Assembly (NCBI RefSeq): GCF_006345805.1
Contig: NC_043005.1
Span: 19,778,001-19,842,000 of the forward strand
DNA: 64,000 nucleotides
Source: Octopus sinensis
Lineage: Eukaryota
Direction of reading: 5' to 3'
Below are positions 1 through 64,000 of this stretch, in pieces. Numbering within the stretch: the first letter of the stretch is position 1; each line of letters opens with the position of its first letter. The notes below the pieces were generated by a model, which was given only the letters and a program-made list of their open reading frames with translations, had not been told where the DNA came from and did not search any database. Made by a program: the position numbers and the translations under genes.

Positions 1-1092
1 TTGTTTTTGTGTTCAGTACAACAGTCCTAGGAGAAATTAGAGAGAGAGAGAGCCCCTTTGCATCGCGGATAAAGATCTACAGCGAATCAATGTTCATTGT
101 AAAAAAGTAACTGTAAGGGACCAAGAACAAAGAAGTCAAACTGACGGAGAATTGCTTTGGCGACGTGAATATGTGATAGAACGACTGACACAAAGTGAGA
201 GAAGAGCTGGTAGACGTATTCCGAAATGAATTGCAAGCTGAAACAATGGGATGGCAAGAGTTATTGGACAGATGGATGTAGATGATTGAGTAGATTTATA
301 ATGAACGGCATTCCAATCATGACCATCTCATCTTTTTTATGTGCAGGGAAACCAGGACCATATTATTCACTGTGCATTATTTTAAAGCGCTAGGGTGTTG
401 TTTGGAGATAATTCAGCGGTTATTTCTAGCTGGTCGAGGGGCCATGTAGAGGCTTCTTCGGAGATACGGGTGTGCCGATAATTATTTTGCTTGCTTCTTG
501 ACAAACGATATTTATCCGAAACGTCAATTAGTCGGGGTTGTTTTTTTTGTCAAAGCACACTACATTGACTTTGTATTCTTATTCATTTTCTCTCGCCCAC
601 ACCGTTTCATTTCGTGTAATACTCTAGATATAAAATAAACACCAAGAGAATTTTAAACAATTTTGCTAATAGCATACGGAAATATAAAACGTATATTCAC
701 GTAGAGCAATTTTCTTGATTGTACTAATGAGTTTCAGAAGTGGGAGTTTGAATAGAGCTTTAATTAACTTAGCATTTCTACTACATTTCTAACATACGGC
801 TAAGCAGACAGTTGTCAAATATTTGTATTTGTTGTTGATGTTTTTGCTAACCTTGGTGAAGCAGGTTTATATGAAAAGCATACTAGCCGTTACAATTCCG
901 TCTTTTAAGGAGCTTCAGAAAAGGTATTATCTATAGTGTCCTTCATTTTTTAAATGCTGTGATGTGATCTTAGGAAGGTTTGGCTATTGTGAACAAGTAG
1001 GAGTCCCTCGTAGTTTCAATCTATACTCGCGTGTTTGAACGTCTAAATTCTGTATTTTCGTGCCTTAATCTTTTTGTTATTCCTACTTTTGC

Positions 1093-1184
1093 TCTTCTTC
1101 TTCTTCTTCTTCTTCTTCTTCTTCTTCTTCTTCTTCTTCTTCTTCTTCTTCTTCTTCTTCTTCTTCTTCTTCTTCTTCTTCTTC
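1093..1184. repeat. (TTC)n microsatellite
   Basis: Direct reading. Confidence 0.99.
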
Positions 1185-1418
1185 TCCTTGTTTAAACTTT
1201 AGATTGGCCCTGATTGAGTAGACCTGTGGTTAAACTCATTCCAGCCTTGACCACCTTGCTTTTTAGCATATCCATGGCTACACTTTGCTGCTATTCTTAG
1301 TAATTCGAACTAGGCACACGTGGTAGCTCGCTGGTTTTGCTGTTGTTGTTGTTGTTGAGTAGCTGTTCTTTGCCAGGCTCAAACAGATTTTTGGCTATTA
1401 TATAACTACTACTTATTG

Positions 1419-1460
<42 letters not shown>

Positions 1461-1789
1461 CTGCTACAAACGCTATTATTATTTTCTGGGGGGGTTTAAG
1501 GTGATAGGTGATAGAATATGATTTAAAAGAAATTATCTGTTGTTCCTAGCAAATCCAACAATCACCTAAAGTGTTCTTCTTTGATAAGATATCAACAAGT
1601 TGAAGGTTCATTTATGACAAAAAAAAAAAGATCAAACACACGGGATACGGAAGGCCATCGATTTTGTGTACATGTCATGGAATTAGAATTCTCTGTCTTT
1701 CAATCGGCGTTCCAGCCATAGCTATCCCATCTTTTTTCGACAATTTTGTTACATTGAAAAGCAGTGTCGTTAGAGCGTCGTTTGACCTC

Positions 1790-2130
1790 TTGTGGGTAGT
1801 AAAGAAATAGGTATTTCGTCTGCCGTTACGTTGTGAGTTCAAATTCCGCCGAGGTCAACTTTGCCTTTCATCCTTTCGGGGTCGATTAAATAAGTACCAG
1901 TTACGCACTGGGGTCGATATAATCGACTTAATCTGTTTGTCTGTCCTTGTTTGTCCCCTCTCTGTGTAGCCCCTTGTGGGCAGTAAAGAAATAGGTATTT
2001 CATCCATCTTCACGCCGAGGTCGACTTTGCATTTCATCCTATGGAGATCGATAAAATAAGTACCAGTTGAGTACAGGAGTTGATGTAATCATTTTACTCA
2101 TACCCCTGAAATTTCTGACTTTGTACCAAG
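1790..2130 (+). mobile_element. SINE family A (tRNA-like head), partial tandem copies
   Basis: B-box-like gagttcaaattcc followed by the shared body gccgaggtcgactttgcctttcatcctttcggggtcg. Confidence 0.85.
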
Positions 2131-3144
2131 ATCGATATTTGTTCCGACTTTCGCGTACTAAGTTCAAATCCTGTCAAGGTCAACTTTGTCCTTCATATTT
2201 TCGAGATTCATAAAAAGGAATTTATCCATGATGGTGGATTAAAAGATCTGTAAAAATATCGGACCAAAAAGTACCTTGCAGGAATTGTTTCGGCTTTTTG
2301 TATTCTGAATCAAGATCCATCCCGCTGTGGTCAACTTTGTTTTTCATTCTTTCAGGGTCGAAAAAAAAAAAACAACCCAAGGATTGACAAACTGTAAGAA
2401 CGTTGGACAAATAACTTGTGGTATTTGTTCCTGCTCTTTACCTTCTATTTCCAAATCCCTACGGGTAGACTGAAATAGTAGTCTAGTTTAACACTTCCAC
2501 TTGGTTCTTGAATGCCTTTAAGGGAGTCCATTTTAGTTGTCAGTATTAGGATCAGGTAACAGGTTTGAGGACAGCGTTCTCCCTCCCCACTCCCTCTCTC
2601 TCTTTCTCCTTCCCTCCCTCTCTCTTTCTCTTTCTCTCTCTCGTCTAAGTCTCGGACGACCAGTATTGGGCATGGCTAATGTCTTCTGTCCCTACTAAAA
2701 GGTAAGAACACATAACCTTTTGGAATACAATTCCTTTTATTTTCCATTTAGTAGAGTTCAGTGTTAATGATAATTGGCAACTTTTGCCAGCAGGTCGACA
2801 ACTATATAAAGGTATCTTTTGTTGATTGGTTATCTGTGTATTGAGATGCAGGAGTGACCAACTGGTTACGAGATTCACTACGCAGTCTTGAAGTTGCGAA
2901 TTCGAGCCCGCTGGGCGTCATATTGGATGAATGTCTCTCTCCATAGCCTCGAGTTGACTAAAGATTGAAGTTGACTAAAGTGAAATTGGGTAGGCAGAAA
3001 CTAAAGGTCCCTGGGATAGAGGGAACCTATTATTTGGAAACCAGTTTTGGCACACACTGTTACGTTGTTTTTTTTCCTGAGAATTGCACAAACAGTATGC
3101 GTGTCTTCGAATAATCAATCATTACATGCCTATTAAACAAGGGT

Positions 3145-3395
3145 GGAGGCCCGTGGCTTAGTGGTTAGGGTGTTGGACGATTCATGATCGCAAGATTGTG
3201 GTTTCGATTCCTGGACCGCGCGACACGTTGTGTTCTTGAGCAAGACACTTCATTTTCATATTGCTCCAGTCCACTCAGCTGGCAGAAATATATTCTCCAT
3301 CGTCCAGGTAGAGAATATACACAGCATGAAACCGGGAAACTGCCCTTACGAGTCAGTATGACTCGAGAAGGTAACTTTACTTTACTTTTACTTTA
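3145..3395 (+). mobile_element. SINE family C (tRNA-like head, Meta-domain-like core)
   Basis: A/B-box-like gtggcttagtgg / gtttcgattcc; core ttcttgagcaagacactt..ctccagtccactcagctg. Confidence 0.7.
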
Positions 3396-3483
3396 TTAAA
3401 CGAGGAGCTCATTCCATCGATCAAATAATTGAACACTCATCACCGAAACCAACAGGGACGCAATGTTCTTTATTGATCATCGT

Positions 3484-3908
3484 AGTGGCTGTGTGGTAAG
3501 TAGGAGTGGCTGTGTGGTAAGTAGCTTGCTAACCAACCACATGGTTCCGGGTTCAGTCCCACTGCGTGGCATCTTGGGCAAGTGTCTTCTGCTATAGCCC
3601 CGGGCCGACCAATGCCTTGTGAGTGGATTTGGTAGACGGAAACTGAAAGAAGCCCGTCGTATATATGTATATATATATATAAGTGTGTGTGTATATGTTT
3701 GTGTGTCTGTGTTTGTCCCCCTAGCATTGCTTGACAACCGATGCTGGTGTGTTTACGTCCCCGTCACTTAGCGGTTCGGAAAAAGAGACCGATAGAGTAA
3801 GTACTGGGCTTACAAAGAATAAGTCCCGGGGTCGATTTGCTCGACTAAAGGCGGTGCTCCAGCATGGCCGCAGTCAAATGACTGAAACAAGTAAAAGAGA
3901 AAAGAGAG
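3484..3908 (+). mobile_element. SINE family B (tRNA-like head, internal TA/GT microsatellite, agtaaaag tail)
   Basis: gtggctgtgtggtaag..ccgggttcagtcccactgcgtggca.cttgggcaagtgtcttct..; the first ~20 nt are duplicated. Confidence 0.92.
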
Positions 3909-4712
3909 AGAGATAGAACATGAGTAAATTTACAAATTATACGCTTACTGTTGCAGCCATAGAACTGAAGCTGATTTGGCCAAAATCTACATATACAAGG
4001 ACACAAATACATACTGCAAAGCTGATATTAATGTTTACTCTGTGAGAATTTCATTACTATTAAATTATCATCATTTCAGTTAAATCTGTTTAAATCAACA
4101 TTTCTGATCATCAGTCTATAATGTGAAAAGCAAATATTAGATTATTTTTGGCACAAAGAACAAATGTGGCCCGTTGGGTTTGAAATGCCGGTCGGCTGAT
4201 TTTGTGATAAATGCTTAATATTAATTTCCGAAATTTTATTTTTGATATTACATAAGTCTTATGCTGTATGATTATTACGTCAACAAAATGTTGATTATAT
4301 CTTTGTAATATCCCTTGCAGTCACAAGCATACAATCTCGAAATCAGTATAATAAATTATTAGAATTGTATACATAGCATGAAAACATGTAAATATCTTTA
4401 TAAAAACACACTTATCTACTTACATATAGAAATTCTCTCTCACAACCACACACATACACACACACACACACGCACATGCACATAGGATTTGATATTCTGT
4501 AGTTTTGATCTGTGCTGTGTACGAAACTTGCGGCCCTTAAGTTACTTCTGTAACTTTTCTGCCGATTAAATACACACACATATATACACGCAGAAATACA
4601 CACATACATATATATGCACACAGAAATATATACCCATACATACACACACACATCCATCCATCCATACATACATACATACATACATACATACATACATACA
4701 TACATACATACA

Positions 4713-4746
<34 letters not shown>

Positions 4747-5530
4747 GACACTCAAGTACACTTACGTGCAATCGCCGCCCTCTCCATACTTCAACACTCA
4801 TATATCACCATATAAAATCGATCAGTCAGAACTGACTAGAATATATCTACTATAATAACAATCAGAAACCACAATTTGATGGGAATTTTTCCCATCTCTT
4901 TAAGCTATCATTAGACAACACACCGTTTTGTGGAGAGTAGGGAATACAACAACCACTCTCATGTTAAAGGTTATCGGCACTATCAACAGAGACTGAAAAT
5001 ATGTGATAACATATATTAAACAATCAATATGTCTGTACATTGCTTAATATCACTCTGAAAATACCAAGGAGATAATGGCAATGCAATTATTACTCAATAT
5101 TGTTATTTAGATCTATGTCATCCCTGAACGGCCAGTTTTTGAACAATGGCATTTTAACCATTTTGTATATCTAGGACTAAATTGTCCACTACATCCGTTT
5201 TTAAGACGGTGGGCGTGATTTGATAAAGAATCTACTGTTAACCACTCTAAAAGCCTAGCACGGGCTAGTAGCAAAATTATAACATTTCATCTCGGAAATT
5301 TCTTTCATATATCCAAGTGCAAGAAATTTCCAAATATCTTCTACGTGAAGTATCAGCTGGTAACAAATATAGTTTATATAAAGCCAGAACTAATCACCGT
5401 AACTCCATTATTACCATACGTGAAAGAATGCGTTCTAGATAAAGTATGATGTGGTAGCAAAATTAATTTAGAATAGGGTAAGAAAAAATAAATAACAAGG
5501 AAGAAAGGTGATGACATTGAGATCGATTAA

Positions 5531-6365
5531 GGCGGTGAGCTGGCAGAAACGTTAGCACACCGGGCGAAATGCTTAGCAGTATTTCGCCTGCCGTTACTTT
5601 CGGAGTTCAAATTCCGCCGAGGTCGACTTTGCCTTTCATTCTTTCGGGGTCGACTAAATTAGTAACTATTTCTTTATTACCCACAAGGGGCTAAACATAG
5701 AGGAGACAAACAAGGACAGACATAGGTATTAAGTCGATTACATCGACCCCAGTGAGTAACTGGTACTTAATTTATCGACCCCGAAAGGATGAAAGGCAAA
5801 GTCGACCTCGACAGAATTTGAACTCAGAACGTAACGGCAGACGAAATACCGCTAAGCATTTCGCCCGGTGTGCTAACGTTTCTGCCAGCTCGCCGCAGTA
5901 CCAGTTACGCACTGGCGACGATATAATCGACTTAATCCGTTTGTCTGTCCTTGTTTGTCTTCTCTGGGTTTAGCACCCTGTGGGCAATAAAGAAATAGGT
6001 ATTTCGTCTGCCTTGACGTTCTGAGTTCAAATTCCGCCGAGGTCGGTTTTGCCTTTCATCCTTTCGGGGTCGATAAATTAAGTACCAGTAACGCACTGGG
6101 GTCGATGGAATTGACTTAATCCCTTTGTCTGTCCCCTCTATATTTAGCCCCTTGTTGGCAATAAAGAAATAAGAAACGATAACAAGCCGGGAGAAATGTT
6201 TAACGGTATTTTGTTTGTCTTTACGTTCTGAGTTCAAATTCCGAGGTCGACTTTGCCTTTCATCCTTTCAGGATCGATAAATTAGGTACCAGTTGCGTAC
6301 TGGTGTCGATCTAATCGTCTGGTCCCTCTCACAAAATTTCGGGCCTTGTGCCTAGAGTGGAGAAG
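5531..6365. mobile_element. Cluster of SINE-A copies: a + copy interrupted by a - copy (5667-5896), then further + units
   Basis: Head ggcggtgagctggcagaaacgttagc at 5531; a reverse copy with its head ending at 5896; body repeated at ~6000-6175 and ~6190-6365. Confidence 0.92.
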
Positions 6366-6383
6366 AATGTATATATATATTTT

Positions 6384-6435
<52 letters not shown>

Positions 6436-6821
6436 CGCGTATGTAGATAGTTATGTATGTTTGTATGTATGAATATATATAGCTATGTATATATTTATGT
6501 TTGCATGTATGTATGAATGTAGGTAGGTACGTTTTTATTTATGTATGTTTGTATGTCTGTCTGTATGTATGTGTGTATGCATGTATGTATGTATGTATGT
6601 ATGTATGTATGTGTGTATGCATGTATGTATGTATCCATCCACATGCCATTTGAGATTTAGCGTTTATTTCGTCTGGGCCGATGGCAAAGTTCCAAAGAAA
6701 AGTTACGTAAAATAAAAAGAAAGTTAAATGAAAAAAAGTTTGATTTGTTCTTTCGTCATCCTTTTCGCAGTCATTCACCCTTTAAATCTGAATAATGCTT
6801 TACAGATTTTTATTATGCCAA

Positions 6822-6823
<2 letters not shown>

Positions 6824-6852
<29 letters not shown>

Positions 6853-7058
6853 TGTATCTATGTATGTATGTACGTATGTATGTATGTATGTATGTATGTA
6901 TGTATGTATGTATGTATGTATGTATGTATGTATGTATATATATATATGTATATATGTATGTATGTATGTATGTGTGCGTGTGTGTATGTGTGTATGTATG
7001 TATGTATTTACGTATGTATCTATGTATGTATGTATGTACGTATGTATCTATGTATGTA

Positions 7059-7089
<31 letters not shown>

Positions 7090-7420
7090 GTGTGTATGTA
7101 TGTATGTGTGTATGTATGTATGTATGTATGTATGTATGTATGTACGTATGTACGTATGACGTATGTATGTATGTATGTATGTATGTGTGTATGTATGTAT
7201 GTATGTAGGTATGTATGTATGTGTGTATGTATGTATGTATGCGTGTATGTATGTACGTATGTATGTATGTATGTATGCATGTACGTACGTACTATGTATG
7301 TATGTATGTATGTACGTACGTACGTACGTACGTACGTACGTACGTATGTATGTATGTATGTATGTATGTATGTATGTATGTATGTATGTATGTATGTATG
7401 TATGTATGTATGTATGTATG
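6824..7420. repeat. (TATG)n tract with (TACG)n and (TG)n variants
   Basis: Direct reading. Confidence 0.99.
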
Positions 7421-7842
7421 CTTGTTTTTAATTATTTGATTTCTTCCCGCAGAGAAATAACTGATTTCAAAGAAAGAAATGAAGCTCCACCAGTGGAATT
7501 TAGATAACAACGTTGGTAAAAGAAGTTAGGTGATGAACTTTAAAAAATATCTTGCATACTGTTTTCGTGTTCGCAAACAGATTCTAATTATAAAGTGTGT
7601 TTGCTCGTCTTTGAAAACTTAAGCTCTTCGAGAATGTCCATTATAAATTTAGTAACACAAAACAAAACGAACTAATGATTATAAGTATAAAAGTGAATTT
7701 ATAATCTGGTAGAGAAGTTGTTTGATACAATTTAGTTGTTTATAAATATTTCTGTTTGTCACCCAATTTTGAAAGAAACGTTCTCACTTACGAAATGGCT
7801 GATTCCTATAAGCAATGCATAATATCTCCTTTCTGTCTCATA

Positions 7843-7942
7843 CAGCTGTATCAGGCCTGTTTCATTGGCACATGGCAGAAGTTTCGATGACAATGTTCCA
7901 CCAACATTCCCCTTTTGAAATGCATGTGGCTCTGCCGATAAG

Positions 7943-7944
<2 letters not shown>
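7843..7944 (+). repeat. Unclassified ~100 bp repeat, copy 1
   Basis: About 85% identical by eye to the reverse complement of 15277-15378. Confidence 0.85.
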
Positions 7945-7985
<41 letters not shown>

Positions 7986-8749
7986 AACACACACACACAC
8001 ACACACACACACGCACGCACACACACACACACACACGCACGCACGCACACACACACACTCACGCACACTCTCTCTCACACACACACACACATTTGTATGA
8101 AACAAATTGGTTATTATAGATTCAACTCCACACAAAATATTGTTTTAGTGATTCATTTGATTATAACTTAATTCATAGGGTTTCAAGTACATCCATTATC
8201 AGCGTAGAAAATCGAAGTAATAAAGTATTTTGTTTTAAAAAGAAAGGGAAAGAAGACAAAGTGAAAGAAAGGCATGTCAATAAATGTCCTTTCAATGCAA
8301 CACTATTCTGAAAGTACAATGTAGAGACGTTTGAACAACCGCGGAAGATTGTGACGTTAGAGCTGATAAAATTGACAAAAGATTATTATTTCAGTGGTTG
8401 AAATTATCAAATTCGAATAAAACGAACCCCTTTTACGTCTCAATATAAGCATAAAAGCTACAACTGCAAGCAATATTCTACAGAGATGTGAAATTCTACA
8501 AAGCTTTATTCGTCATTTGCAGCAAAATTATTGACACCTGAAAAATGTTGGAAAGGCAACTAGAAGTTTGAAAACAGAATAAATCAATTTAAGCTTCAAA
8601 AACTAATTCATTTTTTCATAAAACATAGTAACAATTGGTGAAATTCCATTCTCCTTTCATGCGCTTGACACAAAATGCTAACAGTGAGTAAAATCGCCAG
8701 AGGAAGCAGCCGCAAGAAATAAATTTGAGTGTCGGTCATTCATTGTAAA

Positions 8750-9870
8750 GCTCTGACGATAACAATCTTTTGGAATTCATTGACAGTTATTCAAGTTGGT
8801 TTAGCAAGAAATGGTATGGTAATTAGGAGTACACAATACTCTAACGTGGCGTAGTAAATGAGAAAGAAACAAAGGTACAATAAAAGTTTTCAATCTCTAT
8901 TTTCTGCAGGGCGATGATCTAGTAGATACTTGAGGATTGACATCAACAACTTAAGCCTATTCGGGAATATTCTTCCTTCCAAATTCTCCTTACATCCCAG
9001 TCCTTGTCACATTTGACATCTTTTCCAATACTTGAAAAAAGTTGAGATAAAAAGAAAACAGGGCATAGGATATAAAAGGGGTAGTACTGATTCTTTGTGG
9101 GGACGCATTGACCAGATTTCTTTAAAAAGGTGTTCGAAGAGTTCGTGCTAGCGTTCTCTTTTCTAATTCCTATGAGAAGTATTTTCCATGTTTGATCTAG
9201 AACAGGCTTCCCTAATGATATTATCGTATACTGTTTCAATAACATTATGCCACACAGGAAAGCAATATCTTGATGGCATTGTTTGGAAATTTGTTGATTA
9301 TATGTGTAATATCTTCCACAGTTATGACATCGACATTTTCAATTGGATTTTGCGTGTTTAAAAGCCTTGCTGTCTTGTTTGGTTATTAGATATTTCGTAG
9401 ATATTCTCTGTTCTAGGATTGCGACAGCATACATCTTCTATGGGATATTACACGTACTGTCAATATTAATATCATCCTCAAATTTACACGGAATATACCT
9501 GTATATAACCTTGTTTATTTTATACACTGTTTCTCTTCTATGTTTTCGTTGAGATACGCTAAAGAAACATCAGTGTCGCATTGTACGTCATCGGGAAGTG
9601 ATTACTTCTAGCAAATTTTATTCCTGATCTATAGAAAATGTTGTAATTTTCATATTTAAGCACTTGGTTACTGTGTTCAAAGGTGCTGTTTAGGCAGATG
9701 CTGACTAAATGGTATCATACAATACTCAAAGACTGTCTGTATGTGCACTGACCTTGCGTCTCTTCTCTTTGCCTCGCGAGTCTTATGGAATGAAGTCAGT
9801 CAGTGTCACTGTTTCTGTGGAAGCATTCAAATGACGACAAGATCTTGTAGGATTCAAATATCGATGGAGC
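8750..9870 (-). pseudogene. Older, heavily decayed RLE-type non-LTR relic (R4/CRE-like C-terminus)
   Basis: Minus-strand peptide scraps FHRNSDTD*L (cf. H..SDVDRLY), CRCH..VEDITHIINK (knuckle-like), VVDVNP and ETFIVP. Many stops; aligned by eye. Confidence 0.5.
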
Positions 9871-9954
9871 GGACTTCCTTTATAGTTCAGTCAAATATTC
9901 GAAATGTTGAAACCATACTGGGATATATTTTTCTTTCATTTCGTCCATCTTTTC

Positions 9955-10097
9955 GGTCTGAGTTCAAATTCCGCCGAGGTCGACTTAGCCGTTCATCCTT
10001 TCGGAGTCGATAAATTAAGTACCAGTTGAGCACTGGGGTTAATGTAACTGACTAGCCCCCTTCCCGCAAATGTCAAGCCTTGTGCCTACAGTAGAAA
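9955..10097 (+). mobile_element. SINE-A, 5'-truncated, type-2 tail
   Basis: tctgagttcaaattccgccgaggtcgac...gccttgtgcctacagtagaaa. Confidence 0.85.
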
Positions 10098-10509
10098 ATA
10101 ATATAATAATATTCTCTGGTTATCCTGTATTTGCTGACAATCCTTTTGTATGATACATTTCCACCGTTTGATATGTATGGAAACATGTATGGAAACATGT
10201 ATGGAAGCATGTATGGAAGCATGTATGGAAGCATGTGTACACGTATGTATGAATATATTCATTTATTCGTTTATGCATTTATGTAACTATGAACATATCT
10301 ATGTATATAGGTACGAATGTGTATATATGTACGTATGTATGAGTTTGTGTGTGCGCGTGTACCTGCATATGTGTGTGTATGCGCGTTTATGTGTTTGTGT
10401 ATGTATGCATGTATGTATGTCTGTATGCATGTATGCATGCATGTATGTATGTATGAACTATGTATGCATGTATGCATGTATGCATGCATGTATGTATGTA
10501 TGTATGTAT

Positions 10510-10924
10510 ACTTTTACTTGTTTCAGTCATTTGACTGTGGTCATGCTGGAGCACTGCTTTTTTTTAGTCGAGCAAATCGACCCCAGGACTTATTCTTTTT
10601 AAGCCTAGTACTTATTCTATCGCTCTCTTTTGCCGAACTGCTAAGTTTCGGGGACGTAAAGACACCAGCATCGGTTGTCAAGCGATGTTGGTGGTGGTGG
10701 GGACGGGACGAAAACAGACACACAAACATACACACACGCACACATACATATATATATATACATATATACGACGGGCTTCTTTCAGTTTCCGTCTACCAAA
10801 TCCACTCACAAGGCTTTGGTCGGCCCGAGGCTACAGTACAAGGCACTTGCCTAAGGTACCACGCAGTGGGACTGAACCCGGAACCATGTGGTTCGTAAGC
10901 AAGCTACTTACCACACAGCCACTC
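10510..10924 (-). mobile_element. SINE-B
   Basis: Reverse complement of the 3484 copy. Confidence 0.92.
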
Positions 10925-11163
10925 TTACGCTTGTGTTTTTATATTTTCTCTTCTCGACTGAAGTTGTACTGTTAATGATGAGCGGCAAGGTTGTAAAGAA
11001 AAGATATAAAATTTTAAAAGATACTTCCATTCTTATGCAAACTTTCACCCTTTAAACTTTGAATATACAAATTTTAAAGTATCGCAGACTTTCAAAGTCT
11101 CAAATATCATCATCACCTATAGTGTGCTAACGTTTCTGCCAGCTCGCCGCCTTTATATTTATA

Positions 11164-11677
11164 TTGGGTTGTCCGGAAAGATTGTGCCAATTTTTAAAGG
11201 AAAGAAAAAGGTCAATAAATACTTGCCATTACATTTTAAATCAACCAAATATGAATCATTTTGTTGCACAATGAGGTGGTTTCATGGCAAAGAATTCATC
11301 AAGGTATATTTTTACGTCATCCAAGTAATTGAAATTTTTACCATTAAGACTATTCTGTAGAGACCTGAATAAGTGGAAATCCGAAGGAGCAATATCTGGT
11401 GAATATGGAGGGTGTGGTAACACATCCCAGCCGAGCTGCAGCAATTTTTGTCTGGTTCCCAAAGCATCAAGTGCCGAAAATGAACTTTTTTATCTTCCAT
11501 TTTAAAGGGTTACAGAATTAACACAGCTCACAGGAACATAAACCTTCTTCCACGAAAATATAGCTTAAACTGTGCTCTAAATGGAGGTGTAGTCAAATCC
11601 TATTTTATGGACTCAACCATGTTACCATTCGAAAGGTAGGCTACTATAAATCGGTACGAACTTTCCGGACAACCCAA
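11164..11677 (-). mobile_element. Internally deleted mariner element with both TIRs
   Basis: TIRs ttgggttgtccggaaag at 11164 and inverted ending at 11677; TA on the left, TG on the right. Transposase C-terminus LGWDVLPHPPYSPDIAPSDFHLFRSLQN. Confidence 0.93.
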
Positions 11678-11681
11678 TGTG

Positions 11682-11725
<44 letters not shown>

Positions 11726-11732
11726 CATGCAC

Positions 11733-11763
<31 letters not shown>

Positions 11764-11769
11764 CATACA

Positions 11770-11801
<32 letters not shown>

Positions 11802-12296
11802 GGAGGTAGCAACAGAATAACTGATGTATAAAAATGAACGGGATGCAGGTAAAATACTCATATGTGATATTCGTTGCAGTCTCCTTGGAAGAAACGCTGA
11901 GGATGTACCCCGCATCATAAGCAGCTTCTGAAAACACCATCATGTTACTATCTACCTACGAGGCATCATGTCTCGCAAGTAGAACACAGCTATTCCTGAA
12001 AGCACTGAAGACTAAAACGGATTTTTTCTAAAGATCTACTTCTAAAAAGTTATAAGATATAATCAGCCATAATAAGGAAGTCTATTCGTGTAACGACTCT
12101 GTCAAAACTTCTGCAAAAATGTTGACACAACAGACTCGACATAATACTCGAAGGCAGTGAAAACAAATTATGCACTGTAATAGAAAAGAGTTGTCCAGTA
12201 GACATGAATATAATATCCGTTACGAATTTTACCTCAAAATTAGCAATTTGGAGGAAGAGGTAAGTCAACTATATCGACACCAGTGATCATTTGGGT

Positions 12297-12600
12297 ACAG
12301 GCGTGATGGCCCAGTGGTTAGGGCAGCGGACTCGCGGTCGGAGGATCGGGGTTTCGATTCCCAGACCGAGCGTTGTGTGTTTATTGAGCGAAAACACCTA
12401 AAGCTCCACGAGGCTCCGGCAGGGGGTAGTGGCAACCGCTGTTGTACTCTTTCGCCCCAACTTTCTCTCACTCTTTCTTCCTGTTTCATGAGTAACGCTG
12501 CGATAGACTGGTGTCCCGTCCAGCTGAGGGGAACACATACGCCACAGAAACCGGGAAACCGGGCCCTTGAGCCTGGCTAGGCTTGAAAAGAGCGAGAAAG
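12297..12600 (+). mobile_element. tRNA-head SINE with a V-domain-like motif
   Basis: tggcccagtggttagg / gtttcgattccc head; ctgcgatagactggtgtcccgtccag resembles the V-SINE core. Confidence 0.6.
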
Positions 12601-12605
12601 AAAGA

Positions 12606-12720
12606 AAGTGATCAACTGGTACTTATTTCATCGACCCCGGAAGGATGAAAGGCAAAGTCGACATCGGTGGAATTTGAGCACAGAACACGGAGACGGACGA
12701 AATGCTGCAAAACATTTTTC
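12606..12720 (-). mobile_element. SINE-A fragment
   Basis: ctggtacttatttcatcgacccc..aggatgaaaggcaaagtcgac. Confidence 0.8.
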
Positions 12721-13329
12721 CTTAATAGCGTTTCATGCGTCATTACGTTCCGAAGCCGTTAGCCGGAGAAAATATCAATGGCGAACGAATGAAAAATCTG
12801 CATGTTCTACACCCTGACGTATTCTAACTTGAAATTTATTCATAGCTGTGTTTAATGGGGTACTTACAAATGTAACCCACAGGTAGCGATCTTAACAGCA
12901 TACACGCGATAAATAGCAAATTTCAATTTCAACTAATAGTGGAATTGTAAAAATTATGTGAAACATTCCAGATGTTCAGCCTGTAAAGTATATGCGCAGA
13001 CATGTTTAGACACGTGGGTAAGCATATATAAGCCAAAACATAAAAATTCACGGATAATTGATTGACATGCTTACATGAAAACATACATGCAAATACATAC
13101 ATGCGTTTAGATACGTACACACAAACGGCGGTGCTACAGCATGTGCAAATCCTTTGGTTGAAACAAATAAATGTACATAGATATAGGGCTACTTATTCGA
13201 TGCCTTCTTAAATTCCAATGAAACAGTCATTTCACTATAGCCGAGAAATGTGATAACTACAACCAGAACATGTACGTACATACTTAAATATTAGCACGCA
13301 TATTTATACGCATACATACATGAATAATG

Positions 13330-13507
13330 CATAAATAAATACATACATATATACATACATGCATTTATATCTGTATGTATATCTGTATCTATCTGTCTAT
13401 CTATCTATCTATATATATATAGATATATACATATTATGTATGTATGTATGTATGTATGTATGTATGTATGTATGTATGTATATGTATGTATGTATATATA
13501 TGTATAT

Positions 13508-13549
<42 letters not shown>

Positions 13550-13636
13550 CATATATATGTATATATGTATATATATGTGTATATATATATGTACATATAT
13601 ACTATATATATAAATATATATATGTGTGTATATATG

Positions 13637-13667
<31 letters not shown>

Positions 13668-14185
13668 GAATGTATGCATGTATGTAGTGTGTATGTATGT
13701 ATGTATGTATATGTATATGAAAGTATGCATGCATACACAAACAGATAAAGAGTACATCCAGTAGAGAAAATATAATTTTCATTCCACTCACTATAAATTC
13801 TCCATTAAACCTATCATTAACATATTATTTCTCTTACCGTTACATGTGTTCGTGGTATCTTAGCTAATAGCTAATAGCTATACATACATACATAAATACA
13901 TACATACATACATCATACATACATACATACATACATACATACATACATAAATACATACATACATACACACACGCACACATACATACATACATACATACAT
14001 ACATACATACATACATACATGCATACATACATACATACATACATACATACATACATACATACATACATACATACACACACGCACACATACATACATACAT
14101 ACATACATACATACATACATACATACATACATACATACATACATACATACATACATACATGCATACATACATACATACATACATG
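13330..14185. repeat. Compound (TA)n, (TATG)n and (TACA)n microsatellite field
   Basis: Direct reading; about 140 bp of non-repetitive sequence in the middle. Confidence 0.97.
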
Positions 14186-15276
14186 AAGTAGCAACAGAAT
14201 AACTGATGCACAAAAGGGAAAAGGAAACAGGTAAAATATTCACAGAAACATTTTGAAAGAGGATTTTGGTCTAACACAGAGTTTGAAGAGACAGTGAACA
14301 GCAGAATCGGCGCAGTATCGAACTAAATACCTTATGATATTTAATTATGAGTCTTTTGGTTCTGAATTAAAATCCCATTAAAAATGACTATGCTGTTCAG
14401 CTTTACAAATTCTGTAACATATCGTATAAATCATATGAGTGCCAAGGATCACAGGACGTGTAGCATTCTCCTTTGTTAAAAATACTATTTTATTTATGTG
14501 GGTTGCAAAAGTCGTTAGAACGTACGAAAAAATGCCTTGCGGTATTTATTCTAGCTTTTTACATTCTGCGTAAAAATCAAACCGGAATAAATATTTGCTT
14601 CGCCCTTCTGCGGTTGATAAAGTCAAGGACTAAGATTGACCAGAACCTTTCCTCAAATTTATAAACATACAATTAGGTAAGAATCTTATTTTAATGTTGC
14701 TCTGTCCAGGTGTATCCTTGTCCAACAAAGTTTGGATTTTTTCTTTTTTTTTCTACCTAGTATGACCGAAGGAACATTTCTTTTTAGATAATTTTTCAAC
14801 CAGAAATCTCATGAAGTGCGTTTAACATCTTATCCTCGCTACAATAAGAGACATAAGATTTGTCAAATTTTAAGACAAGTTTGCTTTTCAGTTTTTGTTT
14901 GCACCCAATTCAAGACAACTTCTTGTCAAAAAACTTCCCTTTAGTTAAAAGGGGAAATGAACGAAGTTAAAGAAAAGCAAATTTAATTTCACAGCAAAGC
15001 TCATGCATTACGCATGAAAGAAACTAATCATAATTTAACAGTGAAAAACCATTAATTTGAACAATTTGGGCGATACTACGAACAACTTCAACACAAACAC
15101 ACCACACACACACACATCTGCTAATCGAAGAAAACAATCTATTTTTATGACCGGTGTTGTTATAAGCATCACAAACTTCAATAATTCCTTTGCTAGATCT
15201 GTCAACCTCGAGAAACATTGAACGTGAGTGATCAACAACCAGCCTGTTCCATACAATTGTGTGTGTGTGGGGGGGG

Positions 15277-15378
15277 GACTTATTGGCAGAGCCACGTTTA
15301 TCTCAAAAAAGCAATGTTGGTGGAACATTCCCATCGAAACTTCTGCCATGTGCAAATGAAACAGGTTTGATACAGTTG
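15277..15378 (-). repeat. Unclassified ~100 bp repeat, copy 2
   Basis: Inverted homologue of 7843-7944. Confidence 0.85.
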
Positions 15379-15765
15379 ATACAGTTCTGGTCGATTTTCT
15401 TCTCAAAGGAGGAATACAGATTACTTTTTTTTTGGCTTCGATTGGTTGTTGCAGGAATACCAGCAGGACGCAAAAGAGTTAATTGAGGGAGTAATGTAAA
15501 AGGTTTATTGCCTCCATACTTGTAAAATTTGTTTCCTTTGTGATGGACTTCTAGTCCAATTTTTTGTATATATTTGTAAGAGGTTTAATACCTCTATATA
15601 TGTTGTTTTTAACGAACAATGTTTTAGAGAAGCAGGTGGCCGGCGGGCGCTTTCTGTCTTCTCTCATCTTTATCATCTTGTATTATTAACATTCGCCTCA
15701 TTAATGCCTTGTCCAGCTCACAGCTACACTGTATACTGCCTTTGTGGCAAATAAAATGAAATAAA

Positions 15766-15922
15766 GTAGCTTGCTTATCAACCACATGGTCCACGGGTTC
15801 AATCACACTGCGCTGCACCTTGGGCAAGTGTCTTCTATTATAGCTTTGGGCCGACCAAAGCCTTGTGAGTGGATTTGGTAGACGGAAACTGAAAGAAGCC
15901 CGTCGTATATATATATATATAT

Positions 15923-15969
<47 letters not shown>

Positions 15970-16175
15970 TTGTCCCCCGAACATCGCTTGACAACCGATG
16001 CTGGTGTGTTTATGTCCCCGTAATTTAGCGGTTTGGCAAAAAGAGACGATAGAATAAGTACTAGGCTTACTTACAAAGAATAAGTCCTGGGGGCCGATTT
16101 GCTCGACTAAAGGCAGTGCTCCAGCATTGCCGCAGTCAAATGACTGAGGCAAGTAAAATAAAGAATAAAAGAATA
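15766..16175 (+). mobile_element. SINE-B, slightly 5'-truncated
   Basis: Same body as the 3484 copy. Confidence 0.92.
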
Positions 16176-16774
16176 AGTCTCTCATAAGAGATTCTATCAC
16201 AAGATCAAAGCGGAGTAGAACAGACTGCGATCTTCCCCACCAGATGGCGTTAGAACAGCCAGCTATATCCCCACAGGTTTTGACTTGAAGATAAGAAATG
16301 AAGTGGATGCCCATGACCATTTCTCCCTACAGGTTGGAGAGAGGGGAAATGAAGATATATTTCGATCGGAAACTTGGCCCAAATACAGGGCGGGTCTCGC
16401 TAAAGGCTTACAAAAGCCAGATGGAATGGTATCAATTTGAGCCATGGATTTACCCTACCATATAGATATGCTACGGTCAGATTTGAACTCAGAATCCGAC
16501 ACTCGGGCGATTCCACCACTTCACCATCTTGGATTGGTATTATATCTATCGATCCGGAAGGATGAATTCAAAGGGATTTGAACTTCGAACGCAAGAAGCA
16601 GGAATAAATGTCACAAGACTTCCCCGTCTGCCGCTCTAACAACTTCGAGAATTCGCCGTCTGCATTAATTGGTGAGGCGGGAATATTGTCAGAAGTGTTC
16701 GAAAGAAACTTACTCAGATGTTAGAATAAATAAGGAAATGACACATTAGCTAAAATACTCCGACATACCTTTCA

Positions 16775-16850
16775 GTAGACGGGAAGGTCACGGCTGGAAT
16801 GCCTTTGATCATGGGTCTGATGTGGAGCTAAATAACAACAACAACAGTAA
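16775..16850 (+). repeat. Family D repeat 3' end with an (AAC)n tail
   Basis: agacggga.ggtcacggctggaatgcctttgatcat..gctaaataacaacaac. Decayed relatives at ~300-350, 1203-1265, 1700-1740, 38380-38440 and 53350-53430. Confidence 0.55.
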
Positions 16851-17261
16851 TAAGATATAATTAGGTGAGAATAGCTTATTTTCTTTCCAGCTCTTTAACT
16901 GCTTTCACACATGGTTAACCAAATATATATATACATGTATATTTATACACACACACACACACATACATGCACACACATATATATGTATGCACACACATAC
17001 ATGCACACATACATACATGCATGCACGCATTCATACATACATACATACATACGTGCGTATACGTGTCTCTTGTATTTGTATTTGTGTGTACTTTATGAGC
17101 TTATATTATACGGGGGATGTGCTACCACAAATAGGACGGTATTTCAAAACGTTTTGTATTCAAAAAATGACTGACTTACGGGATGCAAGATAAGTGAGTA
17201 TGTGTCGGTGGTGGTGGTGATGGGGTAAATAGGTGAGGTATGCGTGTATACATAACTGAAG

Positions 17262-17333
<72 letters not shown>

Positions 17334-17575
17334 TATATATACACGTATATATATATATATATACACACGTGTGCTTCCATGCGTCTGTAATGATATATAT
17401 ATATATATATGTTCGTGTATATACACTCTCACACACACATTTATTTATTTTTTTTTCTAGTTTCAGCTCAGAGCTGCGGACATGCTGATGCACCGCCGTT
17501 TTGTGCTTCACTGTTATTACGACGAACCTCGTCTAATATGTGGCACTTGGTAAAGAATGGAGTTTGATACAGCTA

Positions 17576-17618
<43 letters not shown>

Positions 17619-17780
17619 TCTCATGTTTATATGTGTTATATAAAGATACAGATATATCCATGCATACATAAACATTCATATATCTGTTGCTGAAGCTTAA
17701 AATACTTTAGCAGTTGCTCTAGGCATAGAGTTTAATGTATTACAATTCTCTCTTTCTCTCTCTTGCTCTCTCTCTCTCTC

Positions 17781-17834
<54 letters not shown>

Positions 17835-18016
17835 ACACAAACACACATTACATTGCGTTCGCACGATAGGGCCGAGGCGTAACTCATGACAGTAACTGAC
17901 CAGTTTCGTTTCAGTACAGAAAACATGCAAATCAAATGAAACTAGTCGGCCATCGCTAAAAATGCCTTACAAAATAAATATGCATTGAGTTCTCTCTTCT
18001 ATTGATAACCATATAT

Positions 18017-18047
<31 letters not shown>

Positions 18048-18352
18048 GATATATATATAATATATATATATATAGAAAATAGTAGATTGAAAAAACGACA
18101 GAAGGCTTGAATGTTAAAAAATATATATATTTGCGTCAATATGTCTGAAGAATATTAGAAAATTTAAAAAAATTTTTTTTCCCTCTTATAATGACATAAA
18201 TTAAAAGAAATACCGGTTTCGCGTGTAGCTTTTCAAATTTCTTGTGACGTTATGTTTATATTGCATGGAGTTATCGTTGTGTTTATTTTCAGGAGATTTC
18301 TAAATAAGGGGAGGTAGTGAGTGATTTCTTCCGGTGTAAGGGAGATAATCGC

Positions 18353-18920
18353 TTAAATTTTTTTTCCTTTTCCTTGTGAATTTCTCTGTGTCAGTATGTT
18401 CGGATGGTTGAGTCTGGGTTTGTACTTTTCAATGAAGAATGTTTCCTTGTTCAGTCTCATTTGTGTTGATGATCCGAAAGCACATTGGTAAAATGGGAAG
18501 ATTAAAAATTGTGGCAGTAGTTGCTTTGCGCATTTCTCAATGTGCTCACTAAAAGGTATCATTCTATATTCTGGGAATGCAATCTGTTGTCGATGCAGTG
18601 TGCATCTACGCCTGAGTGATAGTCCCGTGGAACCCACGTAGTCCTGGTGGCAGCCCGAGCATTTTATGACATAAATTATGTTTTCAGAGGCACAAGTAAA
18701 GTTAGATTTGATCTTGAATTTTTGTCCCTCTTTAAAGAGGAATTCTGATCCTTCTAGCAGGTTAGGGCATGTTGCACAGTTCGATCTACCACATTTTTTT
18801 ACTTTTGCATCCGTAATTTCAGAAGACAATTTTGCCTTTGTGAGAATCTTTTTAAGTGATTTAGGCTGTTTGTAGCTTTTAATGATTTGGTGTATGTTTA
18901 GAATTTCCTTTAATTTGGGG
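18353..18920 (-). pseudogene. PLE Cys-rich linker and GIY-YIG endonuclease
   Basis: KKCGRSNCATCPNL...FTCASENIIYVIKCSGCHQDYVGSTGLSLRRR..H...RLNKETFFIEKYKP.LN. Confidence 0.92.
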
Positions 18921-18922
18921 TT

Positions 18923-20690
18923 TTAATGAAGTATCGGTAAATTCTGGGTGATGATGGTGAAGGCTTCTTTGTTTCTGGGGTTGTATGTAGATATGTAAGG
19001 TAGTATTTTCGGGGAAGGTGTGTTGTTGTGTTGAACTTTTCTTAAAGTTTCTATGTTGATTTCTGTTGCACGTCTGATACCATCTTCTATGAGTTGAGCT
19101 GGGTAATGTCTGTCAATTAGGGTGTTTTTGAGTTCTTGCAGTCTAAAGTTCCTGGTATTTTGTTCTGACACTATTGTGCATATCCTTCTTGCAAGGTTGA
19201 AGGGATGTTTGTTTTAGTGTGTCTTGGGTGGCATGAATTAAAAAGAAGGTATTGTTTGGCGTCTGTGGCTTTGTAAAAAATGTCTGTTTCTATTTTAAGG
19301 TTAATTTTTTTAATTAGTACATCCAAGAACGGGAGCTCCTTTTGGTTGTATTCCATTGTGAACTGTATATTTGGGTTTATGCTGTTCAATAGGTTTTTAA
19401 ATTTTAGGAGTTTATCTATGTTTTCATTCCAGAGAATGAAACAATCGTATAGGAATCGTTTCCAATTCTCTTTTATGTATTGAGAGAGGGAGTTTCCAAA
19501 GATTGATAAAGATTCCTGGCAAATGATTATTTCCATGTATCCCATTGTTAAGTTCGCAATGACTGGTGCTGCCCTTGTACCCATAGCAATTCCGGATTTT
19601 TGACGGTAAAATGTATTGTCAAACATGAAGTGGTTATTGTGTAGGATGAATTCAATTGATTTAGTAATGAATTCTTTACTGATCCTTTTTGGTATTTCTT
19701 CCGGAAATTGGTCTAACCAGAACTGTATTGCCTCCAGTCCATAATTATGAGGTATACTGGTATACAAGTTGACTACATCAAATGAAACCAGGATTGTTTC
19801 TTCCTTGGTTTTTTTTGGAAGGTGGTTTAACATATCTAAGTCATCTCTGATATGGCTATCGATATGTTAAGGAAGGGTTTCAGGAGGATGTCCATAAGTA
19901 GACTTAGTCTGTGTGTTTCACAGGTTGGGCCAGCTACAATGGGTCGTAGTTTTAGGTCCCCCGGTTAGGTGTGTGTATGTATGTCTTTGGTGATTTTTTA
20001 ATGGTTTCATTTATAATTTGACTTTTATGAATTTTTGGCTAGAAAAGGCATTTAAAGTTTGTTAGGAAGTCAATCTCTTTGGTTGTCAGTTCCTTTTCAT
20101 GGGTTTTAATTAGTGAAGATAGAGTTTTCATTATTTTTTGTGGGGTGTAGTTGGTAATTTTTTCATAATGTAGGTCGTCATCAAGCAAGGAAATTACAAG
20201 ATTTCTGTAGTATGATGTATCCATTATTACAACTGCATTTCCCTTGTCCGCTTCCTTAATGGTTATATCTTCATCATTTTGAAGTTCTATCAGTTCTTTC
20301 CATTGTGTAGTGTTAAAATTTGAGTTAGCTTTCTGTTTATGTATAGTATGGTAGGGAAAGTTCTCAATGTGGTTACAGAATTCGTCAAGATCTTTATTTC
20401 TTCCTCTGTGTGGGATGTGTTCACTTTTGTTCTTGACTAGTGATTCATCTTCAGTATTGAAACTGGTTGATGCTTCTGCTAGTCTTAATTTTCTGCAAAA
20501 TTCTGTTATATTATCCTTGATTTCATTTAGGTTGGCTCTGCGTGGAGTTGGTGTAAATTTGAGCCCTTTTGAGAGGATGTCAATTTTTATGTTAGAAAGA
20601 GGTTTAGTTGAAAGATTGATTATCTTCGGTTTTTCCTTATTACTAGGTTCCAGCCTGTGTCCTGGTGTCCCTGGCCCCTGGCTAAAAAAT
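18923..20690 (-). pseudogene. PLE reverse transcriptase, disrupted
   Basis: I translated the frame as open from ~20795 to the stop at 20039. After that there is a small deletion/stop before PKIHK and further frameshifts (track ORFs 19171..19833 and 18923..19171). The catalytic DD reads YD (RFLYDCF). Confidence 0.92.
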
Positions 20691-21975
20691 GTTGGGTGTA
20701 ATTTTGTTTGTATGAGTTGTCTGAGAGGTTGTGTGATATTGGGTCGGGGAGGTGGTGGTATTGTTGCCCCCGATCGTTGTGTGTGTGTGGGAATCTATGG
20801 TTGTTTTTGTTTGTGGTGTGAGTAAAATTTCTGTATGGGAAATACTTTTGTTTCGAACTACTTGTATGTGGGATGTTGCTTGACAAAGTGTTTTTTTGCG
20901 TTTGTCTTGTGTTTAGTGGGGACCAGTAATTTTGGTTCATGGGGTAGTAGCGACTTGTGTGTGGTGTATTTCTTATTCTAGTGTCGTTTTGTGCTGTATG
21001 GTGGTTGGGCCTGGTATTAGGATGTTGTTGGTGTGTTCTGTTTTTGGTGTAATTTATTTCATAGACGCGTCGTCTGTCAGCTAGTTCCCTGTTAGGTCTT
21101 GCGTGGTTTGCAAAGGTTGGTTGTGGGTGATTTCTGTTTTTAGTGTATGGAGGATAGTTGGGGGTTGTTCGTGGGTTGTTTGGTTTTTCTTTTTTATTTT
21201 TTGTGATTTTCTTAAGGAAGGGATTATTTGTACCCAATTCATTTTTGAAAGTTGTACTATATTTTTGGAAGAAGTCCATGTTTTTCTCCCAGCGCAGGGG
21301 AGAATTTCTCTCTTCTTTTTCACAAGTATCCTTCCAATGATCTAATGTATTTTCGAGGGGTTGTCCCTCGGTATGTTTCAGTATTATATTGTGCATCTCC
21401 TCGTCGATACTTTTAAATTTTTCCTCATTTGTGAAGGCTCTTAGTCTTAGAAGCTCTATTTCTGATCTAAAATTGAACAGAGCTGACTTTTCCCTAATAG
21501 TTCTCTGTCCGTCAGGCTCGTTAGGTATTAATTTTATCTGGAATTTGCGTGGGAGGATAATTGGTGTTGAGTTCATCCATCCCTCGTAAATGTCTGCTTT
21601 GTTGGAATTTTTTATCATGTTCCAGAAGGCGAGTTTTCTGTTGTGCAGGTTTGTATTCCAAATGTTTCCTATTTTTCTTTTTGCTGGGTTAATTCGGGTG
21701 CGTATGATGTCCTGCTGTGTTTCATTTGGTGCGTGTTTATTATTTTCGGATTTGTTGATAAGAATTGAATTTAGTGTTGTGTATAACAGTTGCAAATCCT
21801 TACTAACCTGGTCAGTGTAGCGAGTTATATCTTCATTGCTTTTACTTTCCCGGGCGAGTAGGTTTGATTCCTCGATTTTGTTGTTCAGGTTAGAAAGCTG
21901 TGTATTAATATTTTTCAGTTCTTTGAGTATATCCTCATTTGTGTTTTTATCCGAGGTGTTGGTCTTCTGTGGCAT
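20620..21975 (-). CDS. PLE ORF1, 451 aa from MPQKTN; predicted N-terminal coiled coil and low-complexity N/T/H/Q/P-rich C-terminus
   Basis: Stop-free frame, part of track ORF 20620..22080. The first 35 aa of the track ORF come from a microsatellite, so the likely start is the ATG at 21975. Confidence 0.7.
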   Translation of the reverse strand: MPQKTNTSDKNTNEDILKELKNINTQLSNLNNKIEESNLLARESKSNEDITRYTDQVSKDLQLLYTTLNSILINKSENNKHAPNETQQDIIRTRINPAKRKIGNIWNTNLHNRKLAFWNMIKNSNKADIYEGWMNSTPIILPRKFQIKLIPNEPDGQRTIREKSALFNFRSEIELLRLRAFTNEEKFKSIDEEMHNIILKHTEGQPLENTLDHWKDTCEKEERNSPLRWEKNMDFFQKYSTTFKNELGTNNPFLKKITKNKKEKPNNPRTTPNYPPYTKNRNHPQPTFANHARPNRELADRRRVYEINYTKNRTHQQHPNTRPNHHTAQNDTRIRNTPHTSRYYPMNQNYWSPLNTRQTQKNTLSSNIPHTSSSKQKYFPYRNFTHTTNKNNHRFPHTHNDRGQQYHHLPDPISHNLSDNSYKQNYTQHFLARGQGHQDTGWNLVIRKNRR

Positions 21976-22106
21976 TTTCGGTCTCACGTGTTTAATATAT
22001 GGATAAGAAAGTTGGTTTGTGGTATGTATGTATGTATATATTATGTATACATATGTAAATATATACATACACACGTACATACATACATATGCATGTATTT
22101 ATGTAA

Positions 22107-22149
<43 letters not shown>

Positions 22150-22739
22150 CTCGTACGCGTGCAACAGAGTAGTTTCGGCCATGTTTAGAAACTTACATAC
22201 TTAAATATATACAAACATCCATGCATGTTATATTCTTATTTGCAAACACACCAAAATCTCGTAATTGTTGACAATAAATTTTCGACATATTTTTTCATGC
22301 TTCAGTAAAACATTGCTACCAGTTATAGAGTCTCTTTCTAGTAGATGGCTAAGTACGTGTTCACGCTCGTTACCACTATCCCGTGTTCAAGAATATCTGA
22401 GGAATACCAGAAGAAAAATGATCGTCAAATTTCAAGAGAAACTATGCAGAAATATGATCGTTAAGTGACAACACAAAGATAAGCAAATTAAGGAAGAAAC
22501 ATCTGGTGGGATAGTCTACAGAGAAAGTTATCTCTATGGTAACTAACGTTGAAGTACGACTTACGTCACTAGAACAAGTTAACAGAGAAATACAATATAC
22601 ATATATTGTTTCTACGCTTGTATATGTTGTATATGTGTACGTGTGGGCTTCCGTCTCTCACGTGCACATTAAACACACGCTCGCACACATACACACACAT
22701 ACAACTATGTATATACAAATATATCCGTTGTGTATGTAC

Positions 22740-22744
<5 letters not shown>

Positions 22745-22836
<92 letters not shown>
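22745..22836. repeat. (TG)n microsatellite
   Basis: Direct reading. Confidence 0.99.
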
Positions 22837-22837
<1 letters not shown>

Positions 22838-23139
22838 ATGTGGGTCTTCGTGTGTGTGTGTTAATATATACAATATATACATCAAGACGGCGAACTGGCA
22901 GAATCGCTAGCGAATCGAGCAAAATGCCTTGCACTATTAGTTCCAAACCTTTACGCTCTGAGTTCAAATTCGGGTGAAGTTAACTTTGCCTTTCATGTTT
23001 CCGAACTCGGTAAAATTAAATACCAATGCAAGGAATTAGAGGAATTGTTGCAACGTTGAACAAAACATTTGGCAGCATTTGTTTCGGCTCTTTATGCTGT
23101 AAGCGTCAAGACAGATGAGGTCAATATCTCTATTTCGAT

Positions 23140-23327
23140 TCAGCGTGACACAAAGTGTGACAAGGCCGGCACTTTGAAATACAGCTACTACTCATTTTTA
23201 CCAGCTGAGTGGACTGAAGCAACGTGAAATAAAGTGTCTTGCTCAAGGACACAACGCGTCGGTGGGAATTGAACTCACGACCATACGATCATGAGTTGAA
23301 TGCCCGAATCACTAAGCCACACGCCTT
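23140..23327 (-). mobile_element. SINE-C
   Basis: cagctgagtggactgaagcaacgtgaaataaagtgtcttgctcaagg..gaattgaactc..actaagccacacgcc. Confidence 0.75.
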
Positions 23328-23329
23328 CA

Positions 23330-23711
23330 TCTCTCTATATATAAACGGCAGTTTGTCTCTGTGTGTGTCTGTGTGTCTGTCAGGTTGTACCCTCACCCTG
23401 ACCACGGCCTTCAGCCGAATCTGATGAAACTTGACACACACATAGCCCAATGTCATAATTCAAAACTAACGCAGCGAAAATTTTGAAAAGTTCCCCCAGT
23501 TCTGAAAAGAATCGATAAATTCGACATGGGGTCGAGAATCAGAAACACAAACCACAGACTGTCTAGGGGACGCAACTCGACCGTTTTAACTCTCAAAAAA
23601 AAATTTACCATTTTTTTTTTCCATTTTTTTCTATTTTTTGGCTATAACTCTCTAAAAATGCTTTATAGTTATTTCCCTTACAAACCCGAGCAACGCCGGC
23701 GATACTGCTAG
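23330..23711 (+). mobile_element. Non-autonomous Helitron-type element
   Basis: Starts TC after A (a|tctctctatatataaacggc) and has a GT-rich tract near the 5' end. Ends with a degenerate subterminal hairpin cccgagcaacgccggc and CTAG before T. Confidence 0.75.
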
Positions 23712-23730
23712 TATATCTATATGTATATAT

Positions 23731-23795
<65 letters not shown>

Positions 23796-24524
23796 CAATT
23801 CTCAGATCTCTAAACAGTCACTCCCTCTTGCAGTGGTATGTTTTAGGGAAAGATGAATTTATAATTTTTTTTCTGCGAGCAGATCTGATTTTGATTCGTT
23901 AAAAAATTGATGACTTTTTTCTTCCGTGGTCAAGCTTGTCGTTCTGCTTGGTTGGTTTCCTTACAGGATACAGTTATGGGTCTTTTCCTTGTATTCGTTG
24001 AAGTTTGGTTTTGATTGGTTTGGAATTATGTGACGTCAGTGAACAATGCCAGTGAACCCACCACTATTGCTGCTACGATCAACAGTCCTCTACTACTACT
24101 GCTGCTGCCACGGCCACAGCTTAACTGCTACAACCCCAACCACCACGAAGGTTGCCAAAATTACGACCAACAGTAACTGCTGCTAGGACAGCCACAAGTT
24201 ACTACTACTACGACCAACAATCACTACTGTTGCTACCATTGGAACACAAGGTAACAAAAAAGCGGTTCCTTTTGATACCAGCAAGAAACAATAATGAATT
24301 TCTTCATCACACTCAACTGTAATATAACAATTATACAAACTACCGACAAAACACCACCACATGGATTCTATTGAGAACAGTAAGAAACGATTATGAACTT
24401 TTCTATTGCCCTTTTTATAATATTTTTGATAAGGTTCGTTTTTTCAAGAACCGAAACATGTAAAATTCATAAGAAAATTAAAATTTATCTAATATAGTGG
24501 CGTTTTCAAACTTCTTTTTTACAA

Positions 24525-24525
24525 A

Positions 24526-24599
<74 letters not shown>

Positions 24600-24624
24600 A
24601 TAGCTAGCTAGCTAGCTAGCTAGC

Positions 24625-24722
<98 letters not shown>

Positions 24723-24723
24723 T

Positions 24724-24768
<45 letters not shown>

Positions 24769-24770
24769 TA
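24525..24770. repeat. (TA)n-(TAGC)n-(TAGA)n-(TA)n compound microsatellite
   Basis: Direct reading. Confidence 0.98.
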
Positions 24771-25039
24771 TAAACGAGTTATATTCAGCAGCGTTGATTG
24801 ACATATAGGTGCGTAGACTTATATTTAATTCGTGCATATTAAATAGTGGAAAGAACTGCGGTGCGGAAACTGTCTCGGAAGAGATATTCTCCCTATAGAT
24901 AAAGTATGTAAACAGCATACCACTGGTCCATGATTGACGTTATCGACTGTAGGGTACGTATTTCTGTATCGTCACGGACACATAAATAGGTATGTATATG
25001 TATAGGTGTGTGTGTGTGTGTGTGTTATGTGTGTGTGTG

Positions 25040-25098
<59 letters not shown>

Positions 25099-25581
25099 AA
25101 ATTAGTATCAGCTCTATTTCTGTTAGCATTTGCGACAGAATCTGAAAAAGAAAGGGAACGTGTCATCAATAGTTTCGTGCAACTATGACGAACCAACTGG
25201 ACTTCTAAAGCGATCGATCAAACAATTGATTAGTTAATTTGTTGACTAATAACTGATTATGTTGTAAAGAAATTAAATACTAGCAACACGCTTGTTTTTA
25301 TTAAGAAATTGACTCTTCCAAATTACAGCATATGAATGTATAAACATATGTGCGCGTGTGTTTATGCAAAGATATATGTATCTATCTACCTCTATGTGTA
25401 TGTGCGTGTGTGTGTTGTGTGTATATATGTATATGTGTGAGTGTTTGTGTGTGTGTGTGTGTGTGCTATGTGTGTATATATATATATACATCTAATATAG
25501 GATAAAACTTTTCGAAAAAAATTTTATCAATGGCCAGCATATTAAAAATACCTTTAAAGGTTAAAAATTTAAGGTTCATAA

Positions 25582-25629
<48 letters not shown>

Positions 25630-25656
25630 ATATGTGCGTGTGTATGTATACATATA

Positions 25657-26710
25657 CAGACATGATAGAAGTAAATAGACACCCCATAAAAACCGTTTAT
25701 GTTTATTCTAACTTGTAAAGGTTTGTATTTTTTTATTAATTCACATTTCTATGTTTCAGATATTCTATATGTGGCTGTTTAATCATGCCATGTACAAAAG
25801 ATGCCTTGAAACTGTCTGAATTTCAAAGAAGCCGTATTGTTGATCGTTCTGAAGGTGGACATAGTCAGAGTAAAATTGCAGAAAACCTTGGGAAGCCGCT
25901 TTCTACGGGTAATAGAGTGATTGTGCAATTCACCGGAGAGGGGAAGGAATCCACATCACCTCGCCCAGATCAACAAGAGCCCTCTGATAGGACCCTTCTC
26001 TTTGCTAAGAGAAGTGTGGGGGATAATCCTTGTTGCAAACTCTCTGACATAGCAGAACAAGTTGATGTCGATCCCAAAACAGTTGTCAGGTATCTCCACG
26101 AACTTGGCTAATATGGCAGAGCAGCAAGAAGGAAGCCACTTTGACCATCCAACATCAAGCGGAGTAAACATTAGGCCTTTGAGATGGTGGAAAGGCTACT
26201 AGCATTTTGGAACACTGACATATTCTCTGATGAGTTCAGATTGACTGTATTTCCTGACAGTGGTCGAATATTGGTCTGGAGACTGATCAAAAATCTGATG
26301 TGAAAAAACTGCAGCCAACAATGAAACACGACAGCTATTCTGTGATGGACTGGGAAGCAATACTTGATCAAAGCTGGTGAAGTGTGAAGGAAACATAAAT
26401 TCAGATAAATATGTGTCCATATAGCAGAAAAAGACTCCTTCCAATTTTCTCCAGTGACCAAATGATTAAAGAAGACTTGTCATACGGCTAAAACATCCCT
26501 AGATTTATTGGATGAGAATGGCATTAAAACGCTCCCCTGGCCAAGCCAGTCACCAGATATGAACCCTATTGAACACCTCTGGGACATAATGGACAGGACA
26601 ATTCATAAAAAGAACAAGAAAGCATCTTCAAAGTCAGACCTTTTTAGATTGATGCATGAAACTTGTCAAGAAATTCCGCAAAAGAATATTCTTCATCTGA
26701 TCAGTAGCAA
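25657..26710 (+). mobile_element. Tc1-like (DD34E) transposon relic
   Basis: TA followed by cagacatgatagaagtaaatagacacc (probable left TIR). HTH segment [20 protein letters not shown], an FSDE-like segment and LPWPSQSPDMNPIEHLWD. No right TIR seen. Confidence 0.88.
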
Positions 26711-26829
26711 GTCTAAACATCAAACCTACTTTCATTGGTGGGATATTACATCCTTCCTCTTCAGACTTTCATGGTCATTGTCCTGCCAAACTCTTAAAGA
26801 TTTTAACCAGCAAATAATTTCGCTACAAA

Positions 26830-27300
26830 TTATATCAAAGAGATCGCGAATAGCGACGAAAGAATTTTGACAAACAAACAACCGATTGATTCTTTAACCA
26901 ACACATTAAACAAACTATCGATTACTTAGCTGGTTAGATGTTTAACCGTTAGATATCTGACTGACAATAAAGAAGTGATATCGGACCAGTGCGTGTGTTT
27001 ATAATTACTGACGTAATGACCCTCCCGAGATATAACAAGATTTGTTTCACTACACGAATTCACAGCAAGAACCTTGAAAATCAAATCCAAAAGCGATATC
27101 AATGTTGCTGCATCCAGCTGCAACAAGTGCTTCTCCTCTCCTATGCTTCTTGAACATCTTCAAATGCAACTCTTTTCCTTCTTTTTGTTTCTCTTGTAAA
27201 GACAAATCTCTATCGATTGTGTTATGGTTTTTGCGACAGCATTTCATTTGATTGTTTCCTTTTTCTATTGTAACACTCAACAAGTGATTGCTTGAGGCTT
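26830..27300 (-). mobile_element. Possible pogo/CENP-B-type HTH relic
   Basis: KRKRVAFEDVQEA and AFGFDFQGSC resemble the HTH_Tnp_Tc5 region; weak. Confidence 0.3.
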
Positions 27301-27339
27301 GTTTTATTACTAGTTGCATGCTGTCTTGTCAGGAGTGAC

Positions 27340-27733
27340 TTACACACACACACACACCACACACACACACACACACACATACACACAAATAAACACACAC
27401 ATACACACATACGCAAGCACACACACACACACACAAGCATATACACACGTATACACACACTCATATACGCACACGCACATACAAATACGTACACTCACAT
27501 ACACACATACGCACACACACATACACACGCACGCACGTACACACACATATCCACAAATATACACATACATATACACACACTCGCGCACACACACACACAT
27601 ATATGTATATACACACACACACACACACAAATACATAGAAAAGACCATTCCGTAGATACTGTACAGTTTACATGGAATGGGAATCGACGGAGCTTCTACT
27701 GAATTCCAGTGTGTATAAGTGCATCTATGCGTG

Positions 27734-27775
<42 letters not shown>

Positions 27776-27812
27776 TGTGTGTGCGTGTGCGTGTGTGTGT
27801 GTGTGTGTGCGC

Positions 27813-27843
<31 letters not shown>

Positions 27844-27844
27844 C

Positions 27845-27881
<37 letters not shown>

Positions 27882-27895
27882 TGTGTGTGTGTGAG
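27340..27895. repeat. Opposed (CA)-rich and (TG)-rich tracts
   Basis: CA-rich at 27340-27630 and TG-rich at 27730-27895. Confidence 0.95.
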
Positions 27896-28089
27896 CGCGT
27901 TTACTCATTTGTTTATATTTGTTTGGTTTGTCATCAAATCCGATGCTGGACATCTTTTATGGATCTTTTCAAGAATGTACACGCAACGTGCAGATTTGGT
28001 CGCAGAAGGAACATGTAAATGTTTGTTGGGTAGACTAGGTATTAATTTATCTGTATACTTCACTTTTATATAATTTCCTTCCAACAGTT

Positions 28090-28260
28090 ATGCTGTCAAA
28101 GGGAACGATAACTAATAGTCTTCTCGTACTCCTCTTCAAACTGATCTTCTGCAGGTCATTGAATCTCCTTTTCATGTCCTCCAGCTGGGCACCATAGTGT
28201 AACTAGCTGTAGAGGGTCTCATTGAAACATGCGTGCAACACGCTCAAGTTATTCAATTTT
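28090..28260 (-). mobile_element. Possible hAT transposase C-terminal relic
   Basis: QLEDMKRRFNDLQKI...LLVIVPFD resembles the F..RF.D......PF motif. Confidence 0.35.
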
Positions 28261-29005
28261 AAGCTTGTATAGTAGGGAATCAATGACGGTAACGTTTATT
28301 CGTCTGATGATTCTATGTAATTCTATCGCTCCAAGTGACTAAAAAGATCTTCTGGAGACATTTGTGTGTATCATAACTTTATTTCTTGTTTATTAATGAA
28401 TACAACCTATTATAACAAAATTAATTATAGTTAAAACAACGTAAATGTTGTCCGATGGTCATTCGAAAATTACAAGAAACGTATTTAAAATGTTGCTTAT
28501 ATACGTAACTTTATAAGCAACATTTAAAAGTGGTATATTTACCTAAGGATACCAATATCACCACAATGTGAAGAAAAAACATTGAAATATAGATAAAATC
28601 ATGATTTTAAATTTAAAATAGCCATCTACGTATCATACTTAATTATAAAGACACGCGAGGTATTGTAATTTTCATCCGAAATAAAAAAAATCTCTTAAAG
28701 ATGTGCCGTGTTAAAAACACAATATATATCGGAAGAAGAAAAATCATAACAGCAGCCGGCGAGAAGAAAGATTAACCTTGTCGATGACATGTACTCACAG
28801 CTAGATGAGATTTGTCAATTCGAGTGTAAGATATTCGCTGATATTGCGAATAGCTGCCGAGCTGAATAAAAATCTGGTGTACTCAGCTGAAGCAGTTTTA
28901 AATGAAAGTGACCATGTATGTATCGTACTTTAGTATTTATACATCTTTGACGGGTTGGATGCTACTTTGTCGGACGACAATTGCTCAACTTTTCTCTAAC
29001 ATGGA

Positions 29006-29038
<33 letters not shown>

Positions 29039-29048
29039 CAGCAGCAGC

Positions 29049-29098
<50 letters not shown>
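29006..29098. repeat. (AGT)n/(AGC)n microsatellite
   Basis: Direct reading. Confidence 0.99.
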
Positions 29099-29589
29099 CT
29101 GCAGTAAGTGCATATGAATTCAGGTTCAAGCTAAGCCTTTGATGGAGCGGTGTAATATGAAATGGATTTCAGATCATCGGAAGTTTAACTTAAAATTGAT
29201 CCATAAGTAGACTATGAAAGGTTCAAAGTTCGCGTATTAAGCAATGTGTTAAATGGTTTGATGGCAAACCAGTTAGAACGAAAACCAGAAATCACAGCCG
29301 TCACTCATGAGCGGGTATATCTTGTTAGCATGCCTCATGTTTACGCGAATTGCTTTAGGTGCCAATCAAATGTCAAATACATGGATACACACTCAATCTT
29401 CACACCCTTGATCCAACAGAACATCGAGGATATGGCAGCTTGAGGGAGAGCGGGACACACCAGTACTCGCTAATCTTAGCTGAGTAGACTAAACTGAACC
29501 AATGTGAAAAGAAGTGCTTTGGTCAAGGACACAATGCATCGCTCTGTCTAGGAATAGAACCCACAACTTTATGATCCCAACACGAGTAT

Positions 29590-29868
29590 TTATTATAATA
29601 GGAGACCATGGGATTGCACTTAGAAAGTTACCCTCCGAGGCACAAGTCTGGGCAAGGTTGTTTATGGAAGGCTAGCAGTTGCCCACACCACTGATGTTAT
29701 CAGGCAAAGGCCGATACAGCTTGGCACTAGTAATGTCACTGAGTTAACTGGAGCAACGTGAAATAAAATGTCTTGTTCAAGAACATAAAACGCAGCCCGG
29801 TCCGGGAATCGAACTCACAACCTCACAATCGTAAGCCCGGTGCTATAACCACTGAGCCATGCGCTTTC
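29590..29868 (-). mobile_element. SINE-C
   Basis: ctggagcaacgtgaaataaaatgtcttgttcaag..gggaatcgaactc..accactgagccatgcgc. Confidence 0.75.
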
Positions 29869-30320
29869 ACTTATTATAATAACAGATATTTAAATATATT
29901 AAATTCTCTTTTTAGGGATCTTTTTTTTGGGGGGGTGGGGGGGGTCATCTTATGTGTATGAAAGAGAGAGAAAATAGACAGACATGCAACCAGACTCACA
30001 AACAGAGAGAGAAAGAAAGTGGGGGACAGACTATCACGTATACCTCCATAAATAGTTTCTAACATGGACACAGGGATAGAAAATGTGGAGGAAGAGATTA
30101 GACGAGTGTATTAACCGCTGTATCTGACTGGACATTTATCTATTCGAGCTCTGAAAGAATAAAGGATAAAATTTCACTGGAGGGGAAGTGAACGCAGAAC
30201 ATAAAGATTGGATACAAACATGAAATGTGTTTCTCCAACACGATGTTTTTGGCCCGTCCAACGAATTTGTTTTAATAATTCAATCACCGAACCGATTAGC
30301 TACAATGACAGCAAAAATGG

Positions 30321-30921
30321 CTATTTCTACTCTAGGCACAAGGCCTGAAATTTTGGAGAGGGTACTAGCTGATTATATCGACCTCAGTGTTTCACTGGTA
30401 CCTAATTTATTGACCCCGAAAGGATGAAAAGTAAAGTCGACCTCGGCGGAAATTGAATTTAGAACGTAGCAACAGACAAAATACTGCTAAGTATTTCGCT
30501 TGGCGTGCTAACGTTTTTTTAATTTCTTTATTGCCCACAAGGGGCTAAACATAGAGGGAGCAAACAAAGACAGACAAAGGGATTAAGTCGATTACATCAA
30601 CCCCAGTGCGTAACTGGTACTTAATTTATCGACGCCGAAAGGATGAAAGGCAAAGTGGACCTCGGCGGAATTTGAGCTCAGGACGTAGCGGCAGACGAAA
30701 TACCTATTTCTTTATTACCCACAAGGGGCTAAACACAAAGGGGACAAACAAGGACAAACAAACGGATTAAGTCGATTACATCGACCCCAGTGCGTAACTG
30801 GTATTTAATTTATCGACCCCGAAAGGATGAACGGCAAAGTTGACCTCGGCGGAATTTGAACTCAGAACGTAACAGCAGACGAAATACGGCTACGCGCTAA
30901 CGTTTCTGTCAGCTCGCCGCC
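30321..30921 (-). mobile_element. Three adjacent SINE-A units (one with type-2 tail, plus a tandem dimer with type-1 tail)
   Basis: Units at ~30321-30515, 30521-30703 and 30704-30921; the head gccagctcgccgcc-like sequence lies at the right end. Confidence 0.9.
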
Positions 30922-31738
30922 TTACAAAAATAAAGCAAAGAAAACCAAGCAATGTTGAATTCTAACAAAGGCACCAGCCGACAAATTTTGGAGAATAGAG
31001 AGATACATTTGATTAAATCTACCCCCAGTGCTTAACTGACAATTTGTTACATTTTTAAAAAAAATAATAAATAAACGAAAATTCGATTTATGTGGAATTT
31101 GAACGCAGAACATAAAAATATGCTTGATATTAGCATCGCCTCCTGACCCGCACACAAATGATTGTACCAATAACTCTAATTGAATAAGTATATTCAATTA
31201 GCGTGTGATTTCTGTTTCTTTCGCCAAGTTGGATTATTCAAGCCTAGGGCTAAACAACAAAAATAATTACCACGCCTAGCGAGAAAAGTAGCTTTGATAA
31301 TGTGACTAATTATTTACGCTTCACTATATTATGACATCTAATAATAGCAAGCATATATGTGTGTGTGTGTGTGTGTGTGTATGTGTGTGTGTGTGAGTAC
31401 ATACAATGCGTGTTTGTTTGTATGTATGTTTGTTGTATGTGTGCGAGTGGGTGGATTTATCCTAGTGTGTATGTGTGTGTGTGTGGGCTCGCGCGTGTGT
31501 GTGTACGAAACGAGAACAATAAATAATACGGAAAGCATAATACCAAAAAAGAAAAAAAAGAAAAAAATATTTTAATACGTTCAGCAAGAAAATTGTTCTG
31601 GCGAACACTTGACTCAGAACGTTATGTCATACTACTATTGTTTAGTAATTAGTTCGTACGTGTGTGCTTACGGCTGGGTAGGTGGGGGAACTCGATAAGT
31701 GGGTAAGCGTGGCTATACATACATACAAATATATATAC

Positions 31739-31780
<42 letters not shown>

Positions 31781-32012
31781 AGAGAGATAGATATACACAT
31801 ATACATACCTATATATACCTATATATATATATGAGTACACACACTCACACACACACACCACACACACATATAGATATATATATATATATATATTTGCCTG
31901 AATATTATATCCCTCCTCTGTGTATATATAGAAATATATATATATTTATGAATACGCACACACACACACGCACACATACACGCACACACACACAAACACA
32001 CACACACACACA

Positions 32013-32101
<89 letters not shown>

Positions 32102-35100
32102 TTTCAGAACTATATAAAAATCCAAAGCCTTGGTTTTTGATCTCATTCTGAAAAAAATTTTTATATATACACATGCTGATATATGACCTACGTTGGACCC
32201 CTTCACGGTCTGAGTTCAAATTCTGCCAAGATCAACTTTGCTTTTCATCCTTTCGAGTGTCGATAAAATAAGAACCAGCTGAGCACTGGAGTCGATGAAA
32301 TCGATTTATTTGCTCCCCCCAAATTGCTGGCCTAGTGCCAATATTTGAAAACAATATTATTGATTCGTTTTGCATAAAAAAAATTTTAATAATGACAAAT
32401 CTTGCATGGAAATTATTGATGCATTTCTAATTAAGAGTTACAAAAAGAACTAGTTTTAAAAAAATATATTAAATGAATTTCGCTTTATTGACCATAATTG
32501 TGGTATAATTAAATTATAAAAAACCATGCATGTGCGGCTTCTTTTTCTCTTTCTAATTTCGAATTAATTTTGACAGGCCTCTTGATTACAAAGTTGAGAA
32601 GCAAAGCATCATTTTGTTCATTATCCTTTAAATCTTAAGAAGGTGTTTCAGATTTTTGTTGTCCCAGACACTGTTCATTTGTAACGTTTGAATTAAGGAG
32701 CTGCATTCTATCCTCAAGAACCCAAATTTAAACATACTGGTATGTAGCCATTTAATTTGGGACTCTTTAAAGCCGGTACACAGATTACCAAGACTTCATC
32801 CAGATCCTCATGCAGCAATTCGCAATAACTAAACTGTTTGTGGCTGCTGGCTAATTTGGTAGACGATCTCGGAGAAGCAGTGGCGCAAGGGATATAGAGT
32901 GCAGGCTTACACAGGCAGATATGTCCCGTTGGCCTGTACGTGTCCAGGGAAAGAAACACCAGGGGAGTGCATTCTGAAGAAAAGTTTTGGAGCTCAAATT
33001 TCAGGTAGTTTCAAGCAGACTAGATTACGAGTACATACGGGAATCATTGAATTCAAGCGAATAAAAGTCAAGACTGGTTCGATAAGGTTTCCAGAACAAA
33101 TCCTCGATTGCAATGACCACTGAACAACTAGTGAGGGTTGGACCCTTTCGGCACAGAAACACAAACCTAGAAACCCCACTTCTAATCTTGATGAAAACTT
33201 TAACTTATGTTTATAAGGACATTAGCATACCTCAGGCGTTCAACAGCTGCATTTATTCTTTTCTGAAAATTTGGTAGTTCTGCGCATTTACCAAAATATC
33301 AACGAGGAAAACCAACTTTCCAGTGATTCCTTTTGAAATTAATTGCATTCAAAAACTTTCGGCCTATTTGCGATCTCTTCATTCTAAAGCTGGCATGCAA
33401 CCTTTTCCGAGTAGATAGCTACATAAGACATGATACATCATCTCGCAGGCAGCGCTACTAAAAAAATTCAAGGAAATCTTTCTTTAATTGTGCCATTCAG
33501 AAAAGATCCGCGGGCCGCAGGTTGTCCATAGCTGTTTTTAAAAGATTAGTGTCAAGTCTTCAAATTTCATCAACTTTTTCTCCAAGAGATAAAAGTTGAT
33601 GTCTTTGACTCCCGTAAATCCAGCTTCCACATTCTGAATTGGGTGCTTAAATGTCTGTACATGATTATCATGTCACTACATGATGCTTTATAATCTGCGC
33701 ACGTAAGGAATCTGTACACATATGGAAGCTTCCATCCTTGGAAATTTATGTATGTTGCATAGATTATGAAGTAATTTAGAAGTCCAGACTATGGGTGGTG
33801 AATTTTTAACACTTTCATATAAACATGGGGCAATTATTCTGTAAACTTATTAATTCACTAACTTTGTTTTTCAACTGAATAGGCACCGGCTTAGCTGGAC
33901 AAACTTTATCTTCAGTTGAAGGAATTAATGCAATTGATGCATTGAAATTGCTAATTGGCTCTAAGCTTTCATGTAAATTAACAGAAAGAGAAGACACACC
34001 AGCATCAGATAGTTCACATCCAATAAATCCAGCATTTGGGAATTTCAGCAGCTACAAAGTGCCCAGACAAGAAATATTATGACTGATGACAATTTATTTC
34101 TCTGATAATCTGCAATTCTGAACCATCCTAAGAAAACAGCAAAAGCTTCTGCCAAAATAAGTGGCAACAGAATCTCTTTACATATCTACAAGACTAGGTT
34201 TTGTGAACAACTTATTTTAACATTAGTAAAGTGATTTCCAGAAAATATGATCGTATTATTTATCATCATTACTCCCTGAATCCATATAACGTTCAGTTTA
34301 TTCTATATCTATATTATGAAAAACCTCAAGTTGACAAGCTTTCATGAAATATCCAATTTTAACATTTCGGCTTGGAAGCAGGGCATCTTCGAACAAGGAA
34401 TCCCCTTCTATAATCACCATAATTGCTGCTGATGTTTGATGAGTACCTTTAGAAAGATTGTTGTGGCCGTAGATTAGCTTTATTATTACTATTATAGAAA
34501 TATTTCAGTTTTTGTGTCAATCTTATCAGTATTATTAAAAACCTCGAAAATTGGAATACTACTGCTACTTATTTCATTTTGTTTATCTATTTTCTATTTT
34601 ACTGCTTGCAAAAAAATGTTGGGACCTTAAAAATACTAATATCCTTAGATATTCAGGCATCTAAAGGTACTCTATGATAAGCAATTTATGTTTCATATTT
34701 ATAGATTTCTTGTTAGATAAGTAAACCATCTAAATTAACTCCTGTTAAATATCATCTTTCAACTGTTTAAAATATCAAAAATAAGCTGAAGAGTTAAGAC
34801 TCATGAGAAAAAATTTGTTGGTAACTCATTTTTGTACTTGATCTCCAACAAGTTCACCCTTCCAGAAATTATTAACATCTGCTTTGGTTATATTCCAGAT
34901 TTGGTGGTTTCTATTTGTTCTTCATATAAAGTTTCATCAAGTGTTTTACAAGACATATCTGTAATTTTATGACAGTTTCAATTCCACATTTTGAGAGGAA
35001 TAATTCTCCAGAAGACACCTCTTGAAAATTTGAAAAACCTTCAGTATATCATCTGTTAATGTAAACCGACTAAGTCGTGTAACAGCTTGATTTCAGTCAT

Positions 35101-37369
35101 CAAGACTACGTTATTTAGTTTCTTTTAATACTTTCCTTGATAATTATTCTATTTACGGTCATTACGATCATTTAGTCTTATATAATTACATAATAATTAT
35201 ATAAAACTAAGCAATTAGTTCAAGTCTTCACTAACTTTATCCAATCTACACACCTAGCTCTTACATCAACCCGTACATTTTAAATTGTCCTGGCCACATC
35301 CAGACATGCAGAAAGGCATTTCAGCGCCATAACGAATCAATGATATCCCTGTCTGCATGAATAGAGTGCAGTTTGTATTTTTTAGAAATATATTTCAAAA
35401 ATTTTGTTAAAAACAGAGCCGTTGGGTAATCCAAGTATTATACAAAGCCAATCAAAGTACTGTAGAAATACAGCGTGTATAACATATTGATGCACATTAA
35501 TCATTATTTTAGTATCAATATCGAAAGCCAATAGAAATAGAAGTTAGCTAACACAACAAAGTATGAATTTAAAATTATTGTTGGGCAGACGCTGATTTAT
35601 TGTATACAGAGATCTCAGCGAGTAATATAGTTTTGCATCCGGCTGTAATATCTCCATAATAAGATAAATTTTCGTTCAATCCTGGGTATTTATGTACTGC
35701 ATGTTTAAAAGAAGAGAGAAAGGAAGCACAAAAGTGAATTGACATCCATAATGTGTCTATATGTATGGGTATGTGTACGCGTGTCTGCGTGTGTATGTAT
35801 GTGTATTGATGTTTCAAAGAATGTATGCTTTTCTTGAAGTTTAATTAAATTATTCTTCACAGAATTTATTTGTACATGTACATATGCACACATGTGTAAG
35901 TACATGTGTGTGCATGTATGTATATCTGTATCTATGCATGCTTGCTTGAGATTTATTTAAATTCTTTTTCGCAGAAATCAAGTTTGTATGTATGTATGTA
36001 TGTATGCATGTGTGTGGTGTGTGTGTGTGTTTATGTATGTATGCGAGAATTGTATATGTGTTAATACAAAAGACAAGACTACATGGTAAATACAAGATGT
36101 TGAACGTCCATGTATATATTTGCACATGAATGCATGGAACTAACTTTATGTGCGAGTATCTATATTTTATATGCATGCTGGTCTTGTTAGTATTCGTCTA
36201 AACTGGCCGCGTGCCCGTATAAATAATGTATATATGAATTCATATGTATGTCTGTGTATATGTATGTATGCTTGTTTGTATGTGTGTATATATTTATGTT
36301 TTCCTTAGGAATTAAATTCTTCACTGAATTCAACTGTATATGTATATGAGCGTATTCATGTATAAATATATAGCTGCGTGTCTGTATGTGCATTTATATG
36401 TATGTGTGTTTATGTATGTCTAAAGGAAGAGACTGTATGAACTCAAGAAAATATCATTCTGAACATTTGAAGGCAAAAAATGCTATCTCTTTTTCACAGT
36501 CTACCGTGTGAAAAATCAGATACAAATAAGATACATGTGAGAAACATAATATATAACTCAGATATAATATATGAGAAACTGGTTATTTTTACTGATATTC
36601 CATACTTGACAATATAATTAGGGTCCCAATAAACACTAGAGTCGTATATTGTGTAAGGGCTCGCCTCTGAGTAGTAGACGCAAACTGCTGTCTAACTTAT
36701 CCCTACCACCATAGCTTTGGGCACTTCGAGTAGAGCTTATTCTGCTGGTCTTTGCTCTGGAGATAATTTCCTTCAATCCTCTCACCAGTAACTGAAAGGT
36801 ATCATGGAGGCCTTGAAAGGCTTATGAGCGCTTCCCTTCTTCTTCTTCTGGCGAAGGTATAGAACAAAAGGAAAAAAGGTGAACGGCTTTGAAGAACCGA
36901 TTTCATTCCAAATGAAACGCTTGAGTTTCATCGAACACGTATTAGTTATAAGCATGTCCTTTATGTAGAAGGTATAACAGGGAAAATTTGCAAAATATCT
37001 AACTCTAACACAAGACTACGTATTTGTTTGGAAATTTTATACAACAAAGTGAACTGATATAGTATATTACTAGTACTTCTGTTATCGATCTGGGGCAGAA
37101 TAAAAGACAAACATCGAACTCTGCAGGTTGCTTAAACCCTTTTGACAAAAACCCATATAGAGAGCGCCCCCTCATCTCATGATACTGACTTGCTCTTTTA
37201 AAGGGAAGTACATTAACACCTTCCAAGAAATTGTCATGTTAATTTATCCCTTTTGATAAAAAACCCTTTTTATGCTATTACTCATTGAAATTGTTAAAGA
37301 AAGTCCTTAAATGTCGTAAAGTATTCTGTCCAGTGCTTTTCCTGTTCTGCTACTCCACAGTTGTCTCTT

Positions 37370-37960
37370 TAGTGGATGGAAACGTCGACGTTGTTGACCA
37401 CTTCACTTAGCTCGGCTGTGTCGTGCAGTTGTGAACACACTGGACAAGGTAATTTGGCACTTCCACATCTGAGCAAGAGAATAAAGGCTCGCGTCTCCGG
37501 GCCTGTGGTCCTCTCTACCTTACTTTATAGTCGGGCTTTTATAGTTCAGGGCCCTTAGGAGCCGCTAGGGCTCCTTTGGTATCAGGACGCTTCTCGCAGA
37601 ATTATGGGTTACCATTGGTCGGATTTCATATCCAAGTAACGATTATACTCAGAAATTTGGATGCGTCCTGTTACTTTTGTTTTGGCAGCGTCAGCTCAGG
37701 CTGTTTGGCCATGTTGCTCGATTTTCCGAATTAGCTCCTGCATATCGTGTTTTCTTTTCTGAGGATCTGGCTGGGGTGATGACTCATGTTGGTCGACCAC
37801 ATGCCACATGGTCACTGCGGATGAAGATGTATCTCACAGAGATGGGGATTGTCTGCGACACTGCTCAGAAGATTGCTCGGTACAACCCAAGCAAATGCTG
37901 ACAAATGATAAATGGAGCGACGCGCTGCAAATGTGCATGTCTCGACACTTGACCTGACCC
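37370..37960 (+). mobile_element. RTE/RTEX-like LINE 3' relic
   Basis: Peptide scraps VVDHFT*LG, LSKRIKARV..VLSTLLYS, RRIMGYHWSDFIS, RQLRLFGHVARF and GRPHATW; ends in a tgacctgacc tail. Confidence 0.75.
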
Positions 37961-39600
37961 TTTGTATTTACATGTGGATTGATGAATCAACAAGGGAATT
38001 CTCTACGTGCCCGTGCAACATACAAGAAAAAGAAGTCAAATTTCTTTCGGATAACATTCACATTCAACAGTCATTATAAAGGAAGATCTAAAACGAACAT
38101 GGGATGGTTACGATCGCCGTCTTTAAAAAATGGTTACAAAATAATGTAGTACTGGATATATATACAAAACTGTGGAATGGTCATTGCTCTAACGTCTTTG
38201 AGCTTATATTTACTCGTTTGCAAGGTGTAGGTTGATGAGTCAATGATGTGGTTCCCTAAAGGACCTCTCTACGTGCTAGGAATACCAGTCAAATACCCTT
38301 CATACCACACCTAACTATCTTTTTGTACGAAAAGAGTCATCGTTAATGTAATCTTATAACTACTACGCTTGGAACTAAAAAAGACGAGACAGTCATGGTT
38401 AGAACGCTTTTGAGCATGTCTACTTGAGGCTAAACAAAACAACATATGGATTGACAGTGATTTACTTGGAAACCTTGATTAAGTTGTTTAATTTATATCC
38501 CATCCTTCTTCAGTCTTTCCAAAGAGGCGCCACCAGCTCATGTAAGAAAGAAAAAAAAAACACTTAGAAACAAAGCTGCACATTTTCCAATAGTCTATCG
38601 ACTAAATCGAGGTTCTGGGACAGTAGAGTACAAAACAATATACACAAAGTATTCAACTCTGCATGTTTAGCCCGTTACCAAAAACTGTGACGTCGAGATG
38701 TGTAACAAATTACTTTCGTTCCAACACTTCGTTCTGAATCTTTAAAAATCTATAGAGAAAAAAAAATAATATAAAACAGATAAATCAAATAAATTAATAA
38801 ATGAATTAGGTAAATAAATAAATAATAAATAAATAAAAGGAGGGGTAAAAGACTAAACGAAATGCATTTGATATAACTAGTGGTATGCTTCAAAACTAAA
38901 TTCGTGGAAGCGGAGGAAAAAAAAAAGAGAAAAAGATTATAATAGGTAGAAGAGAAGAAATAACTGGAGCGATACAAGCATTGACTAATGTATGTAGTAG
39001 ATAGAGAATAAAAGACTATCTAATGTACGTTAATTGAAAAAAAATTAAGCTTCTGTTATGGAAAAGCTCTTTAGGAATGTGTTCCAAATGCTTGATGTTC
39101 CTGGAAATGTGGATTCACCAACTGCAGACTGGAGTCATGTACTACTAATTTAAATTGATTGGGGTTGGAAGAAAGAGAAGAAATATACATGCAAAAGAAA
39201 AAAAAAATACTTGTAGAAGTATTGATTTGTGCGAAGTCATTGAATAAATTCAGAGTAATAAATATATTTGTTATGTTCTCAATTATGTGCAGAGGAGCGT
39301 TCAACTGCCAGAGACAGTTTCGCAATAATAATGATTTTTTTCTTCTTCTCTTTACGTAGGCACAAAAAGCCTAAGAATTATAAAGAGAGAAGATAAGTTT
39401 GAGGCTGTGTGAAGTGCATTAACACCAGAGATGGGAACCTTTTTTTTTTTTTTGCGGCTGCCCGACCCATTAGAAATAGCAACCAAATCACACTTAAATA
39501 ATATCCTGTACCCTAAAAAATATAGTCACATTGGATAATGTTTGTTGAATCTACAATCACGCGGCTGCAGCACTTTTGATCACATATCTTCCCAAATAGA

Positions 39601-39644
39601 ATAGTAGTAGTAGTAGTAGTAGTAGTAACAGCAGCAGCAGTAGC

Positions 39645-39675
<31 letters not shown>

Positions 39676-39680
39676 ATAGT

Positions 39681-39752
<72 letters not shown>
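39601..39752. repeat. (AGT)n/(AGC)n microsatellite
   Basis: Direct reading. Confidence 0.99.
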
Positions 39753-39969
39753 CAAGCGAAATGGTGATGAATAAGAACTGAAGCCAACCCGAATTGACTG
39801 AATGTCAAATTAATATTTAGACTAAAGAAAACGCTGAATAACAGAATGTCAGAACACCGTAATTTACTTATACTTCTTTGAGTTCAAGTCCTGATGACGT
39901 CAGTTTTTTCTCTTCATCCGTGGCCGCCGAAATAAGGTGCCGATTGAGTATTCAGGACAAGGCAACTCG

Positions 39970-40200
39970 GCTACGGCTATCCCGTCCAGTACGAGAGGAA
40001 CCGCGGGATCAGAACAACGGTTTGCGCGCTCGCTCGATAGAGCGGTGGTGCCAGGCTGCCTCTGAGTGATAACGGCTGAACGCCTCTAAGCCGGAACCGT
40101 AGCTGGACCCGAGTTGTTTTCCAAAAGCGTCTCAACCTCAAGGCGCATGCCTTAGCTCGGCGTTCGCCGTCAGCCCGTCGCAATATTGAGCTGATGTTAG
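39970..40200 (+). pseudogene. Isolated fragment of large-subunit (28S-type) rRNA, 3' domain
   Basis: Sarcin-ricin loop AGTACGAGAGGAAC at 39988-40001, closed by helix ATCCCGT/GCGGGAT, then GCTGAACGCCTCTAAG at 40075-40090. No other rDNA is in the window. The right boundary is uncertain. Confidence 0.88.
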
Positions 40201-41050
40201 AAATCAATATTTAGATTAAATAAAGTAGTGAATGGTAAAATCAGTAGAGCGTTATACAACATGCCATGAGATATTAAGTTACTCTTCTATACGTTATAAT
40301 GGTACAAGCATGGCCGTGTAGTTAATAGGTTTGCATTCCAACTGTATGGTTTCTGGTTCAATACAGCTGCGAGGCACGTTCCGGTAAATGCCTTCTATCA
40401 CAGCCTTGGGTTCACCAAAACCTCATGATGGATGAAAGCTGTATGGAATCCAGTCTTGTTCTTGGATGATTGACTTATAATTTAATCCGTATATTATTTT
40501 AACATCCTTACCTAGGCTTTCAGTACCTTTAGCGGTTCCTACTCTTTAAGTATGCAAGCCAGGTTACCACCCTGGGTGTTATTTCCTCCCACCATTCGGG
40601 AGGGCTTTGAAATAGTATATGGACATTTACCTTTCTCTTTTGCCAGAACTATAGAAGGTAAAAATAATTTCAGTTTAACCGAGTCGCTTCACCTTTCATT
40701 TACCGGTAATAATAAGAAACATGCGGGTCAAAAACTGGAGTCCACAAGATACTTTCCTCCACAGCATCCAAAATTCATAGCGATGTACTTGTACTAAATT
40801 TTAATCACTGTCCAACAGGGACTAGAGATTAGGCGATGGGGAAGAACAGTCTACGAAATCCTTTAAATCCCAGTTTGGTACTTTATTTTATCGATCCCGA
40901 AATATTGGAAAAATCAGGTCGGTTCCAGTAAAATGTAAACTCAAAACATACAAGAATATCGATGAATACCACAAAACAGTTGCTTGTCTTCCATTACAGA
41001 GTCTGCCAACCAATACCCAAATACATAGAATATTTCTCTCTCTCCCCCTC

Positions 41051-41101
<51 letters not shown>

Positions 41102-41238
41102 ATCTCTCTCTCTCTCTCTGTACCAAATCTACCAGTTAATACCCTTTATACACAAGACTTTCACTTATACCCCCTCTTCCGTATTTGTCTACCAACACCG
41201 CAATACCATAAGACATTTGCTATGTCTCTTTCGCTCTT

Positions 41239-41270
<32 letters not shown>

Positions 41271-41676
41271 TTCTCTCTCTCTTTCTCTCTTTCCCTCTCT
41301 CTCTCTCTCCTCTCTCTCTCTCTCCCGGAGGTTGCTAACCAACACCCTAATAACAATAATGTATAATTTAGTCACGATGCCAGCAATTTTGAGAAGAGGG
41401 CTTTAAAACTGTCATCGACTTCAGCACTTGACTGGTATTTTATTTTATTGACCCCAGAAGGATGAGCGGCAAAGTTGACCTCGGTAGTATTTGAACTAAG
41501 AACGTAATGAGTAGTAAACTTATTTTAAGGCGTTTTTCCCGACACTCAAAGAATCATTGCTAATCCACCGCCATTGACACCCTAATGATGTTTTTGAGTT
41601 AGACACCAGACCGGCAATTTTAAGGGGGTGGGCAGTAAATTATACTACTAAACTAATATTTTATTTTATCAACGCA

Positions 41677-42305
41677 GGAGTGGCTGCATGGTAAGTAGCT
41701 TTCTTCCCAACCTCATGGTTCCAGGTTCAGTCCCACTGCGTGGCACCTTGGGCAAGTGTCTTCTCGTATGGCCTCGAGTGGATTTAGAAGACGGAAACTG
41801 CAAGAAGCCCGCCCTATATATGTATATATATGTGAGTTTGTATATGTTTGTGGGCCTGTGTTTGCCCCCCCCCCATCGTTTAACAACCTATTTCTTTATT
41901 ACCCACAAGGGGCTAAACACAGAGGGGACAAACAAGGACAGACATAGGTATTAAGTCGATTACATCGACCCCAGTGCGTAACTGGTACTTAATTTATCGA
42001 CCCCGAAAGGATGAAAGGCAAAGTCGAACACGGCGGAATTTGAACTCACAGCGTAACGCAGACGAAATACCGCTGAGCATTTTGCCCGGCGTGCTAACGT
42101 TTCTGCCAGCTCGCCGCCTTTCGTTTAACAACCGATGCAGGTGTGTTTACATCTCCGTAACTTAGTGGTTCAGTAAAAAGAGACCGATAGAATAAGCACT
42201 CGGCTTACAAAGAATAAGTCCTGGGGTCGATTTGCTCGACTAAAGGCGGTGCTCCAGCATGGTCGCAGTCAAATGACTGAAACAAGTAAAAGAGTAAAAG
42301 AGTAA
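41677..42305 (+). mobile_element. SINE-B interrupted by SINE-A
   Basis: 5' half at 41677-41888 and 3' half at 42121-42305. Confidence 0.9.
41889..42120 (-). mobile_element. Full-length SINE-A nested in SINE-B with a 13 bp TSD
   Basis: TCGTTTAACAACC at 41876-41888 and 42121-42133. Confidence 0.95.
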
Positions 42306-42866
42306 CTCCGAAAAGATAAAAGGCAAGGTTGGTATCAACTGAATGTAAACTTAGAATGTAATTTTTCCAGACTTTTTCCAGACGCTCCAACAATTCTGTC
42401 AACCTTCCCCCTTAAAACCAAAATAATAAAGCCAAACTCACCTTCTCCAAAAGAATATGTAAAAACCTCCATTTGTCTATTGATTTTACATGATAAGAGA
42501 CATCATCAATGGGTGATGAACCTATTGATCTTAAAGTAAGATCAAGTAAGATCTAAATCATCTTAAGGCCGCAGCCAAGGAGTTGATCTCAAGGGGTTGA
42601 CCTCAGCATTGCATATGAACCGACTGCTTATCAATTTTAAAAGCATTAACTTACGGCAAACAGTGACTATAGGTGAACTGGTCTATTTTACAAGTTATGT
42701 TAAAGCGAACGCTAACATCGTTCAGAGAGTGAACCAAAAGATTTAATTAATTAAAGTTACATCTCTAGCGATGAGAATAATCATTATCTTAATGATTAAT
42801 TCTAATCTAGAAAGACAGGGTGTCTTGGTCATGGATACAGAGTAATGTCGAGGGAGAAGGTAAAGA

Positions 42867-43555
42867 AGGACTTCTTGGAAAGTTCCAAAGATGGGAAAGG
42901 GGAGGAAAGACCTCCTGGAAAGTTCCGAAGAGGGGAAGAAAAGTCCCGAGTAGTGGAAGCGAATTTCCGGGGAAAGAGTCTTCCTTAAAAGTTCCAAGGA
43001 TGGGAACATCCTGGAAGGAACTGAGGAGGGACAAGCATCCTGGAAAGTTCCGAGGAGGAATGGAAGAAAGATCCCTGGAGAGTTACAAGGAGGGGAGGAA
43101 GGAGAGAAAGAATTTCCTGGAGACTTCCGATGATGGGGACTTCCTGGAAAGTTCCGAGGAGAGGGACTTCCTGGAAAGTTCTGAGGATGGGAGCTTCCTA
43201 GATAGTTCCGTGGAGGTGAGCGAGGACTTCCTGGAAAGTTCAGATGAGAGGAAGGAAGGTCTTCTTGGAAAGTTCCGAGGAAGGGGAGGATGGGGACGAA
43301 AGTTTCCCTGGAAAGTTCCGAAGAGCATGAGGAAAGAGAGGAAGGACTTCTTGGGAATTTCCAAGGAAGGGGTTCTTCCTGGAAATTTTCAATGGGGCGG
43401 GGAAGGACTTCTTCGAAAATTCCCAGTATGGGGATTTACTGGAAAGTTCCGAGGAGGGGAGGAAGGATTCCTGGAAAGTCCCGAGGAAGGGAACTTCCTG
43501 CAAAATTCCGAGAAGGGGAAAGACAGGAAGGACTTCTTGGAAATTCCGAGGACTT
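42867..43555. repeat. Irregular tandem array of ~20 copies of GGACTTCCTGGAAAGTTCCGAGG with variable purine-rich linkers
   Basis: Copies counted by eye, e.g. at 42867, 42908, 43033, 43136, 43163, 43223, 43257, 43300, 43343, 43431, 43464 and 43529. Confidence 0.92.
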
Positions 43556-43667
43556 CGTTTACCAAATTTTCGTAAATATGCGCATATAGAAATTCAGACA
43601 CAGGTACGCCCAAAATATATGCATTTATCCACGTGTGTGTGTAAATATATATGCATGCGTGTGTATC

Positions 43668-43774
<107 letters not shown>

Positions 43775-43779
43775 GACTG

Positions 43780-44724
43780 TTTGCTGAAACGTTCATAGGC
43801 TGACTAAGAAGTAGTGATGCTAGAGCTGTGAAATTTTGCGTACCTTAAATTCAACTCTTTCTACTTATAACACCGTTGTTTCTTTTCAAGTAAACATCTG
43901 GCTGTTCAAAGAATATTTCAAAAGTATCTAGTAGCGATGAACAAAACATGCAGAAATGGGGTTTAGCCCCCATCAACTTTCATGCTAACGTGATTGCTAC
44001 ATTAGGGGATATCGCTCCAGCTTTATTAACAGTGCAAAATTGGACAGCTGAATTTTGGAGTGGAAGAGTCTTGAAGATGTCCCATGGTCTGGACGTTCTG
44101 TCACTGCCACCACCGAGGAAAACATTGGTCGTGTTCACAACATGGTGATGGTTGGCAAGCGATTGACTATAAATCAACTAGCCAATGCTATTAGCATATC
44201 CCGTGAGTGAATTCAGAATATTATGCCCAATGAACTTGGCATGAAGAATGTTTCTGCTCGGTGATTGAACGTCTTCTGACATCTGATCAGAGGCGCACCA
44301 GGCTGATCACATCACGGGAAAAACTGACATTGTTTGAGGCACATCCAGCTAGTTTCCTTGAGTATTGGTTTCATTGCTTTGAAATCAGAGACGGAGAAAC
44401 ACTTCTCCTCACCAGTTACAATGGAGGTCAAGGTAGTTTCATCTGCAGGGAAGGTGATAGCCTCAGTTTTTGAGATGCAAAAGGCATTGGGTCCATTGGC
44501 TATCTCCAAAAAGATAATGACGGTATATCTGCTGTTGATTACTGTTTTCTTTTACCAATAGTAAGAAAAGTTCTTCGCCAATAGGATGCAAGCATTGCAA
44601 CACTTATGGAAGAAGTGTGTGGACCGCAAGAGGGACTAGGACAAAACAATAAGCCTCATTTGGTCACATTTAATGGGAATATTCTTAGTAGTAATGGGAA
44701 TATTCTTCTTTTAGCCGATCCTCG
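43780..44724 (+). mobile_element. Mariner relic, internally deleted
   Basis: GLAP..HA..ATLGD.APA..TVQ.W.AEF..GR HTH region, RLLTSDQRRTRLITSRE, and a right TIR-like end ttagccgatcctcg followed by TA. Confidence 0.85.
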
Positions 44725-45332
44725 TAAACAAATATAGACACTCTTAAATAACGGATACGACCATAAACAGACGATTCAAACACACAGAAACCAACATCAC
44801 AATTCAAGCAAAGACACAAGCATACATACTCTCCACCGTTCGTTCATACCCATAAAGTCACCCATAACCACGCTTATAGACAATTCACCCAGAGGACACT
44901 CATGCACAAATAAATGCAATCAACCACATGCTTACAATATGTCACAAAACAGTAACTTTAAATAGTTCAGTACAAAATATAAACAAACAAGTGAACAAAA
45001 AATATATAGACAATTAATTGTAACGGATGTAACAATAGATATATGACTCAAACAAAGCAAAGCTTAATTGATACATCAATAGCTATTTAAACGTGCGTAA
45101 TTGCATTAATTGAAGCATTCTATCGGCTCACTAAATGTAAAATTGCAATTGAGGTACACTAAGATGATAATAAAATTAGATATAACAAATATGAGATGCA
45201 ATGCAATTGTGGGTAGATGGATGTTATAGTTCTCATTAAGAAAATAATCGTTATGATGACACAGAAAGAATTAATAACGCTCGGATTATTGGTAGAATTA
45301 TGATCCGTCGCTACTAGGGGTACTATGATTGT

Positions 45333-45386
45333 CGGTGATGATGATGGTGACGATGACGACGATGATGATGATGATGATGATGGTGG

Positions 45387-45443
<57 letters not shown>

Positions 45444-45491
45444 CGATGGTGGTGATGGTGATGATGATGGTGGTGATGATGATGGTGTTGG

Positions 45492-45533
<42 letters not shown>

Positions 45534-45705
45534 CGATGATGAAGATGGTGATGATGATGGTGATGATGATGAGGAGGAGGAGGAGAAAAAAGAAGAAGAA
45601 GGAAAAGAAGAAGAAGAAGAAGAAGAACAACAACAACAACAGCAACAACTACAACAACAACAACTACAACAACAACAACAACAACAGCAGCAGCAACAAC
45701 AAGAA
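45333..45705. repeat. Compound trinucleotide tract (GAT)n-(GAG)-(GAA)n-(CAA/CAG)n
   Basis: Direct reading. Confidence 0.98.
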
Positions 45706-46327
45706 AATTAAAGAAAACCAGAAATAATTTCTTTTGCTCGGCGCTTTAGATTGCCTTTGAAAGAGAAAATGTTAACATATGACTAGTTTGTGTAAAATAA
45801 TTCAGAAACAGTGTATGTATTCACCTAAGCCTGATATTCACCAGATCTACATATCTAAATAAATATGAATATAAATTATATACATATGAAGAGATATCCT
45901 AAAGATATCTCAAAATTCAATCGAGACAGCTATCTTCAAAGACAACAAGACGCCTCGTTCAGCATGACAACGTTAGGTGAAGAAAGAAAAAAAAAAACTT
46001 TCGTTCGATATATAGGAAGAAGTAGAGTAAAGGGAGATAAACAACCATTTCTACAGCAATATTAATAACAACAACAAAAACAGAGATGATAGCAAGAGCA
46101 ACAACAGGAAAATCTCTCACACATACAGAGCCACAAATGCGTGCATATACACACAGAGACACACGCGCGCGCGCCTAGAAATGCGCAATGGAACACAAAC
46201 CTGCGCACATTGAAACTCGCACTGAAACCCATACATAAAAAAAATCAAACGCACTAATAGCTATATTGGAAATCATACGTTTGGCATCAGCTAACACATC
46301 AGAAATATAAACAAATTAATCCCATAA

Positions 46328-46370
<43 letters not shown>

Positions 46371-47621
46371 CAAACACACAGACAATCATACACACACACG
46401 TCCACAAGCTCCAATAGAACACTAACACGATGATTCAAAGAGATCAAAAGTTAAAACTGCAGGAATACTGCGAGTTGAAATCGCTATTGGGTTACTTCTG
46501 ATGAGCGATAAATAAAGCTGGCCGTAATAAATTACAAGGCATAGAAGATTGTGAATATACTGCATAAACAAAAGACAAACATAAATAAAAAGATCTCAAA
46601 ATTCTAGTTTAGAAGCAATCCGCCCCCATTAGGTAATATCAGAAATGTATATATAAAGCAAACAGGAGAGTGGTGACGTACACGTGACAAGTGTTGCATG
46701 ACATCAAACCACATACTTGCAGGATGGCTGACTCTAACCAACTCTCCACAGACATGATAAAAGTAGTTAGCCACATCCACTGGAGAGGGTGTGCAGTCAA
46801 CAGTGGAGAAGTGATATCTGAAGCCATCTGATACGATTGTAGGAAGTAATTACGTAAGCATTCTCTCAAAGCGATAAAATATCACATAGACAGAGAGTAA
46901 TATCACATAGACAACGAGCTGGGAAATAACAGTTCTGCCAATGCTATTAAGTACAGGCCGAGCAAGGCACTCAACATGATCAGTGTAACAGGATATGTAA
47001 AATTGTTAATGTTTCCAAACCTCTTCTATGAGCTGGTTATTAGTTCTGATTTCATTCTGTTCGATAAATGAGACACAAATCCTCCCCCACCACCGAATAG
47101 GACGCACGCTTAGCAACTGGTTCGTATTGTCAATAGATAGAACATCCAAGGCAATGTAGAAATAAGTGCACTTCCCAAATCCTCTAGATTTTAAAGTGGC
47201 AGTCCGAAGCCAAATCGGTCTCGACCATTTTACCTGTACGAACTACATCATATACATTTTATAGGGAAATGAAATAGTGAAAATTTCGAAGAATGGAAAC
47301 TAAGTCTGGATGTGTTTAAATTATAAAAGGGAAAACAAAACTATGGCTCATTGTGGAATCTTTGCCATAGAAATGAAAACTTCAGTATACGAAATTACAT
47401 ATTTGTTTACATTTAGAAATAGTTGATAATTTTGCAACATTCCTTTGCAAAAAGTTTTAGCTTTTCTTTATCCATAAAAGTTTTCTTTTTCTACAGCAGA
47501 AGATGGTGCAATTTATTTATCATATTCTATGCAGCTAGCGGCACATCACAGAAATTAGTACAGTCATCTCTCATGAGGAAACACATTGGGAAAGCGGAAC
47601 TATGACACCTTAGTCGAATAC

Positions 47622-47676
<55 letters not shown>

Positions 47677-47704
47677 ATATGTGTGTGTGTGTGTGTGTGT
47701 ATAT

Positions 47705-47754
<50 letters not shown>

Positions 47755-49727
47755 CTTCAGGCTGGTGTTAGTTTATTGATCCCGGAAAAAGAAAGGTGAA
47801 GTCGACTCCAGGGGGATTCATACTAAAATCATAAAAGGACAAAACTAAACACACCGCAAACCATTTTATCTGGAACTCTCCTGATTCTCACATCAATCGC
47901 CATTATAGACATACAAAGTATAACTACTATTTTCCACTCACACAATATCAGCGCTTCAATTTCCGATTGTCAAGAAAAACATCTCTAGATTTCAAAGCCT
48001 GCTCTGCATGAAATCATATTTTATTCTCTTTGAAATTATATCTAACTTTTCTCTAAAAGATAAAAAATCTGTTCTGTTGAACTGAACTGCACTCAGGAAA
48101 TTACTAAGGTGCCAGAATTACTCAAGAAATTATAGCTTTTGCTTGGTTCCTGTCAAATAACTTCGACTTAACTCGATCTTTCATTCGTCATTCAACTTCA
48201 AACGAAATGTGTACCATCATTTTATTATTATCATTTAGTATTATTTTCCGTCTTGTTTACAGCCAAAACGAAATACTTTCATCTCATTCATCTCATAGTC
48301 AAAAACCTTTCAGTCCGTCGACAAATGTTTCCTAAAATCAACATCTTCTATCATATTTCCATTCTTCTCAGAAATGCTATTTCTGCACACCTCTTAATAG
48401 CCTAAACAATCAGGATATATCATACGATACTTTGCATGCTAATTTCCCAGGCAACTATCAGTTGATAAGTGGTTCTCGCTGAGGTCTCAATGAATCTATG
48501 CCCAAGATATCTATCTGTTTCTCGCCCTCGTCTCTGTTTTCCTATCGTCACGGGCGCAATGTTGATTCTTTACAAAAGCACATAGGTGAAATATTTCTTT
48601 TGATTATATGCCTAGTTTATAACTATAAAATTTGAGATGAATATGGCGCCGAGTTTTCTTGGTAATTGATAAGAATATGGATAGTTTAAACTGTATGGTG
48701 AGAGGCTTTTACTGCGCTAATATATTGAGGAAGCAATAAGCGTCATTGAAACTCAGTCTCTTTTTTCTATTGGAAGTATTTTTCCTTTGTAGAGTTAAGC
48801 AAAATGATCTCTGAAAGCATGATTTCTGTCGGGCTATTCAGAATTATCCAACTGTCTAAAAGATATGCGTAAAACGCAGATAAAAAGTTAAAAAGAAAAG
48901 CAAGGTAAAGAGATAGAAAGCAGGGGGCTACTCTCGCGATATTCATGCATTTGTATTGATCCCATTGTCATATCTCAATAAACAACATTGCCATTCATGT
49001 TATTTATTTCAAGTAAACTATCTTATATTTAAAAATGAATTTTTTTTTTTTTTGTCATTTCAAGTCAGTGGCTTCAGCAACTATTTGGCTTTTCGCATTC
49101 ATTTATTAATCCCTTCCAGGCTTTTATTGATCTTCCAATCAGGTCTCGTGAGATCAAACTATCATTTCTCAACATACAGATATAAATATTAATTGTTATT
49201 ACTGAGAAGATATTGGTGACATACAAGAATACAAAACTATAAATATGAATAAGTTGCTCTTCCGATATGTACAAATAGGAAATATGGAGCTGGACAGTCA
49301 GCTCTTGTCCGCCAAGAAGACAGGAAGTACTCTCCATTAACTTTCAGCAGCTAAGGAAACTTATGACAAACGTTATCTTGAACCTTCAGTTGTGTATTTC
49401 CATTATTTGTTATATATATGTTCCATGTTGAACTTCATATGTATGTTAAATAAATGCTGTTTGTTGATACTGCGAATTGCTATCTCAAAAGAATTACTCC
49501 AATAATTTATAACACTGCATATCGGTATAGAGACTATAATTAATCTACGTATTCGCGTTAACTATAAAGTGCACACGCTAATTATTATTACGTTACTCCT
49601 TCAATACACAGATTAACAATTATCATTCCATATGTATAAACTTTAACTAGTATTATTTCATATGCCTGTGTACACAGTTTTAATTTTATATTGCTATTAT
49701 CATTATTTAATAGTCTTATTTTTACTG

Positions 49728-49736
49728 AATAATAAC

Positions 49737-49785
<49 letters not shown>

Positions 49786-49808
49786 GTAATAATAATAATA
49801 ATAATAAC

Positions 49809-49861
<53 letters not shown>
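49728..49861. repeat. (AAT)n, left of the Dong fragment
   Basis: Direct reading. Confidence 0.99.
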
Positions 49862-49864
<3 letters not shown>

Positions 49865-50785
49865 GCTATAAAACAAATGAAATCCAAACTAAAAATAGAA
49901 CAGCAACGAGCCATGATAAAACGATGGCAAGAAAAACCCCTTCATGGTAAATACTGCACTAAACTAAACGCAAAAGAAATAGACAAAGAAAAATCCCAGC
50001 AATGGTTGAGAAGCTCAGGACTCAAAGCAGAAACAGAGGAATTTTTAATTGCAGCAAAGACCAAAGCCTCCCCACCAGAAATTACCAAAAACATGTAATG
50101 AAAAAAAATATTACAAGTAACTGCAGAATATGTGGAGATGGACAAGAAACAATAAATCATATTATCTCTAGCTGCCCAGTCCTGGCTAAGAAGGAATATA
50201 TTCACAGACATGACAGAGTTGGAACCTACATACATTGGAAGCTATGCCAACATTATGGAATAACAACAGAAAAAAGATGGTATAGGCACACACCAGAAAA
50301 GGTCACAGAAAACGAGAAAGCAACCATACTCTGGGATATGCCGATACACACAGATAGAGAAATTAAGGCCAACAGACCAGATATAGTTGTCAGAGATCAT
50401 GAAGAAAAAAAATGCTTTCTAATTGATGTATCAATACCGGCAGATGACAACGTGTCTCTAAAAGAAATGGAGAAACTCTCAAAATACAAAGACCTGGAAA
50501 TAGAGGTAACTAGAATGTGGAACCTGAAAACAGAAACAATTCCTATCATAGTAGGTGCATTAGGCATGATAAAAAAATATTCAGACAAATACATAACAAA
50601 AACACCAGGACTTACAAACACATATAACATACAGAAAATTGCACTACTAGGCACTGCACACATCCTACGCAGAACACTTTCCATATAATAACCATCAGAG
50701 CATCACAACAATTCACAGCACATACCCAAGGCACACAGAGCTGCGCTCGGTAGTGAAGTGAAAGCACGCTATAAAAATAAAACTA

Positions 50786-50788
<3 letters not shown>
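49862..50788 (+). mobile_element. 5'-truncated R4/Dong-type non-LTR retrotransposon (restriction-like endonuclease) inserted in (TAA)n
   Basis: Two overlapping frames (49877..50098 and 50002..50688) give a CCHC knuckle (CRICGDGQETINHIISSC), RHD, and the RLE motif ANRPDIVV..CFLIDVSIP..EKLSKYKDL. A short 3' UTR follows, and (TAA)n lies on both sides, the known Dong/R4 target type. Confidence 0.9.
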
Positions 50789-50859
<71 letters not shown>

Positions 50860-50864
50860 TAATG

Positions 50865-50930
<66 letters not shown>
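50789..50930. repeat. (AAT)n, right of the Dong fragment
   Basis: Direct reading. Confidence 0.99.
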
Positions 50931-50982
50931 GTATAGAATTAAAACCGTGTATACAGGTATATACATGTGTTATTATTGCTAT

Positions 50983-51013
<31 letters not shown>

Positions 51014-51019
51014 AAGAAG

Positions 51020-51074
<55 letters not shown>

Positions 51075-51399
51075 ACAACAACAACAGCAGCAGCAGCAAC
51101 AACAACAACAATAACAACAAAAACTAAAACAACAAATTAAATTTATTAAACTTATTCTGCCATTTTCCACGCTGGTTATGTCAATAAGACGGTTTAATAA
51201 CTGCGTTTGATGTAAGCGAGGTTTGAATGTAAATTACCAAACTGTTTTTAGGACATTACCAGCTTGAAAATGGCAAAATAAATTTAATGTTTCGATCAGG
51301 AAATCTTGGGTAGCTGGATCCCACAAGGGTTTTGTATTTTTCTTATTAATAATAGTATATTTACTCTCTTAACTAATCGAGTGTTCTTACTGCTCGCAC

Positions 51400-51444
<45 letters not shown>

Positions 51445-51549
51445 CCGGAGTAAACACATAAATGTGAAACAAGGTGGGAAAAAAGAGTACTCAAATACCA
51501 GTGGTAGAGTAATATGCTTTATTTAAATCAGCAGAAAATTCAACAAAAT

Positions 51550-51587
51550 CTGTTACTCTGAGTTTCTCGTTGCCGTTCATCAGACAA
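51550..51587 (-). ncRNA. Mirror-image copy of the same hammerhead motif
   Basis: Reverse complement of 51591-51628 within the palindrome; stem I is TTGT/ACAG. Confidence 0.6.
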
Positions 51588-51590
51588 AAA

Positions 51591-51628
51591 CTGTCTGATG
51601 AACGGCAACGAGAAACTCAGAGTAACAG
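51591..51628 (+). ncRNA. Minimal type-I hammerhead ribozyme motif (PLE type)
   Basis: Stem I CTGT/ACAG, core CTGATGA, stem II CG-GCAA-CG, GAAA, near-palindromic stem III ACTC-A-GAGT, predicted cleavage after GUA at 51624. Confidence 0.65.
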
Positions 51629-51660
51629 ATTTTGTTGAATTTTCTGCTGCTTTAAATAAA

Positions 51661-51698
<38 letters not shown>

Positions 51699-52249
51699 CA
51701 AAAAGGGAGAAGGACGCAAAACATCCGGACAACAGACACACGAATGTATCAGTGGTGACGAACAGACAGAATAAGGGTTACTCAGTATCAGAATAGAGTA
51801 TAAATCATTAATGCTTATATAAGTTGCAATTCGAAAGCCATGCTCAATATCTACTTTTCCTGTTAATAGGATGGTTCAGCTGGTTTTCATCTGTTGGTTT
51901 GTATTTTAACGGTCAACAGAAACACAAGCCTCACACAAGGTCAGAGTTAAAAACCCTAGACTCATTTCAAGTCGAAAGAAGGCGTTCAAACATTTATGCT
52001 AAATATAGCATGCTTTTGCGTAGTCATATAACTGACCGGCTGAAGAATGCCAACAAACTGTTCGATCAACAGGAAATGCAGAGTATCTACCTTGGAATAC
52101 ACACACACATTCTCGTGTGCACACACTCACTCACATACAAGCCCACACGCATCCACACACACACACACACACAGAATATTTCAAAATTAGAAAATAATAA
52201 TTTTATATAAAATTGAGTTGGGGTTGGACGAAACACTGTTATGTATGTT

Positions 52250-53300
52250 TAAAACTTCCGATGTAAAATAGGACCGCTAATTGCGGGACGCAAGTAATGT
52301 TCCTTTCTTACGAAAACTCGGTTAAAGTTTTGTATTTTTTATTCAGAAACTGAAATCATCTAACGTATTTCTTTTTTCAGAACACACCAGCACCTACATG
52401 TTTCATCCTTCTCTCCTATTTGAGGTTTCCATCAATTATCCTGAAGAATTGAAGGGAAATATTGGTGAAAGAGACTGTCACCAGAACGCGTGTACAATGT
52501 TACTGAAACTGAACTTTACTGGAAACATATGACTATTAGGAATTTTATTTTCAGTGAAGAATAATCAGTATCGAGCTTTCGAGTTTCCAAAAATCTTTTG
52601 ATACTTATTTTAGTAATATAAAATCAAAAATACAAACATCACTCAGAAAAATCTAAAAACTTTCGAGGGTTATGTTAGACTTAATTTATCTGTGATGTGA
52701 CCATTGAAATAAGAAGAGTTGGATGATAGTGAACGTTTTCTATTGATGCTTTCAGACTACGAACCAAACATTCCACCCACAATGAAATAAATTATCTTTT
52801 TGATAATATATAGCCAAGAACATTTCTTTACCCGACCCAATGGATTAAAACATATTATCTTCAAAGATCTTTGAAACTACTCATAAAGGCAATTGTTGTG
52901 GATGATAAATCTATAGTTAGAGACTTCTAGAAAAAATATTCGACATGGTCTTTACAGAATATAATTTAGTCATGTCATGAAATGATACGAAATCCTCAGC
53001 CACGGATGCTGTTTGGCAAAATATGACCAGGTTTGCCATCAATATAAATTCTGCGTCAAATTTATCAAGATACTGACACACTGGCTAATGATGCAGTATT
53101 TACTGAAGTCGTTACAGATGTTGTGGTTGAGTTGCACGGATTCCATGGAGAAATTTTGTCGAATGAGAAGCAAATGATGATTCTAAAACAAGAACGAGCT
53201 GTAGGAGAGAAAAAGAATACTGAAACTCCACCGATTCAAATTCAATTAACTGCATAAAATATGGCTAAGGCGTTAACACTTCTCGAGGAAGATATACTGA
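52250..53300 (+). mobile_element. pogo/Tigger transposase relic
   Basis: Scraps VYNVTETELYWKHM (cf. FN.DETGLFWK.M), PMD, AVWQ and ELHGFHGEILSNE (cf. ELL.SH.E.LSNE); many stops. Confidence 0.6.
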
Positions 53301-54219
53301 TACTGTTTGTTGTAGCCATCTTAACCTTTGTAACTGTTGTCTTTTGTTGTTGCTGCCGGTTTAACTCTAAGTGGAGCCTGATTGGACAAACCAAGGGTTA
53401 AATACGGTCCAACTGTGACCATACTGTCTTTATGTATATCTAGGACTATATCGACTAATGTGTCCTTTCTATTTTACGATGAAAAGGTGTAATTTGAAGG
53501 AATTTGGTTGCTTCTTCTAAATAGTAAAACAAGCGCGATGATAAGCGTTGGTGCACTGATATGATTTCCATAGACAACTGAAAAACATATTTTAAACCTC
53601 GATAGACGAGAGAAATAGGACAGAAATGATGGGAAGTGACGAACGCAAATGTTGAAATGACCGGTAAACCAAATGCAAGCTGTAACATAATACAGAATCT
53701 TCATAAGATGCTGGTAATAACATATTTGTGTGAGAGACTGTGATATAGTTGATGTAATGCATAAAAAAGTTGAAACCTTTGTAACAATAAGAATTTATTC
53801 ATTCCTTCAAAGCCTGCAGAATAAGTTTAGAAAGAAAAATATGACACAAGTAATCGATCGAGAAATATAGTGTAGAAGGCAACAACGGTGGATAAAAAGA
53901 ATAACTCGGAAAATGCATTCGATCTAATCTAATCAAAGACAGTGCGTCACTCGGTCACTACTCCGGTTTTCTCACTTTTGTTGCGTTCGTTTGACAAATT
54001 ATAACGAATGAATATGGATACACTTTGTCATGACTTGAATACCTTTTTCTCCTGTTTGCTCATTCCCACACACGTGGATGTACAGACGCACACACACGCA
54101 CACACAGAAACTCATATGCACACACACATCCATATACACACATACACATGTATATGCATATATATATACATATATATACATACATACATACATACATACA
54201 TATACACACATGTATATAT

Positions 54220-54256
<37 letters not shown>

Positions 54257-54263
54257 CATATAT

Positions 54264-54297
<34 letters not shown>

Positions 54298-54317
54298 ACA
54301 TATATATATATATATAT

Positions 54318-54382
<65 letters not shown>

Positions 54383-54401
54383 GAGAGAGAGAGTGAGTGA
54401 G

Positions 54402-54574
54402 AGAGGGTGACAAAAGTGACAGAGGGTACTGATTAGTACCGCTTTTGCTAAAGATAAGAGTTAAACTAACTCAAATGCACAAACGCACTGTCTTAAGTGC
54501 GTTTGTGGCATTGTGTATCTTTAGCAAAAGCAGTGCTAGCTAGTCAGTACTCTCTGTCACTGTTGTGACCTCTG
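54402..54574. repeat. Fold-back (MITE-like) element
   Basis: 12 bp perfect inner stem (54478-54489/54496-54507), 16 bp perfect stem (54441-54456/54516-54531) and an outer ~21 bp stem. Confidence 0.9.
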
Positions 54575-54629
54575 TTTTGCCTCTAGATTCTAATTGCTAA
54601 TACGCCACCCTTTTTAATTTGCTATATAT

Positions 54630-54826
54630 ATATGGCGTGTGTACCGTTGGTGATTTTTTTCCTCCGTCTTCCCTTCTTTGGATCTTTCCTTCTCCTATGT
54701 TTCCGACGAAGAGCTCCGCTCGAAACGTTAAACCCTCCTTCTTTCCTTCTTTCCTGAGCGTCCAATAATACTATATTTGTTCCACGTCCTCGCGTTGTGT
54801 TTTTTTGTGCTTTCTTGTTTGGATTA

Positions 54827-54830
<4 letters not shown>
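54630..54830 (+). mobile_element. Solo PLE pLTR-like element between (TA)n tracts
   Basis: Pyrimidine-rich ~200 bp unit containing a hammerhead motif and ending in a T-rich tail followed by (TA)n. Confidence 0.55.
54699..54733 (+). ncRNA. Minimal hammerhead motif with a U4C core change
   Basis: GTTT-CCGACGA-A-GAGC-TCC-GCTC-GAAA-CG-TT-AAAC, giving stem I GTTT/AAAC, stem II GAGC/GCTC and palindromic stem III ACGT. Confidence 0.65.
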
Positions 54831-54901
<71 letters not shown>

Positions 54902-55610
54902 CAGGTGCAGCGATTAAACTGCTGTCAAAATTACGCAAAAATGAAAATAACACTGACGTCTCATTTTAATAGATATATTTGCCAAAATTACATTAAAATA
55001 TCTTGTAATACTAAAGAGTAAATTTAGTCAATAAAATCGTCATTGGCCTCAACCACGGCCTCCAGGCAACTTCGGAATCTCTTGTAACTCTTCTGGACAG
55101 TCTCCTTGCTTAAGTTGGTGAATGCTGCAATAATCCTTGCCTTCAGTTCATCTTTGGTGTTACAAGGAGTTTTGTTGGTGTCTCACTAAACTGTGCCCTA
55201 CACATAATAATCAAGGGGATTTGAAGTCTGGGAGGTTAGGAGGCCAGATTTTAGGGGTGACGTGGTCGCAGAAATTGTCTAACAGCCATGATTGGGTTTT
55301 CCTGCTTGTGTAACATGGTGCAGAGTCCTGTTGCCAGACATAGCGTCTTTCAGCAGCCACCCTCTTGAGCCAGGGCAGCACTACCTCCTCCAGGCACTTG
55401 ATGTAGGCCTCGGTGTTGAGTTTGAGGCCGTGTCGGAATATGAATGGAGATACAATATATATCGCATGAAACGATTGGAAATTATAACAATGAAAAGAAA
55501 AAGAAACTATAAATTTAACTAACATTGCGAAATGCGAACGATGAATATTTACTTCTGAATCAATTTGATGCTCTCGTTTCAACATATAATTTAGTAGTTA
55601 AAATTTTACA
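54902..55610 (-). mobile_element. maT/DD37D-like Tc1-mariner 3' fragment
   Basis: YVWQQDSAPCYTSRKTQSWLLDNFCDHVTPKIWPPN followed by TPCNTKDELKARI. Terminus caggtgcagcgattaaactg lies next to TA within (TA)n. Confidence 0.8.
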
Positions 55611-56479
55611 ACAGTTTTATTACTCTGTATCCAGCAGATGAGAGACAAGTTCCTCGATGTCACAAATTTAAGCCACGAAGCCATCACAATTTGGCTATCC
55701 ATAGTTACAAATTCCAAAAATTTTGTGATCTGCGGTATATTTCTATGCCATTCACTTGATATAAATATACAAATAGGGTTGTTTACGTACAGATACCAGC
55801 GAGTCTGAAATAAACAATAGTAACGAGAAATACTAAAATTAGTGTTTTAAAACTTGTAAAATGATATCTTCAACACAACAACGCAGAATCAGAGCTGCTA
55901 AACACTCTGCTATTAATATACTATAAATATTTAATAATAATAATATCTCCATCAACCCCTGCGATCCGTAATGTCAGTTCTTTATCTCCAGATTCTGTTA
56001 GATTAAACGGTGTTGAAACAGTTCTGCTCTTGGGTAAGAAGCTCGCCTACAGCGCGTAACACTCACGGCAAAGTTGATAAACATCTATAACGAGATGATG
56101 TAAGGCAAGTAGACTTTAATAAGAAGATTAGAGACAACAAAACTCCAGCAACAAACAGGTCTTGACTAATGAGCTTTAATATCAGAATTCTACCAATTCA
56201 ACCATTGAACTACTACTCTTTTTTTTCTGTTTTCAAGGATATTCAATTTGGCTAGATCAGCTAGATTATATTTGTAGGTTTTACTAAGTGAGAAGTTGTT
56301 ATTTTGTCCAAGGTCAACTCTCAGACGGCACACCGATAGTTATGGCCAAAACTGTCACAGTATGACCATCACATTATTTTTTAAACATAGTACACAGTGA
56401 GACCTAGCAGTGACCTTCGTGAGACAGTGTGTCGAGTGATATCGCTGTGTTTATTTTGCAAGTTGTGGAATTTGGGTTT

Positions 56480-57233
56480 TGTGATCACGTGTGTACTGTA
56501 GTCTGCGATCTTTATCATGGACAGGAACAAAGAACCAACGTGAAATTTTGAGTTATACTTGAGAAGTCTGCTGCAGAGACGTTGAGCATGCTTCGGCAAG
56601 GCAGTGAGTTGCAAGCAATGTTTTGAGTGTCACGGGCGCTTCAAAAGTAGGAGAACGTCCCTGGAAGATGATGGAAGATCTGGAAGACCTGCCACGAGCG
56701 TCACCTCTGGAAATGTGATATTGTACATCGAGAATTCATCCCCAGGGCCAGACCGTCCGTCGAGAGTTCTACTGCGACGTGGGAAAAGTTTGAGGGAGGA
56801 CATTCGGCGAAAGCGACCGGATCTGTGGAGCGCGATGAATTGGATTCTTCACAACAATGCACCTTTTCACCAAGCTCCCTTCACGCGTGGGTTTCTGGCC
56901 AAAAACAACATTGTATCGCCTTTCCATCGGTCCTATCCGCCATACTTAACACCTGCAGACTTCTATCTCATCTCAAAGATGAAAATGCAGCTCAAATGTC
57001 ACCGTTTTAACACCGTTGTCAAGATCTAGAGCGAATCGCAGAAGGCCCTCGACTCGCTTACGGAAAGCGACTTCTAGGCCGGATTCCAAATGTGACAGGA
57101 GCGCTGGGACTGGTGTATTGCTGCGCAAGGTGACTATTTCAAAGGAGATAATGTTAAGACTTAGGTAAATAAGTTATTTTTTAAACATTTTTTTAAAACA
57201 TATCTACTCCGTGAACTTTTTGACACCACCTCG
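56480..57233 (+). mobile_element. Mariner relic, internally deleted
   Basis: RFKSRRTSLEDDGRSGRP fused to LREDIRRKRPDLW..WILHNNAP.H and TPADFYL..KMKMQLK.HRF; right TIR gaactttttgacaccacctcg followed by TA. Confidence 0.88.
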
Positions 57234-58599
57234 TACGTCAAGAACTATATCATCCAGCTTGTACTACACTTTTTAAGGTTGGGATTTGAGAAAGATTTGA
57301 TCGGTGCTGATATAGAGACCATGACGAAGCTTCTTCAAAAGCTCGTTAAATAGAAAGCTACAATCTCTGCTGAATAATTGCCGCCATCTCATGGAAAATG
57401 AAGACACTCTGTGTAATATTGGCAAAGTGACAATGCAATGGAATATACTCTAAAATCTGTCAAGATGTTTAGGACGACTGCGGCAAACTTCTTCATTAAG
57501 AATACGAATTGGAAGAAGTGGCGCTTTATCAAGTCAATCAATACTTTCCGACAGGAATATTGTCCGGAAAGAGTTTGAGAAAATATCAGAGTGAAATAGT
57601 TTGAGATGTGAGAATATTTAGATCCGGAAGATAGAGGATGCGACGTATGTGATACATGAAAATAAAAGAATCATTTTTAAAAAAGCTGCTGGAAGGGTTA
57701 AAATATTTACAAAACTGCGCAAACTATCATGAATCACACACGTATATTTGTTACTAAAACTACCACAACACATGTCTTAATTACGTGTAAGGTAGACAGA
57801 ATATAGTATTTTCTAAGATATTGAAGAGCCTACAGATAGTACAACAAATACTTAAATCAATAAAACACTTCAAATTGTAGTCATTACTAGTTTAGCATTG
57901 AACGTGTCAGGAAATCCGCAATTAGCAGCGTTCAAACGGGATGTGACGATTTTTAAAGTTTTCAACTTCAAGTTTGGAGTGTTGTCGATTATATTGGTCA
58001 AATGGTTTGCGCTTTGCCAATATATTATTCGATGTGGGTTATAAATGTCACGTCTGAAAGCGCAAAATAGTCAAACGTCGAACAAATGAGGTCATTTCAG
58101 CAATACAGTTCTATGGTTTCTCCTTTTACCTGAGATGCAGCCAAATAAAAATCAAAAATTTTAAGTAACGTATTGGATTTTTCCAGGAATTCTCAGCTCT
58201 TTCTTCAATTGAATTTGCATCCTTGACTGGTTTATCACCTCAGTTTCTTCCTCTTCACATGGAGTATCAAGCAATGAGAGATCTTCACCCAGCACGATTG
58301 CAAGCATTATCATGAGCCTGATCTAAGGCTAGGCCCATATATGCTATGTCCTCCACGGTCTTCAACTCGTACGCCATCCGGCGTCCACTCGAGAAAGGCT
58401 CTCACTGGTCCCTTTATGGATTTATAGTTTAGAGATTTTTATTTTCATAAATGAGCTATTGAGACCTCTTTGGAATTAGTAAGGACAAATTTCACGATTA
58501 TTTCAGAGAATTTGTAGATCAAGTTCTGAAATAATGTTCTATCAATACATCCAGAATGCCATGGACAAACAAAATAATCTGGAAGTACAATTGAACTAC

Positions 58600-58960
58600 C
58601 AGTAAATCTAGACATGTTACAAACAGAGTTACCATTATCTTATAACCGGATCGAGGGAGCAGAGCAGCTAGCATTTAGACAAAAAGCTAACCAACACAAT
58701 TGGAATAAGAAGGTATATCGACTAAATTAAAATAATTGAATTATGCTATCATAGTCTTAAAGTAAAGATAATCCGACAAGATCTCTATGTCTCTTGGTAG
58801 TCACCAAAGAAATGATTTCTTAGACAAGTGTAAAAGTGATGAATAGAATTGTCAGCTTTAACAACTTATTCGTTAAAATTATTTCCTAATGAAGAAGAAA
58901 GTACGGACAATGTGAGACGTGTGGAGAAAAAGAAATAAAATTTCAATGTGAAAAGTGAGT
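58600..58960 (+). mobile_element. Possible piggyBac-like relic
   Basis: SYNRIEGAEQL (cf. YN..MGGVD..D) and KYGQCETCGEKEIKFQCEK* (cysteine-rich tail); weak. Confidence 0.3.
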
Positions 58961-59739
58961 GAAAAAGAAATAAAATTTCAATAAGACAAGGTATGACTCG
59001 TATAAGAAGATTATATGTAATAAAGTAAACTGTTTTTCATCATGAAGTATATTTCGTGCGAAGCTTAAATTTGTTTGAATTGTTTTGTTTGAACGTTTTC
59101 ATCATTATATTATGACTTTGTTCATTCTTCTACTCCATAATGGTAATGTTGATTTCTATTGATAACTAGACTGAGGCTATATCAGCCATAATGAATAGAA
59201 GCGTTAGAGTGAGAAATGACATATGTCTGCACAAATAAGAATTCCTTTCACAGGTATGAGTTGTTCCAAAGGAACATTGAGTACTTATTTGATCAATTAC
59301 AGGTTGATAGCTTTTGGTTTATTAAACCCAAAGAAGAGGGAAAACAAAAAAAAATTTGCGTTGGTGGGATTTGAACTAAGAAAACAAAAGAATATAACTA
59401 AATTCTTCGGGTCATTTTGTCCAATGTTCTAATGATTCTTCTATTTGCCGCCCCTTTTATAGTATAGGCGCGAGGCTTGAAATTTAGGTTAAACGTTAGA
59501 CGATAATGATTATACCAGTACTTGATTGGTACTTTATTTTTGTACCCCAGTAAGGATGAAAGGCAAAATTGACCTCGACAATACTCGAACTCATATGTTT
59601 TGTGCATGTCCTTTATTGAGGTCAACGCCTTCCCACCTACCCTTATTCTCCTTGAGAGTTCAGCTCCCCTATCTTGACGCATATTTATTACGTGATCTGA
59701 TTAGAAATATTCCTTTACCTTTTCGATTTCATCGTTTCC

Positions 59740-60620
59740 ATGTCTATTTGGCTTTGTGTTACGTCATCCGACTGCATATATTTTATTTTCATGTGGTTTA
59801 TTTTAAGGCTTACTGCTAAAGTATGAATGTCCAGCTCTGACAGTTTGGTCTGCAACTGGGCTGTGGTTTCAGCGTTGAGTACAACGTCATCTGCGAACAA
59901 GAGGTGTGTTAGTTGTTCGCCATTGATGTTTACAACAGCTATCTAGTCAATGTACTCGATGACCATTTCTAGACTGGCGCTAAGGAGTTTTGGAGAGAGA
60001 GTATTTCTTTGCTTGACACCCTTCTCAATTGAGACTCTTATTGGTGGAGATGGCAGAGCTATATTTGCTGTGCATCCAAATCTCGCATCTCTAAGCAGTT
60101 TCATTGCGTCAAGATTTTGCATTTCCAGAGATTTCACTACTGCTTTCATCTAGACACTATCGAAGGCCTTTCCGTAATCAACAAAGGCGATACACCGAGG
60201 AAGCTTGTATTCGTTCGCTCGTCAGAGTTAGAGTGAATATGTGATCTGTCGCACTATAGTTTATACGGAAACCCGCTTGCTCTCTCGGCTGTTGATCGTC
60301 GACGTGCTTCGATAGTCTGGTGATTACGACCTTTGTAAATAGGTTATAGAAGTGAGACAAAGGCATATGAGGCGATAGTTTGTTTTTTTTTTTTTTGCTT
60401 TATCACCCTTCTAATGGAGCAAGATGTTATTCAACTCTTTCCACAGAGACTATTTTTTGACTCTTACTTAGAAACTGAAGAGTAGAACGAGGATTTTCCA
60501 CAGATCTTTACCTCCGCATCTTAACGTTTCTTTTGTAATACCTTCGTTCCCAGGGGTTTTTCTGCTCTCATCAGTTTGGGGGCATTATCAGTTTCACTGA
60601 TCAGAATAGGTAACAGAGAT
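59740..60620 (-). mobile_element. RTE-clade LINE reverse transcriptase relic
   Basis: KTPGNEGIT, LSHFYNLFTKVV..RL..QQPREQAGFR, AFVDYGKAFDSV, KGVKQRNTLSPKL and LFADDVVL across broken frames. Confidence 0.88.
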
Positions 60621-60748
60621 AATAAATGGCCCGCGCTCCAAGCCAGCGGGGTGGCTTCAGCACCTGTGTTTAAGAAGTTGCAGAACGAAGGCGCTTACAC
60701 GCTAGATATTGGCTATACGAAAACGTTTTTCCAAGAGTTATACGTATG

Positions 60749-62103
<1,355 letters not shown>

Positions 62104-63419
62104 TAAGATTGTGGTAATTTTTTGACCAATGGATGTAAGGGAGACATTCAATTTCTGAAAGTTACTTTGCAAAGTTACCTCCCTACTCCACGTAACGCAG
62201 GAACAGGTATTTTCTGTCCCCTTTAGGCCTGTTACTCATTATGTGAAACCTTTTAAGAGTCTAAAACCATCTCTAGAACATAAGTAATGTATGTTCCCAG
62301 TTTGGAGAAAATCAGTTGAAAAATACGGCCATTATAATCTTTTACACACACACGCACGCACACACACACACAGAGAACAGGGTTTATGTTATATATTATA
62401 TTATATATATATTATATTATATATAATATATATTATATATCATATATTATATATATATATATAGTAATGTATGTTCTTATGTAATGATAAATATATTTTT
62501 ACATTAAGCTTAAGAATCACTCAATACATTCGTAACATACAAATTTATCCTTTAACAAGAAACAAGTATTGATAAAAACTTCGAAGCTTCGGCCAACTAA
62601 AACGTCACACAAACACACACACACACACACATACACACACACACACACACACGCACACATATATATATATATTTATAGCCACAAAATAATGGTGTCTTAT
62701 ATGACTACGAATTTATAGGGAACCATCTGTTCCAGTAGATACATGATTTTCGTTTTATTTTATCAACACAGGCAATACAAAGTCGAATCACTGAGTCGAT
62801 AAAATATTAAACATATACCAAGAGATCAATTCAATCATCTACATATCTCCTCAAAATCTAGGGCACAGCCTCAATTCGAGAAATCATTATTCTATGATCC
62901 AGAAAGCAACTAGAACACTTATTTTCATGTTAAGATTTTTCAGAAAATAAAACTAAAAATACGAAGTATTTCAGTATGTTAAAAATGACCTCCTATATAT
63001 GTTTATGTAAACTTGTACTACATATTTGATGGTCAACAACATCGCTCTAGGGTCGTATCTGATGTGCGGATGGTTAGCACTGATAGGACAAAAGCACAAT
63101 GTCTTTTTGCAAGGGAGAATATACTCAACAAGGAATCAACGGCAATCCATTTACTCTACAAATGGAGTGGAGATCCATTTACGTTTCTAGGACAAGCATT
63201 GCTGACTCTCTAAGTAACCCCCCGTATCCAGTAGTCCCCCTCAAACGAAATGGTTTTGTATTTTCTCTAATCCAAGGAAACGCGAGCAAGAGAAGGTCCT
63301 CGATAAATGCCAGAAGCATCTTAGGTGACTTACATCAATCTTGCCTAAGAGGCATGTAATGACTGTTGATAAGTGATGCTGCTCCTATCACATCGCCGGA
63401 AACAACATCAGGTGCCATT

Positions 63420-63634
63420 CATTCATTCTTTTACTTGTTTCAGTCATTTGAATGCGGCCATGCTAGAGCACCGCCTTTAATCGAACAAATCAACCATACG
63501 TCTTATTCTTTCTAAGCCTAGCACTATCGGTTTCTTTTGCCGAACCGCTAATTTACAGGGTTGTAAACACACCAACATCGTTTTGTCAAGCGATGGTGGG
63601 TGGGGACAAATACTGATACACAAACATATATATA
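63420..63634 (-). mobile_element. SINE-B 3' half, interrupted by Tc1
   Basis: ttacttgtttcagtcatttga..gcaccgccttta.. running up to a (TA) tract. Confidence 0.85.
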
Positions 63635-64000
63635 CAGGGGCTGGACAAAATAATGGAAACACCAAGCATCATAGCATCATTATTTTGAAATATCTATAAA
63701 ACCGTAAAAAGCTTGTTTATTTTTATGTTTTATATTTATTATTAGTGTTGCTTAATATGTTTTGCTAAAATTGTTGGGGTTTTTTTCAGATATCATCAGA
63801 AAAAGGTATTTAAAATTCATTGAAATGACAGATCTATTGGGCTTTCAAAGAGGTCAAATTGTTGGTGCTCGTATGGCAGGCGCTAGCGTAACGAAAACAG
63901 CCGAAATGCTTGGTGTATCAAGAAGTACTGTCTCGAAAGTAATGACAGCCTTTGAGAAAGAGGGGAAAATATCCTCGTCGAAACGAAACTCCGGAAGAAA
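63635..64000 (+). mobile_element. Tc1 element left end (continues beyond the window), inserted in a SINE-B copy
   Basis: TA followed by caggggctggacaaaataatggaaacacc. The ATG at 63825 begins MTDLLGFQRGQIVGARMAGASVTKTAEMLGVSRSTVSKVMTAFEKEGK..S.KRNSGR. Confidence 0.9.

What the first reader, a model, noticed from the sequence alone, without database searches (positions are those of the whole stretch)
42867..43555. Array of ~20 overlapping STAT(GAS)/kappaB-like palindromic motifs with variable linkers
Seen in sequence: the core GGACTTCCTGGAAAGTTCC recurs every ~23-45 bp in the same orientation. The core is conserved while the G/A-rich linkers vary in length and sequence, unlike an ordinary fixed-period minisatellite. 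About nine copies by my count keep TTC-N3-GAA exactly, several more are TTC-N4-GAA, and 43353-43362 is GGGAATTTCC. The core is itself imperfectly palindromic. Established knowledge: TTCN3GAA is the STAT GAS element, TTCCT(A/G)GAA is also BCL6-like, and GGGRNWYYCC is the kappaB site. Inference: a homotypic immune-responsive enhancer or factor-decoy array, or a protein-binding repeat region of an unrecognised mobile or viral element. Nothing else in the window resembles it.
Basis: partly seen in the sequence, partly recalled or inferred. Interest (0 to 1): 0.72.

Follow-up and report, generated by a model that had tools for sequence, protein, structure and literature searches.

The report
Mutation-prone minisatellite spread by transposons
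This 700-base repeat is one stray copy of a short-unit repeat family scattered over at least 124 places in a large animal (likely octopus) genome, often inside DNA transposons, where the repeat carries two to three times more mutations than the transposon around it, likely because it keeps breaking and being sloppily repaired; nothing here points to an immune enhancer.

Summary
The array is real: 20 units, 10 TTC-N3-GAA where 0.3 are expected. It is an orphan member of a dispersed minisatellite family: 262 exact copies of the 20-base core genome-wide, at least 124 arrays of 70-7,128 bp with about seven linker types. Many sit at internal breakpoints of a non-autonomous hAT-like pack element and a piggyBac; array-free sisters exist. 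STAT-defining bases decay like their neighbours in the window (p=0.86), so enhancer function is unsupported. The surprise: arrays are 2.2-3 times more mutated than the flanks of the same transposon copies, share no variants between loci (887 units), show little CpG excess, and a transversion-rich load also marks flanks of array-bearing copies but not of array-free sisters (p=0.0006). Best reading: arrays were local break and error-prone-repair hotspots, which reshuffled units, deleted flanks and seeded new sites. Whether a bound factor (STAT/Rel) caused the breaks is untested. The scan earlier noted other TF-motif satellites in this genome, not this family.

The parts
42850..43556 (+). Minisatellite array, 20 units of 27-43 bp, purine-rich linker type; orphan member of the genome-wide family
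   Evidence: no close relative (best non-self 69% over 440 bp among 40 of 247 candidates scored)
43141..43160 (+). The one unit that keeps the family's 20-base core exactly (TTCCTGGAAAGTTCCGAGGA); contains a GAS-type palindrome overlapping a kappaB-like decamer
   Evidence: motif names recalled
43353..43362 (+). GGGAATTTCC, a kappaB-consensus match made by private substitutions in one core
43473..43482 (-). Second kappaB-consensus match, again a one-base variant of the core
42868..42911 (+). Place where another individual's contig carries about 41 extra bases (one more unit, inferred from record geometry)
   Evidence: table 8: X8 record 22; X4 record 7 fits
42690..42820 (.). Not part of the array: remnant of an unrelated old dispersed repeat on the left flank
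   Evidence: 0 of 11 other copies has an array
43557..43668 (.). Right flank, unique among the loci held; no target-site duplication with the left flank
   Evidence: longest shared word 6 bases, 30-40 bases from the ends

Best explanation
This is an orphan copy of a dispersed minisatellite family that rode in non-autonomous DNA transposons and that likely acted as a local DNA-break hotspot mended by error-prone repair. Shown: family, carriers, array-free sisters, junction microhomology, reshuffled unit order, excess mutation. Inferred steps: (1) a young homogeneous array was captured at a break inside a transposon and copied with it; (2) breaks or stalls in the array were repaired by template switching from core to core, which changed unit order, folded segments back at the palindromic core, joined different linker types and deleted transposon sequence up to the array; (3) the repair synthesis was inaccurate and left about 4-8% extra, CpG-blind, transversion-rich substitutions in the array and a weaker halo in its flanks; (4) array pieces were also used as filler at unrelated breaks, which would give orphans like this one; (5) the process faded as units diverged. 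The STAT/kappaB look comes from the consensus unit and is not under selection here.
For: Family. Carriers: element with imperfect terminal inverted repeats and an 8-bp target duplication (perfect in one copy, 7/8 in another); 31 of 48 type-C arrays flank it; piggyBac-type ends and PF13843. Empty sites: piggyBac 5 of 30 array-bearing, 7 intact, 18 short deletion form; pack element 14 of 30 with the array or its stub at one junction, 12 without; native LINE sequence at a second junction in 3 loci, 15 sisters with the array, one independent inverted insertion at the same site. Sisters share only 100-170 bp of array. Load: flanks 4.3-4.4% rising to 5.5, 8.7, 12.6% into the array; matched ratio 2.2-3.0. 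No sharing between arrays: 40 pairs share 6 or more derived bases against about 41 by permutation, none 8 or more. Fit: type C = 0.8 x carrier decay (0.54-1.07) + 2.7% per alternative base (2.3-3.2); window type 1.6 x + about 2%. Halo: ts:tv 93:99 beside arrays against 98:48 in sisters free at that junction, p=0.0006, private only p=0.01; transversions fall with distance from the second junction, p=0.011; piggyBac private load 3.9 against 2.4%, p=0.019. Fold-back inversions at the core in L061, L063.
Against: The window copy has no carrier, no target duplication and no empty site, so its own route is inferred. One truly orthologous pair diverged at the ordinary rate (11/188 against 14/300, p=0.67) and current differences between individuals are few in array and flank alike, so hypermutation must have been early. 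ts:tv of arrays does not differ from their own matched flanks (p=0.16-1.0) and an early small test found no spectrum difference from carriers (p=0.15). Total private load in pack-element flanks is not raised (2.4 against 2.6%, p=0.70). The strand folds no better than shuffles (z=0.30), against hairpin stalling. No break, enzyme or bound protein was observed. Copies are not independent of phylogeny, so p-values are optimistic.
Confidence: 0.58

Rival explanations
1. Arrays were templated from a large, old, already diverged satellite block (since lost or unassembled), through extrachromosomal circles or break repair; the extra load is the block's age.
For: Explains unshared interiors and chimeric types; model of PMC7403614 (abstract and section 12 read). 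Repeats are weakly methylated in octopus (PMC9476566, passages), so an old block could lack CpG excess.
Against: No donor for 3 of 3 arrays searched (best 69, 81, 79%; 40 candidates scored each); no unit-level donors among 887 units; longest array 7.1 kb of 85; contig depth gives no hint of a hidden block (not a copy number); extra load has transitions no commoner than each transversion, unlike SINE or carrier ageing; does not explain the flank halo.
Confidence: 0.12
2. A dedicated low-fidelity enzyme builds each array anew from a short fixed template (RNA or small circle), telomerase-like, at breaks.
For: Discrete unit lengths in changing order; star-like units; no chain copying (adjacent units share 0.57 of 4.1 derived bases); floor of 8.5% per type-C array; arrays abut U6 and 28S copies and LINE pieces in some loci.
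Against: Junction units of 15 sisters carry no shared errors and a lower load, which needs re-synthesis down to the junction each time; halo in flanks; no template gene, Rfam match or enzyme found; the genome has ordinary TTAGGG arrays.
Confidence: 0.1
3. Ordinary neutral minisatellite decay; the apparent excess is an artefact of subfamily variants, misalignment and wrong ancestral consensus.
For: Five of 52 columns carry frequent variants; GAS retention and core/linker rates look neutral; L047/L071 normal.
Against: Excess stays after dropping those columns and all units with indels (173 units, 33 arrays); matched same-copy ratio 2.2; variants confirmed in other runs.
Confidence: 0.12
4. Functional STAT/NF-kappaB enhancer or decoy kept by selection at this locus.
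For: 10 GAS matches; a STAT DNA-binding domain exists in the genome; core better kept than linkers in the window (p=0.004) and GAS bases slightly better kept family-wide (0.098 against 0.121, p=3e-5; G/C only p=0.008; A/T p=0.39); array present in four other runs.
Against: No GAS-specific conservation in the window (p=0.86); the family-wide effect comes from a few variable non-GAS columns, and in type C the GAS adenine is the most variable column (44% G); no host gene found nearby (small exons not excluded).
Confidence: 0.05
5. Coding repeat (254-aa open frame on +, 230-aa on -).
For: Open frames span the array.
Against: Spacings are often not multiples of three, so the frame changes register; 6 of 31 other arrays of like size are fully open too; no Pfam match.
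Confidence: 0.02

Closest known systems
Drosophila Rsp-like / 1.688 euchromatic satellites (PMC7403614; abstract and section 12 read)
   Same: Small dispersed arrays that spread to new sites and into other repeats through microhomology-mediated repair; bursts of spread.
   Different: Here 21-52 bp units with a shared core and many linker types, carried by DNA transposons, no donor block found, and an excess of unshared substitutions.
Pack-TIR elements, gap-filling and FoSTeST models (PMC8277862; passages read)
   Same: Non-autonomous TIR element with captured fragments, 0-4 bp microhomology at joins, multicopy.
   Different: Cargo is a patchwork of other repeats plus an unstable array that marks most deletion breakpoints; the window copy lies in no such element.
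Germline TF-bound sites that gain insertions, breakpoints and homotypic clusters (NRF1, PRDM9, CTCF; PMC8559717; abstract and passages read)
   Same: Motif clusters grow by duplication at sites prone to breaks.
   Different: Human, binding measured, short clusters; here no binding data, kilobase arrays, spread by transposons.
Mutagenic meiotic break repair and hotspot minisatellite instability (PMC7615360; passages read); human core-sharing minisatellites (recalled)
   Same: Break repair raises substitutions and rearranges tandem repeats near the break.
   Different: Load here is several percent per base; no hotspot mapping exists.
TE-borne minisatellites and satellites such as Xstir, miDNA4, pearl-linked bivalve satellites (PMC9659126; passages read)
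   Same: Tandem arrays inside non-autonomous DNA transposons.
   Different: Array is a late capture into several unrelated elements, not derived from the element's own sequence as far as seen.

Membership tests
Minisatellite / VNTR | Head-to-tail units of about 10-100 bp in arrays under about 20 kb | tested here: met
   units 21-52 bp, arrays 70-7,128 bp
Minisatellite / VNTR | Unit-number variation between individuals | tested here: inconclusive
   one extra unit inferred from two contigs, a 9-bp deletion in one run
Homotypic STAT/kappaB enhancer | Clustered consensus motifs | tested here: met
Homotypic STAT/kappaB enhancer | Motif bases conserved beyond neighbouring bases | tested here: not met
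Homotypic STAT/kappaB enhancer | Factor occupancy, accessibility, effect on a gene | not testable with these tools
   needs CUT&RUN, ATAC, reporter
Pack-TIR (hAT-like) carrier | Terminal inverted repeats and 8-bp target duplication | tested here: met
   two complete copies (8/8 and 7/8); hAT label from recalled TSD length
Pack-TIR (hAT-like) carrier | Captured host-repeat fragments, multicopy, no transposase | tested here: met
   autonomous partner not sought
Pack-TIR (hAT-like) carrier | The window array itself lies in such an element | tested here: not met
Foldback / subterminal-repeat transposon | Arrays form inverted arms at conserved termini with a target duplication | tested here: not met
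   ends vary, inversions are internal fold-backs
Classical satellite DNA | Large homogenised block | tested here: inconclusive
   none; no hint; assembly may lack it
Interstitial telomeric sequence | Made of the host telomere repeat | tested here: not met
   TTAGGG arrays exist apart; one linker type contains a single TTAGGG
Viral homologous-region repeats | Match to viral contigs or viral genes beside the array | tested here: not met
   0 exact matches; no viral frame seen in the flanks read

The most novel reading that the evidence does not exclude
A transcription-factor-bound selfish minisatellite: STAT or Rel (or a zinc-finger protein) occupying the core in germline cells causes breaks and error-prone repair, so the motif breeds its own arrays, mutates them and their flanks by several percent, and hitchhikes on DNA transposons; with the NRF1-type and other TF-site satellites noted earlier in this genome it would be a general route by which signalling-factor sites multiply without selection.
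Probability: 0.2. Interest if true: 0.85.

Novelty: new variant of a known kind. Interest (0 to 1): 0.55.

Why it matters
The locus itself is probably junk. The family is a natural experiment: dozens of sister transposon copies with and without the array give a built-in control, and they show that a short repeat raised the substitution load of itself two- to threefold and shifted the spectrum of its flanks. That makes a long-open question testable in an invertebrate: whether motif clusters and minisatellites arise from protein-bound, break-prone germline DNA and not from selection. It also warns that dense STAT/kappaB clusters in this genome need not be enhancers, and that repeat ages read from divergence can be off by a factor of three.

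Tried and rejected
Left flank as shared element end: the matching part is an unrelated repeat, 0 of 11 copies with arrays. Target duplication around the window array: none. Empty site in other runs: not seen, array covered in 4 of 4 runs laid (SINE in the query crowded the tables). Expression: no RNA holder listed, no evidence either way. Viral contigs 0, metagenome contigs 0 exact matches. Rfam: only a sub-threshold mir-297 hit on the simple repeat; no tRNA. Coding repeat rejected. Special hairpin stability: z=0.30. Donor arrays: none. Chain copying from the previous unit: rejected; no load gradient from array ends across 33 arrays. Slippage to a neighbouring base explains part of A/T transitions only; transversions are raised 4.6-6 fold with or without a like neighbour. 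Strand asymmetry: none evident in the core table (read by eye). Within-array singleton load (4.8%) was set aside because recurrent hits in long arrays deflate it. Rows dropped: 8 expanded arrays and 5 polymorphic columns; L253; 5 L187 and 4 L157 pairs. Ten literature searches (listings only) showed no description of this family; Repbase and Dfam could not be searched, and no supplements were read.

Full report
Observation. The array is there as described. Twenty sites between 42868 and 43548 match the 19-base core at 12/19 or better, all on +, and only four single sites reach 14/19 elsewhere in the window. Ten TTC-N3-GAA, five TTC-N4-GAA and the GGGAATTTCC at 43353 are present; 0.29 GAS matches would be expected at the rate of the rest of the window. 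Spacings are 27-43, one 69. The window is G000:C9:19778001-19842000 of a 2.7-Gb genome; 'octopus' rests on earlier scan notes and on my recall of its SINEs. The surroundings are SINEs, simple repeats and transposon remnants; of 67 frames of 110 aa or more I scanned 8, and the hits were reverse-transcriptase and helix-turn-helix pieces. Small host exons are not excluded.

A family. The exact 20-mer TTCCTGGAAAGTTCCGAGGA occurs 262 times in the genome, the reversed control never. I examined 85 distinct arrays of 70-7,128 bp and 39 more of one type. All share the core; linkers fall into about seven types with discrete unit lengths (21/26/28; 29/34; 27; 33/34/43; 52; 21+29+23), in changing order, and some arrays switch type midway. 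Inverted stretches begin at a fold-back in the palindromic core (L061, L063). The window array is of the purine-rich type; its best relative is 69% alike over 440 bp (40 of 247 candidates scored). Its flanks are its own: the left repeat at 42690-42820 never goes with an array (0 of 11), and no target duplication was found. It is covered in 4 of 4 other runs laid, with one inferred extra unit and a 9-bp deletion.

Carriers. 24 of 85 arrays share a junction flank with another. One carrier is a 5-7 kb non-autonomous element with imperfect terminal inverted repeats and an 8-bp target duplication (8/8 in one copy, 7/8 in another), packed with LINE, mariner-end and SINE pieces (hAT label recalled). 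31 of 48 type-C arrays flank it, at many internal positions and in both orientations. The other is a piggyBac-type element (TTAA-CCC ends; PF13843 at 7e-21). Array-free sisters show that the array came second: of 30 piggyBac loci 5 carry it, 7 run on intact, 18 are a short deletion form; of 30 loci at one pack-element junction 14 carry the array or its stub through a 4-base microhomology, 12 do not, 4 are unrelated. At a second junction 15 sisters share one derived base, 3 loci keep the native LINE sequence, and one locus has another array type inserted inverted at the same site. This fits the gap-filling and template-switch models for Pack-TIRs (PMC8277862, passages) and microhomology-led satellite spread (PMC7403614, abstract and section 12).

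Is the motif selected? In the window the core has fewer substitutions than the linkers (0.115 against 0.203, p=0.004), but in type C, where the linker aligns without doubt, it does not (0.114 against 0.124, p=0.40). GAS-defining bases are not spared in the window (0.105 against 0.119, p=0.86). Family-wide they are slightly spared (0.098 against 0.121, p=3e-5; G/C p=0.008, A/T p=0.39), which a few variable non-GAS columns produce; in 465 type-C units the most variable column is a GAS adenine (44% G), and intact GAS sites are as frequent as independent decay predicts. A STAT domain exists in the genome, so binding is possible; selection on it is not seen.

The odd part. Carrier copies lie 2-5% from their consensus; array units 8.5-19%. 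Across one junction in six sisters the load goes 4.3, 4.4% in the flank, then 5.5, 8.7, 12.6%. Sisters share only 100-170 bp of array. At the second junction the units next to the join show no shared variants (raw load 10.9%, 40/572 = 7% by my hand count of the 11 in-register rows), so the founder array was at consensus. Among 887 units in 48 arrays, sharing of derived bases between arrays equals column permutation, and genome searches found no donor for three arrays. Adjacent units share 0.57 of 4.1 derived bases, so units were not copied in a chain. Without indel units, expanded arrays and polymorphic columns, type C fits 0.8 times carrier decay plus 2.7% per alternative base; the window's type fits 1.6 times plus about 2%. 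CpG transitions are barely raised (0.094-0.108 against 0.088). Variants are not assembly errors.

A result against, and what it showed. In matched copies the flank beside the array has the same ts:tv as the array (75:102 against 252:267, p=0.16; p=0.19 and 1.0), so the spectrum is not confined to the array. But sisters without the array at that junction show 98:48 on the same segment against 93:99 (p=0.0006; private variants only p=0.01), and transversions fall with distance from the second junction (p=0.011). Four of those nine sisters have an array 0.5-1.4 kb further on. Total flank load is not raised in the pack element (p=0.70) but is in piggyBac (p=0.019). A halo is what local error-prone repair would leave and what a donor block would not. 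One orthologous pair diverged normally, so the phase was early. Copies are related, so these p-values are optimistic.

Mechanism. Most likely (0.58) the young arrays were break or stall hotspots: repair switched template between cores, reshuffled units, deleted flanks, and miscopied bases; fragments filled breaks elsewhere, as here. Mutagenic break repair and hotspot minisatellite instability are documented in humans (PMC7615360, passages), as is motif duplication at germline factor-bound sites (PMC8559717, abstract and passages). Simple hairpins do not explain it (z=0.30), which leaves a bound protein as a fair guess; STAT or Rel is one candidate (0.2 for that whole case). Rivals: lost donor block 0.12, artefact or plain decay 0.12, dedicated templated polymerase 0.10, selected enhancer 0.05, coding 0.02.

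Novelty. TE-borne minisatellites are known (PMC9659126, passages). Ten searches (listings) showed nothing on this family; Dfam and Repbase were out of reach. The scan's own index had no look-alike but holds unreviewed notes on other TF-site satellites in this genome, which led me to the factor-bound reading. Verdict: new variant of a known kind, interest 0.55; the locus is ordinary, the controlled hypermutation signal of the family is what merits follow-up.

Noticed in passing
G000:C3:55.060-55.065 Mb (L041/L073/L074) and G000:C6:79.106-79.113 Mb (L058/L075/L076): A multicopy non-autonomous hAT-like pack element of 5-7 kb made of LINE, mariner-end and SINE fragments, 8-bp target duplication; many deletion derivatives.
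   Followed up: partly
L033:1299-1399; L035:3425-4051: A U6 copy directly abuts a 7-kb array and 28S rRNA fragments lie next to another: RNA-derived DNA at array junctions.
   Followed up: no
L004:2110-2210: About 100 bp of the locus's own upstream flank is inserted, inverted, inside a 27-bp array (read by eye): a templated insertion.
   Followed up: no
L066, L071, L070/L035, L039 flanks: Arrays join other minisatellites (a unit with ATGCAAAT, a 68-bp unit, a 34-bp unit, a GGTGCC-rich unit).
   Followed up: no
L002, L015, L036: A second array insertion in the piggyBac, antisense to the transposase, with a short SINE-like piece and a 20-40 bp duplication of piggyBac sequence around it.
   Followed up: partly
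L044:1950-2600: An array 20 bp inside what looks like a non-autonomous Helitron end (hairpin plus CTAG; signature recalled).
   Followed up: no
G000:C1:75755704-75773248: At least 17 kb of degenerate interstitial TTAGGG in mid-chromosome.
   Followed up: no
G000:C1 and C5: Exact-core loci cluster distally on these large contigs (3 of 3 beyond 201 of 213 Mb; 6 of 6 beyond 114 of 136 Mb); other searches found more central arrays.
   Followed up: no
window 18353-22098 (-): Broken retroelement with weak RVT_1 match and a downstream frame that looks GIY-YIG-like (recalled): Penelope-type.
   Followed up: no
window 43780-44725: Decayed mariner-like element after the GATA microsatellite (label recalled).
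   Followed up: no
type-C units, column 8: 44% carry A-to-G, turning TTC-N3-GAA into TTC-N4-GAA spacing.
   Followed up: no
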